A stretch of DNA of 64,000 nt from Lytechinus pictus (taxonomy: Eukaryota). The notes beneath the pieces are model-generated. The model had not been told where the DNA came from. It did not search any database and saw only the letters and a list, made by a program, of their open reading frames with translations. The DNA is taken from assembly GCF_037042905.1 (NCBI RefSeq), contig NC_087246.1, positions 36,518,001 to 36,582,000 on the forward strand, read 5' to 3'. The stretch's first letter is position 1; every line of letters begins with the position of its first letter. This document shows positions 1 to 64,000 of this stretch, one piece after another. The position numbers and the translations under genes were made by a program.

Positions 1-1008
1 TTTTTCTTGATCATGAATTTTTTTTTTTTTTGGGGGGGGGACAAGAGCCCCCCATCTGTGCACCAGTGACTGATGCCGAAATTCTATTCACTATAAAATA
101 ATATGTCTAGATAGGCCTAATTTGTTAAAATTTACCCCATTTCCCTTTTATGCTTTTCATGTTCGTTTTGTGACACGTTTTGCACTAAATTTCCTGGCTT
201 ATACCATTAACTTAATCGATATTTTTTGAATGAAAAGAAAATCATTAATACGGTCATGTGAAAATTCACTGACAAAATACATGCTAAAACACAAGCAAAA
301 TATATACCACCAGAGAAAAACAACATTAACATGTGGGAAAGATTTACGCGGGGAAGAACTTCATTAGCCTATATACTCGCTTTCATGTATGCCTATCTCA
401 TGGTTGCTAATCATTTCGTTGGTTTTTGTAACTGTCCTATATGATATAGAAAGAATATACCTACATATAACGGTAAAATGAACTATACAATTAACGTTAT
501 ATTAACGTATGGAATAAAACTTTACCTAATTGAAAATGAACATAGTACACAGGAAGCAAGGGAACGGCTATCGCCCTTGCTCTTTGTATGTACTTGGCAG
601 AGGTATCAATGGCGGGTCCAGGATTTTGAAATAGTGGGGGCGCAGATGACATTATTCTTAGATTGGGCTATATCAGTTTGTATATATATATATTCAATGG
701 GCAATTCTTAAAATATAGACTCGAGGTGATGTAGGCTTCCTTTGCTCCTTGACTTCCGACTAGAGCTGCCACTAGAACACGTGTCAAGTGAAAAGTAGAC
801 ACTTGAAGAGAAATTAAACCATTATTTTATTAACCTGATAACCTAGAAAGCTTTTCAGGTACCAAAATATTGACAATTTTAAGAACCGTCAACTTTGGAT
901 GCCCTTTTCAATAGTCCAGTTCCTGGACTTAGGCACATCAAATACGCTTGATTTTCAGAATTTTGCTAAAATTGTAGCAGCTGCTGCAATTGAACTTAGG
1001 CCTACCTG

Positions 1009-1190
1009 GTGTGTGTTTCATAAAGCTGTTCGTAAGTTAAGAGCGACTTTAAGAACGACTTGTGATCCTTTCTTGTAAATGGTATACCTACACCATAAGG
1101 TTCATTGGCGATGGTATAGTGAGTAAGAAAGGTTCCCCAGTCGTTCTTAAAGTCACTCTTAACTTACGAACAGCTTTATGAAACGGCCCC
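1009..1190. mobile_element. PIF/Harbinger-like MITE
   Basis: About 45-bp TIRs GTTTCATAAAGCTGTTCGTAAGTTAAGAG.../...CTCTTAACTTACGAACAGCTTTATGAAAC with CTG/CAG flanks; relatives near 37064-37250 and 43642. Confidence 0.7.
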
Positions 1191-1546
1191 CAGGTGACTT
1201 TGCCTATGTCGAAAATATAAGGACGACAGAAATATGTTAGACTAGTTCGACTAAATATGAAACATAAATATTATGTTCTGCATAGGCCTACTGTGATCTT
1301 TATGAAAATATTGCTTCGACTTGGGCGAATATTCGACTTTACAAGGTCGACTTCTTTAAACGGTAAATTTCGAATTCGTCTACTGCCACCTCGTCCATTC
1401 ACCACATTGTCTACTTTAATTTATTCTAATGCCATTCCGTCCATCAACATTTCGTCTAACAACCATTTGGTACGTCCCATTATTTTGGCAATAGATCATA
1501 TGGCGATGATCATCCTTCTGGACCTTCTCTCATATTTCATGAACAG

Positions 1547-4454
1547 GTCATCCGCAGACACGACTCCTGATCTACCACGGGGGGATCAACGGCGTTTACG
1601 AGGCCATCTACCACAAGGTTCCCATGGTCTTGCTACCAATCTTTGCTGATCAGCCCGCCGTGGGGGCTCGAGTATCCAAGAAAGGCATGGGGGTTGTCTT
1701 GGACAGGGCAAAGCTGTCGCACGACACCATCAAGGCTGCCATAGAGGAAGTCATCAACAATCCAAGGTGAGTTGCGTTTCATCAAAATTGTCGTCCGGCA
1801 AGTTGTCAGAGCCGACAATTTTCTTTAATTGTTAACATTAAAAAAAAAAAAATGAAAGCGAGGGAGTGAAGCGACGTGTCACTCGACACAATCAGTGCAT
1901 TTTAATATACGACTTTACAATACTCATGGTTGCAAATACTTTACAACATATACATGTATAGGGCGATTCCATGCTAGAAAAATCAGCTATTTTTGCAAAA
2001 TTTTTCAACCTATTGTCCAAACAAACGAAGAACTTCAATTTGTTTTGTGGTAATAATAGAGTACTACTGGGTAGAAATATGAAAAAAATGACAACCTACA
2101 AAAATATGCTGTCCATTGGTGAATTAGAGGTGAAAATGTTGCGTGTCGTATGGGACATTTCTGAGTCCCGTACGACACACAACATTTTCGCCCTTAATTC
2201 AGCCATAATCAAATATTTTTGTTGGTAATCAGTTTTTCACATGATTTCCCTCTATAACTTTATTATTGACTAAAAATAAGTTTTCATTGCTCAAGCAATC
2301 AGCTAAGAGACTAGAAATTGTTGACAAAATGTCCCGTACGTCATGTATGGAATCGCCCTATATATAATTTATAAGCATCTTGGTTTTCCACGTATTGGCA
2401 ATAATAAGACATCAGAAATGCGAAACAAATGATATTCACAAGTAATGCGAGTTTGCAATGCCAACAAGTTCTTTATTCACTTTCCAAATTTTCGGTAGTC
2501 TACCTTCTTCGGGGAAGATTCGTGAATTGTGACAAGTTTAAAAGATAGTTGTTTTTATTAAAGCCACAATTCACGCATCACAATCATTGGCGGCGGAAGC
2601 CAAAAATTTTAGGGGGGGGGACCACCAAAAATTTTTGACAAGCAAAAAAAAAAAAAAAAAAGGGTTATCAACCAAAATTTCAGGGAGGGACCACCAAAAT
2701 TTTTGGACAAGCAAAAAAAAAAAAAAAAAAAAAAAGTTATCAACTAAAAATTTTGGGGGAGATCGTCCCCCCACCTAAAATTCGCTTCCGCCGCCTATGA
2801 TCACAATTGTGATTCACAATTCACGAATCTTCCCCCGAAGAAGGTAGATGACTACCGAAAATTTGGAAAGTGAATAAAGAACTTGTTGGCATTGCAAACT
2901 TGCATTACTCGTGAATATCATTTGTTTCGCATTTCTGATATACATACACATATATATATATATATATATATATACCATCACATACCATGTCAGCATCATA
3001 TATATACCAATACAAATTGTATCATATCATAGAAAAGTATATTCTCCACACACACATATTCGAGCTGGCGCTGTTGAGTTTTAAGCCCCTTTCACAATTG
3101 ACGTACGACCCGTTTACGACCACCTGCAACAGTTTTTTCTTGTTGTTGCACGATCGATCCCTTGGTGTCTTGCGAGCACTCGCAGTCGTTGTAGACGATC
3201 GCACAAACTCGAGGTGGTCGGAGGTGATCGTGACTGGTCGCATCTGAACTTTGAACATGTTCAAAATCCAAACGCGATCAAATACGATTGATTCACTCGC
3301 AACAGGTCGGGCGATCATCGTCCGAGTGTTGTTCAACGTTGTACGACTTGGTGCGAGAGGTGGCACAACTAAGTAGTCGCATTTACTTGACTGGAGGTCG
3401 TGCAACACTTGCACATGTGCAAGCGACCTACATGTACAGAGACCTGTCTTGCGACTGGTTGCGATAATAATATGGGCCATAAGACTGTTGCAAGACCGAT
3501 CGCAACGGCTTACAACATTGCACTACCGTTTCATTCGCATGTATGCGACCGTTCCACTCGCAATCCCTCGTGCAACACTCGCATGTGATCGCACGAGCAC
3601 AATAAGAGCATATGCGACTTACTCGTGCAACGGGGTTTACTGGTTGTTTTTGTTGTACGACAGCTGTTGCAACTGTGAAAGCCTCCGTGCGATCTTATGA
3701 TATGACTAGCGATTGATGCCTGTTGCAGCCTGTCGCACGGCCAAAAGGTCACAAATGGTCGTACGTCAATTGTGAAAGGGGCTTAAGACAAACGCAACAA
3801 AGTCATTCCCTCCAAAAATGACCCGAAATGAAATACAAATCTAATTTTGTGACCGATTAATCGCGAAATCGTTTCATATTGTACTTCATTGTGCTCGTTA
3901 TTTCGCTTCTTCCCTTTTGTTGTTGTTGTGGGGGTCCCTTGGTCGTAGAATATTTTAGGGGCCCTGTGCCCCAAGACCCACTCCCCATCTGTACGCATGT
4001 GACTGTAAGGTCTTACCGCTCACCACCCTTCATATTTTGTTTATTCCATCTTTCTCACAGTGCACCTTCTCATCGAAACATGACCTTATCTGGGTTGAAT
4101 TTTGATTAATTTTTTTCTTGTGGAAGTAATTAATTCCCTACATGAACTGATGTATTTTCTTTATTCCTCTATAGGTATAAAGCCAATATCGAACATTACG
4201 GATCCATCCACCGCGACACCATCGCCAGTCCGCTAGAAACCGCGGTTTTCTGGATCGAGCACGTACTCAAATTCGGAGGCGATCACCTACGATTAAGAGG
4301 TCGAGACCTGAATTTCTTCGTCCTAAATTCATTCGATGTCCTAGCCTTTTTCATAGTTATATCCCTCGTCACCCTCTGTACTAATTATCTTATACTTCGA
4401 ACTTGCTATCGATGCTGCTGTAGCAGAAACACTCGGAAACAAAAGTCTGAATAG
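1547..4454 (+). CDS. UDP-glycosyltransferase (UGT-A), last two coding exons only; 5' exons lie upstream of the window
   Basis: Exon 1547-1766 (220 nt, AG/GT) encodes GHPQTRLLIYHGGINGVYEAIYHKVPMVLLPIFADQP..., the C-terminal part of the UGT signature. Exon 4175-4454 encodes YKANIEHYGSIHRD...AVFWIEHVLKFGGDHLR...DVLAFF, a TM helix and the KxKxx-type ER-retrieval tail RKQKSE*. Phases are compatible. Confidence 0.93.
1961..2358. mobile_element. MITE with 12-bp TIRs
   Basis: GGGCGATTCCAT ... ATGGAATCGCCC, flanked by TATA on both sides. Confidence 0.7.
2411..2939. repeat. Foldback element with about 120-bp inverted arms, containing a nested hAT MITE
   Basis: 2411-2531 is near-identical to the reverse complement of 2814-2939. 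Confidence 0.75.
2585..2799. mobile_element. hAT-type MITE
   Basis: TIR CATTGGCGGCGGAAGC/GCTTCCGCCGCCTATG; 8-bp TSD ATCACAAT (2577-2584, 2800-2807). Confidence 0.85.
3085..3782. mobile_element. MITE (Harbinger-like termini)
   Basis: TIR GCCCCTTTCACAATTGACGTACGACC/GGTCGTACGTCAATTGTGAAAGGGGC with TTAA on both flanks; many internal TCGCA/TGCGA motifs. Confidence 0.8.
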
Positions 4455-6277
4455 AAGATGAACGATACCAATGTCTTCTATTTTACATACGTCTTTGACC
4501 ATTTTATTGTATATAAAATTATGGGAGATATTCTATCTTGTTGATGGAATTAGCTGTGCACCAATGTCTAATATATGGAATGAAACATCAGATGGCCAGT
4601 TTGGATTGCACTGTATTAAGTTCATTATGAAAGCAATACCACCACTCTTTATAAAGTTTATTTGTTGCAATTGCAAATTTGTGTATGTAAGCGTGAGGGT
4701 GGTGTGTGTACAGTGACTCGCGTTCGGGGGGGGGGGGGGTGTGAGGGTGTGTGGGGGGATGCGCGCATGTCTCTGAGAGGGTCTAGGCAGCCCTTAAAAA
4801 AATAATCGAAACAATCGAGAAATACCCGACTCTGGAACAAAATTTGCCAAAAATCATATCAGATAATTCTGTATTCTGACATTTTATTAGAATTTGTGTT
4901 TTAAATCCAATTTATTTTGACACTGACGGAGTACTTCATTTCACATATCAATTCTCTGCATATACTATGAGATTAATTCTCTCATCTGTTTTTCCCATCG
5001 GAATTGAAGTCAAATCTAGCTGTGTATGATGATTAATCGATACCGTGGGGAAAACAAACATCATGTGAGGTTTTTTCATTTCATATTTCGTTGTACAATA
5101 AAAAAAAATTGCATCAGTAATGATTATAAAAAATAGAACTATTGTCAATATCAATTTACCAATAAGTGAAAGTATTCGGATGCAGTATCCATTTGTGAAG
5201 GGTTTTATAAATCGTGAATGTGAGACTATTATGAAAAAATTTTTATCAAAAGAAATTAGTCCAAATTGCAATTGTCACATTCACGCATATGTTATTACTT
5301 GCAAAACCATAAATTAGCTGTTATGCCGACCGAAATCGTCTCCAATCCAACCAATCAAATCTGCGTTATCAGAATTTCTTTATCCAACCCAATATTGTTT
5401 AAAATATGAACCAAGCAAAAAAAAAAAAAAACATATTACACCATATCGTTGGGTTTTGAGTTGGTTTCGTTGGCGTGGCTGTGTCATTTTACCCAAGATG
5501 AAAAATAATATGAGGTTTTACGTAAATGGGATGATTTGTTACCACTACAATAATACCACATGCTTTGAAGTCACGTCCTGATTGAAATTTATTGCCAAGA
5601 AAAAATTCAAAATCTTCATATTGATTAAGCAATGCATTTTCACAATTTTCGTCTCCGATCGTAATATTTCATTTATGAAGCTGACTTTGCATTGTATAAG
5701 CTATGCATTGAGTGAATCCACCTATTTCCACATTAATATTAACATTTGATCCGTCTCTTTAAAAATATATGTCAATAATTGTGGCCTATAAAATAAAAAA
5801 ATAATCTATGTTTGTACACTTTCTTAATTCTCAGTATTTCTATCGAATGTAAATTACGTGTAATGATCATGTGTTATTTTTTCTTCTGTTGGAAATGAAT
5901 AAATATGAATTTGAATATGAAAGTCAAATGTATTTTTGTGCATTCTATCGAAAGCGACATGGATAATACATTGTATGTCCAGACTAGTTATTGTTTTGAA
6001 AACTTTTACGATATTGCTTAAATTCAGTAAGAAAACACAGTATGAAGTATGTACAGGGTGATTCTAAAGAAGGTAACCGAAGTTCAACGGTTCGCTATAT
6101 CAAAATACATAATATATTCTTGTGATTTCTATTTTAAATAACTGAGTAACTCATTAACTTTAATTTGAAACCTTTCTTGCGTCACAATTGTTACGAGTCA
6201 CAGAGTTATGGTCCATCGAAGGCGAAGGGTACAAATCCCGCTTTTCACAAGTTTTGGGTTTTAATGTACAAGCACGT

Positions 6278-6340
6278 CAGACCGGGCGAGATTCGAACCC
6301 ACGACCTATGTATTACTAGACCAGTGTCATAACCATCCAT
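6278..6340 (-). mobile_element. tRNA-derived SINE head
   Basis: Reverse complement has TGGTTATGACACTGGTCTAGT...GGTCGTGGGTTCGAATCTCGCCCGG (Pol III B-box) but no complete cloverleaf. Confidence 0.55.
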
Positions 6341-6530
6341 AGCGTGTGTTATTCATGTGGTATTGTTGCAGACAAAATGAATATCTTATTTTTTGTCTTT
6401 ATCACCAAAGAAATTAATTATTCCATTTGATTTGACATCCAATCTATGGGATAGTTTGAACCCAGATCACCGAAGGCACTCCGGTGGTCTAGTGGTTATG
6501 ACAGTGGTCTAGTGATCCAGAGGTCCTGGG

Positions 6531-6708
6531 TAGTCTGCAGGCACAGACACTGATTAAAACTTTAATCAACAAGTGTGTCTCCACGCAAAGACTAGCACAT
6601 ACAAAACTTGCTGTTTCAATTCAGAGCGAGAGGGCCTTCAGTACACAAGGCATGAGTAGGCTGCAATTAAGACCCTTAACTCGAGTGAAGGGTTTGCACA
6701 GCAGACTA
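6531..6708. mobile_element. Mutator-like MITE
   Basis: TIR TAGTCTGC/GCAGACTA; 9-bp TSD GGTCCTGGG/GGTCGTGGG (8 of 9 match). Confidence 0.72.
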
Positions 6709-6731
6709 GGTCGTGGGTGCGAATCCCGCCT

Positions 6732-6878
6732 GGGGCCCGTTGCAGAAAGAGTTGCAATCAAACGCAACTCTAAAAATCATGCGTAACTTGATTTTCAACC
6801 AATCAACAGCGCGCATTTGGGACTTGCGATTGATTTTTTGGCTTGCGTTTAAACGAAACTCTTTCTGCAACGGACCCC
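6732..6878. mobile_element. Harbinger-like MITE
   Basis: TIR GGGGCCCGTTGCAGAAAGAGTT/AACTCTTTCTGCAACGGACCCC. Confidence 0.75.
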
Positions 6879-8313
6879 AGGTCTGCCTGTGATTTTGTTT
6901 TTTTGCAGTAGCGCGTGTTACCCCTGTGGTATCGTTGGAGACAAAATGAATATCTTAATATGTATAATTCGTTCTTAACATGTCTTTTAATACATTCCCG
7001 AATTAACCCATGTTTAATAATATCAATTAAGCAAATATTCTGAATGATCTACCCAATCTCATAATTTGTTTCCATACTTTAAATTCCCTTACTTTTCGAC
7101 CAGTTTTGGATTTAACCAAGGTAGCGGTTTTACCCCCCCCCCCAAAAAAAAAAAAAAAAAAAAAATTAAAAATATCTGATAACATAATTCATAACAATGA
7201 CTAAATGACGTTAATCCTATAAGCTTCGTCCAATCCAGGGATTTAAGTATCTAGGCATGTCAATCTGACTATGCAGTGTTGGCACATAAAACATATCTGT
7301 TTTACACAAACACACCCTCCCCATACTCCTCATCACACACATACACACACACAATGCTACACATGTACATTAACACCGCGTCTTATGTATTTGATGTGAG
7401 ATCAAATGTTTTTTATTCTTTAATTTAATCAGTGGTATATTTTTTCTTCGAACTCTTAATGAGGAAAACTCCTGGATCCACATCCATCTCTTTCTCCTCC
7501 GGTTTTCTTCCCATTTGCTCTCACCCCCCCCCCCCTCTCCTTCCCCCTCTCTCTTACTTTCCTTTCCTTTCACTTCAGCTGTGCACGTTAATCCAAAAGA
7601 CTATTCTCGCTAAAACAAATTCTATGTAATTGTTGTGCTTACTTTTTGAACAGGAAAAGAAACACTCTTAATGAGATGAATGGTAAATATGCAATGTTAC
7701 ATTTAATGAAATGAAAGTATTCACGATTCCATTGTGACATAAACTTGCTAAAGGTGAGCAAAAGTTTACACAAGGATATGAAAATCGCTATCAAATTAAA
7801 TTTAAAACTCTCATAATTTTTTGTAAACCCCACCGACATAATGTTGGTAGCTATTTCAGTCCAGCTTTACATTACAATGTGTATATAGGTCCTAAAATTT
7901 TCATGACGTGGATGATGAACATGTGTTCATTCTTCATAGATTTTTTTCTGAAAATTCATTTTGATGGGAATCTTCAACAAAATAAAACCAACAGTGTATC
8001 TGTCTTTGTTGGTATAAAACAAATGTTCGTCATATTGCCGGAAAGTTCAGGATATCATCTGCATCATCATGTTTATTGTAGTTTTCTGAAATGCAATCAC
8101 TGAATTTGTAAGATGAGTATTATCGCCTATTTAAAAAAATGAAGAAAAAAAATCACAAGGAAAGGGAATTGATATTCAAATTTCCCAAAGATCTGATGAA
8201 AAACAAATGGTTCACAACCCTTTTAAATGTTAGATGACGCTACTCTTTTTCACATTACTGAATGTTTACCCGTGTAAAAACCTTTCAGATAGGCTCAAAC
8301 TCGGAACATAATC

Positions 8314-8859
8314 CCGGGGGGGGGGGGCACTCGATCAAAAAAGTGGTAGGGGTGTGCCGCGGGCGAGACAAAAAACGGGGGCCTTGGAGCGGGCTTATTG
8401 TAAAAAGGAGAGTCCTCGGAACGGGCCTTCGGAACTACAAATGTTTGTGAAAACGGGGGTCCTTGGAACGGATCGCCAGCGTGTGAGTGCGTATGCATCC
8501 CTATGGAACGGGCATGCGTGCATGATGCAGCTATAGCGCGGCCTCCGCCGGGTGCGCTCGCGCAGAGGCGATGGTCGGACAGCGCTCTGCGGCCGCTTTT
8601 CACCAAAATTGCAGCTCATTGTAGCAGATTAATGCGATCGGAACGGCGTAACGAAAAATATGCGAAGCTTTGGAGCGGATTTCTTTCTTCTTTTTTCTCG
8701 ATAAGAAGAAAATGCTATGGTTTGGAGCGGCTTTCTTTGTTCTTTTTCTCAATAAGACAAAAATGCTATGCCTTGGAACGGAAATTTGAGTGTAAAAATG
8801 GGGGTCCCCTCCGCGGCACATACCCACTATGCATTATATACTGAGTGCCCCCCCCCCGG
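8314..8859. mobile_element. Mutator-like MITE
   Basis: TIR CCG(G)nCACTC/GAGTG(C)nGG; 9-bp TSD AACATAATC (8305-8313, 8860-8868); internal TGGA(A/G)CGG repeats. Confidence 0.8.
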
Positions 8860-8872
8860 AACATAATCAACT

Positions 8873-9219
8873 CGCGAAAGCAAAGACTTGACGTTTCGGG
8901 CAGGTTGACTTTCCGAAACGTCGAGTCTACTCTCCTGCTCCTGCTACTACTCCATTCGCCGACTCAAGCCAGACTTCTCTCACCTACTCAAGCCTGTCTA
9001 CTTTTCAGCTTTCCACTCCTTCTGGTTAACAGTCTTTTTAAGGACTACACTCATTTCGAAAAGAATACTCTACTTTCAAATCTCTAATTTCTCGCCTTTC
9101 CATTTCATCTCCATTTCTATCCACTTTTCTTATCTCAGTCCCTCCCGGACTTTATACATGGTGTACCGTAAATCACTTCCGCGATTGTTCATACTACCAT
9201 GCAAACCTTCAAACATCAT
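8873..9219 (+). mobile_element. Second, diverged copy of the Penelope-like family with a short inverted 5' piece
   Basis: Shares CCGAAACGTCGAGTCT...CGCCGACTCAAGCCAG...AAGAATACTCTACT...TGGTGTACCGTAAA...ACCATGCAAACCTTCAAACA with the 11.4-11.7 kb arm. Inverted segment 8884-8899/8913-8928. Possible TSD ATAATCAACT (8863-8872, 9220-9229). Confidence 0.72.
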
Positions 9220-9904
9220 ATAATCAACTTTTATTCTCTTTTTCTTACCATTTGTGGTTGAGTGTTTAAGCATTATAGAAATTGCCGAGAATGGATCCCT
9301 TCTCATCAGTTTTTAATTTGAAAAGTTGATGTAATTTTTAAAAAAATTCGATATCCATGATGAGTAATTGATTTTGTTTGGAGTTATGACTTTTTAGAGT
9401 TAAAATTCAGTTCATACTTTGTAGTCATCGTTTATTATCTCCTCTTAATGAAAATCCAAAGCATCAAAGCCTAAATAATACAGTTTACTGTAACCGAACT
9501 CGAAGTATAATTGAATTATTAAATAAAAAAGAAACAAAAACAAAATTGAATTAGTTTGAAATAGCATTAAACCATAAAATAAAAGGTTTTCAAGAAAATA
9601 ATTTTTAAATTCATTTTTGTTACCACCATCCTGCTTTCTACTATAATTATGAACATGAATTGAGTTGACCATTTTTGTCATATTGCCCATAAGTGTATTC
9701 TCGTGAAAATAATAATCTCAGTCTGCCAACAGAGAAATAGAATATAACAAGTGACAACAGGTCAATGTCTTTTGTTAGGAAATGGGTTAGTCAAGTTAGT
9801 GGATTATAATGTATGTAAATGTTTTCATTGGAGGAAGGGGGCGTTGCTATAAAGCACCGAGGAATCAATATCATAAATAAGCATCATCATAATTATCATG
9901 ATTA

Positions 9905-12900
9905 TTACTCTATTTTTGTTTTTCTATGTGTGAAACAACAATTGATACATCGTTTACAACATGAAACGAGAAGGAAGACGATAACGAGTACCATCCCAAC
10001 GATGAAAGCGAGGACGTCGATCGAATGAAGCTGGATGAAGTTTAGCTCCAGAGCTCTCGATCTCAGATGTGATCCTCCAAAGTTCAGGATGTTTTCAACC
10101 CAAAAAACGACAACATCATCCGGTTTGGAAAGAGAGTCCATGTAAATTCCTGAATACCGTTGGACATTCTCCAGGTAGCTGAAGAGTGGATAGAAGGGAA
10201 GATATATTGAAAAATAAAGAAAGGGAGAGAGGGAACGAAATATTATGTTTTAATAATGGTTATGTACAGCGTAATGAATATCATGCGAATTGTGAGTTAT
10301 GACCTAAGGGGAAATTAATGACCATAGTAGAAAAATTATATTGATTGAATAATTTTCGATAATTTTCATCATCTTTCGAATAGCCATCTCGTCCATGATA
10401 TGGGTAACGTTGCTTCAGATAGTTATAACACGGAATTGACCCATCAAATAGCAGTATTCTCCATAAATGTAACAGAATTGGCAAATCAAATTAAGTTGGA
10501 TGAATTCTCTAAGCAAATAGTAAGCTTTCATTGCCATCATGGTCAATATATCGAAAGAAAAAAAATCCTTCAATTACTGCTATTACAAAATAATTTTGTG
10601 TTTGTATGATTGCTATTAGACATTAAATAGAAAATACATTTCGTGATGTGAAGAGATTTTCTAAAAAAGTATCAGGCCTATATATATTTGATAATTGCTA
10701 AAATAATACAATTTCAAGGTACAACATAGCTGTCAGCAAGAAGTGCTAAGAAAACATTCATTTTACCTGGGATCTTCGAGTACGTCAGTCAGAGCTTCCC
10801 TGACGACATCGTAAGTGATGGAGTCTTTCTCAATCACTCTTCCCATTGATTTCGCCTCGACCCTGACAGCATTAGAAGGTTGATCAGCAAAGATCGGCAT
10901 GATAACCATGGGGACGCCATGCCTGATGGCTTCATAGATGCCTGCCAACCCGCCGTGGTAGATGAGAAGCCGAGCTTTGGGGTGACCTGGATATATCATT
11001 TCAGGACACAAAAATCGGGGATTTTTTTTCACTTAATATTGTTAAATGCTACTTCAAATCCTCACATCTGATTTGCTGAGAGCAAATTAGTGAGTGAAAA
11101 CATTGATGAAACTCGCTGATGTGGTTTACGGTACACCATGTGAAGTGTTGTAGAAACAGTGGATAGGAGAAGAGAAGAAATGGATAGGCGAGAAAGTGGA
11201 GATTTGAGAGTAGAGTATTCTTTCTTGAAAGTAGTCCTGAAAAGGACTGTAAACCAGGAAAGATTGATGAGTTGAGAACAGCTTGAGTAGTAGAGCTAGT
11301 GAGGAGATGCTGGCTTGAGTCGGCGAGTAGAGATGATGAGTAGTAGAGAGACTCGACGTTTCGGGCAGGTTGACTGTCCGTCTTCAGGAGACGGACAGGA
11401 GACGGACACTCCTGAAGACGGACAGTCAACCTGCCCGAAACGTCGAGTCTCTCTACTACTCATCATCTCTACTCGCCGACTCAAGCCAGCATCTCCTCAC
11501 TAGCTCTACTACTCAAGCTGTTCTCAACTCATCAATCTTTCCTGGTTTACAGTCCTTTTCAGGACTACTTTCAAGAAAGAATACTCTACTCTCAAATCTC
11601 CACTTTCTCGCCTATCCATTTCTTCTCTTCTCCTATCCACTGTTTCTACAACACTTCACATGGTGTACCGTAAACCACATCAGCAATTGTACATACCACC
11701 ATGCAAACCTTCAAACAACATTGATGAAACTATTCATGAAATGTCCCCTGTTATCCGATAATTCACCGTTGAAAGTTGTTACAGATTGTTACAAACGAAC
11801 GATACTTCGATACTTGCGTCAGAAACTCGAGTACATTTATTTGTGTCCACCCATCATCCATAATACAATACATCTTAAGGAGACATCATTTTCTTTTCTC
11901 TATCGCAAACAATACTTCCAGATAAAGTGAAAGTGAAGAGGTTGAATTTTTAAGGCTTGAACTGGATACCTAAATGAAATGTTACGTACCCAATAAATCA
12001 TTTTGTGGCATCCATTTGACCAGCATAGTGTTGTTACCAAGGTTACGAGGGCGTGGTCCGGTATAACGCCAGATGACTCTCTGTGGAAGCTCGCTGAAGA
12101 CTCTCGCAAAAGCCTCTGTCATCTCCGGCTTTGGAAGTTCACTAAAATGTGTACCCTGGTAAGGGGAAAACCATCAATCAGTCATTACATCAACTGCTGT
12201 AATGATATGCATATATTTGGGTATCCACGGATATCTCTTGAAATTGAGCTATATCGGTATTACATGGCTTTCTGCTTTTAAGACGAACATGTGGAAAATG
12301 ATCGATTTTGATATGCATTTTACTTAAAAGTAAACCAAACAAATTATTTCTGTAACAAGTTTAAAACATCCCACACTTTTTATTCAGTTCTTAGGAACAA
12401 AAATGCTTCAAGGCATTGTGTGAACAATTTTACACCGCTTGCTTTCGTTTTATTTTGTACTGTTAGCACTTAAAGGCCCAGCTCTTCTAATTCCATTTCT
12501 AGTAAACATCTTGATACATAATTTCAAAGACCATTAAGACGGTTACTTACCAGTGAAAATATGATGAAACCGTGATCGCCAGATCCATCGATGAAATCGG
12601 CGTACTCCTTTGACAAAAAAGAACGCCGTGTGAGTTAAAAAAGAGTATACATAAAGCAAGTGAAAAAGAAGATCAAAGGGCATTTTCACAGTTATGGGTC
12701 GACAGGGGTAAGGTATTTATTTTAATAGACCGTATTATGATGTCAATATCACCATAATAACTTTCATTAATCACGAAACATTGGATGCACTGTACATCAC
12801 ATAACCCGTTTTTCATATCGGTAAGCTCTATCATACAGGATCTTGCCCTTTAAGATTTGATATAGAGTTCGTGATAAAAATTATGTCACAGATGTGAATC

Positions 12901-13969
12901 TTAATAAAAAGGCTACTATCGATCTTTCAGGGCAAATTACCGTTCTAGGATTTATAGACACTGGCGTTTCGCAACTCCACATCTTCATAATTCCAAACCA
13001 CATAAACTGAAAATGTCCTACTAGCAGCCTGCATGGTATTTGAATGTTTCAACTGTATTTGGGGAGATCTGACGGAACTAGTCTCGTTGTATAACTTACC
13101 TTTGGCAAGGGTTTCAAGGGGGAATCTGTAAGGCCTTTCAATTCGATCCAGTTCGGTGTGGTGGGTCGAGGAAAATCAAATGCGAAGCTCGTCATGCACA
13201 TCCACAACTCTGCTCCGCCTAGGAGATCTTGGATGCTTTGACCGGGTGCGATACCATGTTTCTCCTTCACCTCATTCAAAGCGCCAAAGTGGGACCATCC
13301 CAGTAAGCTTGCTATCACGTGATGCTCAAAGAAGCTGCCAACCCGCTCCAGAAAGGACATCTTGTCAGAGAAAGGGAAGAAACCGAATGGCACATACGAC
13401 GACGGCGTTGGCACACCGTAGGTGTGTTCGTTGAACAGAGGATATCTTGTCCCGGTGGTCACAGCTATGAAGGGTATACCGAGGTAACTACTGAGCATTG
13501 CATCACACCCGTCGAAGGAATCGCCTATGAGGATGTCAAATGAAGATTCCTTAAGGACGGAGAGCGTCGCAGAGTCATCAAATAGGCTCTGACACCCGAT
13601 CCGCATGACGGAGAAAATCATCCCCATGATATTGAGTTTCTTCTTCAGGTCAGACTCAAAAGCAAGACCGATTAATTCTCGTTCAAGGTTCTCCAGATCT
13701 GGCAATTCGGGTGGTAACTTGAATTGGTACTGGACGGCCTTGTCGTATGTATCCTCATGGAAACCCTTGGTCCCAACTGTGGAGCTTGTGAGGATTGTCA
13801 CATTGTGGCTACCTTTGGTTAGTGCTCCTCCTATGGCTGACATCCCTTTCGAATGACTGCTCTCTCCTGGAACAAACAGTGATATGAGGATCTTGGCCCC
13901 AGTGGCCAAAGAAATGACATCGATTAAGAGAATGAAGAGGGTGAGGAAACAATAGGTGATCTCCATCAT
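9905..13969 (-). CDS. UDP-glycosyltransferase (UGT-B), 5 coding exons, about 528 aa
   Basis: Exons 13969-13100 (870), 12607-12551 (57), 12155-11990 (166), 10986-10767 (220) and 10178-9905 (274), all GT-AG, total 1587 nt in frame. Signal peptide, SSH catalytic His, DILIGD, FDFPRP, WMPQNDLLGHPKARLLIYHGG...FADQ signature, TM helix, tail KTKIE*. Confidence 0.95.
11352..11390 (-). ncRNA. Minimal type-I hammerhead ribozyme motif (mirror copy, sense with the UGT-B pre-mRNA)
   Basis: Exact reverse complement of the 11409-11447 motif. Confidence 0.7.
11409..11447 (+). ncRNA. Minimal type-I hammerhead ribozyme motif
   Basis: CTC-CTGAAGA-c-GGACAG-tcaac-CTGCCC-GAAA-CG-TC^-GAG: CUGANGA and GAAA boxes, stem II with one mismatch, palindromic ACGU stem III, GUC cleavage triplet (after 11444), stem I CTC/GAG. 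Confidence 0.72.
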
Positions 13970-14895
13970 ACCAACGTTTTCTCCTCAAACTACGGTAGGT
14001 ATTATTTGATGGGATTCATCCAGGGGTAAAATTACCTGTAAAAGTAAAGAGGTTTAACCATTGAATGGTGACTGTTAGTGGATGCGACAAGTTTATAAAG
14101 GATGTTAGAAAACTAACACGTACGTTTATGATCCAGATGGGCATAGGCTAACATTGATATGACTGTTTAAAAAATCTGAGTCACATTTCACATTGTCCAC
14201 TATACCCAGCATCAACTATGACAAAGAAATGCATAGGCCCATGCTCAAGCATAAATTATAATAGTCACTATTGTCCCCAGACAATTGGGCACATGAAATG
14301 CTTTGTAGGATCTGTTGCTGGATATGCGCCTGTTGTGTCTGTGATTATGAGACAAAAATGAAGCCCGGAAGAAAAAAAAAATCGCGTTCGAAAATCATTA
14401 ATTAGTGCTTCAAAAAAGTGTAATATAAAGTGACAAGAAACACCGTCTTAATTCTATCACATAGCACGGACCTACTACTCTGGCAGAGTAGGAGTTCCAT
14501 TGTCCTATTAATATAACGACTCGAATTATAAAATCGTGGTTTGCGTTGTTGATTGTTTTCATGTTCTGATACATGTGCTCATACACAGTCATGCTTCATC
14601 TTGGTCTGAGAATTTTTTTCCGAAAAGGTAGTACATGCCATGGCCTGGGAAGCGGGGGTTCTGAATCTTATCCAGAGTACAGAGTTGAAAAAAGGCTAGC
14701 TGACGTGCTGAAGTGACTCTCCCGATCGGATCAATTTTTGGAGAAAATTTCATCCTTTTGACAGAAATTTTTTACTTTTCTTCTGGAAGTTGATTTCATG
14801 TGCATATACTCTTGTAATTGAGATTCAGAGACTGCATGGGTGAGTTGGATTTTACGAGATAATGTAGCATTTAAGATTTGGGCTTTAACTGCACT

Positions 14896-17552
14896 CATCG
14901 GCGGATCCAGGGGGGTGGCGCAGGGGGCGCGCGCCCCCCCCTAATATCTGAGCGGCGCCGAAGGCGCCGCTCAAAATAAAAAATAAAAGAAAAGTAAAAG
15001 AAAGAAAAGGCGCCGCTTGAAAAAATAAAAATAAAGGAAAGAAAAGAAAATGCGCTGCTTAAAAAAATTATACACTGATATGAGCAACAATAAAGGAAAG
15101 ACTATCCCCCAGCAAAGCACAATCATATCATCTTCCTTATCTTTTCTTTTAACTACCTTTTTCCAAACAACTTCGACGGTAGCAGTGCGCTGCCTGTATC
15201 TCATTGGCGCCAATCAAGAATAATCAGCGTCACCTTAATCTAAATCGGCGCCGGACAAGAATAATCAGTGCTATTTGGTTACAAATCGGCGCCAGTCAAG
15301 AAAAATCGGCACTGCCAGAGTCTTAACCGGCGCCGATCAAGGACAATTAGCGCCACCTAAATCTAAATCGGCGCCGGACAAGAATAATCGGCGCCATCTG
15401 GTTATGAATCGGCGCCGGTAAAGAAAAATCGGCGCTGCCTGAGGTCTTAACCGGCGCCGATCAAGGATAATCAGCGCCACCTATTATCTAAATCGGGGCT
15501 GGTCAAGAATAATCAGCGCCATCTGGTTGTAAATCGGCGCTGCCTGAGTCTTAACCGGCGCCGATCAAGAATAATCAGCTCCACCTAAATTTAAATCGGC
15601 GCCGGACAAGAATAATCGGCGCCATCTGGTTATAAATCGGCGCCGGTAAAGAAAAATTGGTGCTGCCTGAGTTATTAACCGGCGCTGATCAAGGATAATC
15701 AGCGCCACCTATATCTAAATCGGGGCTGGTCAAGAATAATCAGCGCCACCTGGTTATAGATCGGCCGAGATCAGCGCTGCCTGAGTCTTAACCGGCGCCG
15801 ATCAAGAATAATCAGCTCCACCTAAATCTAATTCGGCGCCAGACAAGAATAATCGGCGCCATCTGGTTATAAATCGGCGCCAGTCAAGAATAATCGGCGC
15901 CTCCTGGTTCTAAATCGGCGCCAGTCGATTATGAATTGCCGCTGTCTGAATCTTACGTGACGTCGGTAAAAATAATCAGCGCTACTTGTTTAAATCGGCG
16001 CCTGTCAAGACAAATCGGTGCTGCCTTTGTCTTAACCGGCGTCATCTAAATTTAAATCGTTTCCGGTCAAGAATGATCAGCGTCCCCTGATTCCAATAAA
16101 TAGGCGCCGGTAGAATAATGAAGAAGGGCCTATTGCTAACCAAATCTAGATCGGCGCCGGTCAAGAATGATCAGCGGCACCCGGCACCCAATAATTCCGC
16201 ATGTGCAAAAATACAATAAGATGGTAATGTTACGCAGAAATCAGCAAACGAGAATGAGCTACACAACTCGTTCTTTATTTAAAATCGTGCTCAAATTGTC
16301 CGCTTTTCAGATTGGAATATAAAAATTTTCAGCTCGCGCTTCGCGCTCGCATCATTTCCGTAGCAAAACCCCATACTTTTCATGATTAGATAGGTGAATA
16401 GAATGTCCCGTTTTCAGTTCTGAACCTCAAAAGAACTCCCGCTTCGATTTGCAATAATTTTTTGTTGGATATAATCTTGTTCTTTATTAAAAACGTCCAT
16501 TAAACTCATTTTTTTTCAGATCGAAATATCAAAATTTTAAGCTCGCGTTTCGCGCTGGCATCTATTGTTTTTTTTAAATACCCATCTTAATCATTGGTAC
16601 CAAAAATGCTTAGAATATCAAGCTTTCTGGTCAGAATATAAAGACATTTCAGCTCGCCCTCGGCACTCGCATTATCTGTTTAGTGAGATATGTATCCTCC
16701 TCATGAGTTACTATTATAGTAACTCATGAGGAGTCCTGTTTTTCAGGTCAGTATCCTATAAAAATTTCAGCTCGCGCTTCGCGCTCGCATTAATTTGTCG
16801 GTGAGATATGTGTCTCTATCTCATGAGTCATGTGTGTGAGTTAGTTTGCTTTGTGTGATCGAGCGCCTTTGGAAAGTTGATTCATGATTTTGCCCCCCCC
16901 CCCCCAATCTGAAAAAAAGGATGGACGCCCCTGTGTGTGTATATATATAGTTAAGAAAAAAATCATTTGTATCTCAATTAATATACAAAAATAATGGCCT
17001 CATCGCAATAAAAGTGTAAGTACACGAGATTTTGAAATCGCACATAACATAAATATGTGTTACTTTATGCTTGTTTCTTTCTTTAATAAGTTTCTAAATC
17101 TCTCTCTCTATATGTTTTAAAAAGATTATATGTTTAAATTGATGTATATTTTCTGTTATAATGAGATATGTTTAAGTGAACTTCAGGGAATGGTCGTACA
17201 CAGCAAGGGGGAAGGGGGGGGGCAAATTCCTGATCAGCTGTTGTGAAAACACATTTTTTCCTTAACATTTCATGAAAATTATGAAAAATGTGCAAATGTG
17301 AGATGTGCACCAAATACTTTTATAGCTCGGTCCGTTTACTCTATCGTTTTTATTTATTTTTTTTTTCAAAAATATGTTCGAGTCTTGCCCCCCCCCCCGA
17401 AGATATTATCCTATATTTTGAAAAGAGTATTTGACAGGGTCAGACTTTACCCCTTTTCAACATTTTCTTTTATGGCGCCGGTGAAGTGTAAAAATATGTG
17501 CGCCGCTCGGCAGTGCGCCCCCCCCTTTCGCCAAAAGCTGGATCCGCCTATG
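14896..17552. mobile_element. Large non-autonomous hAT-like element carrying internal satellites
   Basis: TIR CATCGGCGGATCCAG/CTGGATCCGCCTATG flanked by 5-bp direct repeat GCACT; an additional TIR-like end near 16933. Confidence 0.62.
15205..16180. repeat. GC-rich minisatellite, about 20-bp AATCGGCGCC subunits in a 105-125-bp higher-order repeat
   Basis: CTAAATCGG(C/G)GC(C/T)GG(A/T)CAAGAATAATC recurs near 15240, 15363, 15488, 15591, 15715 and 15828. Confidence 0.88.
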
Positions 17553-17622
17553 GCACTCTAGTACTAATTCACGCACACACGTGGCGGAATTTAAAATTCC
17601 CGCCTCTCCCACCGCACCCAAT

Positions 17623-19028
17623 ATGGCGTCGACTTCCGCTCCGGAAGTCGACCCTTTTGACATGGACGAGGATGTCCGGACTGTCACGTATAAAAAACGC
17701 CAAAATAAACGCAAACGTGAAGGAAGTCTGGCGGTAGAATCTATCTCGCTCAGAGCGGACTCCTCTTCCAGCGATTCTGAATCACGAAATACTGACTACA
17801 AAACAAAACCCCCTCTCCTAACCGCAGCACTTTCATTCATAGCACCAATCATCTGAAAACTCTAATTGTCCCAATCGACAAGAAAAAATCATTGAAGAAT
17901 GTAAACCCAAAAGATATTGCGAAGTCAATTAAAGAATGTGTTGGTTTGTCTCCTATTGAGCGGATCAACCATGTGTACGCTGGAATTCTAGTCCAATGTA
18001 AAAACGAAAAACAACATCGAAGCCTACAGCAAATCCAGTCAATTGGTAATATTCCGGTAAAAGTCCAAGAGAAAGCTGTTGGCGCTAGAGGAATAATCTC
18101 AAGAATCCCTATAGATATGACAGATAAAGAAATAGAAGAAGAATTGAAACACCAAAATGTAATAGCAGCAAAAAGAAAGATGTCAAAAAGAACTGGAAAT
18201 AATGAAAACGATTACCAACCCATTTTCGTCCCAACTAGGAGTGTTATTTTAACATTTAATAAGCAACTTCCAGAAAATATTACAATGTGTTTTCAATCAT
18301 TTAAAGTTGCACTTTATATTCCGCCAGTATCTAGGTGTTACAGATGCCAAATGTTTGGGCACACAGTTGTTCAATGTAGATCTAAATTGAGATGTGTAAG
18401 ATGTGGAGAACCACACTCTTTCAATGAATGTCCAAGAAAAGACAATCCAGGCTGCCCAAACTGCGGAGAGGCACACTCCGCTGCCTACAACGGATGTAAA
18501 GAAGCAAAAAAGGCGAAGCAAGTTCAGAGAATTAAATATGAAAGTAAATTAACATACGCTCAAGCTACGAAAGTTTGGGGCGAAAGGCAAAACCAATCTG
18601 TTCCTAACTCAAATCCAATCCCAGAACAGGTTCACCAAGATCCCCCACAACAGGGCTCTCATCGACCTCATCAACCCATTAGGCCTTCCGAACTCCAATC
18701 CAATAGAGCTCCCCCATCCAACAGCGCTCCCCCAACCCAAACTTCAAGTAGATCTATACCCCCACCTTACGAAGCACCGAGGAAAGTTCCATCTAGCACA
18801 TACTTGAACCCCCAGAGTCTAGATATTGAAAATGATGTGAACAACCCCCCAACAGAGATGTTACCAACAACAGAAGCATGTGAGAGGTTGATAATTTCCA
18901 TAGTTGAATTATTGAAATCTTTTTCCAAAGATATAAGTGAAAAGAATATCATTCACCTAATTAAGGTGTCATCAGAAAGACTTATACTCAGGGGCTCAGG
19001 CCCAGTTCAGCCTGACGACCAGAGCTAG
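17623..19028 (+). pseudogene. LINE ORF1 (gag-like, zinc knuckles), frameshifted near 17830-17890
   Basis: ATG 17623 (MASTSAPEV...) is in a different frame from the 17892-19028 ORF, which carries CYRCQMFGHTVVQC, CVRCGEPHSFNEC and CPNCGEAHSAAYNGC. Confidence 0.85.
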
Positions 19029-19217
19029 TTCTATTACATCATTATTAGCTGTGCTTTCCATTATTCAGTGGAACGCACAAGGTCTACCAGCTCATGGAGC
19101 TGAGCTCTTGAAATTTGTCAATAGCAAAAATAAAGCAAATGAAATAGTCCATCTTATTTGTGTACAAGAAACGTGGTTTAATGACAATATTAATTTATAC
19201 TTTCCAGAATATACCTG

Positions 19218-20049
19218 CACTGTAAAAAAAATCTTTGAATCAGTAGTTAACACTTAATGTATTTAAGTAGAATTTACAATTTGTAATTATTTTTCGTTGT
19301 TTTTAAGTAGTTTCAACTTGTCTTTTAATTTACTTGATTTACTTGATTTATTTGGGTTCAATATACATTTAAGAAAATTCACGTATTGATAGCTTGCTTT
19401 GATTGAGTAAATCTAACTCAATTAGGCAAAGATGATTGTTACTTATAAAATCATGTTGAATGTACTTATATTTTTCAATTAACGCCATATTTAAATAATG
19501 CATGAATATTCATTAGAGCAAGTAAATGTTTTTTTTTTAAATAACTGTCATATCTATTTGTGTTTGAAATTGTTTTGGATAAGGGTGTGCTAACTATTGT
19601 ATTCTTTTGTTGAATCAATGAAAAGGCAATATTAAATAGTCATTTAGCAGAAAATTATTCTCACTGTTTTATTTGTAAGAATGAAACGATCGCGTATAAA
19701 TATAAATGTCAGTACCTATACATGTACAGGTAAGTGACAATTCACAAAGTCTAATATTTGGATAAAACATGTCTAAAATGAAAATGATGCCACCAAAAGT
19801 GGGACGATGGGGGAGCGGACTTTCGAATCACGAAAGTCCACTCCCCCATTTGATATTTTCAAATATTTTGTTGATTGTTTTACTTAATTGAATTAAGTTA
19901 TTGTAACTTAATTTTCTTGAGTAAAATGGAAGCAAAGAAAATAAGTAAATTTTACTTAAAACTGCCAAAGTCATAAATACTTGAAAAAATTAAGGCAATT
20001 TTTTGCCACAATTTTATTAAGTAATTTCTACTAATTTTTTTTTACAGTG
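19218..20049. mobile_element. Non-autonomous CACTA/EnSpm (CMC)-type DNA transposon inserted in the LINE endonuclease
   Basis: TIRs CACTGTAAAAAAAA/TTTTTTTTACAGTG with 2-bp TSD TG. Removing it restores ...PEYTCIPQNRHSQYRGGCAIY in frame. Confidence 0.88.
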
Positions 20050-22407
20050 TGTATCCCCCAAAATAGACACTCCCAATATCGAGGTGGATGTGCAATATAC
20101 ATTCATGATTCAATTCAATATGCCTACCCCTCAATAGAAACGGACCTAGAACTACAAATACTAGATATATATATTGAAGGTCTTACTTGTAGAATTGTTA
20201 ATTTTTATAATCCATGTAAACAACTAAACGATGATATAGTTAAAGAAATCAAACTGAGTATACTAGACCACGGCAATTATATAATAGTAGGAGATTTTAA
20301 TTCTCACAACACCCTGTGGGGAGGTGAAAGAACAGACCATAATGGGAAAATTATTGAAAATCTTATTAATGACACACATATGGTTCTTTTGAATGATGGA
20401 TCTGCCACAAGAATGGACCCGAGGAATGCCAAAACATCAGCTTTAGATCTCTCAATAACTTCACCTTCTTTAGCTGGCAAATGCGAATGGTCCACATCGC
20501 CAACCCAGTTCGGCAGTGATCATTATCCAATTTTTATTGATATAACTCTCGACAAATTACTGAATAATAATAAATTTATGCAAAAAGAAAAAGAGGATAT
20601 CAGATGGCCTTTCCGAACTATGAACTGGGCACTTTTTTCAGTTGAATGTGAAAAGGTTTTTAAGCATGCAGAAAACACTGAAGAAAATTCAGCTGAATTA
20701 TATGGTAAGTTTGTAGACAAAATCACTGGGGTGTTAAATAAAATTTCCCCCCAAAAGAAAAAACAACAGCGTAAGCCGATCCCTTGGTGGAATAAAGAGT
20801 GTTCGGATAAAATAAAGGAGAGAAATAAAGCCAAAAGGAAATTAAACCGAACAATATCTATTGAAAATTTGAATAATTTTTTGAAAAAGAAGGCGGAAGC
20901 GCAGAAAATTCTCCGTCGAAGTGAACAGCAATACTGGAATAATTTTTGTAAGAACCTTAATCGATTTGTCCCAGAATCCACTATTTGGAAGTGCATTAAA
21001 AGACTTAACGGTATACAATCCCATCCCAAGAGAATCCCAGTATTGAAAGACAAAGACACAATTGTCCAATCTGACCAAGACAAGGCAGATTTGTTTGGGA
21101 GATTCTTTCACACGATTTTTACCAAAAAAGCAACGGATTTCACTGAAAACAAACAGAAATCTATTTTCGAACAACATAAACAGAGGGAAAATAATAGACC
21201 AGAGGAAATAAACTCGCATGTCCTGAATGAGGAATTCAGTATTACAGAACTTAATAGAGCTATCGAAAAGAAAGGAAATTCTGCTCCGGGTAAGGATAAA
21301 ATACCTTATGTAGTATACCAAAACCTTCCTCTCGTAGCAAAAGAGTATTTACTTTTGCTCTTCAATTCGATTTTGGAATCTCAACAAATCCCATCCCAGC
21401 TTAAGCACTCAATAATGATCCCAATTTTAAAACATAATGGAAACGCAAGTGATACCTCATCATATCGGCCCATAGCCTTATCATCATGCTTGATAAAAAT
21501 CATGGAAACCATGATCAAGTCAAGGCTCGATTGGTTCCTCGAAAAACATGAAATATTACCATCCTTCATGAACGGTTTCAGAAGAAACCGGAGTGTCATA
21601 GATAGTATAGTGAACCTTGAGAACGACATTCAAAAGAGTATAAATAACAAGGAACATACATTAGCTATCTTTTTGGACATAAACAAAGCATATGATACGA
21701 TATGGATAGAAGGCCTATAATTCGTAAATTGAATGAAATAGGTATACAAGGTAACCTGCTTAGTTTTCTCCACAACTTTTTGAAAGGCCGCACTTATGAA
21801 GTACGTGTTGATAAGCAATTATCAAAAGAATTCAAGATGGATAGAGGTCTCCCCCAAGGTAGTATCCTCAGTCCCACACTTTTTAACATTATGTTACATG
21901 ATATCCCTACAGATCCCTCGATTAAAATTTCACTGTATGCCGATGACTGTGCAATATGGATCTCTGGCAGCAACATCCCTTTCATTACCAAGAAAATACA
22001 AAATTATCTGAATGTTCTATATGATTGGTTCTCCTCATGGGGCCTCCAGCTTTCCCAAAAGAAGACTATCCCCATACTTTTTACTAAGAGCAGAAAATTA
22101 TCTGAGATAAATCTTACTATAAATAGCATACCTTTAAAATGTGAAGATTCGCATCGCTTTTTAGGAATAATTTTTTATAAGAAACTTACCTGGACTCAAC
22201 ATATAGAGAACATTGCAACCAGATGTAAGAAAAAAATGAATATCCTCAGATGTTTAACTGGTACGTCATGGGGAAGCTCTTCTAAGTCCCTATTGATGAT
22301 ATATAGATCCTATATCCGATCCCTCCTGGACTACGGATGTGAGGCATATGATAGTGCTTCAGAAAGTGTTAAGAAAACTTTAGACTCAATACAATACCAA
22401 TCTTTAA

Positions 22408-22990
22408 AGGAGAATGAAACTCTTGGAGCAAGTTAGCTTTTGTGAAAGCAGAAAAATCAAAGAATAAGATCAACAAAACTTTGAGTAAAATAGGACTAGC
22501 AATAAAAGAGTTATGAGCATTTGAATGTTGAGATCACTAATGCTATGGAGATCCTCCCATTGGCAATGCGACCGAGATCTGTGATGTCACACACGTACAA
22601 CTCTCCCATTCGGACACTGAAAATATACCCCAAAACATCTCTTTTTGCTCATTCTAATCATATGACAAACGATTCATCAATGATATAATGTTGTGAAACC
22701 TCTGTACTTGTCATCTCATAAAGAAAACACCTAACCTTGTGATAGACTCTATAAAAGTGAGAATATAAGTGAAATAAGTACTAAAGTAATGAGGGAGTTG
22801 TACGTGTGTGATATCACAGATCTTGGTCGCATTGCCGATAGGAGGATCTACATGGCACTAGTTATCTCAATATTCAAATGCTCATAACTTTCTTATTATT
22901 CATTCAATCTTCCTCAAACTTTCAACAATATGTTTCTTTGATTTTTCTCTTTGATATGGATTCAGCTAGTTTCAAGGGTTTCATTCTCCT
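22408..22990. mobile_element. Kolobok-type MITE inserted in LINE ORF2
   Basis: TIRs AGGAGAATGAAAC/GTTTCATTCTCCT with TTAA TSD (22404-22407, 22991-22994). Removing it restores QYQSLRICAGALPLT in frame. Confidence 0.88.
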
Positions 22991-25474
22991 TTAAGGATAT
23001 GTGCAGGTGCACTTCCACTTACCTCTTTAGCATCTCTACAAGTAGAAATGGGAGAAACTCCACTAGATCTCAGAAGACAACAGCTAGCTCATAAATTCAA
23101 ACATAGTATAGAACTTCAACCTAAGCATCCTCTTTTCTCAAGCTTACAACCTTGCTGGCAATATCAGTATATGGAAGGTAAGAATTGCAATAAACATTTC
23201 GGGTATCGAACAGCAAATTCGAATAATTACTTATGTATAGAAAAATTTAAACCCATAAATTTTCCCCCTTGGCTACTAACGAAACCAGTTATATCAACGG
23301 AACTGACAAACAAGGTAAGTAAATCAGATAATCCATTATTTTTGCTACAAACAAGCTTAGAAATTATTAATACGAAATGGAATAATCAGCTCCACATTTT
23401 TACTGATGGATCCAAAACACCCAAGGAAAGGCGCAGTTCTGCAGCATTTTGCGTTCCAGCATTCTCTTATCAACAATCAAAGAGATTGTCAGATGGTACT
23501 TCTATTTACAGGACCGAACTGGCAGGTATCATGCTGGCCCTTAATTGGCTACACCAGTTAGATAACATCTATGTAGGTACTGTTATTTTCACAGACTCCT
23601 TAAGTGCTTTACTGGCACTAAAGAATAACAAAGAAGAAAATTTCATTTCGGAAATACTATTAAGTTTGTCCCATCTAAAATTTTAAAATATTGATGTTAG
23701 TTTTGAATGGATCCCCTCCCACTGTGGAATAATGGGTAATGAACGTGCCGATTTTCACGCCAAAGCAGCTCTCAATAAACCCATAGAAATAACAAATCAC
23801 TTATGTACGTCCGAAGTGAATAACATTTTAAAGATAATTTCTTTTAATCAATGGCAGTCCAGATGGCAAAACTCCCCTAATACCCACTATAAAGTAATCC
23901 AAAGGTCGGTCTTACAAACACCGACTTGCTCATTAGAACGAGCAAGAGAAAAGATATTTCGTCGACTCCGATTAGGTCATATAGGACTAAATGAAGATCT
24001 CTGGCGAATGAAAATACACCCAACGGGACAGTGCAATTCATGTCCGGAGAAAGAAACAATTGAACACTACATTGTAAAATGCCCTAAGTATATAATTGAA
24101 AGGTCGATGCTTCTTGTCGAGGCAGACATCGCCGATCCCGAGGAAATCCTTAGGCTCCTGAATTCTTGGGACCCAGGTGTCCAAAATGCACTGGTTCGTT
24201 TCGTTCAAAGAACGAAACGCTTCCAAAAAGAATAATTCGATAGCAGGAAAGTTTTTTTTTTTTTTTTTTATCCGTGAAGGAAAGGGAGAAATATATCTAT
24301 TTGATTAGTATGTAATTATTTATTTGTTCATATAGGTACATATATGTGTATTTGTGTATATATATATATGTGTCATTTATATGAGTATGATGACCACATT
24401 AGACGATGGTTATTGTTCTGTTTGTTTTAGAATAAGATGTATCTCTCTTCCCTCTGGGTTATATTCCTTGTATTCAGTAGAGCTCATTATCATTTTGAAA
24501 AAAAAAAAAAAGAAAAAAAAAAAAGAAGAGAAAAGAGAAAAAACTGAGAAAGACAAAGGAAATAAAGAAAAAATAAAAGGGAAAAGAAAGGAAAAGGAAA
24601 GGAAGGAGGAAAAAAGAAAAGAAAAAAAAAGAAGAAAATGGAAGGAAGAGGAGAAGAAATGAAAGGAAAAAGAATAAAGATGAAGAAATTGAAGAAAAAA
24701 AAATGTATATGCATGTGTGTGTATATACATATATATTTTTTTTACTAACTCGATCATATCCATCTAACTTACAACCTTGATTTAACAATGCACCATTTCA
24801 TTTATAAAAGCCCTCATTTTGGATGCCCCCATAAATTTCGAATAATCCGAACCTCCCCATATCAAATTTTATATTTTCTCTTTACAAAACAAAACAGACA
24901 TACATGTATTTGATTGGTAATTATATGCGAGATCATTTCACGGGAAAAGACTCTTTAACAGTTTATTGCTCTATTTCTTTTCCGAGTTTCAAGACTATAG
25001 AGTATCCCAAAGGGAGCCCCCTGTCTACACCGGAGAGACAGGACGATGTCTGGACGGTGTCGTTAGAAGGGACGGGATCATGCGGTAACCTGTAAGATAC
25101 GATAGCCTTTATAATAATAAAAATTATTATTAAAAAACAAAAAACAAAAACAAACAAAGAAAGGAGAGGAACGATTATAAAGGACACGTCAAAGAAAAGA
25201 AAGAAAATAATAGTTGACCAAACGAGTTGGCGGTAATAGTCAAATATGACTGGTCGCCATTAATTTCCAACAAACAACAACATGTGGGGGGGGGTCAAGG
25301 TTGTCGCACCCCCACACACCCCTTTAGCGACGGCCCTGCATGCAACCCCTCCCACAATTTATAGTCAATAATAATTTCCCCTGTCATCCGTTTAACGCTG
25401 GTACATAATAAACAATAGGCCTATTGGTTTCCCAGCTGCGCTCCGATCAGATTGTGACTTGGATATTCATATCC

Positions 25475-25605
25475 TAGCCTTGAGGACTCCGTGATGATAT
25501 TTTTAAAGTATTTTTACATATATATTTTACATCACTTTTACATCCGTGATGTGTATATGTACAAATACTGTCTTTAAAAATATCAACACGGAGACCTCAA
25601 GGCTA
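25475..25605. mobile_element. Mutator-like MITE (131 bp)
   Basis: TIR TAGCCTTGAGG.../...CCTCAAGGCTA; perfect 9-bp TSD TTCATATCC. Confidence 0.85.
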
Positions 25606-26128
25606 TTCATATCCAGTTTAAAAGCACAAGTCGAATTTTGCATTGACCATTAGGCATATATGAAGAACAGCATAAATTATAAATGAAAAATAAGAAGATT
25701 TGTCATATACTTACTCTTCTCACCCCTTCCACAAGCACGTGCAATACAAGAACTTGATCAGAGTTGAACAGGTCCAGTACATAGGTTATATTTATTCATG
25801 GTTTGTTATTCACCCGAGAATCTATACCCGTGTGTTCTTTCTTCCAGACGCCGTTTCTGAACTATTGGACCGAGCAGGTTCACAATAGCATTTGAACCCG
25901 CCTTATTCATCGATAATGATCAATATGAAACAGACAAACAGAGAGAGCGAGAGAAAACCCTCGATCGCCCGACAGGCAGACGAACTTTGTCACTGTCCAT
26001 ACCGGAAGGGGGCGTGGTCAGGATACAGAATGCGCCACATTCTCAACACACTCCCACTGCACACGGTGTTGGGAATAAAAAAAATGGAGTTACCTCCACG
26101 GTAGTATATATGAGCATTTGTAGATTAA

Positions 26129-26724
26129 AGGACAAGTCCGCCCAACAAAAAGTTGATTTGGATAAACAGAGAGATATCAAACAAGCATGACACTGAAAAG
26201 TTCATCAAAATCGGATGTAAAATAAGAAAGTTATGATATTTTAAAGTTTCGCTTTAATTTCATAGACCAGTTATGCGCATTATGGTTGCTATGCAAATGA
26301 GGAGACTGATGGCGTCATCCACTCACTATTTCTTTTGTATTTTATTACATGAAATATGAAGTATTCTAATTTTCTCCTCATTGTCAAGTGAAACAACAAT
26401 TAATTCCTCCCCGAACATGTGGAATTACCATTAATACTATATGGTTCAGTCAACTTGGTCCTTATTATCAAATCTGTAAAAAATTAAATATTGTATAATT
26501 CAAACAATAAAGAAACAAAAGAAATAGCGAGTGATGGACATCGTCGACTGACTGATTTGCATGACACTGAATTGTGCATATCACTGTTTTGTGAAAATAA
26601 GCGAAACTTTAAAATGCCATAACTTTCTTATTTTACATCCGATTTTGATGAAATTTTCAGCATTATGTGAGTTTGATTTTTCTCTATTTATTCAAATCAA
26701 CATTTTCTGGGGTGGACTTGACCT
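26129..26724. mobile_element. Kolobok-type MITE
   Basis: AGGACAAGTCCGCCC/GGGTGGACTTGACCT termini, TTAA TSD, long internal inverted arms. Confidence 0.85.
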
Positions 26725-27516
26725 TTAAGAGGGTAGCTACATCCCCCCTTTTTTGTAGGGAAGGGGGTTGTAGCTGCTTGAAAATTTGCATATAGGTGCC
26801 ACCGAATATGATTCACATCGTGCCCCCCCCGCAAGAAAATGGATTAACAAAAAAGTAAGTAGAACGATTTAAACCGGCTTCAACTGTTTCTGGACGGTTT
26901 TTGTCGGTTTAAACCGATTTAGAGTGATCTAGGAAGGTATAAAACTGGTTTTGGTCAGTCTTAGCGCCGATCAACAGGTGATGCACCATGTATATCAGTC
27001 TTCACAAAACCTTCACAGAAAGTATTCTTGTGAAAAAACAATTTGATTTAATTTAATATAATTTGTGACCAAACTGTCATCAAGTACACATTTCATTCAC
27101 AATCATATATACAGAACACATGGTAATTGGAGCTTTATCAAAATGGTAATCGAGGTTAGCCTCAAAGTAAATAAGATATGTCACTATCATCATTCAAACA
27201 ATCTAAAATACAATGCATTATTCATATATCATTATCAATTCTGTATTCTTGTGACTATTTCAGATAATTCCCGTCATCTTTTAAAATACCACCGCCCCGT
27301 CTTGCAAAGAGTTGTGATTGATCTAATCAACCCCAACTATGGATATCAGTCAATGCCATCTTCAAACAGGAAATGTAAAGACGTCCTTATGGAAACAAAA
27401 GGCACAATGAATTGCCATGACACTGATGCATGCATGAGTCTACATCATAATTAGCGAATATCTAGAGTTTATATGGTATTCAGAGGTCTTGGGAACATTT
27501 TAAGCATATTAACGAT

Positions 27517-30500
27517 CTATTCTAATTTAGTCTTCTTGCTTTTCACACAACAACTGATACATCGTTTACAACCTAAAATGAGAAGGAAGACGATAACGAG
27601 TGCGATCCCGACGATAAAAGCGAGGACGTCGATGGAATGAAGCTGAATGAAGTTTAGCTCCAAGGCTCTGGTTCTCAGGTGTGACCCTCCAAATTTCAGG
27701 ATGTGTTCCACCCAGAAGATCACAGTCTCTCCTGGCGGATTTTGCCTATCTTTGTAGATATCCGAATACCGTCGTATATTCTTCATGTAGCTGAAGAGGT
27801 AAATGAAAGAAAGCCATCGTTCTGATAAAATTGTTAATGAATTTGATCAAGGTTAAGAAAACGACAATTTTGATTGACCTTGAACAATCATTATATTAGT
27901 GAACAAACGTTGACAATAAACATGATTGAATGTTACAATACAAACAATAATCCATAGACATGATAGAGATTCGCGAGGGATATTAACTCCATTACTTTGG
28001 ATTGAACTTTCAAACTTCCAACTTTTTTTCAAATGTGTAGCCTATGTAGGTGATAATTATATGCGAAAAGTACCATTTCAAGCGATGAGTCAAAACTCCT
28101 TAAATATTAATGTGATTTGGCAGAGTTTTCACAATCATGATAAGCAATTTGTCATTTACCTTGGGTTTTCGAGAACTTCGACTATCGCTTCTTTGACAGT
28201 CACGTACGATATGGAATCCTTTCTTAGCAGTCTCCCCATTCCTTTAGCAGTGACTCTGGCGGCGTTTGCGGGTTGTTCGGCGAAGATTGGCATAACGATC
28301 ATGGGCACTTTGTGACGAATGGCTTCATAAATACCCGCTAGACCGCCATGGTACATCAGCAGCCGAACTTTTGGGTGACCTAATAGAAGGTGAATATTCC
28401 GGATTTTATATTTTGTGACCTTTTGTTTTCATTGTCATGATGTATTTTCTGTTATTATATTTGATTCACAATCGGACGATGGTACACGTTTATAAGTGTC
28501 GGAAAGAGAATGCGGCAGTTTGAAACAAAATCTGGACTGTGATAAAATCGGATTCTCGATCGATCTGTAAGCTTCTACAATTTCAACTCAAAACTACATC
28601 TATCACCAGACAGAAAACAGAAAAACTTGACAGAATACCTGTTATTTTCCAATCATAATGTTTTTTAATTCTAACTTTCTTCATAAAAGCTAAGTTGCAT
28701 AATATCGTTTAAATATAATAAAAATTTATATCGCGCACATACTGTATATTCTACTGCAGATAATACTTGGTATTACCCCAGCATTCAATGATTAAATCCA
28801 GCCGGGTACCCATTCACCAGCTGCATCGAACGCAGCAAATGTGGATATATATATTGCTGAAGGAAATTAATGCCTGAAATAGAATTCGAACCCATGACCC
28901 TCTTATTCAAAGGCTAGAGTCAGGACCACTACACCATTACACTTTGAGACATGAAAATGTGATGATTTCGTCAATTTGTTATTTTCTAATGGTAGTTTGA
29001 ATCCAATTATATATACCCAGTAGGTCGTTCTGTGGCATCCATGTCACAATCATGGTGTTGTTACCAAGGTTACGCGGGCGTGGTCCGGTATAACGCCAGA
29101 TGACTCTCTGTGGAAGCTCACTGAAAACTCTTGCAAAAACTTCCGCCGTTTCTTGTCTCGGGAACTCACTGAAATGCGTACCCTGCACGTGTTTTAAAAA
29201 GAAATCCGTAAAATATCGCAGTCTCTTGGCTTTATTGACATTTGCAATGACTTGTTTATTTTGCTAGTTACATATTTTATTAAAGCCTTGTCCTTCGTGT
29301 GCCATTGTCGCAGCACATATTTCAAATTCGATATTACAATGCATGGGACAAATTGTGAAGGAAATTGAAAAAAGTCTCTGTATCAGCTTTGTTAGGCCAT
29401 TTTTCCCAAGTGAGTAAGATAGGGATGATCACAGTGGCTGTATATCAACAGAAACGACGAATGCTTGCGAACGTGGCGAATTTTAGATTTCACTGTGGTT
29501 CTAAAAATTTGTAAAATGTTGGGGAAAAGTTCATAATTCCGTTCTCGCAAGCAGTTGTTTTGAAAATTCGTCGGAAAGAAATTTTTGACAATCTCTTTCT
29601 CCGCATATGGTTACTAACGTTTGCAGTCCTAAGCCTTTGAACACGTGCAACCACGTGACCATGCGGCCCCTCTACAATATCCACCCATTGTCACAATGTC
29701 ATGAATGTTCAAAAGTGTTTGTAACATTCGTCAGATTGGGTGGACGAAGCCAAACATTACTGCAGTTTTCAGGATTCGTTACTCTGGGCGATACATCCTC
29801 TATCTGCTCGGTGGCGATATGGTTGGTTAAAGATCGACGAGTCATAGGCGTATACGTATGCCCTGATTTTAAACATGACTAGCTTTGATAATAATATTTG
29901 AGATATTTTTAATCAATTATCTGAAAGCTTGGCTATACTACTCACCAATGAGAAGAGGATGAAGCCATGCTCCCCCGACCCTTCTACAAAGTCTGCATAT
30001 TGCTATGATTAGAGATAAAAGGAATAAGGAAGGGTAGTAGAAAACCAAAAATAAGGAATGAGACGGAAAAGAAAACTAGAAATTCAAAGAATGCACTGGA
30101 TCGTTTAATTATGATATACCTTTATATTGAAGGAAATTTGATTCGTTGGGTTACATTAGCGAAAGTAGGGAGTTTTCACACCGGTACGCAGAACGCTTTT
30201 AAGAACATAGAAAATTTATTGTCAATTGCCCTTCCGATGACAAATATTTGCAATTTTTCGTCAGCTCCGAAACTAAGGATGAAACTGAAGTTCCGGTTCA
30301 CAAAGGACCCCAGCTGTTCGTTGTTATTTGACGAGAATTTTCATTAAATTTTCTTTAATCTTGAAAACATTCTAAGTGGCAGTGCGAAAATTTCCTAATA
30401 TAATTCCACCGCGACCTCTTATATAGGGGTACAATGAGAATACTTTTAACCTATACGTGCATGCATGTGGGGTGCTTAGGTCTAGGAGATGTTAGGAAAC

Positions 30501-31852
30501 CTAATTCACAAGGTGTTTTTTGTTTGTTTTTACTTTGATATGTTTTGAATTATCATATTTCATATGTAATGTGTATTTTTCATATTGATTTTGAGATGTG
30601 ACAAACTGCATTCGTTTTGCTATTTTTGAGGAAATAAATAAAATGGAAAATGTATTGAACGTGTGATCAATATACTGGATATGCCTTTCTTAATGTAAAA
30701 GAGCTCATTTGGTTCATTAAGCACACTCCCCTCGGAGTGAGACGATCTCAGTACTTTTTGAGTGATATTTGCATCTTTTCAGAGTGAATTTTTACATCTT
30801 TTTGGAGTGAAAGTGTCTACAAGATGCACATCTAACCAGATGGAGCTACATACTCTCGACATTCTCTATACATGCTATATAGGGATGTTCAGTTCACTCC
30901 AGTGGGATTGGTCCCTAGTATCACCCGAAATGAAAGTGATTAGGAACTATAATTATATAGGCTTTTGCATTCAAGGAGTTATGTTTACCTTTGGTAGGGG
31001 TTTTAGAGGTACGTCTATTAGACCTCCTAGTCCAACGAAGCTTGGTACAGTTGGTCGGGGAAAATCAAGGGCGTAGCTCGACATGCCGAACCACAGTTCT
31101 GCCGTTGCCTGTAGCTCTTGGATGCTTTTCCCCGGTGCAATCCCATGTTTTTCTTTAACCTCGTTCAAAGCGCGAAAGTGTGGCCATTCAAATATGTGCC
31201 TGACTAGATTGTGCTCGAAAAAATTTGCAACACGCTCTAGAAAGGACATCTTGTCAGTAAATGGAAAGACAAGGTTGAAGGGGACGTAGGATGATGGGCT
31301 GGGGATGCCCAGGGTATGCTCATTAAACAGGGGATATCTTGTCCCGGTTGTTACCGCGATGTGGGGAATCCCTAGGTAACTACTGAGCATGGCTTCACAC
31401 CCATCAAAGGCGTCACCGATGAGGATATCAAATTTAGCCTCCTTGAGCTTTGCAAGTGCCGCAGAGTCCTCGAAGAGACTCTGACAACCGGATCGCATCA
31501 AGTAGAAAACAATTCCGAAGGCTTTGAAGGCTTCCCGAAAATCTGGCTCGAACGCTAGGTTGTTGAAATCCTTTTCAAGTTGTTCGCTTGGTGGTAAGTC
31601 AGGTGGTAACTCGAAGTGATATTGGACGGAGGTGCTGAAGTCATCATCCTTGAATCCTTTAGTTCCGGCGTAAGAGCTGGTTAAAATGGTGATCTCATGG
31701 CCGCGCTGTTGAAGGTGTCTCCCAATGGCGGCCAAACCCAGGGCATGACTGCTGGCCATCGGCATGGTAACAGTTATGATTATCTTGGCACCCATAATCA
31801 AAGGAGTGGTACTGATGATGACGAGTAGAAGTGATACCAGGGTTAACTTCAT
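27517..31852 (-). CDS. UDP-glycosyltransferase (UGT-C), 5 coding exons, about 526 aa
   Basis: Exons 31852-30989 (864), 30002-29946 (57), 29182-29017 (166), 28379-28160 (220) and 27790-27517 (274), GT-AG, 1581 nt in frame. UGT signature ends FAEQ; tail KTKLE*. Confidence 0.95.
28775..28937 (-). mobile_element. tRNA-derived SINE
   Basis: Reverse complement begins ATGGTGTAGTGGTCCTGACTCTAGCC...GGGTCATGGGTTCGAATTC (A and B boxes), followed by a GGTGAATGGGTACCCGGC core. Confidence 0.6.
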
Positions 31853-32155
31853 TGTGTAATGGCATCAGTTTCTTCAGGTTCGATATTTTGGGGTTATATC
31901 TATCTTTTATCTTCTGATTCCTCTCCTTCTGAAAGTGGTAATCGAATAAAAAGAACATTCATAATCTATAAGTAGTAATAATAGCTGGATTGATAAAACG
32001 CTCTTTGCCTGAGGATACAAAGCGCTGCTCTTATTACGTTGGCTTCAGCTTTTCCTCTACTGAACTCGGTCAGGATGTGGAATATATAAGCTCCTCCCTA
32101 TTCTTAAATCGTCACCATTATTTGATCAATGCAAACAACATTTGAAGACATAATA

Positions 32156-32466
32156 GGCATGTATTCTGAAGTCGGGTTTAACTTAAACCCAGGTTTAAAG
32201 TTGTGGTTTAAGTATGGATAGCCAATTGTTACATAAATTACTAACAGTAGAGATATAATATTTCACCTCATTTGGCTCTCAAATCATTCATAATTGTCTA
32301 GGAAGTATAAATAGATGATTGTCTTCACCATCGATGAATCAGGAAAGAGCACAGTAAACTTAAGAAACATACAACTTAATAAAAATTTTGACACTTTTGG
32401 CTTCCCATAATTTTAGCACAGAGTTAGACCACGGTCTAAGTTAAACCTGACTTCAGAAAATGGGCC
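32156..32466. mobile_element. Harbinger-like MITE
   Basis: TTCTGAAGTCGGGTTTAACTTA/TAAGTTAAACCTGACTTCAGAA inverted ends with GGC..GCC termini. Confidence 0.7.
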
Positions 32467-33406
32467 ATAATCTCTTATGTACACTAGACTTACATCGATA
32501 AAGTCTCTGCCTGGTAATTCATATAGGCCTATATTCAAAGGGATGGCATCCCAGAGCCGCTTTGTATCTTTCTAAAAAGGCGCAATAGAAATATAATCTA
32601 TTATTATTACTATGAAATGACACTCGGCGACCCTGCATGAGCCAATCGCTTGATCCCTATGGCTTCCACAGGACTTCCCTTCCATATCAGAGCCGGATCC
32701 AGAGAAGGTGAGAACCAGGTGACCTTTCAAATCCAAGGGCTGCAGACCAAGAGTGCAGGAGCTAGGGTACGTGTTTTTTGCTTTGTCACATTTGGGGAAG
32801 CGATAATCTACACATCTTACATCCTATATTCGAATAGTCCAATGTTTTGGTCAACTAGAGCAAGTTTTAGACAAATCGAACCTCTCTCGAACTGTCAAAG
32901 TTACAACTGTTGTTGCAACTGTAAGACTGTCACAGTCTTTTGACTCTACACCGACACCCGACCGACACCTAATCTATATGGCCCCCGTTGAGCCTTTCCA
33001 ACCTACATCTAGCACATTTCAAACTTTAAAAAAGGCAAAATGTATGCATGTTTGTGAGCAATCTTATTACAGACGATAGTGAATCATTCATAGTGATTAT
33101 GAAATGAAGATGATTATGCGAAAAATTTAACCCAAGAAGTGTCCACAATCATTTCATGTCCATAAAAAACTTGCACGTTCACCCAGGTCGAGTGTCTGAA
33201 CTAGAGACCGATTTATTAATATTTCATGCAATGTTATATGACTTATAAAATTTGCAGGCCCAATGTTCAGTGCCATTGCACAAGTTTTATTTTTCAAAAT
33301 ATCTCTTACCAGCCCATTTCCTTTTGTAATATTAAAGTTCAAGTCTCTAAATAATAATTGTTTTGTGTATCATATTGAGATACTATAGTTGAGTAAGCAT
33401 ACTTAC

Positions 33407-33720
33407 CAATTCTGAAATTGCTGATCTACATGGAGATCCAAGTCATAATTAGCTGAAAGTTGAAGCTAAAGAATTGAGTTCATGGATGCTATACGTGCAT
33501 ATATAGCCACTTAGAAATTGATTGTAGCTTGTACATGTTGTACGTGAGCACACAATGAACTGTTGACCCACTGAGTAACACCGAATGCCAATGATATGCT
33601 TTTTACATTCATGTATGACGTATTCAGGTATGTAATACGACTCGGTTTCCGATAGTTGCGTGTGTGGGGGGGGGGGGGGGGGGGGAGGTTCCAAGAAGGG
33701 GTAGCAAATCGGGCGGAATG
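33407..33720 (-). promoter_or_regulatory. Candidate promoter and non-coding first exon of UGT-C
   Basis: Minus-strand donor TTG|GTAAGT at 33407, TATA-like 33499-33505, DR2 GGGTCA-AC-AGTTCA 33556-33569, TTGCGTG 33656-33662, GC box 33711-33716. Confidence 0.4.
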
Positions 33721-34054
33721 GTGTATGGGCCGGATCGGCAAATGATTTGCTTAATAATGATAGGGCACTCTTGACATAGAAATGAGTAATATTTATCATT
33801 CTCTCGAGACTGAAACAAACAGAACGAAGTCCAAAAATTAGCATGATCAACCACCCTCAAACTTCTATTTTTCACGATAACATTTCACTTTTCAAACAAA
33901 GGCACGTTTGTGTATTTCACCGAGAGGTAGAGAGGGTAGACACAGAGAGAGACGAAGAGAAAGAGGGGGTATGGGCATGGACCCTACCCATGGTATGGGA
34001 GAGAGGGGGGGGGGGGAGAGTAGATACATTCTGCATGTTCTGGTTACCCGTTAA

Positions 34055-34375
34055 AGGTCAAACCCACCCCAGGAAAATGTTCAAGTTTCGCGTGTTTTTT
34101 TTTTTACAAAACCTTTAACATGTACAACTCAGTGACATGCAAATGAGAAGTCGATGACGTCCCTAACTCACTATTTCTTTTGTTTTTTATTGTTTGAATT
34201 ATATAATATTTCATTTCTTTTTTACAGATTTGACAATAAGGATCAACGTGACTGAACCATAGCATTAAAACATAAATGCTAATTCCAAATGTTCAGGGAG
34301 GAATTAATCTTTGTTTCACTTGAAACGGTAAAATTAGAATATTTCATATTTCATATAATGAAATACAAAAAAATA
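34055..34375. mobile_element. Truncated Kolobok-type MITE (family of 26129-26724)
   Basis: TTAA-AGGTCAAACCCACCCCAGGAAAATGTT start and shared internal CTCACTATTTCTTTTG sequence. Confidence 0.65.
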
Positions 34376-35313
34376 CTTATGATTTCAGATTTAATTTCAA
34401 ATAATTCAAACCTTATAAGATTTTTTCAATCACGTAATAACACTTAATGTTTAACCCTTAAGAAAGATATTTTAAAAAATATACGAAGTTGTTAACAATA
34501 CAATCATACTTAATTGCATTTTTCAAGACAATCTAAAGTCAAATTTTGATAAGATACGGTAAGAGTGTGATCGCAGAGATACATAAACTTCAAAGGGTTT
34601 TTATGACTAGATACTTGTCAAATTAAAAGCTTTCGTAAAGATAATGATATAATTCAAATCACCGAAATAATCTTAACACTTTACTCGAGTTCTGAAGAGA
34701 TCGTAGTCAGGTTACAGCTCATCGAATCTCTTATCCTTCAAAGTTAACTAGATTTCTTTCTTTTTGGCGTGTGAGAAAGTTAAAATAATGACTATTTGAC
34801 CATCCGGAAGAAGGTTTGTCTTCACCCTGAGTTGGCACAGATTGTGACAAATTATAAAAAAAAATGCATTGTGGGAAAATGATTGTTGTTCTTAGAACTG
34901 CGCTCAATGTCGAGGCGGTAGTAACTTTGCCATCCTATGGTAACTTCTACCACATCCTTGATTTTGATTGACTGTGGTTGATCAACATTACAATGGTAAT
35001 ACAATTGAATGTCAAAGTTACCATAATAGTAACTTTTATGCAACCGGGCCTTGATGTTAACGTGGCTGTGGCTGTCGATGCGTGGCGCTATGCCAAAAAG
35101 ACGCTTTAGTTTCAACTAAACATTTCTAACAGATACACATTAACCTCACCGGAGTCGTATATGACAAAATGTAGATCAATACCTTGCCAAAGGACATACG
35201 CTGCCTATAGTGCCGTAATGGGATTTGAACCCCGAACTTTGTGATGCAAGGGTCCTGGGAAATATCTACTGGAGCGCAGCACCTCTGCAAGGTAATGTCA
35301 ATTCTTGAAGTTA

Positions 35314-38300
35314 TCATTCAACTTTTAATTTCTCTCTGTTAAAGCAACAAGCGATACATCGTTTAAAACATGAAACGAGAAGGAAGGCGATAACGAGCAA
35401 GATCCCGACAATGAAAGCGAGGACGTCGATGGAATGAAGCTGGATAAAGTTTAGCTCCAAGGCTCTGGTTCTCAGGTGTGACCCTCCAAATTTGAGGATG
35501 TGTTCTACCCAGTAGATCACAACATCATTTGGATTGGACTGAGTATCTCTGTAGATTCTAGAGATTCGTTGGACGTTTTCTTTGTAGCTGGAAATTAAAA
35601 CGTAAATACAGTATGCCGTAAATAATTATGATCTTCTCCCTCTATTATGATTATTTGCGAAGTAAACTAAATCGGCTAAAAAGAAATTGACCACTGATGA
35701 AACGCATGAATATGAGAAAATTGGCCTTCTTCTACCCCCCCCCCTCCCCTTACCGTATGATCCCATATGTTAATTCGCAGCAAAATGCAAGTATAGGAAG
35801 AATTTGCTATTCTCTGTCTCTTCCAACGTTTTATAAGTTAGAAATTGACAAAATCCAACTATTATCGGTTGATTTTAACTCCAAGACTTGAACCGAAAAA
35901 CCCTTCTCTTTCCATATTCGAAATATATAACTGATAGACAGATAGAACTATGTCATTGAGCAAAGCATCATTGACCTAGTTTCTACCATGGAGCTATCTG
36001 TGTTAATAGCTCAATGTTTCTACCATTCTCCAAAGAACAACATTGTATCTTCTGTTCACCCGAGAGCCGTCCTTGCTTCTCTTTCGTGTATTATGATTAT
36101 ATAACTCATGGGTAGACTCTGTTTACGAGCAAGACTTACGCAAAACAGAATAAAAGGTTTGTCCTCAGGTTGAGGTCAGCTATAGGTCGCACCATGGAAG
36201 CTCCTTGGTCGCACGCGACAGAGATCTTTCATCAATGCAGGTCGCACGCGACTGAGTGTCTGGCCCACCGTTACGTAATAGAAGGACAATCTCTGTTTAC
36301 AAGCGAATTAGAGTCTGACCTCAGCTGAACCATAGAGCTATAGCTCTATGGCTGAACGCAACGAGGACAAGCAGGTAATCGGGATGAAAACAAGATCGTG
36401 AACTATGCCAAGGGCTATGCGATTTCAATTTTCTGACACACCCGAGACGGCTTAGCTTTGCTCGCCATGATTTAGGCCTACACTGAATATCCAGGTAGGA
36501 AAGTACAAAGAGACAAAATCTTAATTCGTGAAAATATGATGGTGTCCAATCCAGTAAAAAATACATCAAAAAAAAAAAAAAAAAAAATCGGTCGGACACT
36601 AAAGCTGTTATTATTTTGACCAATCCTCTTTTTTTAAAGAATGAATCATAAGCCAGTGACGGATCTAGGGGGGGGGGTTAGGAGTTTAAACCCCCACCTC
36701 GGGCTCTCTAAAAATGATTTAAAAAAAGGAGTGTGTGATTAAACTCCAACACCCTTCCTTGTTTACGAGAGTCGCGCAAGCAGAACAGTGGTGGGTCTAC
36801 GGTGGGGGGGGGGGGGGGTTAGGAGGCTGGCATAACGTTGCAGCTCATCGTTGGGTCAAACCAACTTGTCAACCCCCTCTACTAGAAGCTATAGATCCGC
36901 CACCGTAAACCTTTCGTGATTGTACCATATCCCCGGCGCCATCGGATGCATTGTTATCATTGGTGAGCTCTGAGTATTCTAGTGGTGCTCGGTACCTCTT
37001 TCCGAAAAATTATCATTCCATAGGAGTCGAAATAAAGTTCATATCATAAAATATCATTATCAGGCAGGTGTTTCATAAATCTGTTGGTAAAGTTACGCAC
37101 GACTTTACGAACGACTGTGGAACATGTTTTAAGTTCAGGTCAGATGCATAGTCAAATATATAGGGATATATCATTCAGCACAAAAAGGGGTCATGCGTAA
37201 AGTCACTGTAACTTGCGAACAGGTCTAAAGTTTATGGAACACACACCTGGTACGCACTTAACATCGGTGACACGACATTTGCTCTGGCGACCATTACTTT
37301 AAGCTTTATTTCGTCTAAGATGTGGGGTTAGAGCAATAGGATTTTATGTTAGGTTATTGTTAAATCCAGGGTTAAAGTTGGTCATTCCATTAATGTGTGG
37401 AATTTGCAGCGGAGCGATTGTCGCCGGGGCAAATGTCATGGAGAATGGCAAATATTGACTGACATTTTACAGAAGTAAAGGGAGGTCCAGCGGGATTTGA
37501 AATCCGGACCTACCAACCTACCTTGGATTTGAAAGCACCTCCGTCACCACAGTGTTGACTGTCTCGTAAGAGATCGCATCCTTCTGAAGCCGTTTCCCTA
37601 TTCCTCTGACGACTACCTTGACAGCATTAGATTCTTGTTCAGCAAAGATTGGCATGATTACCATGGGAACAGCGTGATAAATGGCCTCCAAGATTCCTTT
37701 AGCGCCACCATGGTATACCAACAGTCTGGCTTTTGGGTGACCTAGAATTCATGACAATATCACAAGATATCTGTTTTATTTTGATCTTTGATTATGATCG
37801 GGCTATTGGGTGACCTAGAATTCCTGATATTGCAAGATATCTGACTGCTTGACATTTGATTTAATATGGTATTTGAATTTCCATATTATATCATCAATGC
37901 TTGATATTTTGATATCTTATTCAGTATCTATTATTTTGATAACAATTATTTAATGCCTGGGCATTTTCACAGTAACTGACGTTAAATGGCTCAATTTTAC
38001 ACAATTTTCATTGTGTGTATGATTATCTCTAAAACAACAAATGATGGGAGTTTGCTTATCTCTAAAACAACAGATGGGAGTTTGCTTGATTATCTCTAAA
38101 ACAACAAATGATGGGAGTTTGCTTAAAAGAAAACTCCCATCATTTGTTGTTTTAGAGATAATCATACACACAATGAAAAGTGTGTAAAATTGTGCTGTGT
38201 AACGTCAGTTACCGCGAAAATGCCCACCCGAGTAATGAGCTGGGGCTGAATACTGTAGCACATGCCAACCAACTTACACGAGTTGGATAAACGAGAATAT

Positions 38301-41300
38301 GGGACTAATGATGGAAAAAACAATTATTACCAACAAGGTCATTTTGCGGCATCCAGTCGACCAACATTGTGTTGTTACCAAGGTTATGAGGGCGTGGTCC
38401 GGTATAACGCCAGATGACTTTCTGTGGAAGCTCGCTGAAGACTCTCGCGAAGGCTTCGGTCATTTCTGGGTTAGGAAGCTCAGTAAAATGAGTACCCTAA
38501 CGGAAGATTGACAGAACAAAACAAAGCATGTATTCAATCTTAATTTCCAAAGTTTTGAAGGATATTGTAATTATGTACACTGGCATACATACAATATATG
38601 AATGATTTGGTTAGTAAGAATGTTAATGAATTCGTGTAGGAAATGATGAACGATATCGTGAAAGCAAATTAGCTTTTCAATAATAAATTACAATAATAAT
38701 GATAATGATGATGATGATAATGATAATAAATGTGACTTATAAATCCACTCTGTAGAGTGCTCAAGGCGCATACATAAATTAAGAAGTAAAAAGAAAGGTT
38801 TTAAGAACATTTTTTAAAGACTCAACAGATTTTTTTAAATCTTTTCCCCAAAATTTTTGAAACTTTTGGAACCACGAACAAACAAGATGTTGAAGAGTGT
38901 AGAGAACTAGTTGGTGTGTAATAATACTCACTAAAGAGAACAAAATAAATCCATGTTCACCGGATCCCTGAACGAAGATTTCGAAATCCTTAAGAAAATG
39001 ATGAAAGAGAAGAGGATTAATCATCAAAATGATAAAAAATTCTTCACGATTATCTCCAAAAATAGGAATAGACGATAGTTTAATTACATTAAAATATTTA
39101 TTTCATTAACCATATAACCATTTCATAACCACAAAAAAAGCCAGCAAGCATATTATCTTTTTTTAAATCCATTATTTGTGACTTGGCACCATCACAATGG
39201 CTACCCTCTCTTATTAGTAAATACAAACTGTTTTTACTTTTATAAAACTGACTTATTTCCACTTTGAGTCAACTTAGTCGATAGACAAAGCTCCTGAAAC
39301 TTTTATCATCAAGAGTGGGTCTTCACATAAGTCAAATAAAAGTCTTGGCCCGACAAGACGTAAATATTATATTATTGAAAGCACGACGTCTCTAAAACAA
39401 CAACTGCTGTTTCCATTTCTGAATGAGGGATCTCCTGCACAATGGTACACAGGTTATTGGCGGGTAATTTTGGCTGCATATTCAGACCACTTCCATCGAG
39501 TGAAGGGTTTGCAAAGCAAGCTGATCAACACAGAATAGCTGATTTGTAGTATCACGTAAGAATATATATATATATGATCAAGGCCATTTGCCAAATGTAG
39601 AACACTTTCCCGACAAAAGTTTTCTCTGATAGTTTCCTTTTTTCACGATTTACCAGGTCATGAAATTTGCAAATCTCTGACATGGACAGTCAGAGGGTTC
39701 CATGACATTTGCTCCGGCGACAATTAGTCAGAGACCAATGCTTCCCAGACAATCAAGATTTCACTTATACCATAGATCCTAGGATCCATGGTAGGATCCA
39801 TGCCTATACTTTTAGAATTGACATTTAAAGGGATGGTCTGGGCTGAAAGTATTTATAGCTTAATAAATAGAGTAGAATTCACTGAGCAAAATGCCAAAAT
39901 TTTCATCAAAATCGGATAACAAATAACAAAGTTATTGAATTTTAAAGTTTAGCAATATTATGTGAAAACAGTCGTCATGAATATTCATTAGGTGGGCTGA
40001 TAATGTCACATCCCCACTTGTTCTTTTGTATTTTATTATATGAAATTAGGTTTATCCAATTTTTTTCCTCCAAGAACTAGACAAATTGGATTGACAACTG
40101 ATTTAGTGCATTAGATATTTATTGCTGCAACTTATTTCATTATAAGGGAGACATAATTATTCACACAAGACTATGAAATAATGAAAAAAATATGATTTTA
40201 TTTAATAACATAAGAAAACGGAAAGTGGGGATGTGACATCATCAGCCTACCTAATTAATATTCATGATGACTGTTTTCACATAATATTGCTAAACTTTAA
40301 ACTTCAATAACTTTATTATTTGTTATCCGATTTTGATGAAATTTTCGGCATTTTGCTCTGTGAATTCTACTTTATGTATTAAGATATACTTATTTTCAGC
40401 CCGGACCATCCCTTTAATCAGTGGTTACAACTTTATGAAACAACCTCAGTTTTTATTATATTTTCAAAAAATCCAGATTAGTCGGACATCAATTACCTTT
40501 TCGAGTGGCTCTGCGGGAGTATCCCCAGTATTCCCGACGGCCACCCAATTAGGGGCAGTGGGATGGGGAAAATCGAAAGCAAAGTTCGTCATGCACAGCC
40601 ATAACTCTGCCCGACCTAGAAGATCAGGAATGCTTTTCCCTGGAGCGATATTGTGCTTTATTTTGACCGTGTCCAAAGCTCTGAAATGGGTCCACCCTAT
40701 GATGTTGATAAAAACGTGATGTTCAATAAAACTTAAAATGCGTTCTCCGAAAGACATCCTATCTGGCAGAGGGAAATTACCAAATGGTACGTACGACGGT
40801 GGCATGGGGATACCATACACGCGTTCGTTGAATAATGGATATCTCTCAGCAGTTGTAACGGCAATGTAGGGCAATCCAAGGTAACTACTAAGCAGCACGT
40901 CACAACTGTCAAAGGCATCACCGATGAGGATGTCAAAGCTTGATTCCTTGAGCAGAGCAAGTGTACGTGAGTCGTCAAAGAGACACTCACAACCATGTCG
41001 TATCACGGTAAAAACCCACCTTAACACCTTAATTTGCTTTGTCCCACTCGACTCAAAAGCAAGATCAATGAACTCCTTTTCAAGTTCCTCCTTCGGTGGC
41101 AGTTCTTGAGGATACTCGAATTTGTATTGGATGGACCGGCTGTAGGTGTCATCCGAAAACCCGTTTGTTCCTTCGGAAGAACTTGTGATGATGGTGACAT
41201 TGTGGCCGCGTCTGGTTAGGGTTCCTGCTATGTCTGATAAACCTCTGGCATGGCTACTCGGTACAGGTACAAGTAATGATACGACAATGTTAGCACCCTT

Positions 41301-41360
41301 CACTATGTATACGACATGGATGGTGAATACTGTGACCGTTAAACTGATCCAGATCTTCAT
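35314..41360 (-). CDS. UDP-glycosyltransferase (UGT-D), 5 coding exons, about 526 aa
   Basis: Exons 41360-40497 (864), 38988-38932 (57), 38496-38331 (166), 37741-37522 (220) and 35587-35314 (274), GT-AG, 1581 nt in frame. Signature [28 protein letters not shown]...FAEQ; tail KLKVE*. Confidence 0.95.
37959..38225. repeat. Foldback/MITE with about 95-bp inverted arms and an internal tandem triplication
   Basis: GGGCATTTTC...GGGAGTTT versus AAACTCCC...GAAAATGCCC; TATCTCTAAAACAACA..ATGGGAGTTTGCTT occurs three times. Confidence 0.75.
39829..40413. mobile_element. Kolobok-type MITE
   Basis: AGGGATGGTC(T)GGGCTGAAA/TTTCAGCCCGGACCATCCCT termini; TTAA TSD. Confidence 0.85.
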
Positions 41361-42151
41361 TGTGACTTCCTCGGCGTTACGGCGCCAGTTGAAGTAATCC
41401 TACTTCTCGATCAAGTGTCAAGTCTATTCAAGTAGTAGCACTCAGTGAATGTTTATTAGCATGATTAGGGAATGAGGGTCCATTAACTCGTTAAGACGCG
41501 ACATTTCACTGAGGGGGTAACCGTGAACTTCCTTTATTCGAAATGCACATCCTCGAAGGAGTTTTATATTCACAATTGCAGCCACAATAGCTCATTCACA
41601 GTGTTTATATCGTTGGAATGAATTCAAACCATCCTGATGGGTTTTGCCGATGATTAACAGCTAGGACCCCAGAATTATATTACACCATCGCAATTATGGC
41701 GTTTTAGGGCAGAAACAACAGAAACATTATCACTGCATTGTCATTCCCTCGATCTATCGGAGTTCCAAGACTATAGAGGACCCTTGTCACTCGGGATTGA
41801 CTGACATTGCAGACTGACTGACATTGACATCACATTGCATATACGAGATACTATACGGATCAATATCTTCTGGTACTTGTACTGGAATCTCATGTAGGTA
41901 TTCAAAGTGAATATAAAAAATAGGAACTGACAGCATGTGATATTTAAGTAACGCCAAAAAAGAGAACCCAACCATATCTTTGTCAGTCGTGTGTGTCAAT
42001 GGTTCCTTTATAGACACAATGAATAGACCATAAAGATCATGACTTTCCCCGGACTTCCCCTATTTTATAATGTTTATTGAGGCTGAACAGACAATGTGAA
42101 TAGTACAGTAAGAATGGTGGTTATCGCCGCATGCGCATGCAGCGGGCATGT

Positions 42152-42344
42152 ACAAAAAATGACCTACAAATAGATATACTGTTGTTGACTATAATAGTCT
42201 GCAAACACAGACTCAAATTTGCCAGTGGACACATTAAACCCTCTAGACTCTAGAGGGTTTAATGTGTCCACTGGCAAATTTGAGTCTGTGTTTGCAGACT
42301 ATTATAGTCAACAACAGTATATCTATTTGTAGGTCATTTTTTGT
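42152..42344. repeat. Perfect palindrome, 96-bp arms with a 1-nt spacer
   Basis: 42152-42247 is the exact reverse complement of 42249-42344. Confidence 0.92.
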
Positions 42345-43776
42345 CTAGAGCAAAGACTAGGCTCCAAACTCAGCCACAAAATAAGAGTGAATCTATTGTC
42401 CACTATGCGAAAACCAATGGTCTATATGTCTGCAGATTAGTTGTTTACGATAGTTGTGAATACTGTAGAGAATTTCCAATTAAATGAGTTTGATTTATTT
42501 CATAGTTTTGAGTAGAAATACAAAAAAACTTGAATCCTCATCCCGGTGGTAAGTACATGAAATTGGCAATGTTGAATATTCATCACGAATGTTTAGAAGA
42601 TCACAACAAGCCAAATTAATACAACTGAAGAACATAATTTAGTTACAGTCGGAATAAGCTCTGACCCACTCCTTTCTTTTTGCCTTTTCGGGGCCTCTAT
42701 ATAATATTCGGGGGCTTTTGTTCCCGGGGAATCCTTACATGTGTATGTTTTTTTTTATGTTTGATTTTTTCAAATGACGGTTTGTTGTTATTTTGTCTAC
42801 CTTCCTTCTTTTATTCATTCTGTTTTTATCTTAAAGCATTCGAACTATGTAAATTCCGTTGATTTACTTTAATTGAATATATACCCCCGGGTATATACTA
42901 AAGCAACCAATGTAGGGAAATGCAGAAGTTGCGATTCCGATTCAGATCGAAATTCGAGACTCGTGCCCTTTGCCACGTCCGGGAGCGGATGGCAATATTT
43001 TTAACGTACCCTGGTAGGGGGCATAAGGTTAAATGTTCAGAGTCGGTGCTACAGGGGGAGAGGCAAGCGTCTTCCCATTGATTTCCAAGAAGTACGTGAA
43101 ACGAAAATTGGCATAAATTTGGTGAGCGAAGAAAGAAGAGTACCATTATTAAAGTGTATAGTGACCGTGATTAAATTGGGAAAAATTTGCGTCATCTTTA
43201 TGTCACCCCCCCCCCCCGTACATGTAGGTATCATATAAAACTCTGGCGCCGCCTCTCAAAATTGTCAAGATCATGATACGAGAAAGAATAACCGAGGACC
43301 AGGCCAGATAACATGAATATGAATTTGCCACCAAATGGTTGATACCATGGTTACAAGGCTCAACAGCCAATCAGACAAGGATTTCATAGAAGTTAACATT
43401 GGATGGAAAAGTTACCATTATAGCAGCTTTTAGTCCCAGGTAATTTTTCATAAACTCGGGGTAGACAAAAAATAAAAAGGCCGCCAAATAAGGACGATTT
43501 TCACCAAGTTTATAATAGGGGTCGTGGATTATCCAGCAAAATGAAATAATTAAAATAATGCGTGAGCAAAAAATATGCTTATATAGTGCTGTAATTACAA
43601 TATTTTTAAACCAAGAAACTATGACATTTCCATCACCAATGGGCGTTTCATTAAGATGTTCGTAAATGATTGTATGCACGACATTACGCACGACTGGAAC
43701 ATGTTCTTAGGTGCTATCATAGGTATAGCATTTAGTAGAAGGCAGTGTCACCAGTCGTGCGTATACTCATTCGTAA

Positions 43777-44470
43777 AGGTCAAGTCCATCCCAGAAAAAT
43801 GTTGATTTGAATCAATAGAGAAAAATCTAACAAGCATAACGCTATACATTTCATCAAAATCGGATGTAAAATAAGAAAGTTATGACATTTTAAAGTTTCG
43901 CTTATTTTTCTCAAAACAGTTATATGCACAACTCAGTAATATGCAAATGAGAGAGTCGATGATGTCCATCACTCACTATTTCTTTTGTTTTTTATTGTTT
44001 GAATTATACAATATTTCAATTTTTACAGAATTTACAATAATGTAAAACTTGACTGAACCACAAAATGTTAAACAATGTTATTTCCACATGTTCAGGGAGA
44101 AATAAAACTTTGTTTCATAGGACAATGAGGAGAAAATTATATATTTCATAATAAAATACAAAAGAAATAGTAAATGATTGATGTAATAATCTTGAATATA
44201 ATTTTTGTACATGGATGCTTGAAATATGTTTTTTTATTTATATGTCAAAATGTACAAAACAAACTGTATTTGTTGAAAATGGAAATAAACGAAATGAAAT
44301 GTCATCAGTTCCCTCATTTTGCATGCCGATCGGGATGTGCATATGACTATTTTGTGAAATAAAGCAAAACTTTAATAAAATGTCATAACTTTCTTATTTT
44401 ACATCCGATTTTGATGAAATAATTAGTGACATGCTTGTGGGATTTCAGTTCTCTTTTCATTCAAATCAAT
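43777..44470. mobile_element. Kolobok-type MITE (family of 26129-26724)
   Basis: AGGTCAAGTCCATCCCAGAAAAATGTTGATTTGAAT start; TTTCATCAAAATCGGATGTAAAATAAGAAAGTTATG and its reverse complement. Confidence 0.75.
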
Positions 44471-45283
44471 GGCAGGCAAGTCCGCAAGACAGTTTATCAA
44501 ACATTTTGTGTGTGTGTTTTTTTTTTTTTTTGGGGGGGGGGGATAGAGTATGATGAAAAACCCCACTACCAAAATTCAGTGAGAATCGGTCCACTCTAAA
44601 TTTCAACCAACATTCGGCATTTTTATTTATCCAGTGTGATGAAAATTTTGCCCATTGTAAAGTTATTGCTGCTTAATTTTTAACCTTACTGGACAACAAG
44701 CTTCCTGCATTGGGTAAAATACTGCCCAAATTGGTTGGACACATATACCCTCGTGCTGGTTAAAATTTTACCCACTATTTTTTACAGTGCATCCACGGCC
44801 GATTTGGATTTATTTTAAATCTTTGTAATTTAGAGTGATCCATGGGGGCTAATGCTATAGGTCACACGGCCACAAATATACGTATGCATGGTATAAGCAT
44901 CCACAGAATATACGTTATCCATATATATCACATTTCCGAATAATAGCTGTCATCTTTAAACCAAGCACTTTCTTTAAAAATGTTTCATATTGCAGATACT
45001 ACCGAAACAGATATTCATTGTAACTTTCTTGGTTATTGTTCTGTCATAATAGGACGGTGTCGAATTGAAAAAAAATGTTTTGCAAAAACCCTTAAAAAAA
45101 TGTTCATTACTAAGAAGAAACTAGCATGAACAAGGTAAAGGATGTCAACTTAGTTATAAAATATGTGTTGAGAAAAGGATGAAAGCTCCTATTTCACACA
45201 AAAAATGGAGGGACATTGTTTCAAAACCAATTGTTACTTGGGAGAAATTTATATGATTCCTTTTAAATGTTCTTTATCAAGAA

Positions 45284-45404
45284 CAGTGGCGGACCGTGAC
45301 CCGGAGGAGACAAGGCATTGGAGGGGCACAACATTGTTCACAAACAATACAATGCCCCTCCAGTCATTGTCTCCTCCGGGTGACCGGGTCATGGTCCGCC
45401 ACTG
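45284..45404. mobile_element. hAT-type MITE (121 bp)
   Basis: TIR CAGTGGCGGACC/GGTCCGCCACTG; perfect 8-bp TSD ATCAAGAA. Confidence 0.88.
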
Positions 45405-46492
45405 ATCAAGAATATTTAGAAAATTCTTCATAACATCTTTGGTGTTAACAAGTATCTGAAAACTGTTGGTATATTAAATTCTGATTTGTGTTTCTTTTGT
45501 TGAAAACAGTCTGAAACTATTGCCCATTTATTTTGGGAATACCCATTCACTCGTCGATTTTTAGATGATTTTGAAAAATTCACTCTCAAAAGTGAAATAA
45601 TATATATAAAATAATTTTTTAGTGATTTTGTATTTGGTATACCAGGTGGAAACTATTTTTCGTTTAGTTTTGATATTTTACATGATAAATATGATATATT
45701 TTAAATGGTTATTTATCGTTTTCATCAATTCAAAGAAATTAAGATATCAGCATAAGATAGAACGCGTTGTGAACACGCAAAAAATGAGTTTATTGTTCGT
45801 CTTAATGGGCCGAGGCACATCGAGCTTAATTATTATTTTTTCTTTACTTCTTTTGCTATACATGTATAATATCGTTTGTAATACTGTATATTATATGCAC
45901 TTTGCATTTGATTAATATGATTTGTGGAGAAATATTGAATAAGGACTTTCTTTGAAGAAAAAAAACCAATCTGCATGCATATCTGCAAACAGTCTGTATA
46001 TCTTCAAGCAGTCTTTAAATATATCAAAGCACATTATGGTAAACATTTATAAAACAAAGTGCTCTAGCTCTCAGACTTGAAGAAATGCGACCGGAGCAAG
46101 TTCTGATTCACGTGGGTTTATATGCGGATGAAGTGGCGTAACAGGCGGGGGGCAGGGTGGGGGCAAGCTGTCCCCCTAGCTGGCGGACTTTACCGGGAAA
46201 GTATTTTTTTTTAACGGGAAAAGAGAAAAGGGAGGGAGAAAAAGGGGGATGAAAATAAAATTTTTGCTCGCTCGCTCTTAATAAAAATAAAAAAAGACAA
46301 ATTCTGCCCGATATGTAATATCTGGCCCCCTCAAGAAAATTTTCGTCTCATTACACCATTAGTATACGCCTGTTATAAAAGTTTATCATAAAAAACAAAG
46401 AAACATAAGAAAAAAAATAATACAACATAAGCATAACGAGGTATTCAAAACAAAAAACAAAACTGTTATATGACCGGGAAATTTTTGGCTCT

Positions 46493-46526
<34 letters not shown>

Positions 46527-46544
46527 TGGTCACCGACGCGACCC

Positions 46545-47100
46545 CTGTTACGCAGTTACGCCGCGCGCGCTCATGACTGTTTTGGAATCTAGGAGCGAAA
46601 AAGGAAAAAGCCGAGGCTGGTGATCGCGGCCAAGGTTGATTAGTTTATATTGTCTTATTTTAAATTCATTGCACCAGCGCCCATGAACTGAAATACTGTG
46701 CCCCGAGTACCGGTAATTGTCATGAAGGAATACATCATCTAGCAACTGAAAAGGTGGGAACTGCCCGATAAAATTGAGGAAGATGTGCTCAATTTGACGA
46801 ACGAGAACTTGGACGGACCCCGGCTTGCGGTCGATCCCTGGGCCGCAGCAGACCCGGGAGAAAGGCTGACACATATGGGGGTCGGCTGCTCATTTGCCGC
46901 TGGAACTGTTCGACAAAAATCATTGTTGGATGATGAACAAGTTACGCGCTGGAGAGGACATGAACTGTACAGAAGTAAGTTCTACAATTTTTAGTTCTAC
47001 CTCCATCCACCATTTCCACTGCCGTACAGTTGGGGGGGGGGGGGGTTTGGGCCATCCGGCCATCGTCGGGCATGGCCACCAAAACTTAACTCAAATTGTT
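46545..47100 (+). promoter_or_regulatory. GC/CpG-enriched region, probable promoter and first exon of the nucleotidase gene
   Basis: Locally high GC and CpG against an AT-rich background; strong donor GAA|GTAAGT at 46974. Confidence 0.45.
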
Positions 47101-50100
47101 CGGTGCGCAGACTTGGGGCCTACCATCATAGCAATATATTTTTAAAACCCAGGATTACTGATTCCGTTCTAAATTTTGCGCTAGTTTATGCCATGACCAT
47201 GTTTGACCTGTTACGATACTGCAACAAATAACAATGAAGTAGTTTTTATTACAGGAAATATATTTAAATCGATCAACAGAATTAAAACAAAATATCTTAC
47301 ATCTCTTGAAGTGCCAGATGCACAATCCAAGGTTAAAATAGTATAGGCCCTATCCAAATAAAATCACAGTTGGTTGGCGAAGATTCTTTAAATTAAAGTT
47401 CACAATGATGGCGATGATGAAATCGATGTTGAAGCACGATGAATAACAAGAGTCACTGTAACGTATTGAAATGTCCGTGAAGACGATGTTGATGATGATT
47501 AACAGTCAATTTCAGCAATCCATGGGTTGAAAAGTGTTCATTAAAACAGCTTGACGATCTCGAGAACTGAGAATTTCTCTCTCACAGTTCATTGATGGCG
47601 TGCAAATAATTCCACAGAAGATAAATATTCCAGGTGGAAATAAACTCTGCTCTGAAATAAAGTCTGGCGTGAAACTCTGAGTTCTAATATGATGTGATGT
47701 GATATGATGATGTCCTTGAAGAAACTGCCAGCTTATATACAAATTATTCACTATTCTGGAAGCTTCTAGTATTGTCTACAAATAGAATATTCTCCTTTTT
47801 TCTGGAGCAATCAAATTCTAGAAGACTCTTGAATGACCTCAGTGAAATTAACAATTGTAAACAAAATAGATAATCCTATTGTTCATTTCCACTAACACTA
47901 AGTCTTTTGTCTACATTTATTCTATTGTTTGTAAATTCCAGAAATAACAAAGATTATTCAAAGATTACTCATGTGTAACAAAGCTGTACTGGAACATTCT
48001 TGATCATTGTATGCTATAAATATCCTTAAAGAGGAAATAACTAAATAAATGAATGTAATTGCTCTTACAATTTTACTTATATATAACAGACCCCCTCAAA
48101 ATTTTGCCAATTACCACTTTCTCCAGCCCTTCATCCTTTGCTGCGGCAGTGTTCTTTGCCGTTCATGTAACCAAGAGAAGAAACAATGGGAAGAATCATT
48201 ATTGATATTTTGTTCTTCATAGTGTTGTTTTGTTATTAATTGGCTGGATTGGTTTTATTTCTTTGCCGTTTATATTAATAAAGGAACAAGATTATCAATT
48301 ACCGGACATATTTCTGAAAAGTATCAAACCTGCTTTGTTCACCTCCCTGCTTCCCTTCTACATTTAGGTCCAGATTCTTCAAATCCTTCACTTGGTAGCA
48401 TCAGTCCTACTCGCCAACGTCTCACTGATGAAATCCAGGCTCTCTATACTTGTAACCAAGTGGAGGTAAATATTGATCATCAATTTGTGTGATGTTTTAT
48501 TAACCTACAACTTTCAATTTGGTAATTCAGTCTTTATTTGATTCTCCACTTCTCCAGTAGGCCTACTGTAGAAGCTGTTATTTTCACGGGGGTTTTAATT
48601 TCGTGAATTCAAGTCAATTCAATCATGGCTCATTTTGTATAAAATGGCTGAAATTAGCATGTTTACAATAAAATGTTCACAAGTCATACATGGGTAAATG
48701 CAACAATTACAATTTAAACATGTACATGCAAGGATTTGGGATGTACATAGATAATAAATAATGTTTAAAGAGCAAGTGTAAATAAGAATTCATTAAAATA
48801 TAATAAAATAGAATTTGAAAAATACTAAATTAAAAGATGATGAATATTATACAATTAAATATTCAAATAGTAGGCCTAATTGGATTTAAATGGAGACTAA
48901 AACAATGACAAAAATTTAAGTTGATTTCAAGGCTATGAGAGTAAAATTTATTCAGAATTTAGTAAATCTATGAAATATGGTATTGCACTTTATCTAAAAC
49001 GATCTGTTTAGCATTTTATCTGAGCAAAGTTTGGAACACTTCTTTATGAGATTGAGACATTTTTCCTTTTTGGAAGCCAGTTATTGAGGGTTTTGTACAA
49101 TATTAGAGATTTAGCAAACTCCATCCACAGATTTTTTTGTCTTCTTTCTAGACATTCTTATCCTCATTTTGTTAGTGCATTTTCATAGTCTATATAATCT
49201 GAACCAAGAATTATTTTAGAAACTCTTCTTTTTTAAAATATTTTTTCCAAGTCCTTTACTCGTTTAGCAGTTACATGTAGTGCTCCGTTGAATACTGGTA
49301 CACAATACTCCAATATTAGACGAATATATCCAATGTAAATTTGAACAAGGTCTGACATAGGGAGTTTATATTGTTTGACAAGTCTGAACATATACAATTT
49401 TTTGTTACACCTTTTGAAATTTGTTTATCCCATTTTAAGTTTGACTGAATATAAACACCAAGTATTTCAACAGTTTCTCTATATTGCAGAGAAGTGTCAC
49501 CAATATGCAATAGATTAGGTAATAGTGGGTTTTTAGAAAAAAATAACTCTGATTACATTACATTTATTCGGATTTGGTTTCACATATGATTATCAGATGA
49601 CCAGGCAACAAGTGCATTTAGATGACATTGTAATACAGTTCTAAGGAGTTTATATTGAAAGATTTTTAACTATAGTAAGATGATCAACATACATGTACAT
49701 GTATTTAAAGTGCAGTAAAGAATAAAGATTCATTCTGACATGCATCATTAAACATGATCAAAAATAATATCGGGCCTAATTTTGTGCCTTTAGGCACTCC
49801 AGCATGATTTGTAATATACGAAGATAATACGCCCTAATATTTCACAGATTGTGAACAATTATGTTTTGCATTCTACAGCACATTGCAGAAACAATTTTCT
49901 GTAATAATTTCTTTTTGTTAGATCAGTATTACTGGCATGATATTCTGATTTTTTTTTAATAATTTTTTTTCCAGATTTTTTACATGAAATCCTTTGCCCA
50001 AGAACGTCCGTCTGTCTGTCCATCCTTTAACTTTACCTTGTAAACGCGATAACTTCAGTTTGACTTAATCTAGGCTCATATAATTTAGTGTGTATGATAG

Positions 50101-53100
50101 TAGCTTGGATCCCAGGAAGCCTAGTGATTCTGAGGTCAAAAGGTCAAAGGTCAAGGTCACAGTGACATATTTTCATCTTACCCCTCTGCAGTCCTTGTAA
50201 ACGTGATAACTTCAGTTTAACTTAACCTAGGCTCATATGATTTGGTGTATATGATACTAGCATGGATCCCAGGAAGCCTATCGATTTTGAGGTCCAAAGG
50301 TCAAGGTCACACTTACATGTTATCATCTTACCCTTCTGTAGTCCTTGTAAACGCGATAACTTAACCTAGGCTCATATAATGTGGTTTGTAGGATACTAGC
50401 ATGGATCCCAGGAAGCCTATCGATTTTGAGGTCAAAAGGTGAAAGGTCTAGGTCACACTGACATGTTTTCATCTTACCCTTTTGAAGTCTTTGTAAACGC
50501 GATAACTTTAGTTTAATTTAACCTAGGCTGATAAAATTTGGTGTATACATGATACTAGCATAGATCCCAGGAAGCCTCTCAATTTTGAGGTCAAAAGGTC
50601 AAAGGCCAAGGTCGCACTGACATGTTTTCATCTTACTCTTTTGCAGACTTTGTTAACGTGATAACTTCAGTTTAACTTAACCTAGGCTCATATAATTTGG
50701 TGTGTATAATACTAGCATGGATCCCAGAAAGCCTCTCAATTTTGAGGTCAAAAGGTCAAAGGTCAAGGTCACACCGACATGTTATCTTCTTACCCTTCTG
50801 AAGTCCTTGTAAACGCGATAACTTTAGTTTAACTTAACCAAGGCTCATATATAATTTGGTGTGTGTGATACTAGCACAAATCCCAGGAAGTCTATTGATT
50901 TTGAGGTCAAAAGGTCAAGATCACAGTGACATGTTTTCATCTTACCCTTCTGAAGTCCTTGGTAACGTGATAACTTTAGTTGAACTTAACCTAGGCTCAT
51001 ATAATTTGGTGTGTATGATACTAGCATAGATCCCAGGAAGCCTATTGATTTTGAGGTCAGAAGGTCAAAGGTGAAGTCGCCACCTTCCACTTTTCTTGCT
51101 TGACTAATAACTCCATTTTCCGCATTACGGGCGGGCGTATTATGTGCTCGCCTTAACGACACTCTTGTTACTGCTTCTCAACGTCAAATGATAAAACTAT
51201 CATGCAGACTCACCTTGAAAAATCACTTTCGATTTCTTTACTATGCAAGGGCTTATAACCCCGATGGCCTTGGACTTCGTTGGTGACTTTATTATAGCAA
51301 CCCTTGGCTATTTTTCAGATTTTTTTTCAGAGGGGAATATCATGCCTGATATTACACATTTTGCCATTGGGATATTGTCATAAATTTTGGACCTGTCCAC
51401 CATGTAAAACACATTTTTAAGATCTATACTAGCCTACATTGTGCAGCACCAGGTATAATGTAATGTAACCTTTTCGAGGGGTGTTGCTGCTTTTATATTT
51501 TATAATGAATGAATGTGCATTTATTTTTCTTTGCAGGTGCTAACAATAATCCATTTTAATGATGTCTACAACATTGAATCTGGAGATGGGGTATGTGGTG
51601 GAGCTGCTAGGTTTGCTACAGTTGTCAAGGCTTATTCAGACTGCAACCCACTTGTGCTGTTTAGTGGGGACTGCCTGAATCCTTCTATCTGTAAGTAACA
51701 CTCGTATTAATTTTAAGACCCATCCAGACAAAATTTGCTAAACTATGTAAAGGTTTAATAAATGTTTTTTTTTATACTTTGGCAAGTACACATATATGGT
51801 CTAGTTGAACTATTTTATTATCAAAATATTTGTTAGCATCTACTACTGATTTATACTTAAGTTTTGCTATTTTTTTTCTTTTTCATGTCATCATGTTGAT
51901 AAAATTTCAGGATTTATATAATAAGAACCTCTACAAAGTTACAACAGCCATTCCATGTATTACTAGACACACTAGGCTTCAATTTCCAAGTTAAACCAAT
52001 CAATGAAGTATATTTATTTTTGGCTAGGTACATGTCCAAAAGGTATTAATATGATTTTTCACTGCCTTTCACCTACAAGTGATGGAGTTACACAATCCTA
52101 AAGAGATGTCAGATTTGCATAAAAAAGTATGTCTTTTTGTAACTTTTTTTATTGACACTTAAAAATGTGTACTGTGTTTAAATACATAATATTTCTATTC
52201 TGTCCAATCTGATAGCTATTTTCACTTATCACCTTTTTTTGCACTTTTTTTAAACCAGGCTTGACAATATTTCAAGTTAAAAACACCCTCGAAATGTGTC
52301 ACGCGAGTCACAAAAATACATGGATCCGTATTTTAGTTCGTAAACTATTATTAAGTAGTATTATTTCTAGTTGATAAAGTAAGGAGCATAAGGTCCTAAA
52401 TCAAACCAGCAAAGAAGATTGCCAACCCCTTCATTATGAAAAAACACCCTGAAGTGCTGTCATGCAAGTCAAATTAAGGTATTTTTAATTCACGCAAGTC
52501 ACACATCACAGAATGAGCAATTTTTTTGGGGGGAAAGAAAATGATCGGGACTTTTTTGGCAGATGTCAATTCTTTTGGCCTGAATTTTTACTCTTATTTA
52601 GAAAAAACATTGTTTAATACTATTAATAACTTAATTTTTGTGTAAGTAGATGTATCAGAGCTTGACTTTAGAATTCCTTTGTTTTAAAGAAAAATGGAAT
52701 GCAAATGACCATAAATGTTGTGTGTGAATGGTATTTGGCCCATTTTATTGAAGAACATATAGTCCGAAATAAAACTTTTCAAATGGCAATCCATTCAAAA
52801 CAAAAAGTGAGGCGTTAATGAATTTTTGACATATTTCCAGATGTTTCAAAATACTCTTCAGAAAGTTTTATCGAAATCTGTTGAGTACATGTATATTCTG
52901 AGGAAATTACAGACAAATACAGTAAGGTCAGGAATCTTTTAGTGTCGTGTCACATGAGTCACTACAAACATATTGAAATATCTCCTACAAAAACGACTGT
53001 AAATTCAAAATTTTTGTTGGAAAAATGTGTATTATCAATACTTTGATGGAAATAGATAGGAAAAACAGTGTGCAATATACGATTTTCAAGTTATTAACCT

Positions 53101-56100
53101 TAAGAAGTTGGAATTTTGTGTAAATGTCACGCAAGTCACAATGGAATGGCTGACAAGATACTGTTAAACTTAAGTTATTGCATGAATTATCTGCATTTAA
53201 TTAATCTTTTTCTTGTTTATTCATTGATAAAGTGAAATTGCTCTTGAATTCTGTTTTAAATATCTGAATAGTGGAATGTTGTTATTTTTTCTATGGCACA
53301 GACCATATTTTAACATTTCAAAATACATATGTACATGTATTAACATCTGAAGTGATGCCACAATTTTATGATTTTACACTATTCATCAGACTGTGATAGA
53401 TATTAGATTGAGATAGAATGCTGAAGAATTATTAAATTACGGTAGTGAAAACTAGCTTTTTTTTCACTAACATTTTGATTGTCATAATAGAGAGGAAACA
53501 ATTTTTTTTTTAACTTTCTTTATTTTTTATCATTTTTTTTTTTTTTTTGGGGGGGGGGTGGGTTAATTACTGGTTTGAATGCACACTTAGCTGGCATGTG
53601 TCTCTGATCTCTCCTCCCCTCTTTCACTTTTATTGTAGGACAGTATATATATGACAAATAGACTATTTGATCATATCCAACCAAAGATGAGAGCTAGTAG
53701 AAAATAATGGACTCCTTGAATGTATGCAATGTCCAACTGGTGTATTCAGACGAAAGTAATGTTGAATAAAACACATGTTGATTATATGAAAACGATGTAT
53801 TATAAAAATATTTGTATCCGACTGTTTTATTTCTAAATAAAACAGTTGGATATCAAATATTCTTATTTTACATCGTGATCGTATCATCAAAGTTTGAAAT
53901 CAAATAAAAACTAGTAATGAATTTTGATGCAAAAACATTCCTCAAGGGTATCATTCACCCTTTCAAATGTCACAGAGATACATGTATTGTGTGGAGCAAA
54001 TGTCAGATTCTGCGTTGGATGATTTCATACCACCCAGGTCACAAAAAATACTTGTAATTTGATATATACTTTATAGTAGGCCTACATATGATTCCCCTGA
54101 AATGAAGAAATCAAGGAGCTGATAACTCCTTGAGAAAAATATTCTAGATATAATGTAGTACACCTGTCCTTTTTTAAATAAGATAACTTTTAGGGAGTTC
54201 TCCAAGGTTGCAGGGATATAAAGAATTACCAACAAAAATTGAGTGTTTTCCAAGAAAAATGTGTAGCATATATTATTTGCTGTAGGAATGTAATTCTTCT
54301 TGCAGACTCCTAATTCAAAGATCTGTATCTGCTTCATGCAGGTGTGAATGTGGAGAAAAAAAATTGTTATGGGAAATATTTTACATTTTGATGCTCGAAC
54401 AAGTTCACATGATTTAGTCCCTGCATGCATTTTTTGTAATTGGATAGGTGTGAAAGCTCACCTACTCGGAGGATAACATAATGCCTGATTTTTCAGCGTA
54501 AAGATTTAATGAAGTCTGGGCTACCTGCTATTTACCTAGGCAATCAATATGTCTCAAGGCTACATAAGCTCATGGTTCAGTAGCGTAGAGAACTGGCTGC
54601 TATTAAATTGATTTTTTATTTAATATACAAATGAAGTTTAGGATTAGGAATATTTTAGGACAGAAAATAGGTATTTTTTCTTCAAATTATAATCCTGGTT
54701 TTTGATAGCAATGAGGAATCACCTTAGAATGCCAAGTAGTTACCAATATTTTCAGTGTCCCCAGTGATATCATTTCAAGAGACAATGTGAGGCAGAATTC
54801 ATAGCCTGTTAAATCCCCCAAAGTCCACATGTCATTTTTCATATTTATTAGTAGATTAAATGACTACTACTACTGCATCTTAGTGATAGCCAGTTATGAA
54901 ATGGCAGTCAAACCACACTACATAACCAACCTGCTATCGTTACATTGTACTAACTTGCGTAAACACAGCCTCAATGTCCGTCATCCTCCACTACTCTCTC
55001 ATCTCGCATTTACTTGTAATCAAATATCAATACAGTCACTATAGTAATCTTAATCAAAATTTAATTGTTGAATGAAGTGCCGATCTCCTGGTAAATGAAA
55101 TTTGCATATTAGAATAATGCATTGACCCAATAGAAGTACATTTCTGATTTGTCTGATTAATCTAATTACTGGCTACATGTACTGTTGGTATACACTGGAA
55201 GCATGGAGCTATATAAAACACATAATAGCTTCATGCTGTAAGTGAGCACTATGTATCCATTTGTTGCTAAATTTTGTTGTTTGTTTGAGTTATATGGCAA
55301 ATAGAGCCAATCAATCAAAAGGCTTTGAATGACTGAATGTCAGTAGTTTTAGCGAAATCAAAAATGGCATTTAGATAATGGATTTTGATTATTGTTTTAT
55401 ATTTCGGTACTCTAAACACAAATTATGTTTGCTAAATCAGGAATCAGTTAGTATTTTTGTGTTCAATATTATTATAAGGTTTGACAGGAAACATTAATTT
55501 CAGATACATGTACATGTAATTGAAAGGGAATTTCATGTTGTTTGTTCTCGTTTGCATGACAATTTTTCAATATTAACTATATAAAAATAAACTTGAAATG
55601 AATACGTAGGCATTCTTCAAGATATCAGAGTTGATATGAAATTGCCAAGTAAAAAGGGTAGAGGTAATATATGATAATGATGGCTACGCAAACATGGCAT
55701 TTTTACCCAGGCTGCCATTTTTACTTCTGCCATTTTTACCTCTGCCATTACACGTACTTCTGCCATTTTTACCTCTGCCATTACACATACTTCTGCCATT
55801 TTTACCTCTGCCATTTTTACCTCTGCCCTTTTTACCTCTGCCCTTTATACTTCTGCCCTTTTTACTTATGCCATTTTTACCTCTGCCATTTTTCCCTCTG
55901 CACTTTTTACCTCTGCCATTTTTACATCTGCCATATTACTTTTGCCATTTTTACCTCTGGCATTATTACTTCTGCCATTTTTCCCTTTGTAATTTTTACA
56001 CCGAACTGATATGAATCAATTACAGTTTTTCAGATTTGATAACAATTTTATTAATTTTTTTGTTAAGTTAGTGAATACTTGACATGACTGTACTTATATA

Positions 56101-59100
56101 TGGGGACATCACATGTTCTTGTGCCAAATATTCCTGTTTTCAAGAGAATGGGACTATTTCTTATCAAATGTTGACATTAAAAAAATGCTGCATAAAAATG
56201 TTTAACAACAAGAAATTCAGTCTACAAAGATATTTAAGTTCAAGTAGTTGAAATATCTTCCAGTCCAAAAGTGACATAGCTTTTAATTCACTGCTCACCA
56301 GTTTGCTAGAAATTAGATCAAGTTTATGAAAGGAACTATTTAGAATGAAATATAGAAGATGAAATTTTCTCCTGCATGGCTAGAGAAGTCAGTTAGCTCA
56401 ATATCTAGAAACATATTTGTATTTTTGATTGCTAAATGTAAAAATTAGAATTTATTAAGCTATGAAATAAAATGAATTTATTCAATTGCTTGAATATCCT
56501 GAATATTCTGATTGTAAAATGAAAGTATTCCATGGAATCAATGGATGATCTTTTTTTTATTTTTTGTTGTTGATTTTATAGTGAGTACTTTTACCAAAGG
56601 AGAGCACATGGTACCAATACTCAATGCCTTGAGAGTTAATACAGCTGTCTACGGCAATCATGATTTTGGTGAGTTGATGTAAAATACCATCAAGAAGATT
56701 CTGTTTCAAAACTTTTAATCATCAAAATGTGAAAAGTCAAAATATGTTTCATGTTTTGTGTAAGGCTATATCCATCAAGCCCTAATCTAGTCTATCCCAT
56801 TGTATTATTTTTCTGAGGGGAATATCATGCCTCTCCTGCTTATTGAACACTTAATTTCAAGGTACAGTACAACTCACTTTTCGTCTATGAATGGTCATTT
56901 CTGTTTATTTTCAGACTTTGGTGTTGATGATCTAGAGGACATTGTCAAAGAAACTCAGTTTCCATGGTTACTAAGCAACGTGATTGATGATTTCACCGGC
57001 CAGATGCTGGCTGATGGGATAGTGACCAGACTCCTTACTTGGCAAAATAAAAAGGTTAGTTAGCCTCTCTTATATTGTGATTGCGATTGTTTAAAAAAAT
57101 GTTTCAAAATGTGATGTTCAGGGGTATATCCATGATTTTCCAATTGACTGTGCGGTATCGTCATCAATCATCCAAATCATGCTGCAAATTGACCTACAAA
57201 TCTAGCCACAGTAACCATAGTGAAACAGTGCTTTTCAGCCAATCAAAATCAAGGAAGGTTATCAGATCTGACAACTTGTCGGACAATGATGGTCATGAGA
57301 TTCCCCTCTCAAAAACGCTCCCCTTGGAGCATTTCATGAAAGGACTTGACAGAAGTTTTATCTCAGAGCTAGTTGGAGAAAAATGATGATAATATGCATG
57401 GAATGGAGTAAAAAAAAATTTAGGATCCGTTATATTTAAATACTCAGTTGAATATAAGTTTACATAGAACCTATGTGAAAGGGTCAGAGTTTAAGAAAAG
57501 AAAAGCCATCTAATTTTGAAAAAAACATCCACATGTTGGTAGGAAAAAGACGTAATCTACAGGGTTCCATTGATAAATTTCATTGTTTTTATTTCTAGTA
57601 GACCCCCGAAGAATCAAAAGTATTTTATAATAAATAATTTCTTTCATCATTGTAAAGGGGAAGTATTACCAATCACATATATAACTTTTACTAGTTTCAC
57701 TTTTCTTTTCAAAATAGTGAATGAGGCTAGCAGAAATCAGCTCTCAATATTGATATATTTTCAGTCTGTATTTCTGCGTTATCGGTTCTCCATTGAGCTA
57801 CATTGTGAGTGACGTCACACCACGGGAGCATTTCATGAAAGACTTTCCTGTTATATCCGACAGTTACCATAGTAACAGAGGTACTCAGCCTATTAAAAAT
57901 CAGGGAAAGATGTCAGATCTGGCAACTTGTCGGAAAGGAATGTTGATGAAACGCTCCCATCATGAGCACAGCTGACAGCAGCTAATACACGTGTCATTCA
58001 CATTGCACATAATTGCGTCAACCGGTGTCTGTATGTGCTAGCTAGCTGAAACCATGTGCTGTGTGTGTTACATGCAGCTCAGCACATGGCAGCATACACA
58101 TCACAGGCAAGCACTTGAATTTTTTCAATAAATTGACTGCACTGTACTGATGCAAAATAGCCGATACTGTCAAGTCCAATCTCGGGATTTACAGTTTATA
58201 ATAAAACAGGTAAACTAACACAACTACTATGTACTATAGTGCGTGAAGATGTCGAAAACAGGGATCCAATTACATGGAAAAAAACTGGAAAAATCTGAAG
58301 GAAAAACAAACCAACAAGGAAAATGCACGCATGCATACGTGTGGAGTAGGTCGGTTGCCAATTGTGTGACGTCATCATTGAGACTGTGTCTGGTCAACGT
58401 TTTTTCTGTGTTCAAGGGGCTGAGAGGGGTCTCTTATTTTCTTGCTGTTCTCTCTTTTCCTTGACATCTAAAAGGCATTTTAGTGACATATTTGTGAATA
58501 ACTTATTCAAATTCAAATTCATTTATTCCACATCTCTTAAAAAACAGGGTACAATACATAGTGAATTAATATAATATAGAGTAAAAACAACAATGACAGT
58601 TGTACAATTTAAACAACAAATAACAAGAAAAAAACACATTAAGTAATGAATGGGATGTGACGGAGTAACAAAAAGCCATTGGCCTATCTAGGCTACTCCC
58701 TTTTTACATTCATTACTGATAGAAAAAAAAAAAAAAGACAAAACTAGACAAAACCTTTTCATCCATATATAACTTGTCTATAATTATCACTTATCGTGAA
58801 TTTTCTTTCGGTGGCTACTTAATGAAGTATTTGTGCTAATTCATGCATGAAATGGTAATGCCCAGAACTTGCTATTAAAGTTTTTGTCTCACCTGCCTAG
58901 CAAAGCGAGACTATAGTCGCCGCTTTTCCGACGGCGGCGTTGTCAATATTGAAATCTTAAACAAGTTTAAGTTCATTAAACCTAGACATAAGGGTAATGG
59001 TGTATCACTGAAGATCCTGCCTGAGTTTTAGTTCACATTTCATTCAGTAAAAGTAAATAATATATTTTATGTATTTTGGCCCAAAACAGTAATCTGCATC

Positions 59101-60276
59101 GGATTTGGACATGGAATCATGTTTTTTTTAGCAATTTAGGTCTGACATGAACTTACAAATTGTTTCATAAGCTTGGAAACAGGAATAAACAGCATTACAA
59201 ATTTGACCTCAAATGTTGCACAAGTCTTACAGAATTAAGTCGGGAAATTTTTGCAACTTTAGCTTTTCATGTTACCAATTCATTGTGCAAAATGTTGAGA
59301 AGAGGCCATAATCCTCCCCCCCCCCACCTTCCGACTTTTGAGGTGATAAAGTATGTGTGAAAATGGAATGTGAATAAAGAAGCCTATTTAGTTTTATGCT
59401 TTTGTCAGGTTTTAAGAAGTCTGAATGTGAAGTCTATTAATCAAAGGCAGCTTTATCAAGCAAAACAGAGATTTTCGAAATCCATCTTGCTTTCTCTCCT
59501 ACCTAGATTGGTCTGATTGGCCTTGTGGAGGAGGAGTGGCTTGTTACCTTGGCAACTGTAGATAGAGAAAATGTCACCTATCTGGATTATGTAGAGAGAG
59601 GACAGAAGCTTGCAACAGAACTGAAAGAACAGGTCAGAAAATGGTTTCAGATGGTCCTTTTATCTGAAAAAAGATATTCAAAGTTTTATATAAAATCAGC
59701 CGTGGATCAGTTCTATTTTCCAGCTATTTTGCTCATTGCTGTTGACAACCGATGATAACAGATAATTCCTATAAAAGGAAGTCCACCCCAGCATTAACTT
59801 GATTTGAGTGAAAGAGTAAAATCAAACCAGCCTAATGCTGAAAACTTCTGTTTTTTCCAGCTAAAATCACGGTAATAATAATTTTTCACTTCTGAATAGA
59901 TTATTTTTACATAGATAGCTTTTGCATATATTCCTTCTTTTTGTTGAAGTTGTTATNNNNNNNNNNNNNNNNNNNNNNNNNNNNNNNNNNNNNNNNNNNN
60001 NNNNNNNNNNNNNNNNNNNNNNNNNNNNNNNNNNNNNNNNNNNNNNNNNNNNNNNNNNNNNNNNNNNNNNNNNNNNNNNNNNNNNNNNNNNNNNNNNNNN
60101 NNNNNNNNNNNNNNNNNNNNNNNNNNNNNNNNNNNNNNNNNNNNNNNNNNNNNNNNNNNNNNNNNNNNNNNNNNNNNNNNTCTTTGTCATTATGATTATG
60201 ATCATTATTAATATCATTTATAATAAAAGCAATGATGGATTGTTTTTTATTTAGCAGTAGTAGTAGCAGTAGTAGC

Positions 60277-60323
<47 letters not shown>

Positions 60324-61767
60324 CTTTGTCATTTTTATCTTTTTCATCATTATGATTATGATCATTATTGATATCATTTATAATAATAAAAGTAATTAAG
60401 GTTTGTTTTTATTGTGAGAATTCATCTTTTAATAATTAGTACAGAACTGATGAAGTTCAAACAGGCCATATGATGTCTGTTTTAAGCCCTCCTGTGACTG
60501 CTTTCCATTCTTCCCGTTTTCTTTCTACCAGGGTGCCGATTATGTCATTGCGCTAACACACATGCGATTACCCAATGACATCAGACTGGCATCAGAAACC
60601 TCAGCCATCGATCTCATCTTAGCTGGTCATGATCATGATTACAGCTTACAGAAGGTAGGACATGCCTCACAAACATTAATCTATGATATGGTATCAATTG
60701 GCTGTTTATTTTTAGGATTAATTTCTATTTTCTTACAACATACAAATGTCCCCACATATAAATGGAAAATGTAGGCCTAAAATGTAAATGTTAATAAAAT
60801 ATGAGGTAAAGGAGTTTTTATTACCAGTTTTTTTTCTGGACTGCTTAGAAGTTTAACTGAGATTTAACAGTGTGCACATCTCATGCTTGAGTAAACCCCA
60901 AATTTCAAACATTGTTTTCTCCTTATATTTTATGCTCTCACTGAATTTCTTTTACATTCTATCAAGAACTTGTATGTGTTATTATTGATCATTTCTCTAA
61001 GTTATATGCCATTTTAAAGCTTATGATGTGCTTTCTCAAGCTCAATGAATACTCCAAATGTGATTTTGGGCAACTACATTGTTGGTTCTGGGGTGGCAAG
61101 TCACAAATAAAATATGGACCAAAGTGGTTTAGCCCAAATAAACATAGACACCGTTCTCACTACCTTCCTAAAACTAGTTTACTGGAAACTGGTTTAGTGG
61201 AAACTACATGTAGTTTAATGTGTAGTGAGAACGGTCGAAGCGATCTTGGAAGCGATCTTCCAAACTGGTTTCCTGAATCGGTTTCCCGTAAACTAGTTTT
61301 AGAAAGCGTAATGAGAACAGCATCATAGTCCATCTGGCATTTACATCAAGTAGTCAATAGAGAGAGAATTTGTTGGGACGATATCACAAAATAAGCAGAT
61401 TGGCTCAAAACGGAAAATCATGGAAGGATCATGAAGAGGGCTACATCCAACTGTGGATGAACTCTGCCTGGTGAGGTGAGGTCAATAGACCTGGCAATTA
61501 GACCAACTGAATTATTTGACAAGGGGGTTTATCTCAAGTGAACAAAGCTCATCTGGAAATTAGACTAAGTGATTTTAGACAAGCCATTTTGAACTCTATA
61601 GGTGAATGGAACGTACATAGTAAAGAGTGGCTCAGACTTCAAGAGCTTGTCCATCATAACCCTGGAGTTCACACCTCATGACATCAACATCAACATCGAG
61701 AAGGTCGTCATCGACCAGGAGGTGGTAGAGGATGATGAGATGAAGGTGATCGTCGACCGGTACGGAG
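46930..61767 (+). CDS. 5'-nucleotidase/apyrase-family metallophosphoesterase (CG11883-like), N-terminal catalytic domain; gene continues past the window
   Basis: In-phase GT-AG exons: 51537-51690 (VLTIIHFNDVYNIE...GGAARF...LFSGDCLNPS), 56582-56668 (TKGEHMV...YGNHDF), 56915-57054 (DFG...FPWLLSNV), 59507-59632 (IGLIGLVEEEW), 60532-60654 (VIALTHMR...DLILAGHDH) and 61602-61767 (IVKSGSDF). The first exon 46930-46974 (MMNKLRAGEDMNCTE|gtaagt) is a less certain candidate that fits phase 0. Confidence 0.9.
48960..49860 (-). mobile_element. Decayed LINE reverse-transcriptase fragment (CR1/L2 superclade-like)
   Basis: Minus-strand AGVPKGTKLGPILFLIMFND (near 49800), a degenerate YVD motif, and ILGVYIQSNLKWDKQI; many frameshifts. 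Confidence 0.72.
50000..51169 (+). mobile_element. Helentron-associated (HINE/DINE-1-like) element with seven 150-160-bp tandem units
   Basis: (GTCY)n microsatellite near the 5' end; units start near 50039, 50195, 50345, 50491, 50650, 50807 and 50959; 3' hairpin GGCGGGCGTA-TTA-TGTGCTCGCC followed by CTTGTT. Confidence 0.75.
51945..53152. mobile_element. 1.2-kb non-autonomous DNA transposon with 4-bp TSD, superfamily unassigned
   Basis: TIR CAGCCATTCCAT/ATGGAATGGCTG; TSD ACAA; internal GTCACGCAAGTCAC-like motifs. Confidence 0.75.
55712..55985. repeat. 15-bp minisatellite (TGCCATTTTTACCTC)n
   Basis: About 18 tandem degenerate copies; explains spurious ORFs 55617-56014. Confidence 0.9.
57824..57958. 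mobile_element. Harbinger-like MITE
   Basis: GGGAGCATTTCAT/ATGAAACGCTCCC termini; related fragments at 57140-57360. Confidence 0.6.
59957..60180. other. Assembly gap (224 N)
   Basis: Run of N inside a nucleotidase intron, next to an (AGT)n microsatellite at about 60252-60323 and a duplicated flank. Confidence 0.99.
61147..61324. mobile_element. Harbinger-like MITE
   Basis: GTTCTCACTACCTTCCTAAAACTAGTTTAC/GTAAACTAGTTTTAGAAAGCGTAATGAGAAC inverted ends; ATA flanks. Confidence 0.65.
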
Positions 61768-62990
61768 GTAATGTTACCTTTTAAAATGCCAATCAATGGT
61801 GATGATGATGACTGGTGGTGGTGATGGTGATGATGATTGTTATGGTGATAAATGATGATGATGGTGTGATGGTAATGATGATGATGATTATGATGAAGGT
61901 GGTTATGGTGGTGGTGGTGGTTATGATGATGATTGTCACAGATATGTAGGTGAATTCATTTTATATGGCGATACACAAATAAAAATTCATTCAGAAATTG
62001 AAAAGTTAGATTAGATTTTGATTCAAGTAGACAAATCGTCTTTAACTTGTATTCAAATCAACATAATTAAAGCAAATTTATAGATAATATACATAATTTG
62101 ACAACAGTAATCCTAAATATAGAAAATTATTGGAAAGCTTGGTTGTGTACTTCTGAGGGTCTTCACTCCATAGCAGACTATTAAATTCAAATTTCATATG
62201 AAAATTCCATAGTGATGATCTTAACTATAATTAAAGTATTATAAATAACTGACCAGTTCTCATGTTCTTGGTTCTTGTAAACCATGAATCAAATTGTCGT
62301 TCTGAGTCGCTGTATGTAGCTGGTCCTCGTAGATGGTAGACTATGTGTATCCAATGATCGAGTCCTTGTCCTATGCCTTCGATCACAGCCAATATCTCCC
62401 TGGATAACAATCCTTTGATGACGGCTTAAAAAGCCAACCTATATATATATATATATACAGAGGTTTTTCTGTCTATAGGAGATCCCGTTGCCTGCCGCCT
62501 CCTGAAATGATCATGTCAACTGCCGACAATCTGCTCACTCTAGCTCCATAAACAGCAAGAGAGTTGGCAAGAAATAAATGGGGAAAATATACGCTTTCAT
62601 ACGCACATCCAGTTTCCCTCTCTCTGGCAGTCAGACTCCTTTCCCTTGGGTAGGCAAAACAGTAGGCCTACTTTCTCCACAAGCGGCGAGAATTGCTTCT
62701 GTCTACATTCGCTCTCTCTCCCTTTCACCAAACATGAAATTACGCCACCAATAACAAATGTGACAAATCACGTTCCTGTCATCAAACTACATGACCACTT
62801 ATCTTTTGCTCTCACGTAATTACCCTGTAGCAAAAAAAAAAGCAAACATTCAATTGAGTGGAATAAAAGAAATTCGCGCGATTACTGCAACAAAGCGCTC
62901 GCCTATTAAAAGCGGTTCTCTTATAATATAAGAGAACAGATATTTGATGCATTCAAAAACTGCATCAAATTGCCTGGTAATTAGTGAGAA

Positions 62991-63021
<31 letters not shown>

Positions 63022-63505
63022 TATGTTAGATAGCAATACACATAATACACACAATTAAATACACTTATACTCATGTACATACATGTAATATACAATATGA
63101 ACAAAACAGTAAGTTACAGAACATCAACACTAAATCAACACGTCTTACATTTACTTTTACAATCACAATCAACATAATCGTTAATTGAAGTGTTCACTGA
63201 CCCTAATCATAATAATAATCATAATTCAATATAAACATGTAGTTCAACATTTTTCCTCCTTATGCCTCCAGGGTAAAATGATCCGTTTTCCATGACGCTT
63301 TTAATTACAACCATTTGTTTATTTGTATGTTATTTATTTAATCGTAGTAGTATTCGTATTCGTACTTGTGATGCTTTTATCAATAGCAGTACTGGTTTTT
63401 ATAGTAGTTTTTATAGTAGTATGATTAGTCTTAATGTATCCATGCATACCAATACATCTCTTTTATATTAAAAAAACGTAATTAAACTCAAGCGTATCCT
63501 TCTCT

Positions 63506-64000
63506 ATGAACAGTCTTGATACAGAACTTGAAAATGATATTCTGGAGTCTCATCCAGTAGGAGATTGCCGATATTACTTGCCAAATGAATATAATAGCAA
63601 CATAAACTTCCGCCATAATGAATTAACCCTTTTACATATGAATATCCGAAGCTTATCACGTAATTACGATAAACTATTGAATCTCACACACTCCCTCCAA
63701 AATCCATTTTCTGTCATAGGAATCACCGAATCGTGGCTTCATATCAAGTCTCCCCCAATCTTTAATTTAGATGGTTATGATTTCTTACGATGCGATCGTG
63801 TACGCGGGAAAGGAGGGGGCGTAGCCCTTTACATTACAAAACAAATAACCTATAAAAAAATTGACATACCTTTCTCTCCAATATTCCAGACAATATTTTT
63901 AGAAATTGAAAATGCTTCAAACAAAAACATTATTATTGGTTTATCGTACCGACCCCCTAACGAGTCTCTGGATGCTTACATTCAATATATGGAATCTTGT
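63506..64000 (+). mobile_element. Start of a LINE ORF2 (APE endonuclease; L2/Crack/CR1-like), open to the window edge
   Basis: Uninterrupted frame MNSLDTE...DCRYY...LLHMNIRSL...VIGITESWL...DRVRGKGGGVALYI...IIIGLSYRPP; missing from the ORF track because it has no stop in the window. Confidence 0.88.

What the first reader, a model, noticed from the sequence alone, without database searches (positions are those of the whole stretch)
11099..11731. Back-to-back hammerhead ribozymes on a perfect 276-bp hairpin inside a UGT intron
Seen: a 603-bp insert bounded by a 15-bp TSD, made of two identical inverted arms, each starting with CTGAAGA-stem-GAAACGTC. Known: Penelope-like elements carry minimal type-I hammerheads with a palindromic stem III, cleave best as dimers, and often leave inverted pseudo-LTR junctions. 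Inference: this is a very young ORF-less Penelope/retrozyme derivative. Both strands encode a ribozyme. In the UGT-B pre-mRNA the antisense arm is transcribed first and could sequester the sense ribozyme in a long duplex, a built-in self-silencing arrangement that would let the insert be tolerated.
Basis: partly seen in the sequence, partly recalled or inferred. Interest (0 to 1): 0.8.

Follow-up and report, generated by a model that had tools for sequence, protein, structure and literature searches.

The report
Young inverted Penelope-like retrotransposon insertion
The hairpin is a very recent, ordinary insertion of the tail end of a Penelope-like jumping gene, laid down as two head-to-head copies that each carry that family's usual minimal hammerhead ribozyme motif.

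Summary
There is a 276-nt perfect inverted repeat (277 nt with one end mismatch), an 18-nt junction, a 15-bp target duplication, and a CTGAAGA…GAAACGTC motif at the inner end of each arm. The insert lies in an intron of a minus-strand UGT gene.

The arm is the last ~313 nt of an autonomous Penelope-like element (PLE) with RT and GIY-YIG found elsewhere in this genome. There are about 250 near-identical arms. About half of the sampled insertions have the same head-to-head form, each with its own 8-15-bp duplication.

One arm ends at position ~313 and the other at ~277-281. That is the published one-sided 30-40-bp PLE "tail".

The motif meets every sequence feature of the published minimal PLE hammerhead. 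It scores nothing against the Rfam hammerhead models.

RNA-seq shows no intron signal and no read ends at the cleavage site. Across the genome, however, copy 5' ends fall exactly after the predicted scissile bond far more often than at neighbouring positions.

The "self-silencing" idea has no support, because the hairpin is a by-product of integration. This is a new member of a known kind. Other readers in this scan noted the same structure elsewhere in this genome.

The parts
11099..11113 (.). Left copy of the target-site duplication (AACATTGATGAAACT)
   Evidence: other insertions of the family carry their own 8-15-bp duplications
11114..11390 (-). Left arm: PLE 3' region, arm positions 277 to 1, in inverted orientation and without the tail
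   Evidence: The outer end at arm position 277 matches the 274-287 cluster of inverted partners
11351..11391 (-). Minimal hammerhead motif of the left arm. This is the copy that is sense in the UGT pre-mRNA. Predicted cleavage is after C at 11355, and helix I has only 3 pairs plus a U.U mismatch
11391..11408 (.). 18-nt head-to-head junction (ACGGACAGGAGACGGACA), made of short reiterations of GAGACGGACAG
   Evidence: family D1; comparable zigzag junctions occur in L004, L016, L028 and L030
11408..11448 (+). Minimal type-I hammerhead motif of the right arm. Helix I is 11408-11411 / 11445-11448. CUGAAGA is 11412-11418 and the unpaired C is 11419. Helix II is 11420-11425 / 11431-11436 with an A.C mismatch. 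GAAA is 11437-11440. The palindrome ACGU is 11440-11443, and C17 is 11444
   Evidence: feature list of PMC4209133. A related expressed family shares exactly this block
11409..11684 (+). Right arm: PLE 3' region, arm positions 1-276
   Evidence: 99-100% identical to the 3' end of RT + GIY-YIG copies
11685..11721 (+). One-sided 32-37-nt tail of the right arm. Its last 5 nt overlap the duplication, and A11685 is private to this copy
   Evidence: the tail is described in PMC8557442 and PMC11167929
11717..11731 (.). Right copy of the target-site duplication
10767..10986 (-). UGT exon downstream of the intron (signature HPKARLLIYHGG...), expressed
11988..12156 (-). UGT exon upstream of the intron (approximate ends), expressed

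Best explanation
The 603-bp insert is one recent retrotransposition event of an active Penelope-like element (PLE) family. It holds only the element's last ~313 nt, present twice and head to head.

Shown:
- The arm is 99-100% identical to the 3' untranslated end of ~3.2-kb copies that encode RT and a GIY-YIG nuclease.
- About 250 such arms exist in the genome.
- About half of the sampled insertions are head-to-head pairs, each flanked by its own 8-15-bp duplication.
- In the pairs, one arm ends at about position 310-316, the tailed end. The other ends at position 274-287.

Inferred:
- The PLE protein cut both DNA strands 10-15 bp apart.
- Each 3' end primed a cDNA on a short PLE RNA, one from the distal start site and one from the internal start site ~35 nt upstream.
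- Both cDNAs ran to the RNA's 5' end, which lies at the 5' edge of the hammerhead. They were then joined by microhomology switches, which left the 18-nt junction.

Each arm carries the family's minimal type-I hammerhead, which has no helix III and needs a second sense copy to fold. In this intron the one sense copy per transcript sits inside a ~277-bp duplex, so it is most likely inert here. The hairpin is a by-product of integration, not an adaptation.
For: - Family and partner: one search found 65 scored matches at 98-100% identity from 1246 first-look candidates. Searches found longer copies. One search found RVT_1 and GIY-YIG. One search found a 920-aa open frame and a ~3.25-kb unit preceded by a partial tandem copy and an inverted piece. 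One search shows the GVYKIPCDCGKVYIGETGR motif.
- Copy counts: 216 + 35 exact arms and 173 exact tails.
- Architecture: 15 of 30 loci have an inverted partner. Fourteen of those have an 8-15-bp duplication around the whole pair, and the outer end of the inverted arm is at position 274-287 in all but two.
- Even a long copy (L041) starts with a 21-nt inverted piece that ends at position 276.
- Literature: an inverted 5'-truncated copy plus a one-sided 30-40-bp tail is typical of PLEs (PMC8557442). A PLE protein cuts and extends both strands and starts RT at two sites that bracket the tail (PMC11167929).
- Motif: all features of the min-HHR are present, namely an unpaired nucleotide after A9, G10.1-C11.1, a long helix II, a 4-bp helix I and the ACGU palindrome (PMC4209133).
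- Genome-wide there are 806 motif matches against 58 for the reversed control. They fall into several families whose helix II differs by compensatory changes.
- Hairpin fold: -571.8 kcal/mol.
Against: - No Rfam hammerhead model matches.
- Helix II of this young subfamily has an A.C mismatch where older copies and another species have A-U.
- No RNA-seq read ends pile up at the cleavage site (table 6).
- The two-strand priming model is inferred from end positions and from in vitro work on a lizard PLE. It was not observed here.
- No read or contig that was shown spans this particular locus, so the inversion at this site rests on the assembly plus the many parallel loci.
Confidence: 0.88

Rival explanations
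1. The inverted arrangement is a built-in self-silencing device: the antisense arm, transcribed first in the UGT pre-mRNA, sequesters the ribozyme and so makes the insertion tolerable.
For: In the minus-strand transcript the antisense arm does come first, and the predicted duplex is extremely stable. The flanking UGT exons are expressed at similar depth.
Against: The same architecture occurs in about half of the sampled insertions, and it is a general PLE trait (PMC8557442). Single-arm copies are equally common. A lone minimal hammerhead does not cleave in vitro (PMC4209133), so there is nothing to silence.
Confidence: 0.05
2. The hairpin arose by snap-back. One cDNA reached the RNA 5' end, folded back on itself and was copied, rather than arising from two independently primed cDNAs.
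For: The arms are identical. The junctions show zigzag template switches near the 5' end.
Against: Snap-back copying should run to the end of the first cDNA, tail included. The inverted arm instead stops at position 274-287 in 13 of 15 pairs, and a 21-nt inverted piece in L041 ends at the same place. This fits an independent start at the internal RT site (PMC11167929).
Confidence: 0.12
3. The intronic perfect hairpin is used by the host as a hairpin-RNA source of small RNAs against the PLE family.
For: A ~277-bp perfect duplex in an expressed gene is a plausible Dicer substrate. Both strands of the family are transcribed.
Against: There is no intronic coverage at all in two total-RNA runs. No small-RNA data were available. 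The Rfam miRNA hits are shape-only and far below threshold.
Confidence: 0.08
4. It is a foldback or MITE-type DNA transposon with long terminal inverted repeats, or an assembly artefact.
For: It has perfect long inverted repeats with a flanking duplication.
Against: The arm is the 3' end of a retroelement. The ends are asymmetric because of the one-sided tail. Duplications vary from 8 to 15 bp, and inner junctions vary from copy to copy. Many independent loci share the form, which argues against an artefact.
Confidence: 0.02

Closest known systems
Minimal hammerhead ribozymes (min-HHR) of metazoan Penelope-like elements (Cervera & de la Pena 2014, PMC4209133; dimer cleavage also reported for small PLE hammerheads)
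   Same: The CUGANGA and GAAA boxes are present. There is no helix III or loop 3, and ACGU forms a palindrome before C17. An extra nucleotide follows A9, G10.1-C11.1 is kept, helix II has 6 positions and helix I has 4 bp. The motif lies in the repeat-forming 3' region of a PLE. That paper also reports pairs on opposite strands 100-700 bp apart.
   Different: Helix II carries an A.C mismatch in this young subfamily. The minus-strand copy has a weakened helix I. Activity was not tested.
Canonical PLE insertion architecture (Craig et al. 2021, PMC8557442; Frangieh et al. 2024, PMC11167929)
   Same: The copy is heavily 5'-truncated with an adjacent inverted 5'-truncated copy. There is a 30-40-bp tail at one end only, a target duplication, and a hammerhead in the pseudo-LTR region.
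   Different: Both copies are truncated at almost the same point, the 5' edge of the hammerhead. The result is a nearly symmetric hairpin with no ORF at all.
Non-LTR retrozymes of animals (Cervera & de la Pena 2020, PMC7229834; bioRxiv 10.64898/2026.07.22.740005)
   Same: They are short ORF-less hammerhead-bearing units derived from PLE pseudo-LTRs and mobilised in trans.
   Different: Retrozymes are head-to-tail tandem repeats that give circular RNAs. This insert is head-to-head, and no tandem or circular form was seen at this locus.
L1 twin priming (inversion with 5' truncation)
   Same: Two cDNAs primed from the two sides of a staggered break give an inverted 5' segment within one duplication.
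   Different: In L1 the second primer anneals at variable internal sites. Here the second start is fixed about 35 nt from the 3' end, as expected from the PLE internal RT start site.

Membership tests
min-HHR of metazoan PLEs (PMC4209133) | Catalytic boxes C3-U4-G5-A6-N7-G8-A9 and G12-A13-A14, with H17 after U16.1 | tested here: met
   CUGAAGA at 11412-11418, GAA at 11437-11439, GUC at 11442-11444. The same holds on the - strand.
min-HHR of metazoan PLEs (PMC4209133) | No helix III or loop 3; positions 15.1-16.1 form a palindrome able to pair between two copies | tested here: met
   ACGU at 11440-11443 has no loop. Energy evaluation of a structure imposed by hand on two copies (helix II in each, intermolecular ACGU:ACGU helix) gave -10.7 kcal/mol; the dimer's own minimum, -21.0 kcal/mol, is a different fold.
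min-HHR of metazoan PLEs (PMC4209133) | Unpaired nucleotide between A9 and G10.1, and a G10.1-C11.1 pair | tested here: met
   C11419 is unpaired and G11420 pairs with C11436. The other motif families of this genome also have the extra C or A.
min-HHR of metazoan PLEs (PMC4209133) | Long helix II (6-8 bp) supported by compensatory changes between families | tested here: met
   There are six positions with one A.C mismatch here, and A-U in the variant CCTGTCCG. The GACAAG/CUUGUC and GACCAG/CUGGUC families differ by a double change. The boxes were fixed by the search pattern; the helix was not.
min-HHR of metazoan PLEs (PMC4209133) | Short helix I (4-5 bp) | tested here: met
   ACUC/GAGU on the + strand is part of the minimum-energy fold of the 64-nt monomer. 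The - strand copy has 3 pairs plus a U.U mismatch.
min-HHR of metazoan PLEs (PMC4209133) | Lies in the repeat-forming end of an element encoding RT + GIY-YIG | tested here: met
   The motif lies ~215 nt after the stop codon of the RVT_1 + GIY-YIG ORF.
min-HHR of metazoan PLEs (PMC4209133) | Self-cleavage after H17 (as a dimer or with protein) | not testable with these tools
   Evidence is indirect only. There are no read-end pile-ups at 11444/11445 in two RNA runs. However, genomic 5' junctions exactly after C17 number 35, of which about 16-19 of the 30 examined are real junctions. Five control positions gave 0-4.
Rfam hammerhead families (Hammerhead_1 RF00163 and clan) | Covariance-model score at or above the gathering threshold | tested here: not met
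   No hammerhead hit at E<=1 in 3 kb or at E<=10 in 76 nt. I take this to reflect the absence of helix III and loop 3 in this motif; the content of the Rfam models was not examined here.
PLE insertion (PMC8557442) | 5' truncation, adjacent inverted 5'-truncated copy, one-sided 30-40-bp tail, target duplication | tested here: met
Animal non-LTR retrozyme (PMC7229834) | Head-to-tail tandem units, each with a hammerhead, giving circular RNA | tested here: not met
   The two units are head-to-head. Circular RNA was not tested.
Foldback / MITE DNA transposon | Symmetric terminal inverted repeats and a fixed-length duplication | tested here: not met
   The tail is one-sided and duplications range from 8 to 15 bp.
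miRNA precursors mir-4662 / MIR1432 | Rfam gathering score | tested here: not met
   Scores of 49.9 against 97 bits and 39.9 against 90 bits. The hits reflect hairpin shape only.

The most novel reading that the evidence does not exclude
The genome itself records in vivo hammerhead cleavage. A few percent of this family's insertions begin exactly at the nucleotide after the predicted scissile bond (arm position 37). This would mean that ribozyme-cut RNAs were used as templates. It would be direct in vivo evidence that minimal PLE hammerheads cleave, which RNA-seq has so far failed to show.
Probability: 0.4. Interest if true: 0.45.

Novelty: new member of a known kind. Interest (0 to 1): 0.25.

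Why it matters
In itself the insert is an ordinary insertion, so the high first-stage score should come down. The family is still useful, because it is very young, abundant and transcribed. Its insertions display three things cleanly:
- the two 3' start sites seen so far only in vitro for a lizard PLE;
- head-to-head joining within one target duplication;
- a spike of 5' ends at the ribozyme's cleavage site.

A full census of this one genome could therefore test how PLEs integrate and whether their minimal hammerheads act in vivo. For annotation, such perfect hairpins in introns should be read as PLE integration products, not as regulatory RNAs or miRNA genes.

Tried and rejected
- Rfam cmscan over 3 kb and over the 76-nt motif gave no hammerhead. 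It gave only sub-threshold miRNA-hairpin hits and chance C/D-box hits.
- RNA-seq laid on 10700-12300 gave no intron coverage, so nothing can be said about the hairpin RNA of this locus. Reads on the arms come from other copies. No read-end pile-up was found at the cleavage site. The exon-exon joint was not among the rows shown.
- No shown contig spans the locus, so neither the inversion nor an empty-site allele could be checked at this site.
The census therefore rests on pattern counts at six positions.
- A search of the window for an uninterrupted copy of the intron found none.
- Pfam on the 920-aa frame of L051 gave RVT_1 only. GIY-YIG was seen at 22.2 bits (cut-off 22.6) in L041 and by its motif.
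- The foldback DNA transposon, assembly artefact and miRNA readings were considered and rejected (see rivals).
- The PLE clade (Penelope/Poseidon, Neptune or Nematis) was not determined.

Full report
**1. Observation**

The sequence is as described. The arms at 11115-11390 and 11409-11684 are 276 nt long and 100% complementary, with 18 nt between them. The 15-nt direct repeat AACATTGATGAAACT lies at 11099-11113 and 11717-11731.

As RNA the insert folds into one long hairpin of -571.8 kcal/mol. Shuffled controls average -180 kcal/mol, giving z = -62.5.

Each arm starts at its inner end with CTGAAGA, a stem and GAAACGTC. On the + strand these are 11412-11418 and 11437-11444. The mirror copy lies on the - strand.

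Three details need adjusting:
- C11114 belongs to the left arm. Other copies read G at arm position 277, and the inverted arms of L003, L005, L008 and L027 start with the same C. The right arm has a private A at 11685, which nearly all RNA reads contradict. The repeat is therefore 277 nt with one mismatch.
- The AACAT that opens the right-hand duplication is also the element's own 3' end in most copies. The duplication is therefore 10-15 bp.
- The junction begins inside helix I. The + strand motif has ACUC/GAGU, and the - strand motif has UCUC/GAGU.

**2. Host gene**

The gene is on the - strand. ORF pieces at 13049-13969, 11982-12122 and 10763-10987 match Pfam UDPGT at profile positions 4-263, 296-337 and 337-409. 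The insert therefore lies in the intron between two consecutive exons, about 127 nt upstream of the 3' splice site. Of this ~1.0-kb intron, 618 bp is the insert plus one duplication copy.

**3. What the arm is**

A search of the window's own genome (811 Mb) with the right arm gave 1246 first-look candidates. The 40 candidates that were scored gave 65 matches, at 98-100% identity. Exact-word counts give 216 + 35 arms and 173 tails.

Some copies continue upstream of the arm:
- In L041 the arm is preceded by an ORF with RVT_1 (E = 1.2e-11) and GIY-YIG (22.2 bits against a cut-off of 22.6). The nuclease motif is GVYKIPCDCGKVYIGETGR.
- L051 holds a ~3.25-kb unit with a 920-aa open frame. It is preceded by a partial direct copy of the arm (positions 195-308) and an inverted piece.
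- The nearest Atlas clusters carry HTH_animal, RVT_1, DUF8422 and GIY-YIG.

The arm is therefore the last ~313 nt of an autonomous Penelope-like element. The hammerhead motif sits about 215 nt after the stop codon.

**4. The hairpin is the family's normal way of inserting**

Of 30 loci, 15 have an inverted partner directly at the 5' end of the main arm. In 14 of these the whole pair is flanked by its own duplication of 8-15 bp, so each pair is one insertion event. Single arms have duplications of 8-11 bp.

The main arm runs on 2-8 nt past arm position 308 (...CAAAC followed by AA, AACAT or AACATC, sometimes more), so it ends at about position 310-316. The outer end of the inverted arm is at position 274-287, mostly 277-281. 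The one exception among the long partners is L021, which reaches 308; in L029 the inverted piece is only 23 nt long and ends at position 29. Even the long, 5'-truncated copy in L041 begins with a 21-nt inverted piece covering positions 256-276.

The inner junctions vary. Some show several back-and-forth switches, as in L004, L016, L028 and L030. The window's 18-nt spacer is made of reiterated GAGACGGACAG.

This matches the literature:
- PLE insertions are strongly 5'-truncated and often carry an adjacent inverted 5'-truncated copy. They have a 30-40-bp tail, often at one end only (PMC8557442).
- A purified PLE protein cuts and extends both DNA strands. It starts reverse transcription at two internal sites that bracket the tail (PMC11167929).
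- Pairs of minimal hammerheads on opposite strands 100-700 bp apart were already noted in Schistosoma (PMC4209133).

My mechanism is inferred from these end positions. Two cDNAs were primed from the two sides of one staggered break, one from the distal start site and one from the internal site. They were joined head to head. A snap-back origin is less likely, because it does not explain why the inverted arm stops ~35 nt short.

**5. The hammerhead motif**

No Rfam hammerhead model matches, at E<=1 over 3 kb or at E<=10 over 76 nt. This motif has no helix III or loop 3. I take that to be why it scores nothing; I did not examine the models themselves.

Against the published descriptor of minimal PLE hammerheads (PMC4209133), every sequence feature is present:
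- the two catalytic boxes;
- the ACGU palindrome in place of helix III, followed by C17;
- an unpaired C after A9;
- G10.1-C11.1;
- a six-position helix II;
- a 4-bp helix I.

Helices I and II are the minimum-energy fold of the 64-nt monomer.

Genome-wide, CTGANGA-N(8-30)-GAAACGTC occurs 806 times, against 58 for the reversed control. The matches fall into several families whose helix II sequences differ yet stay paired, for example GACAAG/CUUGUC against GACCAG/CUGGUC. All have the extra nucleotide after A9.

RNA reads reveal a related expressed family that shares only 11408-11448. That block runs exactly from the first base of helix I to the last, with unrelated sequence on both sides (loose ends at 11408 and 11448, agreement 0.98 at 11448 and about 0.75 at 11408).

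The young subfamily has an A.C mismatch in helix II. Older copies, a quarter to a third of RNA reads, and most DNA of a second species have T at 11434, which restores A-U.

**6. Is it active?**

This could not be tested directly. Two rRNA-depleted RNA runs show no place where molecules begin or end at 11444/11445 (table 6). The same negative result was reported for the lizard element (PMC11167929).

The genome gives a different signal. I counted copies in which the base before a given arm position is not the consensus base. These are either junctions or point changes:

| Arm position | Count |
|---|---|
| 37 (first base after the scissile bond) | 35 |
| 36 | 0 |
| 38 | 4 |
| 41 | 4 |
| 47 | 3 |
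| 33 | 1 |

Of the 30 position-37 cases inspected, about 11 are C17 substitutions (C17 lies in a CpG). About 16-19 are real 5' ends at 37, several with their own duplications. One is a symmetric head-to-head junction at 37|37. Contigs of the second species show the same 11354|11445 joint.

Caveats:
- Three junctions share a GAG microhomology.
- A few junctions are ambiguous.
- Some lie in duplicated DNA.
- The controls were not inspected copy by copy.

I read this as suggestive evidence that some template RNAs had been cut at the predicted site.

**7. This locus**

The flanking UGT exons are covered at about 20-30x. The unique intron flanks are at 0x. There is therefore no sign of disturbed expression and no information on the hairpin RNA.

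A transcript of either strand has one sense motif and its perfect complement. The sense motif cannot meet a second sense copy in cis, and it is buried in a ~277-bp duplex. I therefore consider the motifs inert at this site and the hairpin a by-product. Small-RNA production from the hairpin is possible but untested.

**8. Verdict**

The retrozyme label and the self-silencing idea are not supported.

This is a new member of a known kind. Other first-stage notes in this genome describe the same structure at other loci, including another 276-bp fold-back in a different intron. An earlier follow-up called the genome a sea urchin's, which I did not test.

Noticed in passing
genome-wide; examples L053, L055, L059, L064, L068 around locus position 1500: Copy 5' ends fall exactly at arm position 37, the base after the predicted hammerhead cleavage site. 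The count is 35, against 0-4 at five nearby control positions. This may be a footprint of in vivo self-cleavage.
   Followed up: partly
L002, L010, L011, L014, L015, L023, L024 just before locus position 1501: Most short copies begin within about -12 to +9 nt of the hammerhead's 5' edge. The consensus there (CTCACTCC) resembles an initiator element. The ~313-nt units may therefore be copies of short transcripts that start at the hammerhead.
   Followed up: no
window 8874-9218: An older copy of a related element, 73% identical to arm positions 27-308. It has a short inverted piece (arm 11-42) at its 5' end and its own duplication ATAATCAACT. The hammerhead is truncated.
   Followed up: partly
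window 11408-11448 (RNA reads): An expressed related element shares only the 41-nt hammerhead block and has different flanks. About a quarter to a third of reads at 11434 have T (restoring the A-U pair in helix II), and about 40-50% of first-mate-on-+ reads at 11444 have T (GUU instead of GUC).
   Followed up: no
window 11114-11721 (RNA reads): In run X23 most reads on the arms are antisense to the element, calibrated on the UGT exons. Many reads run into unrelated flanks. This suggests read-through from host genes rather than the element's own transcripts.
   Followed up: no
run X9: DNA of a second species holds the arm at summed contig depths thousands of times that of the single-copy UGT exon. 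The family is therefore shared and very abundant there.
   Followed up: no
L041:2110-5248: Two adjacent ORFs with Exo_endo_phos and RVT_1 domains, a LINE-type element, lie just upstream of the PLE copy.
   Followed up: no
L077-L081 (G000 C17, 9.01-9.03 Mb): A cluster of repeated units in which arm sequence up to about position 175 is joined head-to-tail to position 37. This may be a tandem or segmentally duplicated arrangement.
   Followed up: no
window 28156-28380 and 37564-37742: Sequences 69-70% identical to the UGT signature exon. The window holds a cluster of UGT paralogues.
   Followed up: no
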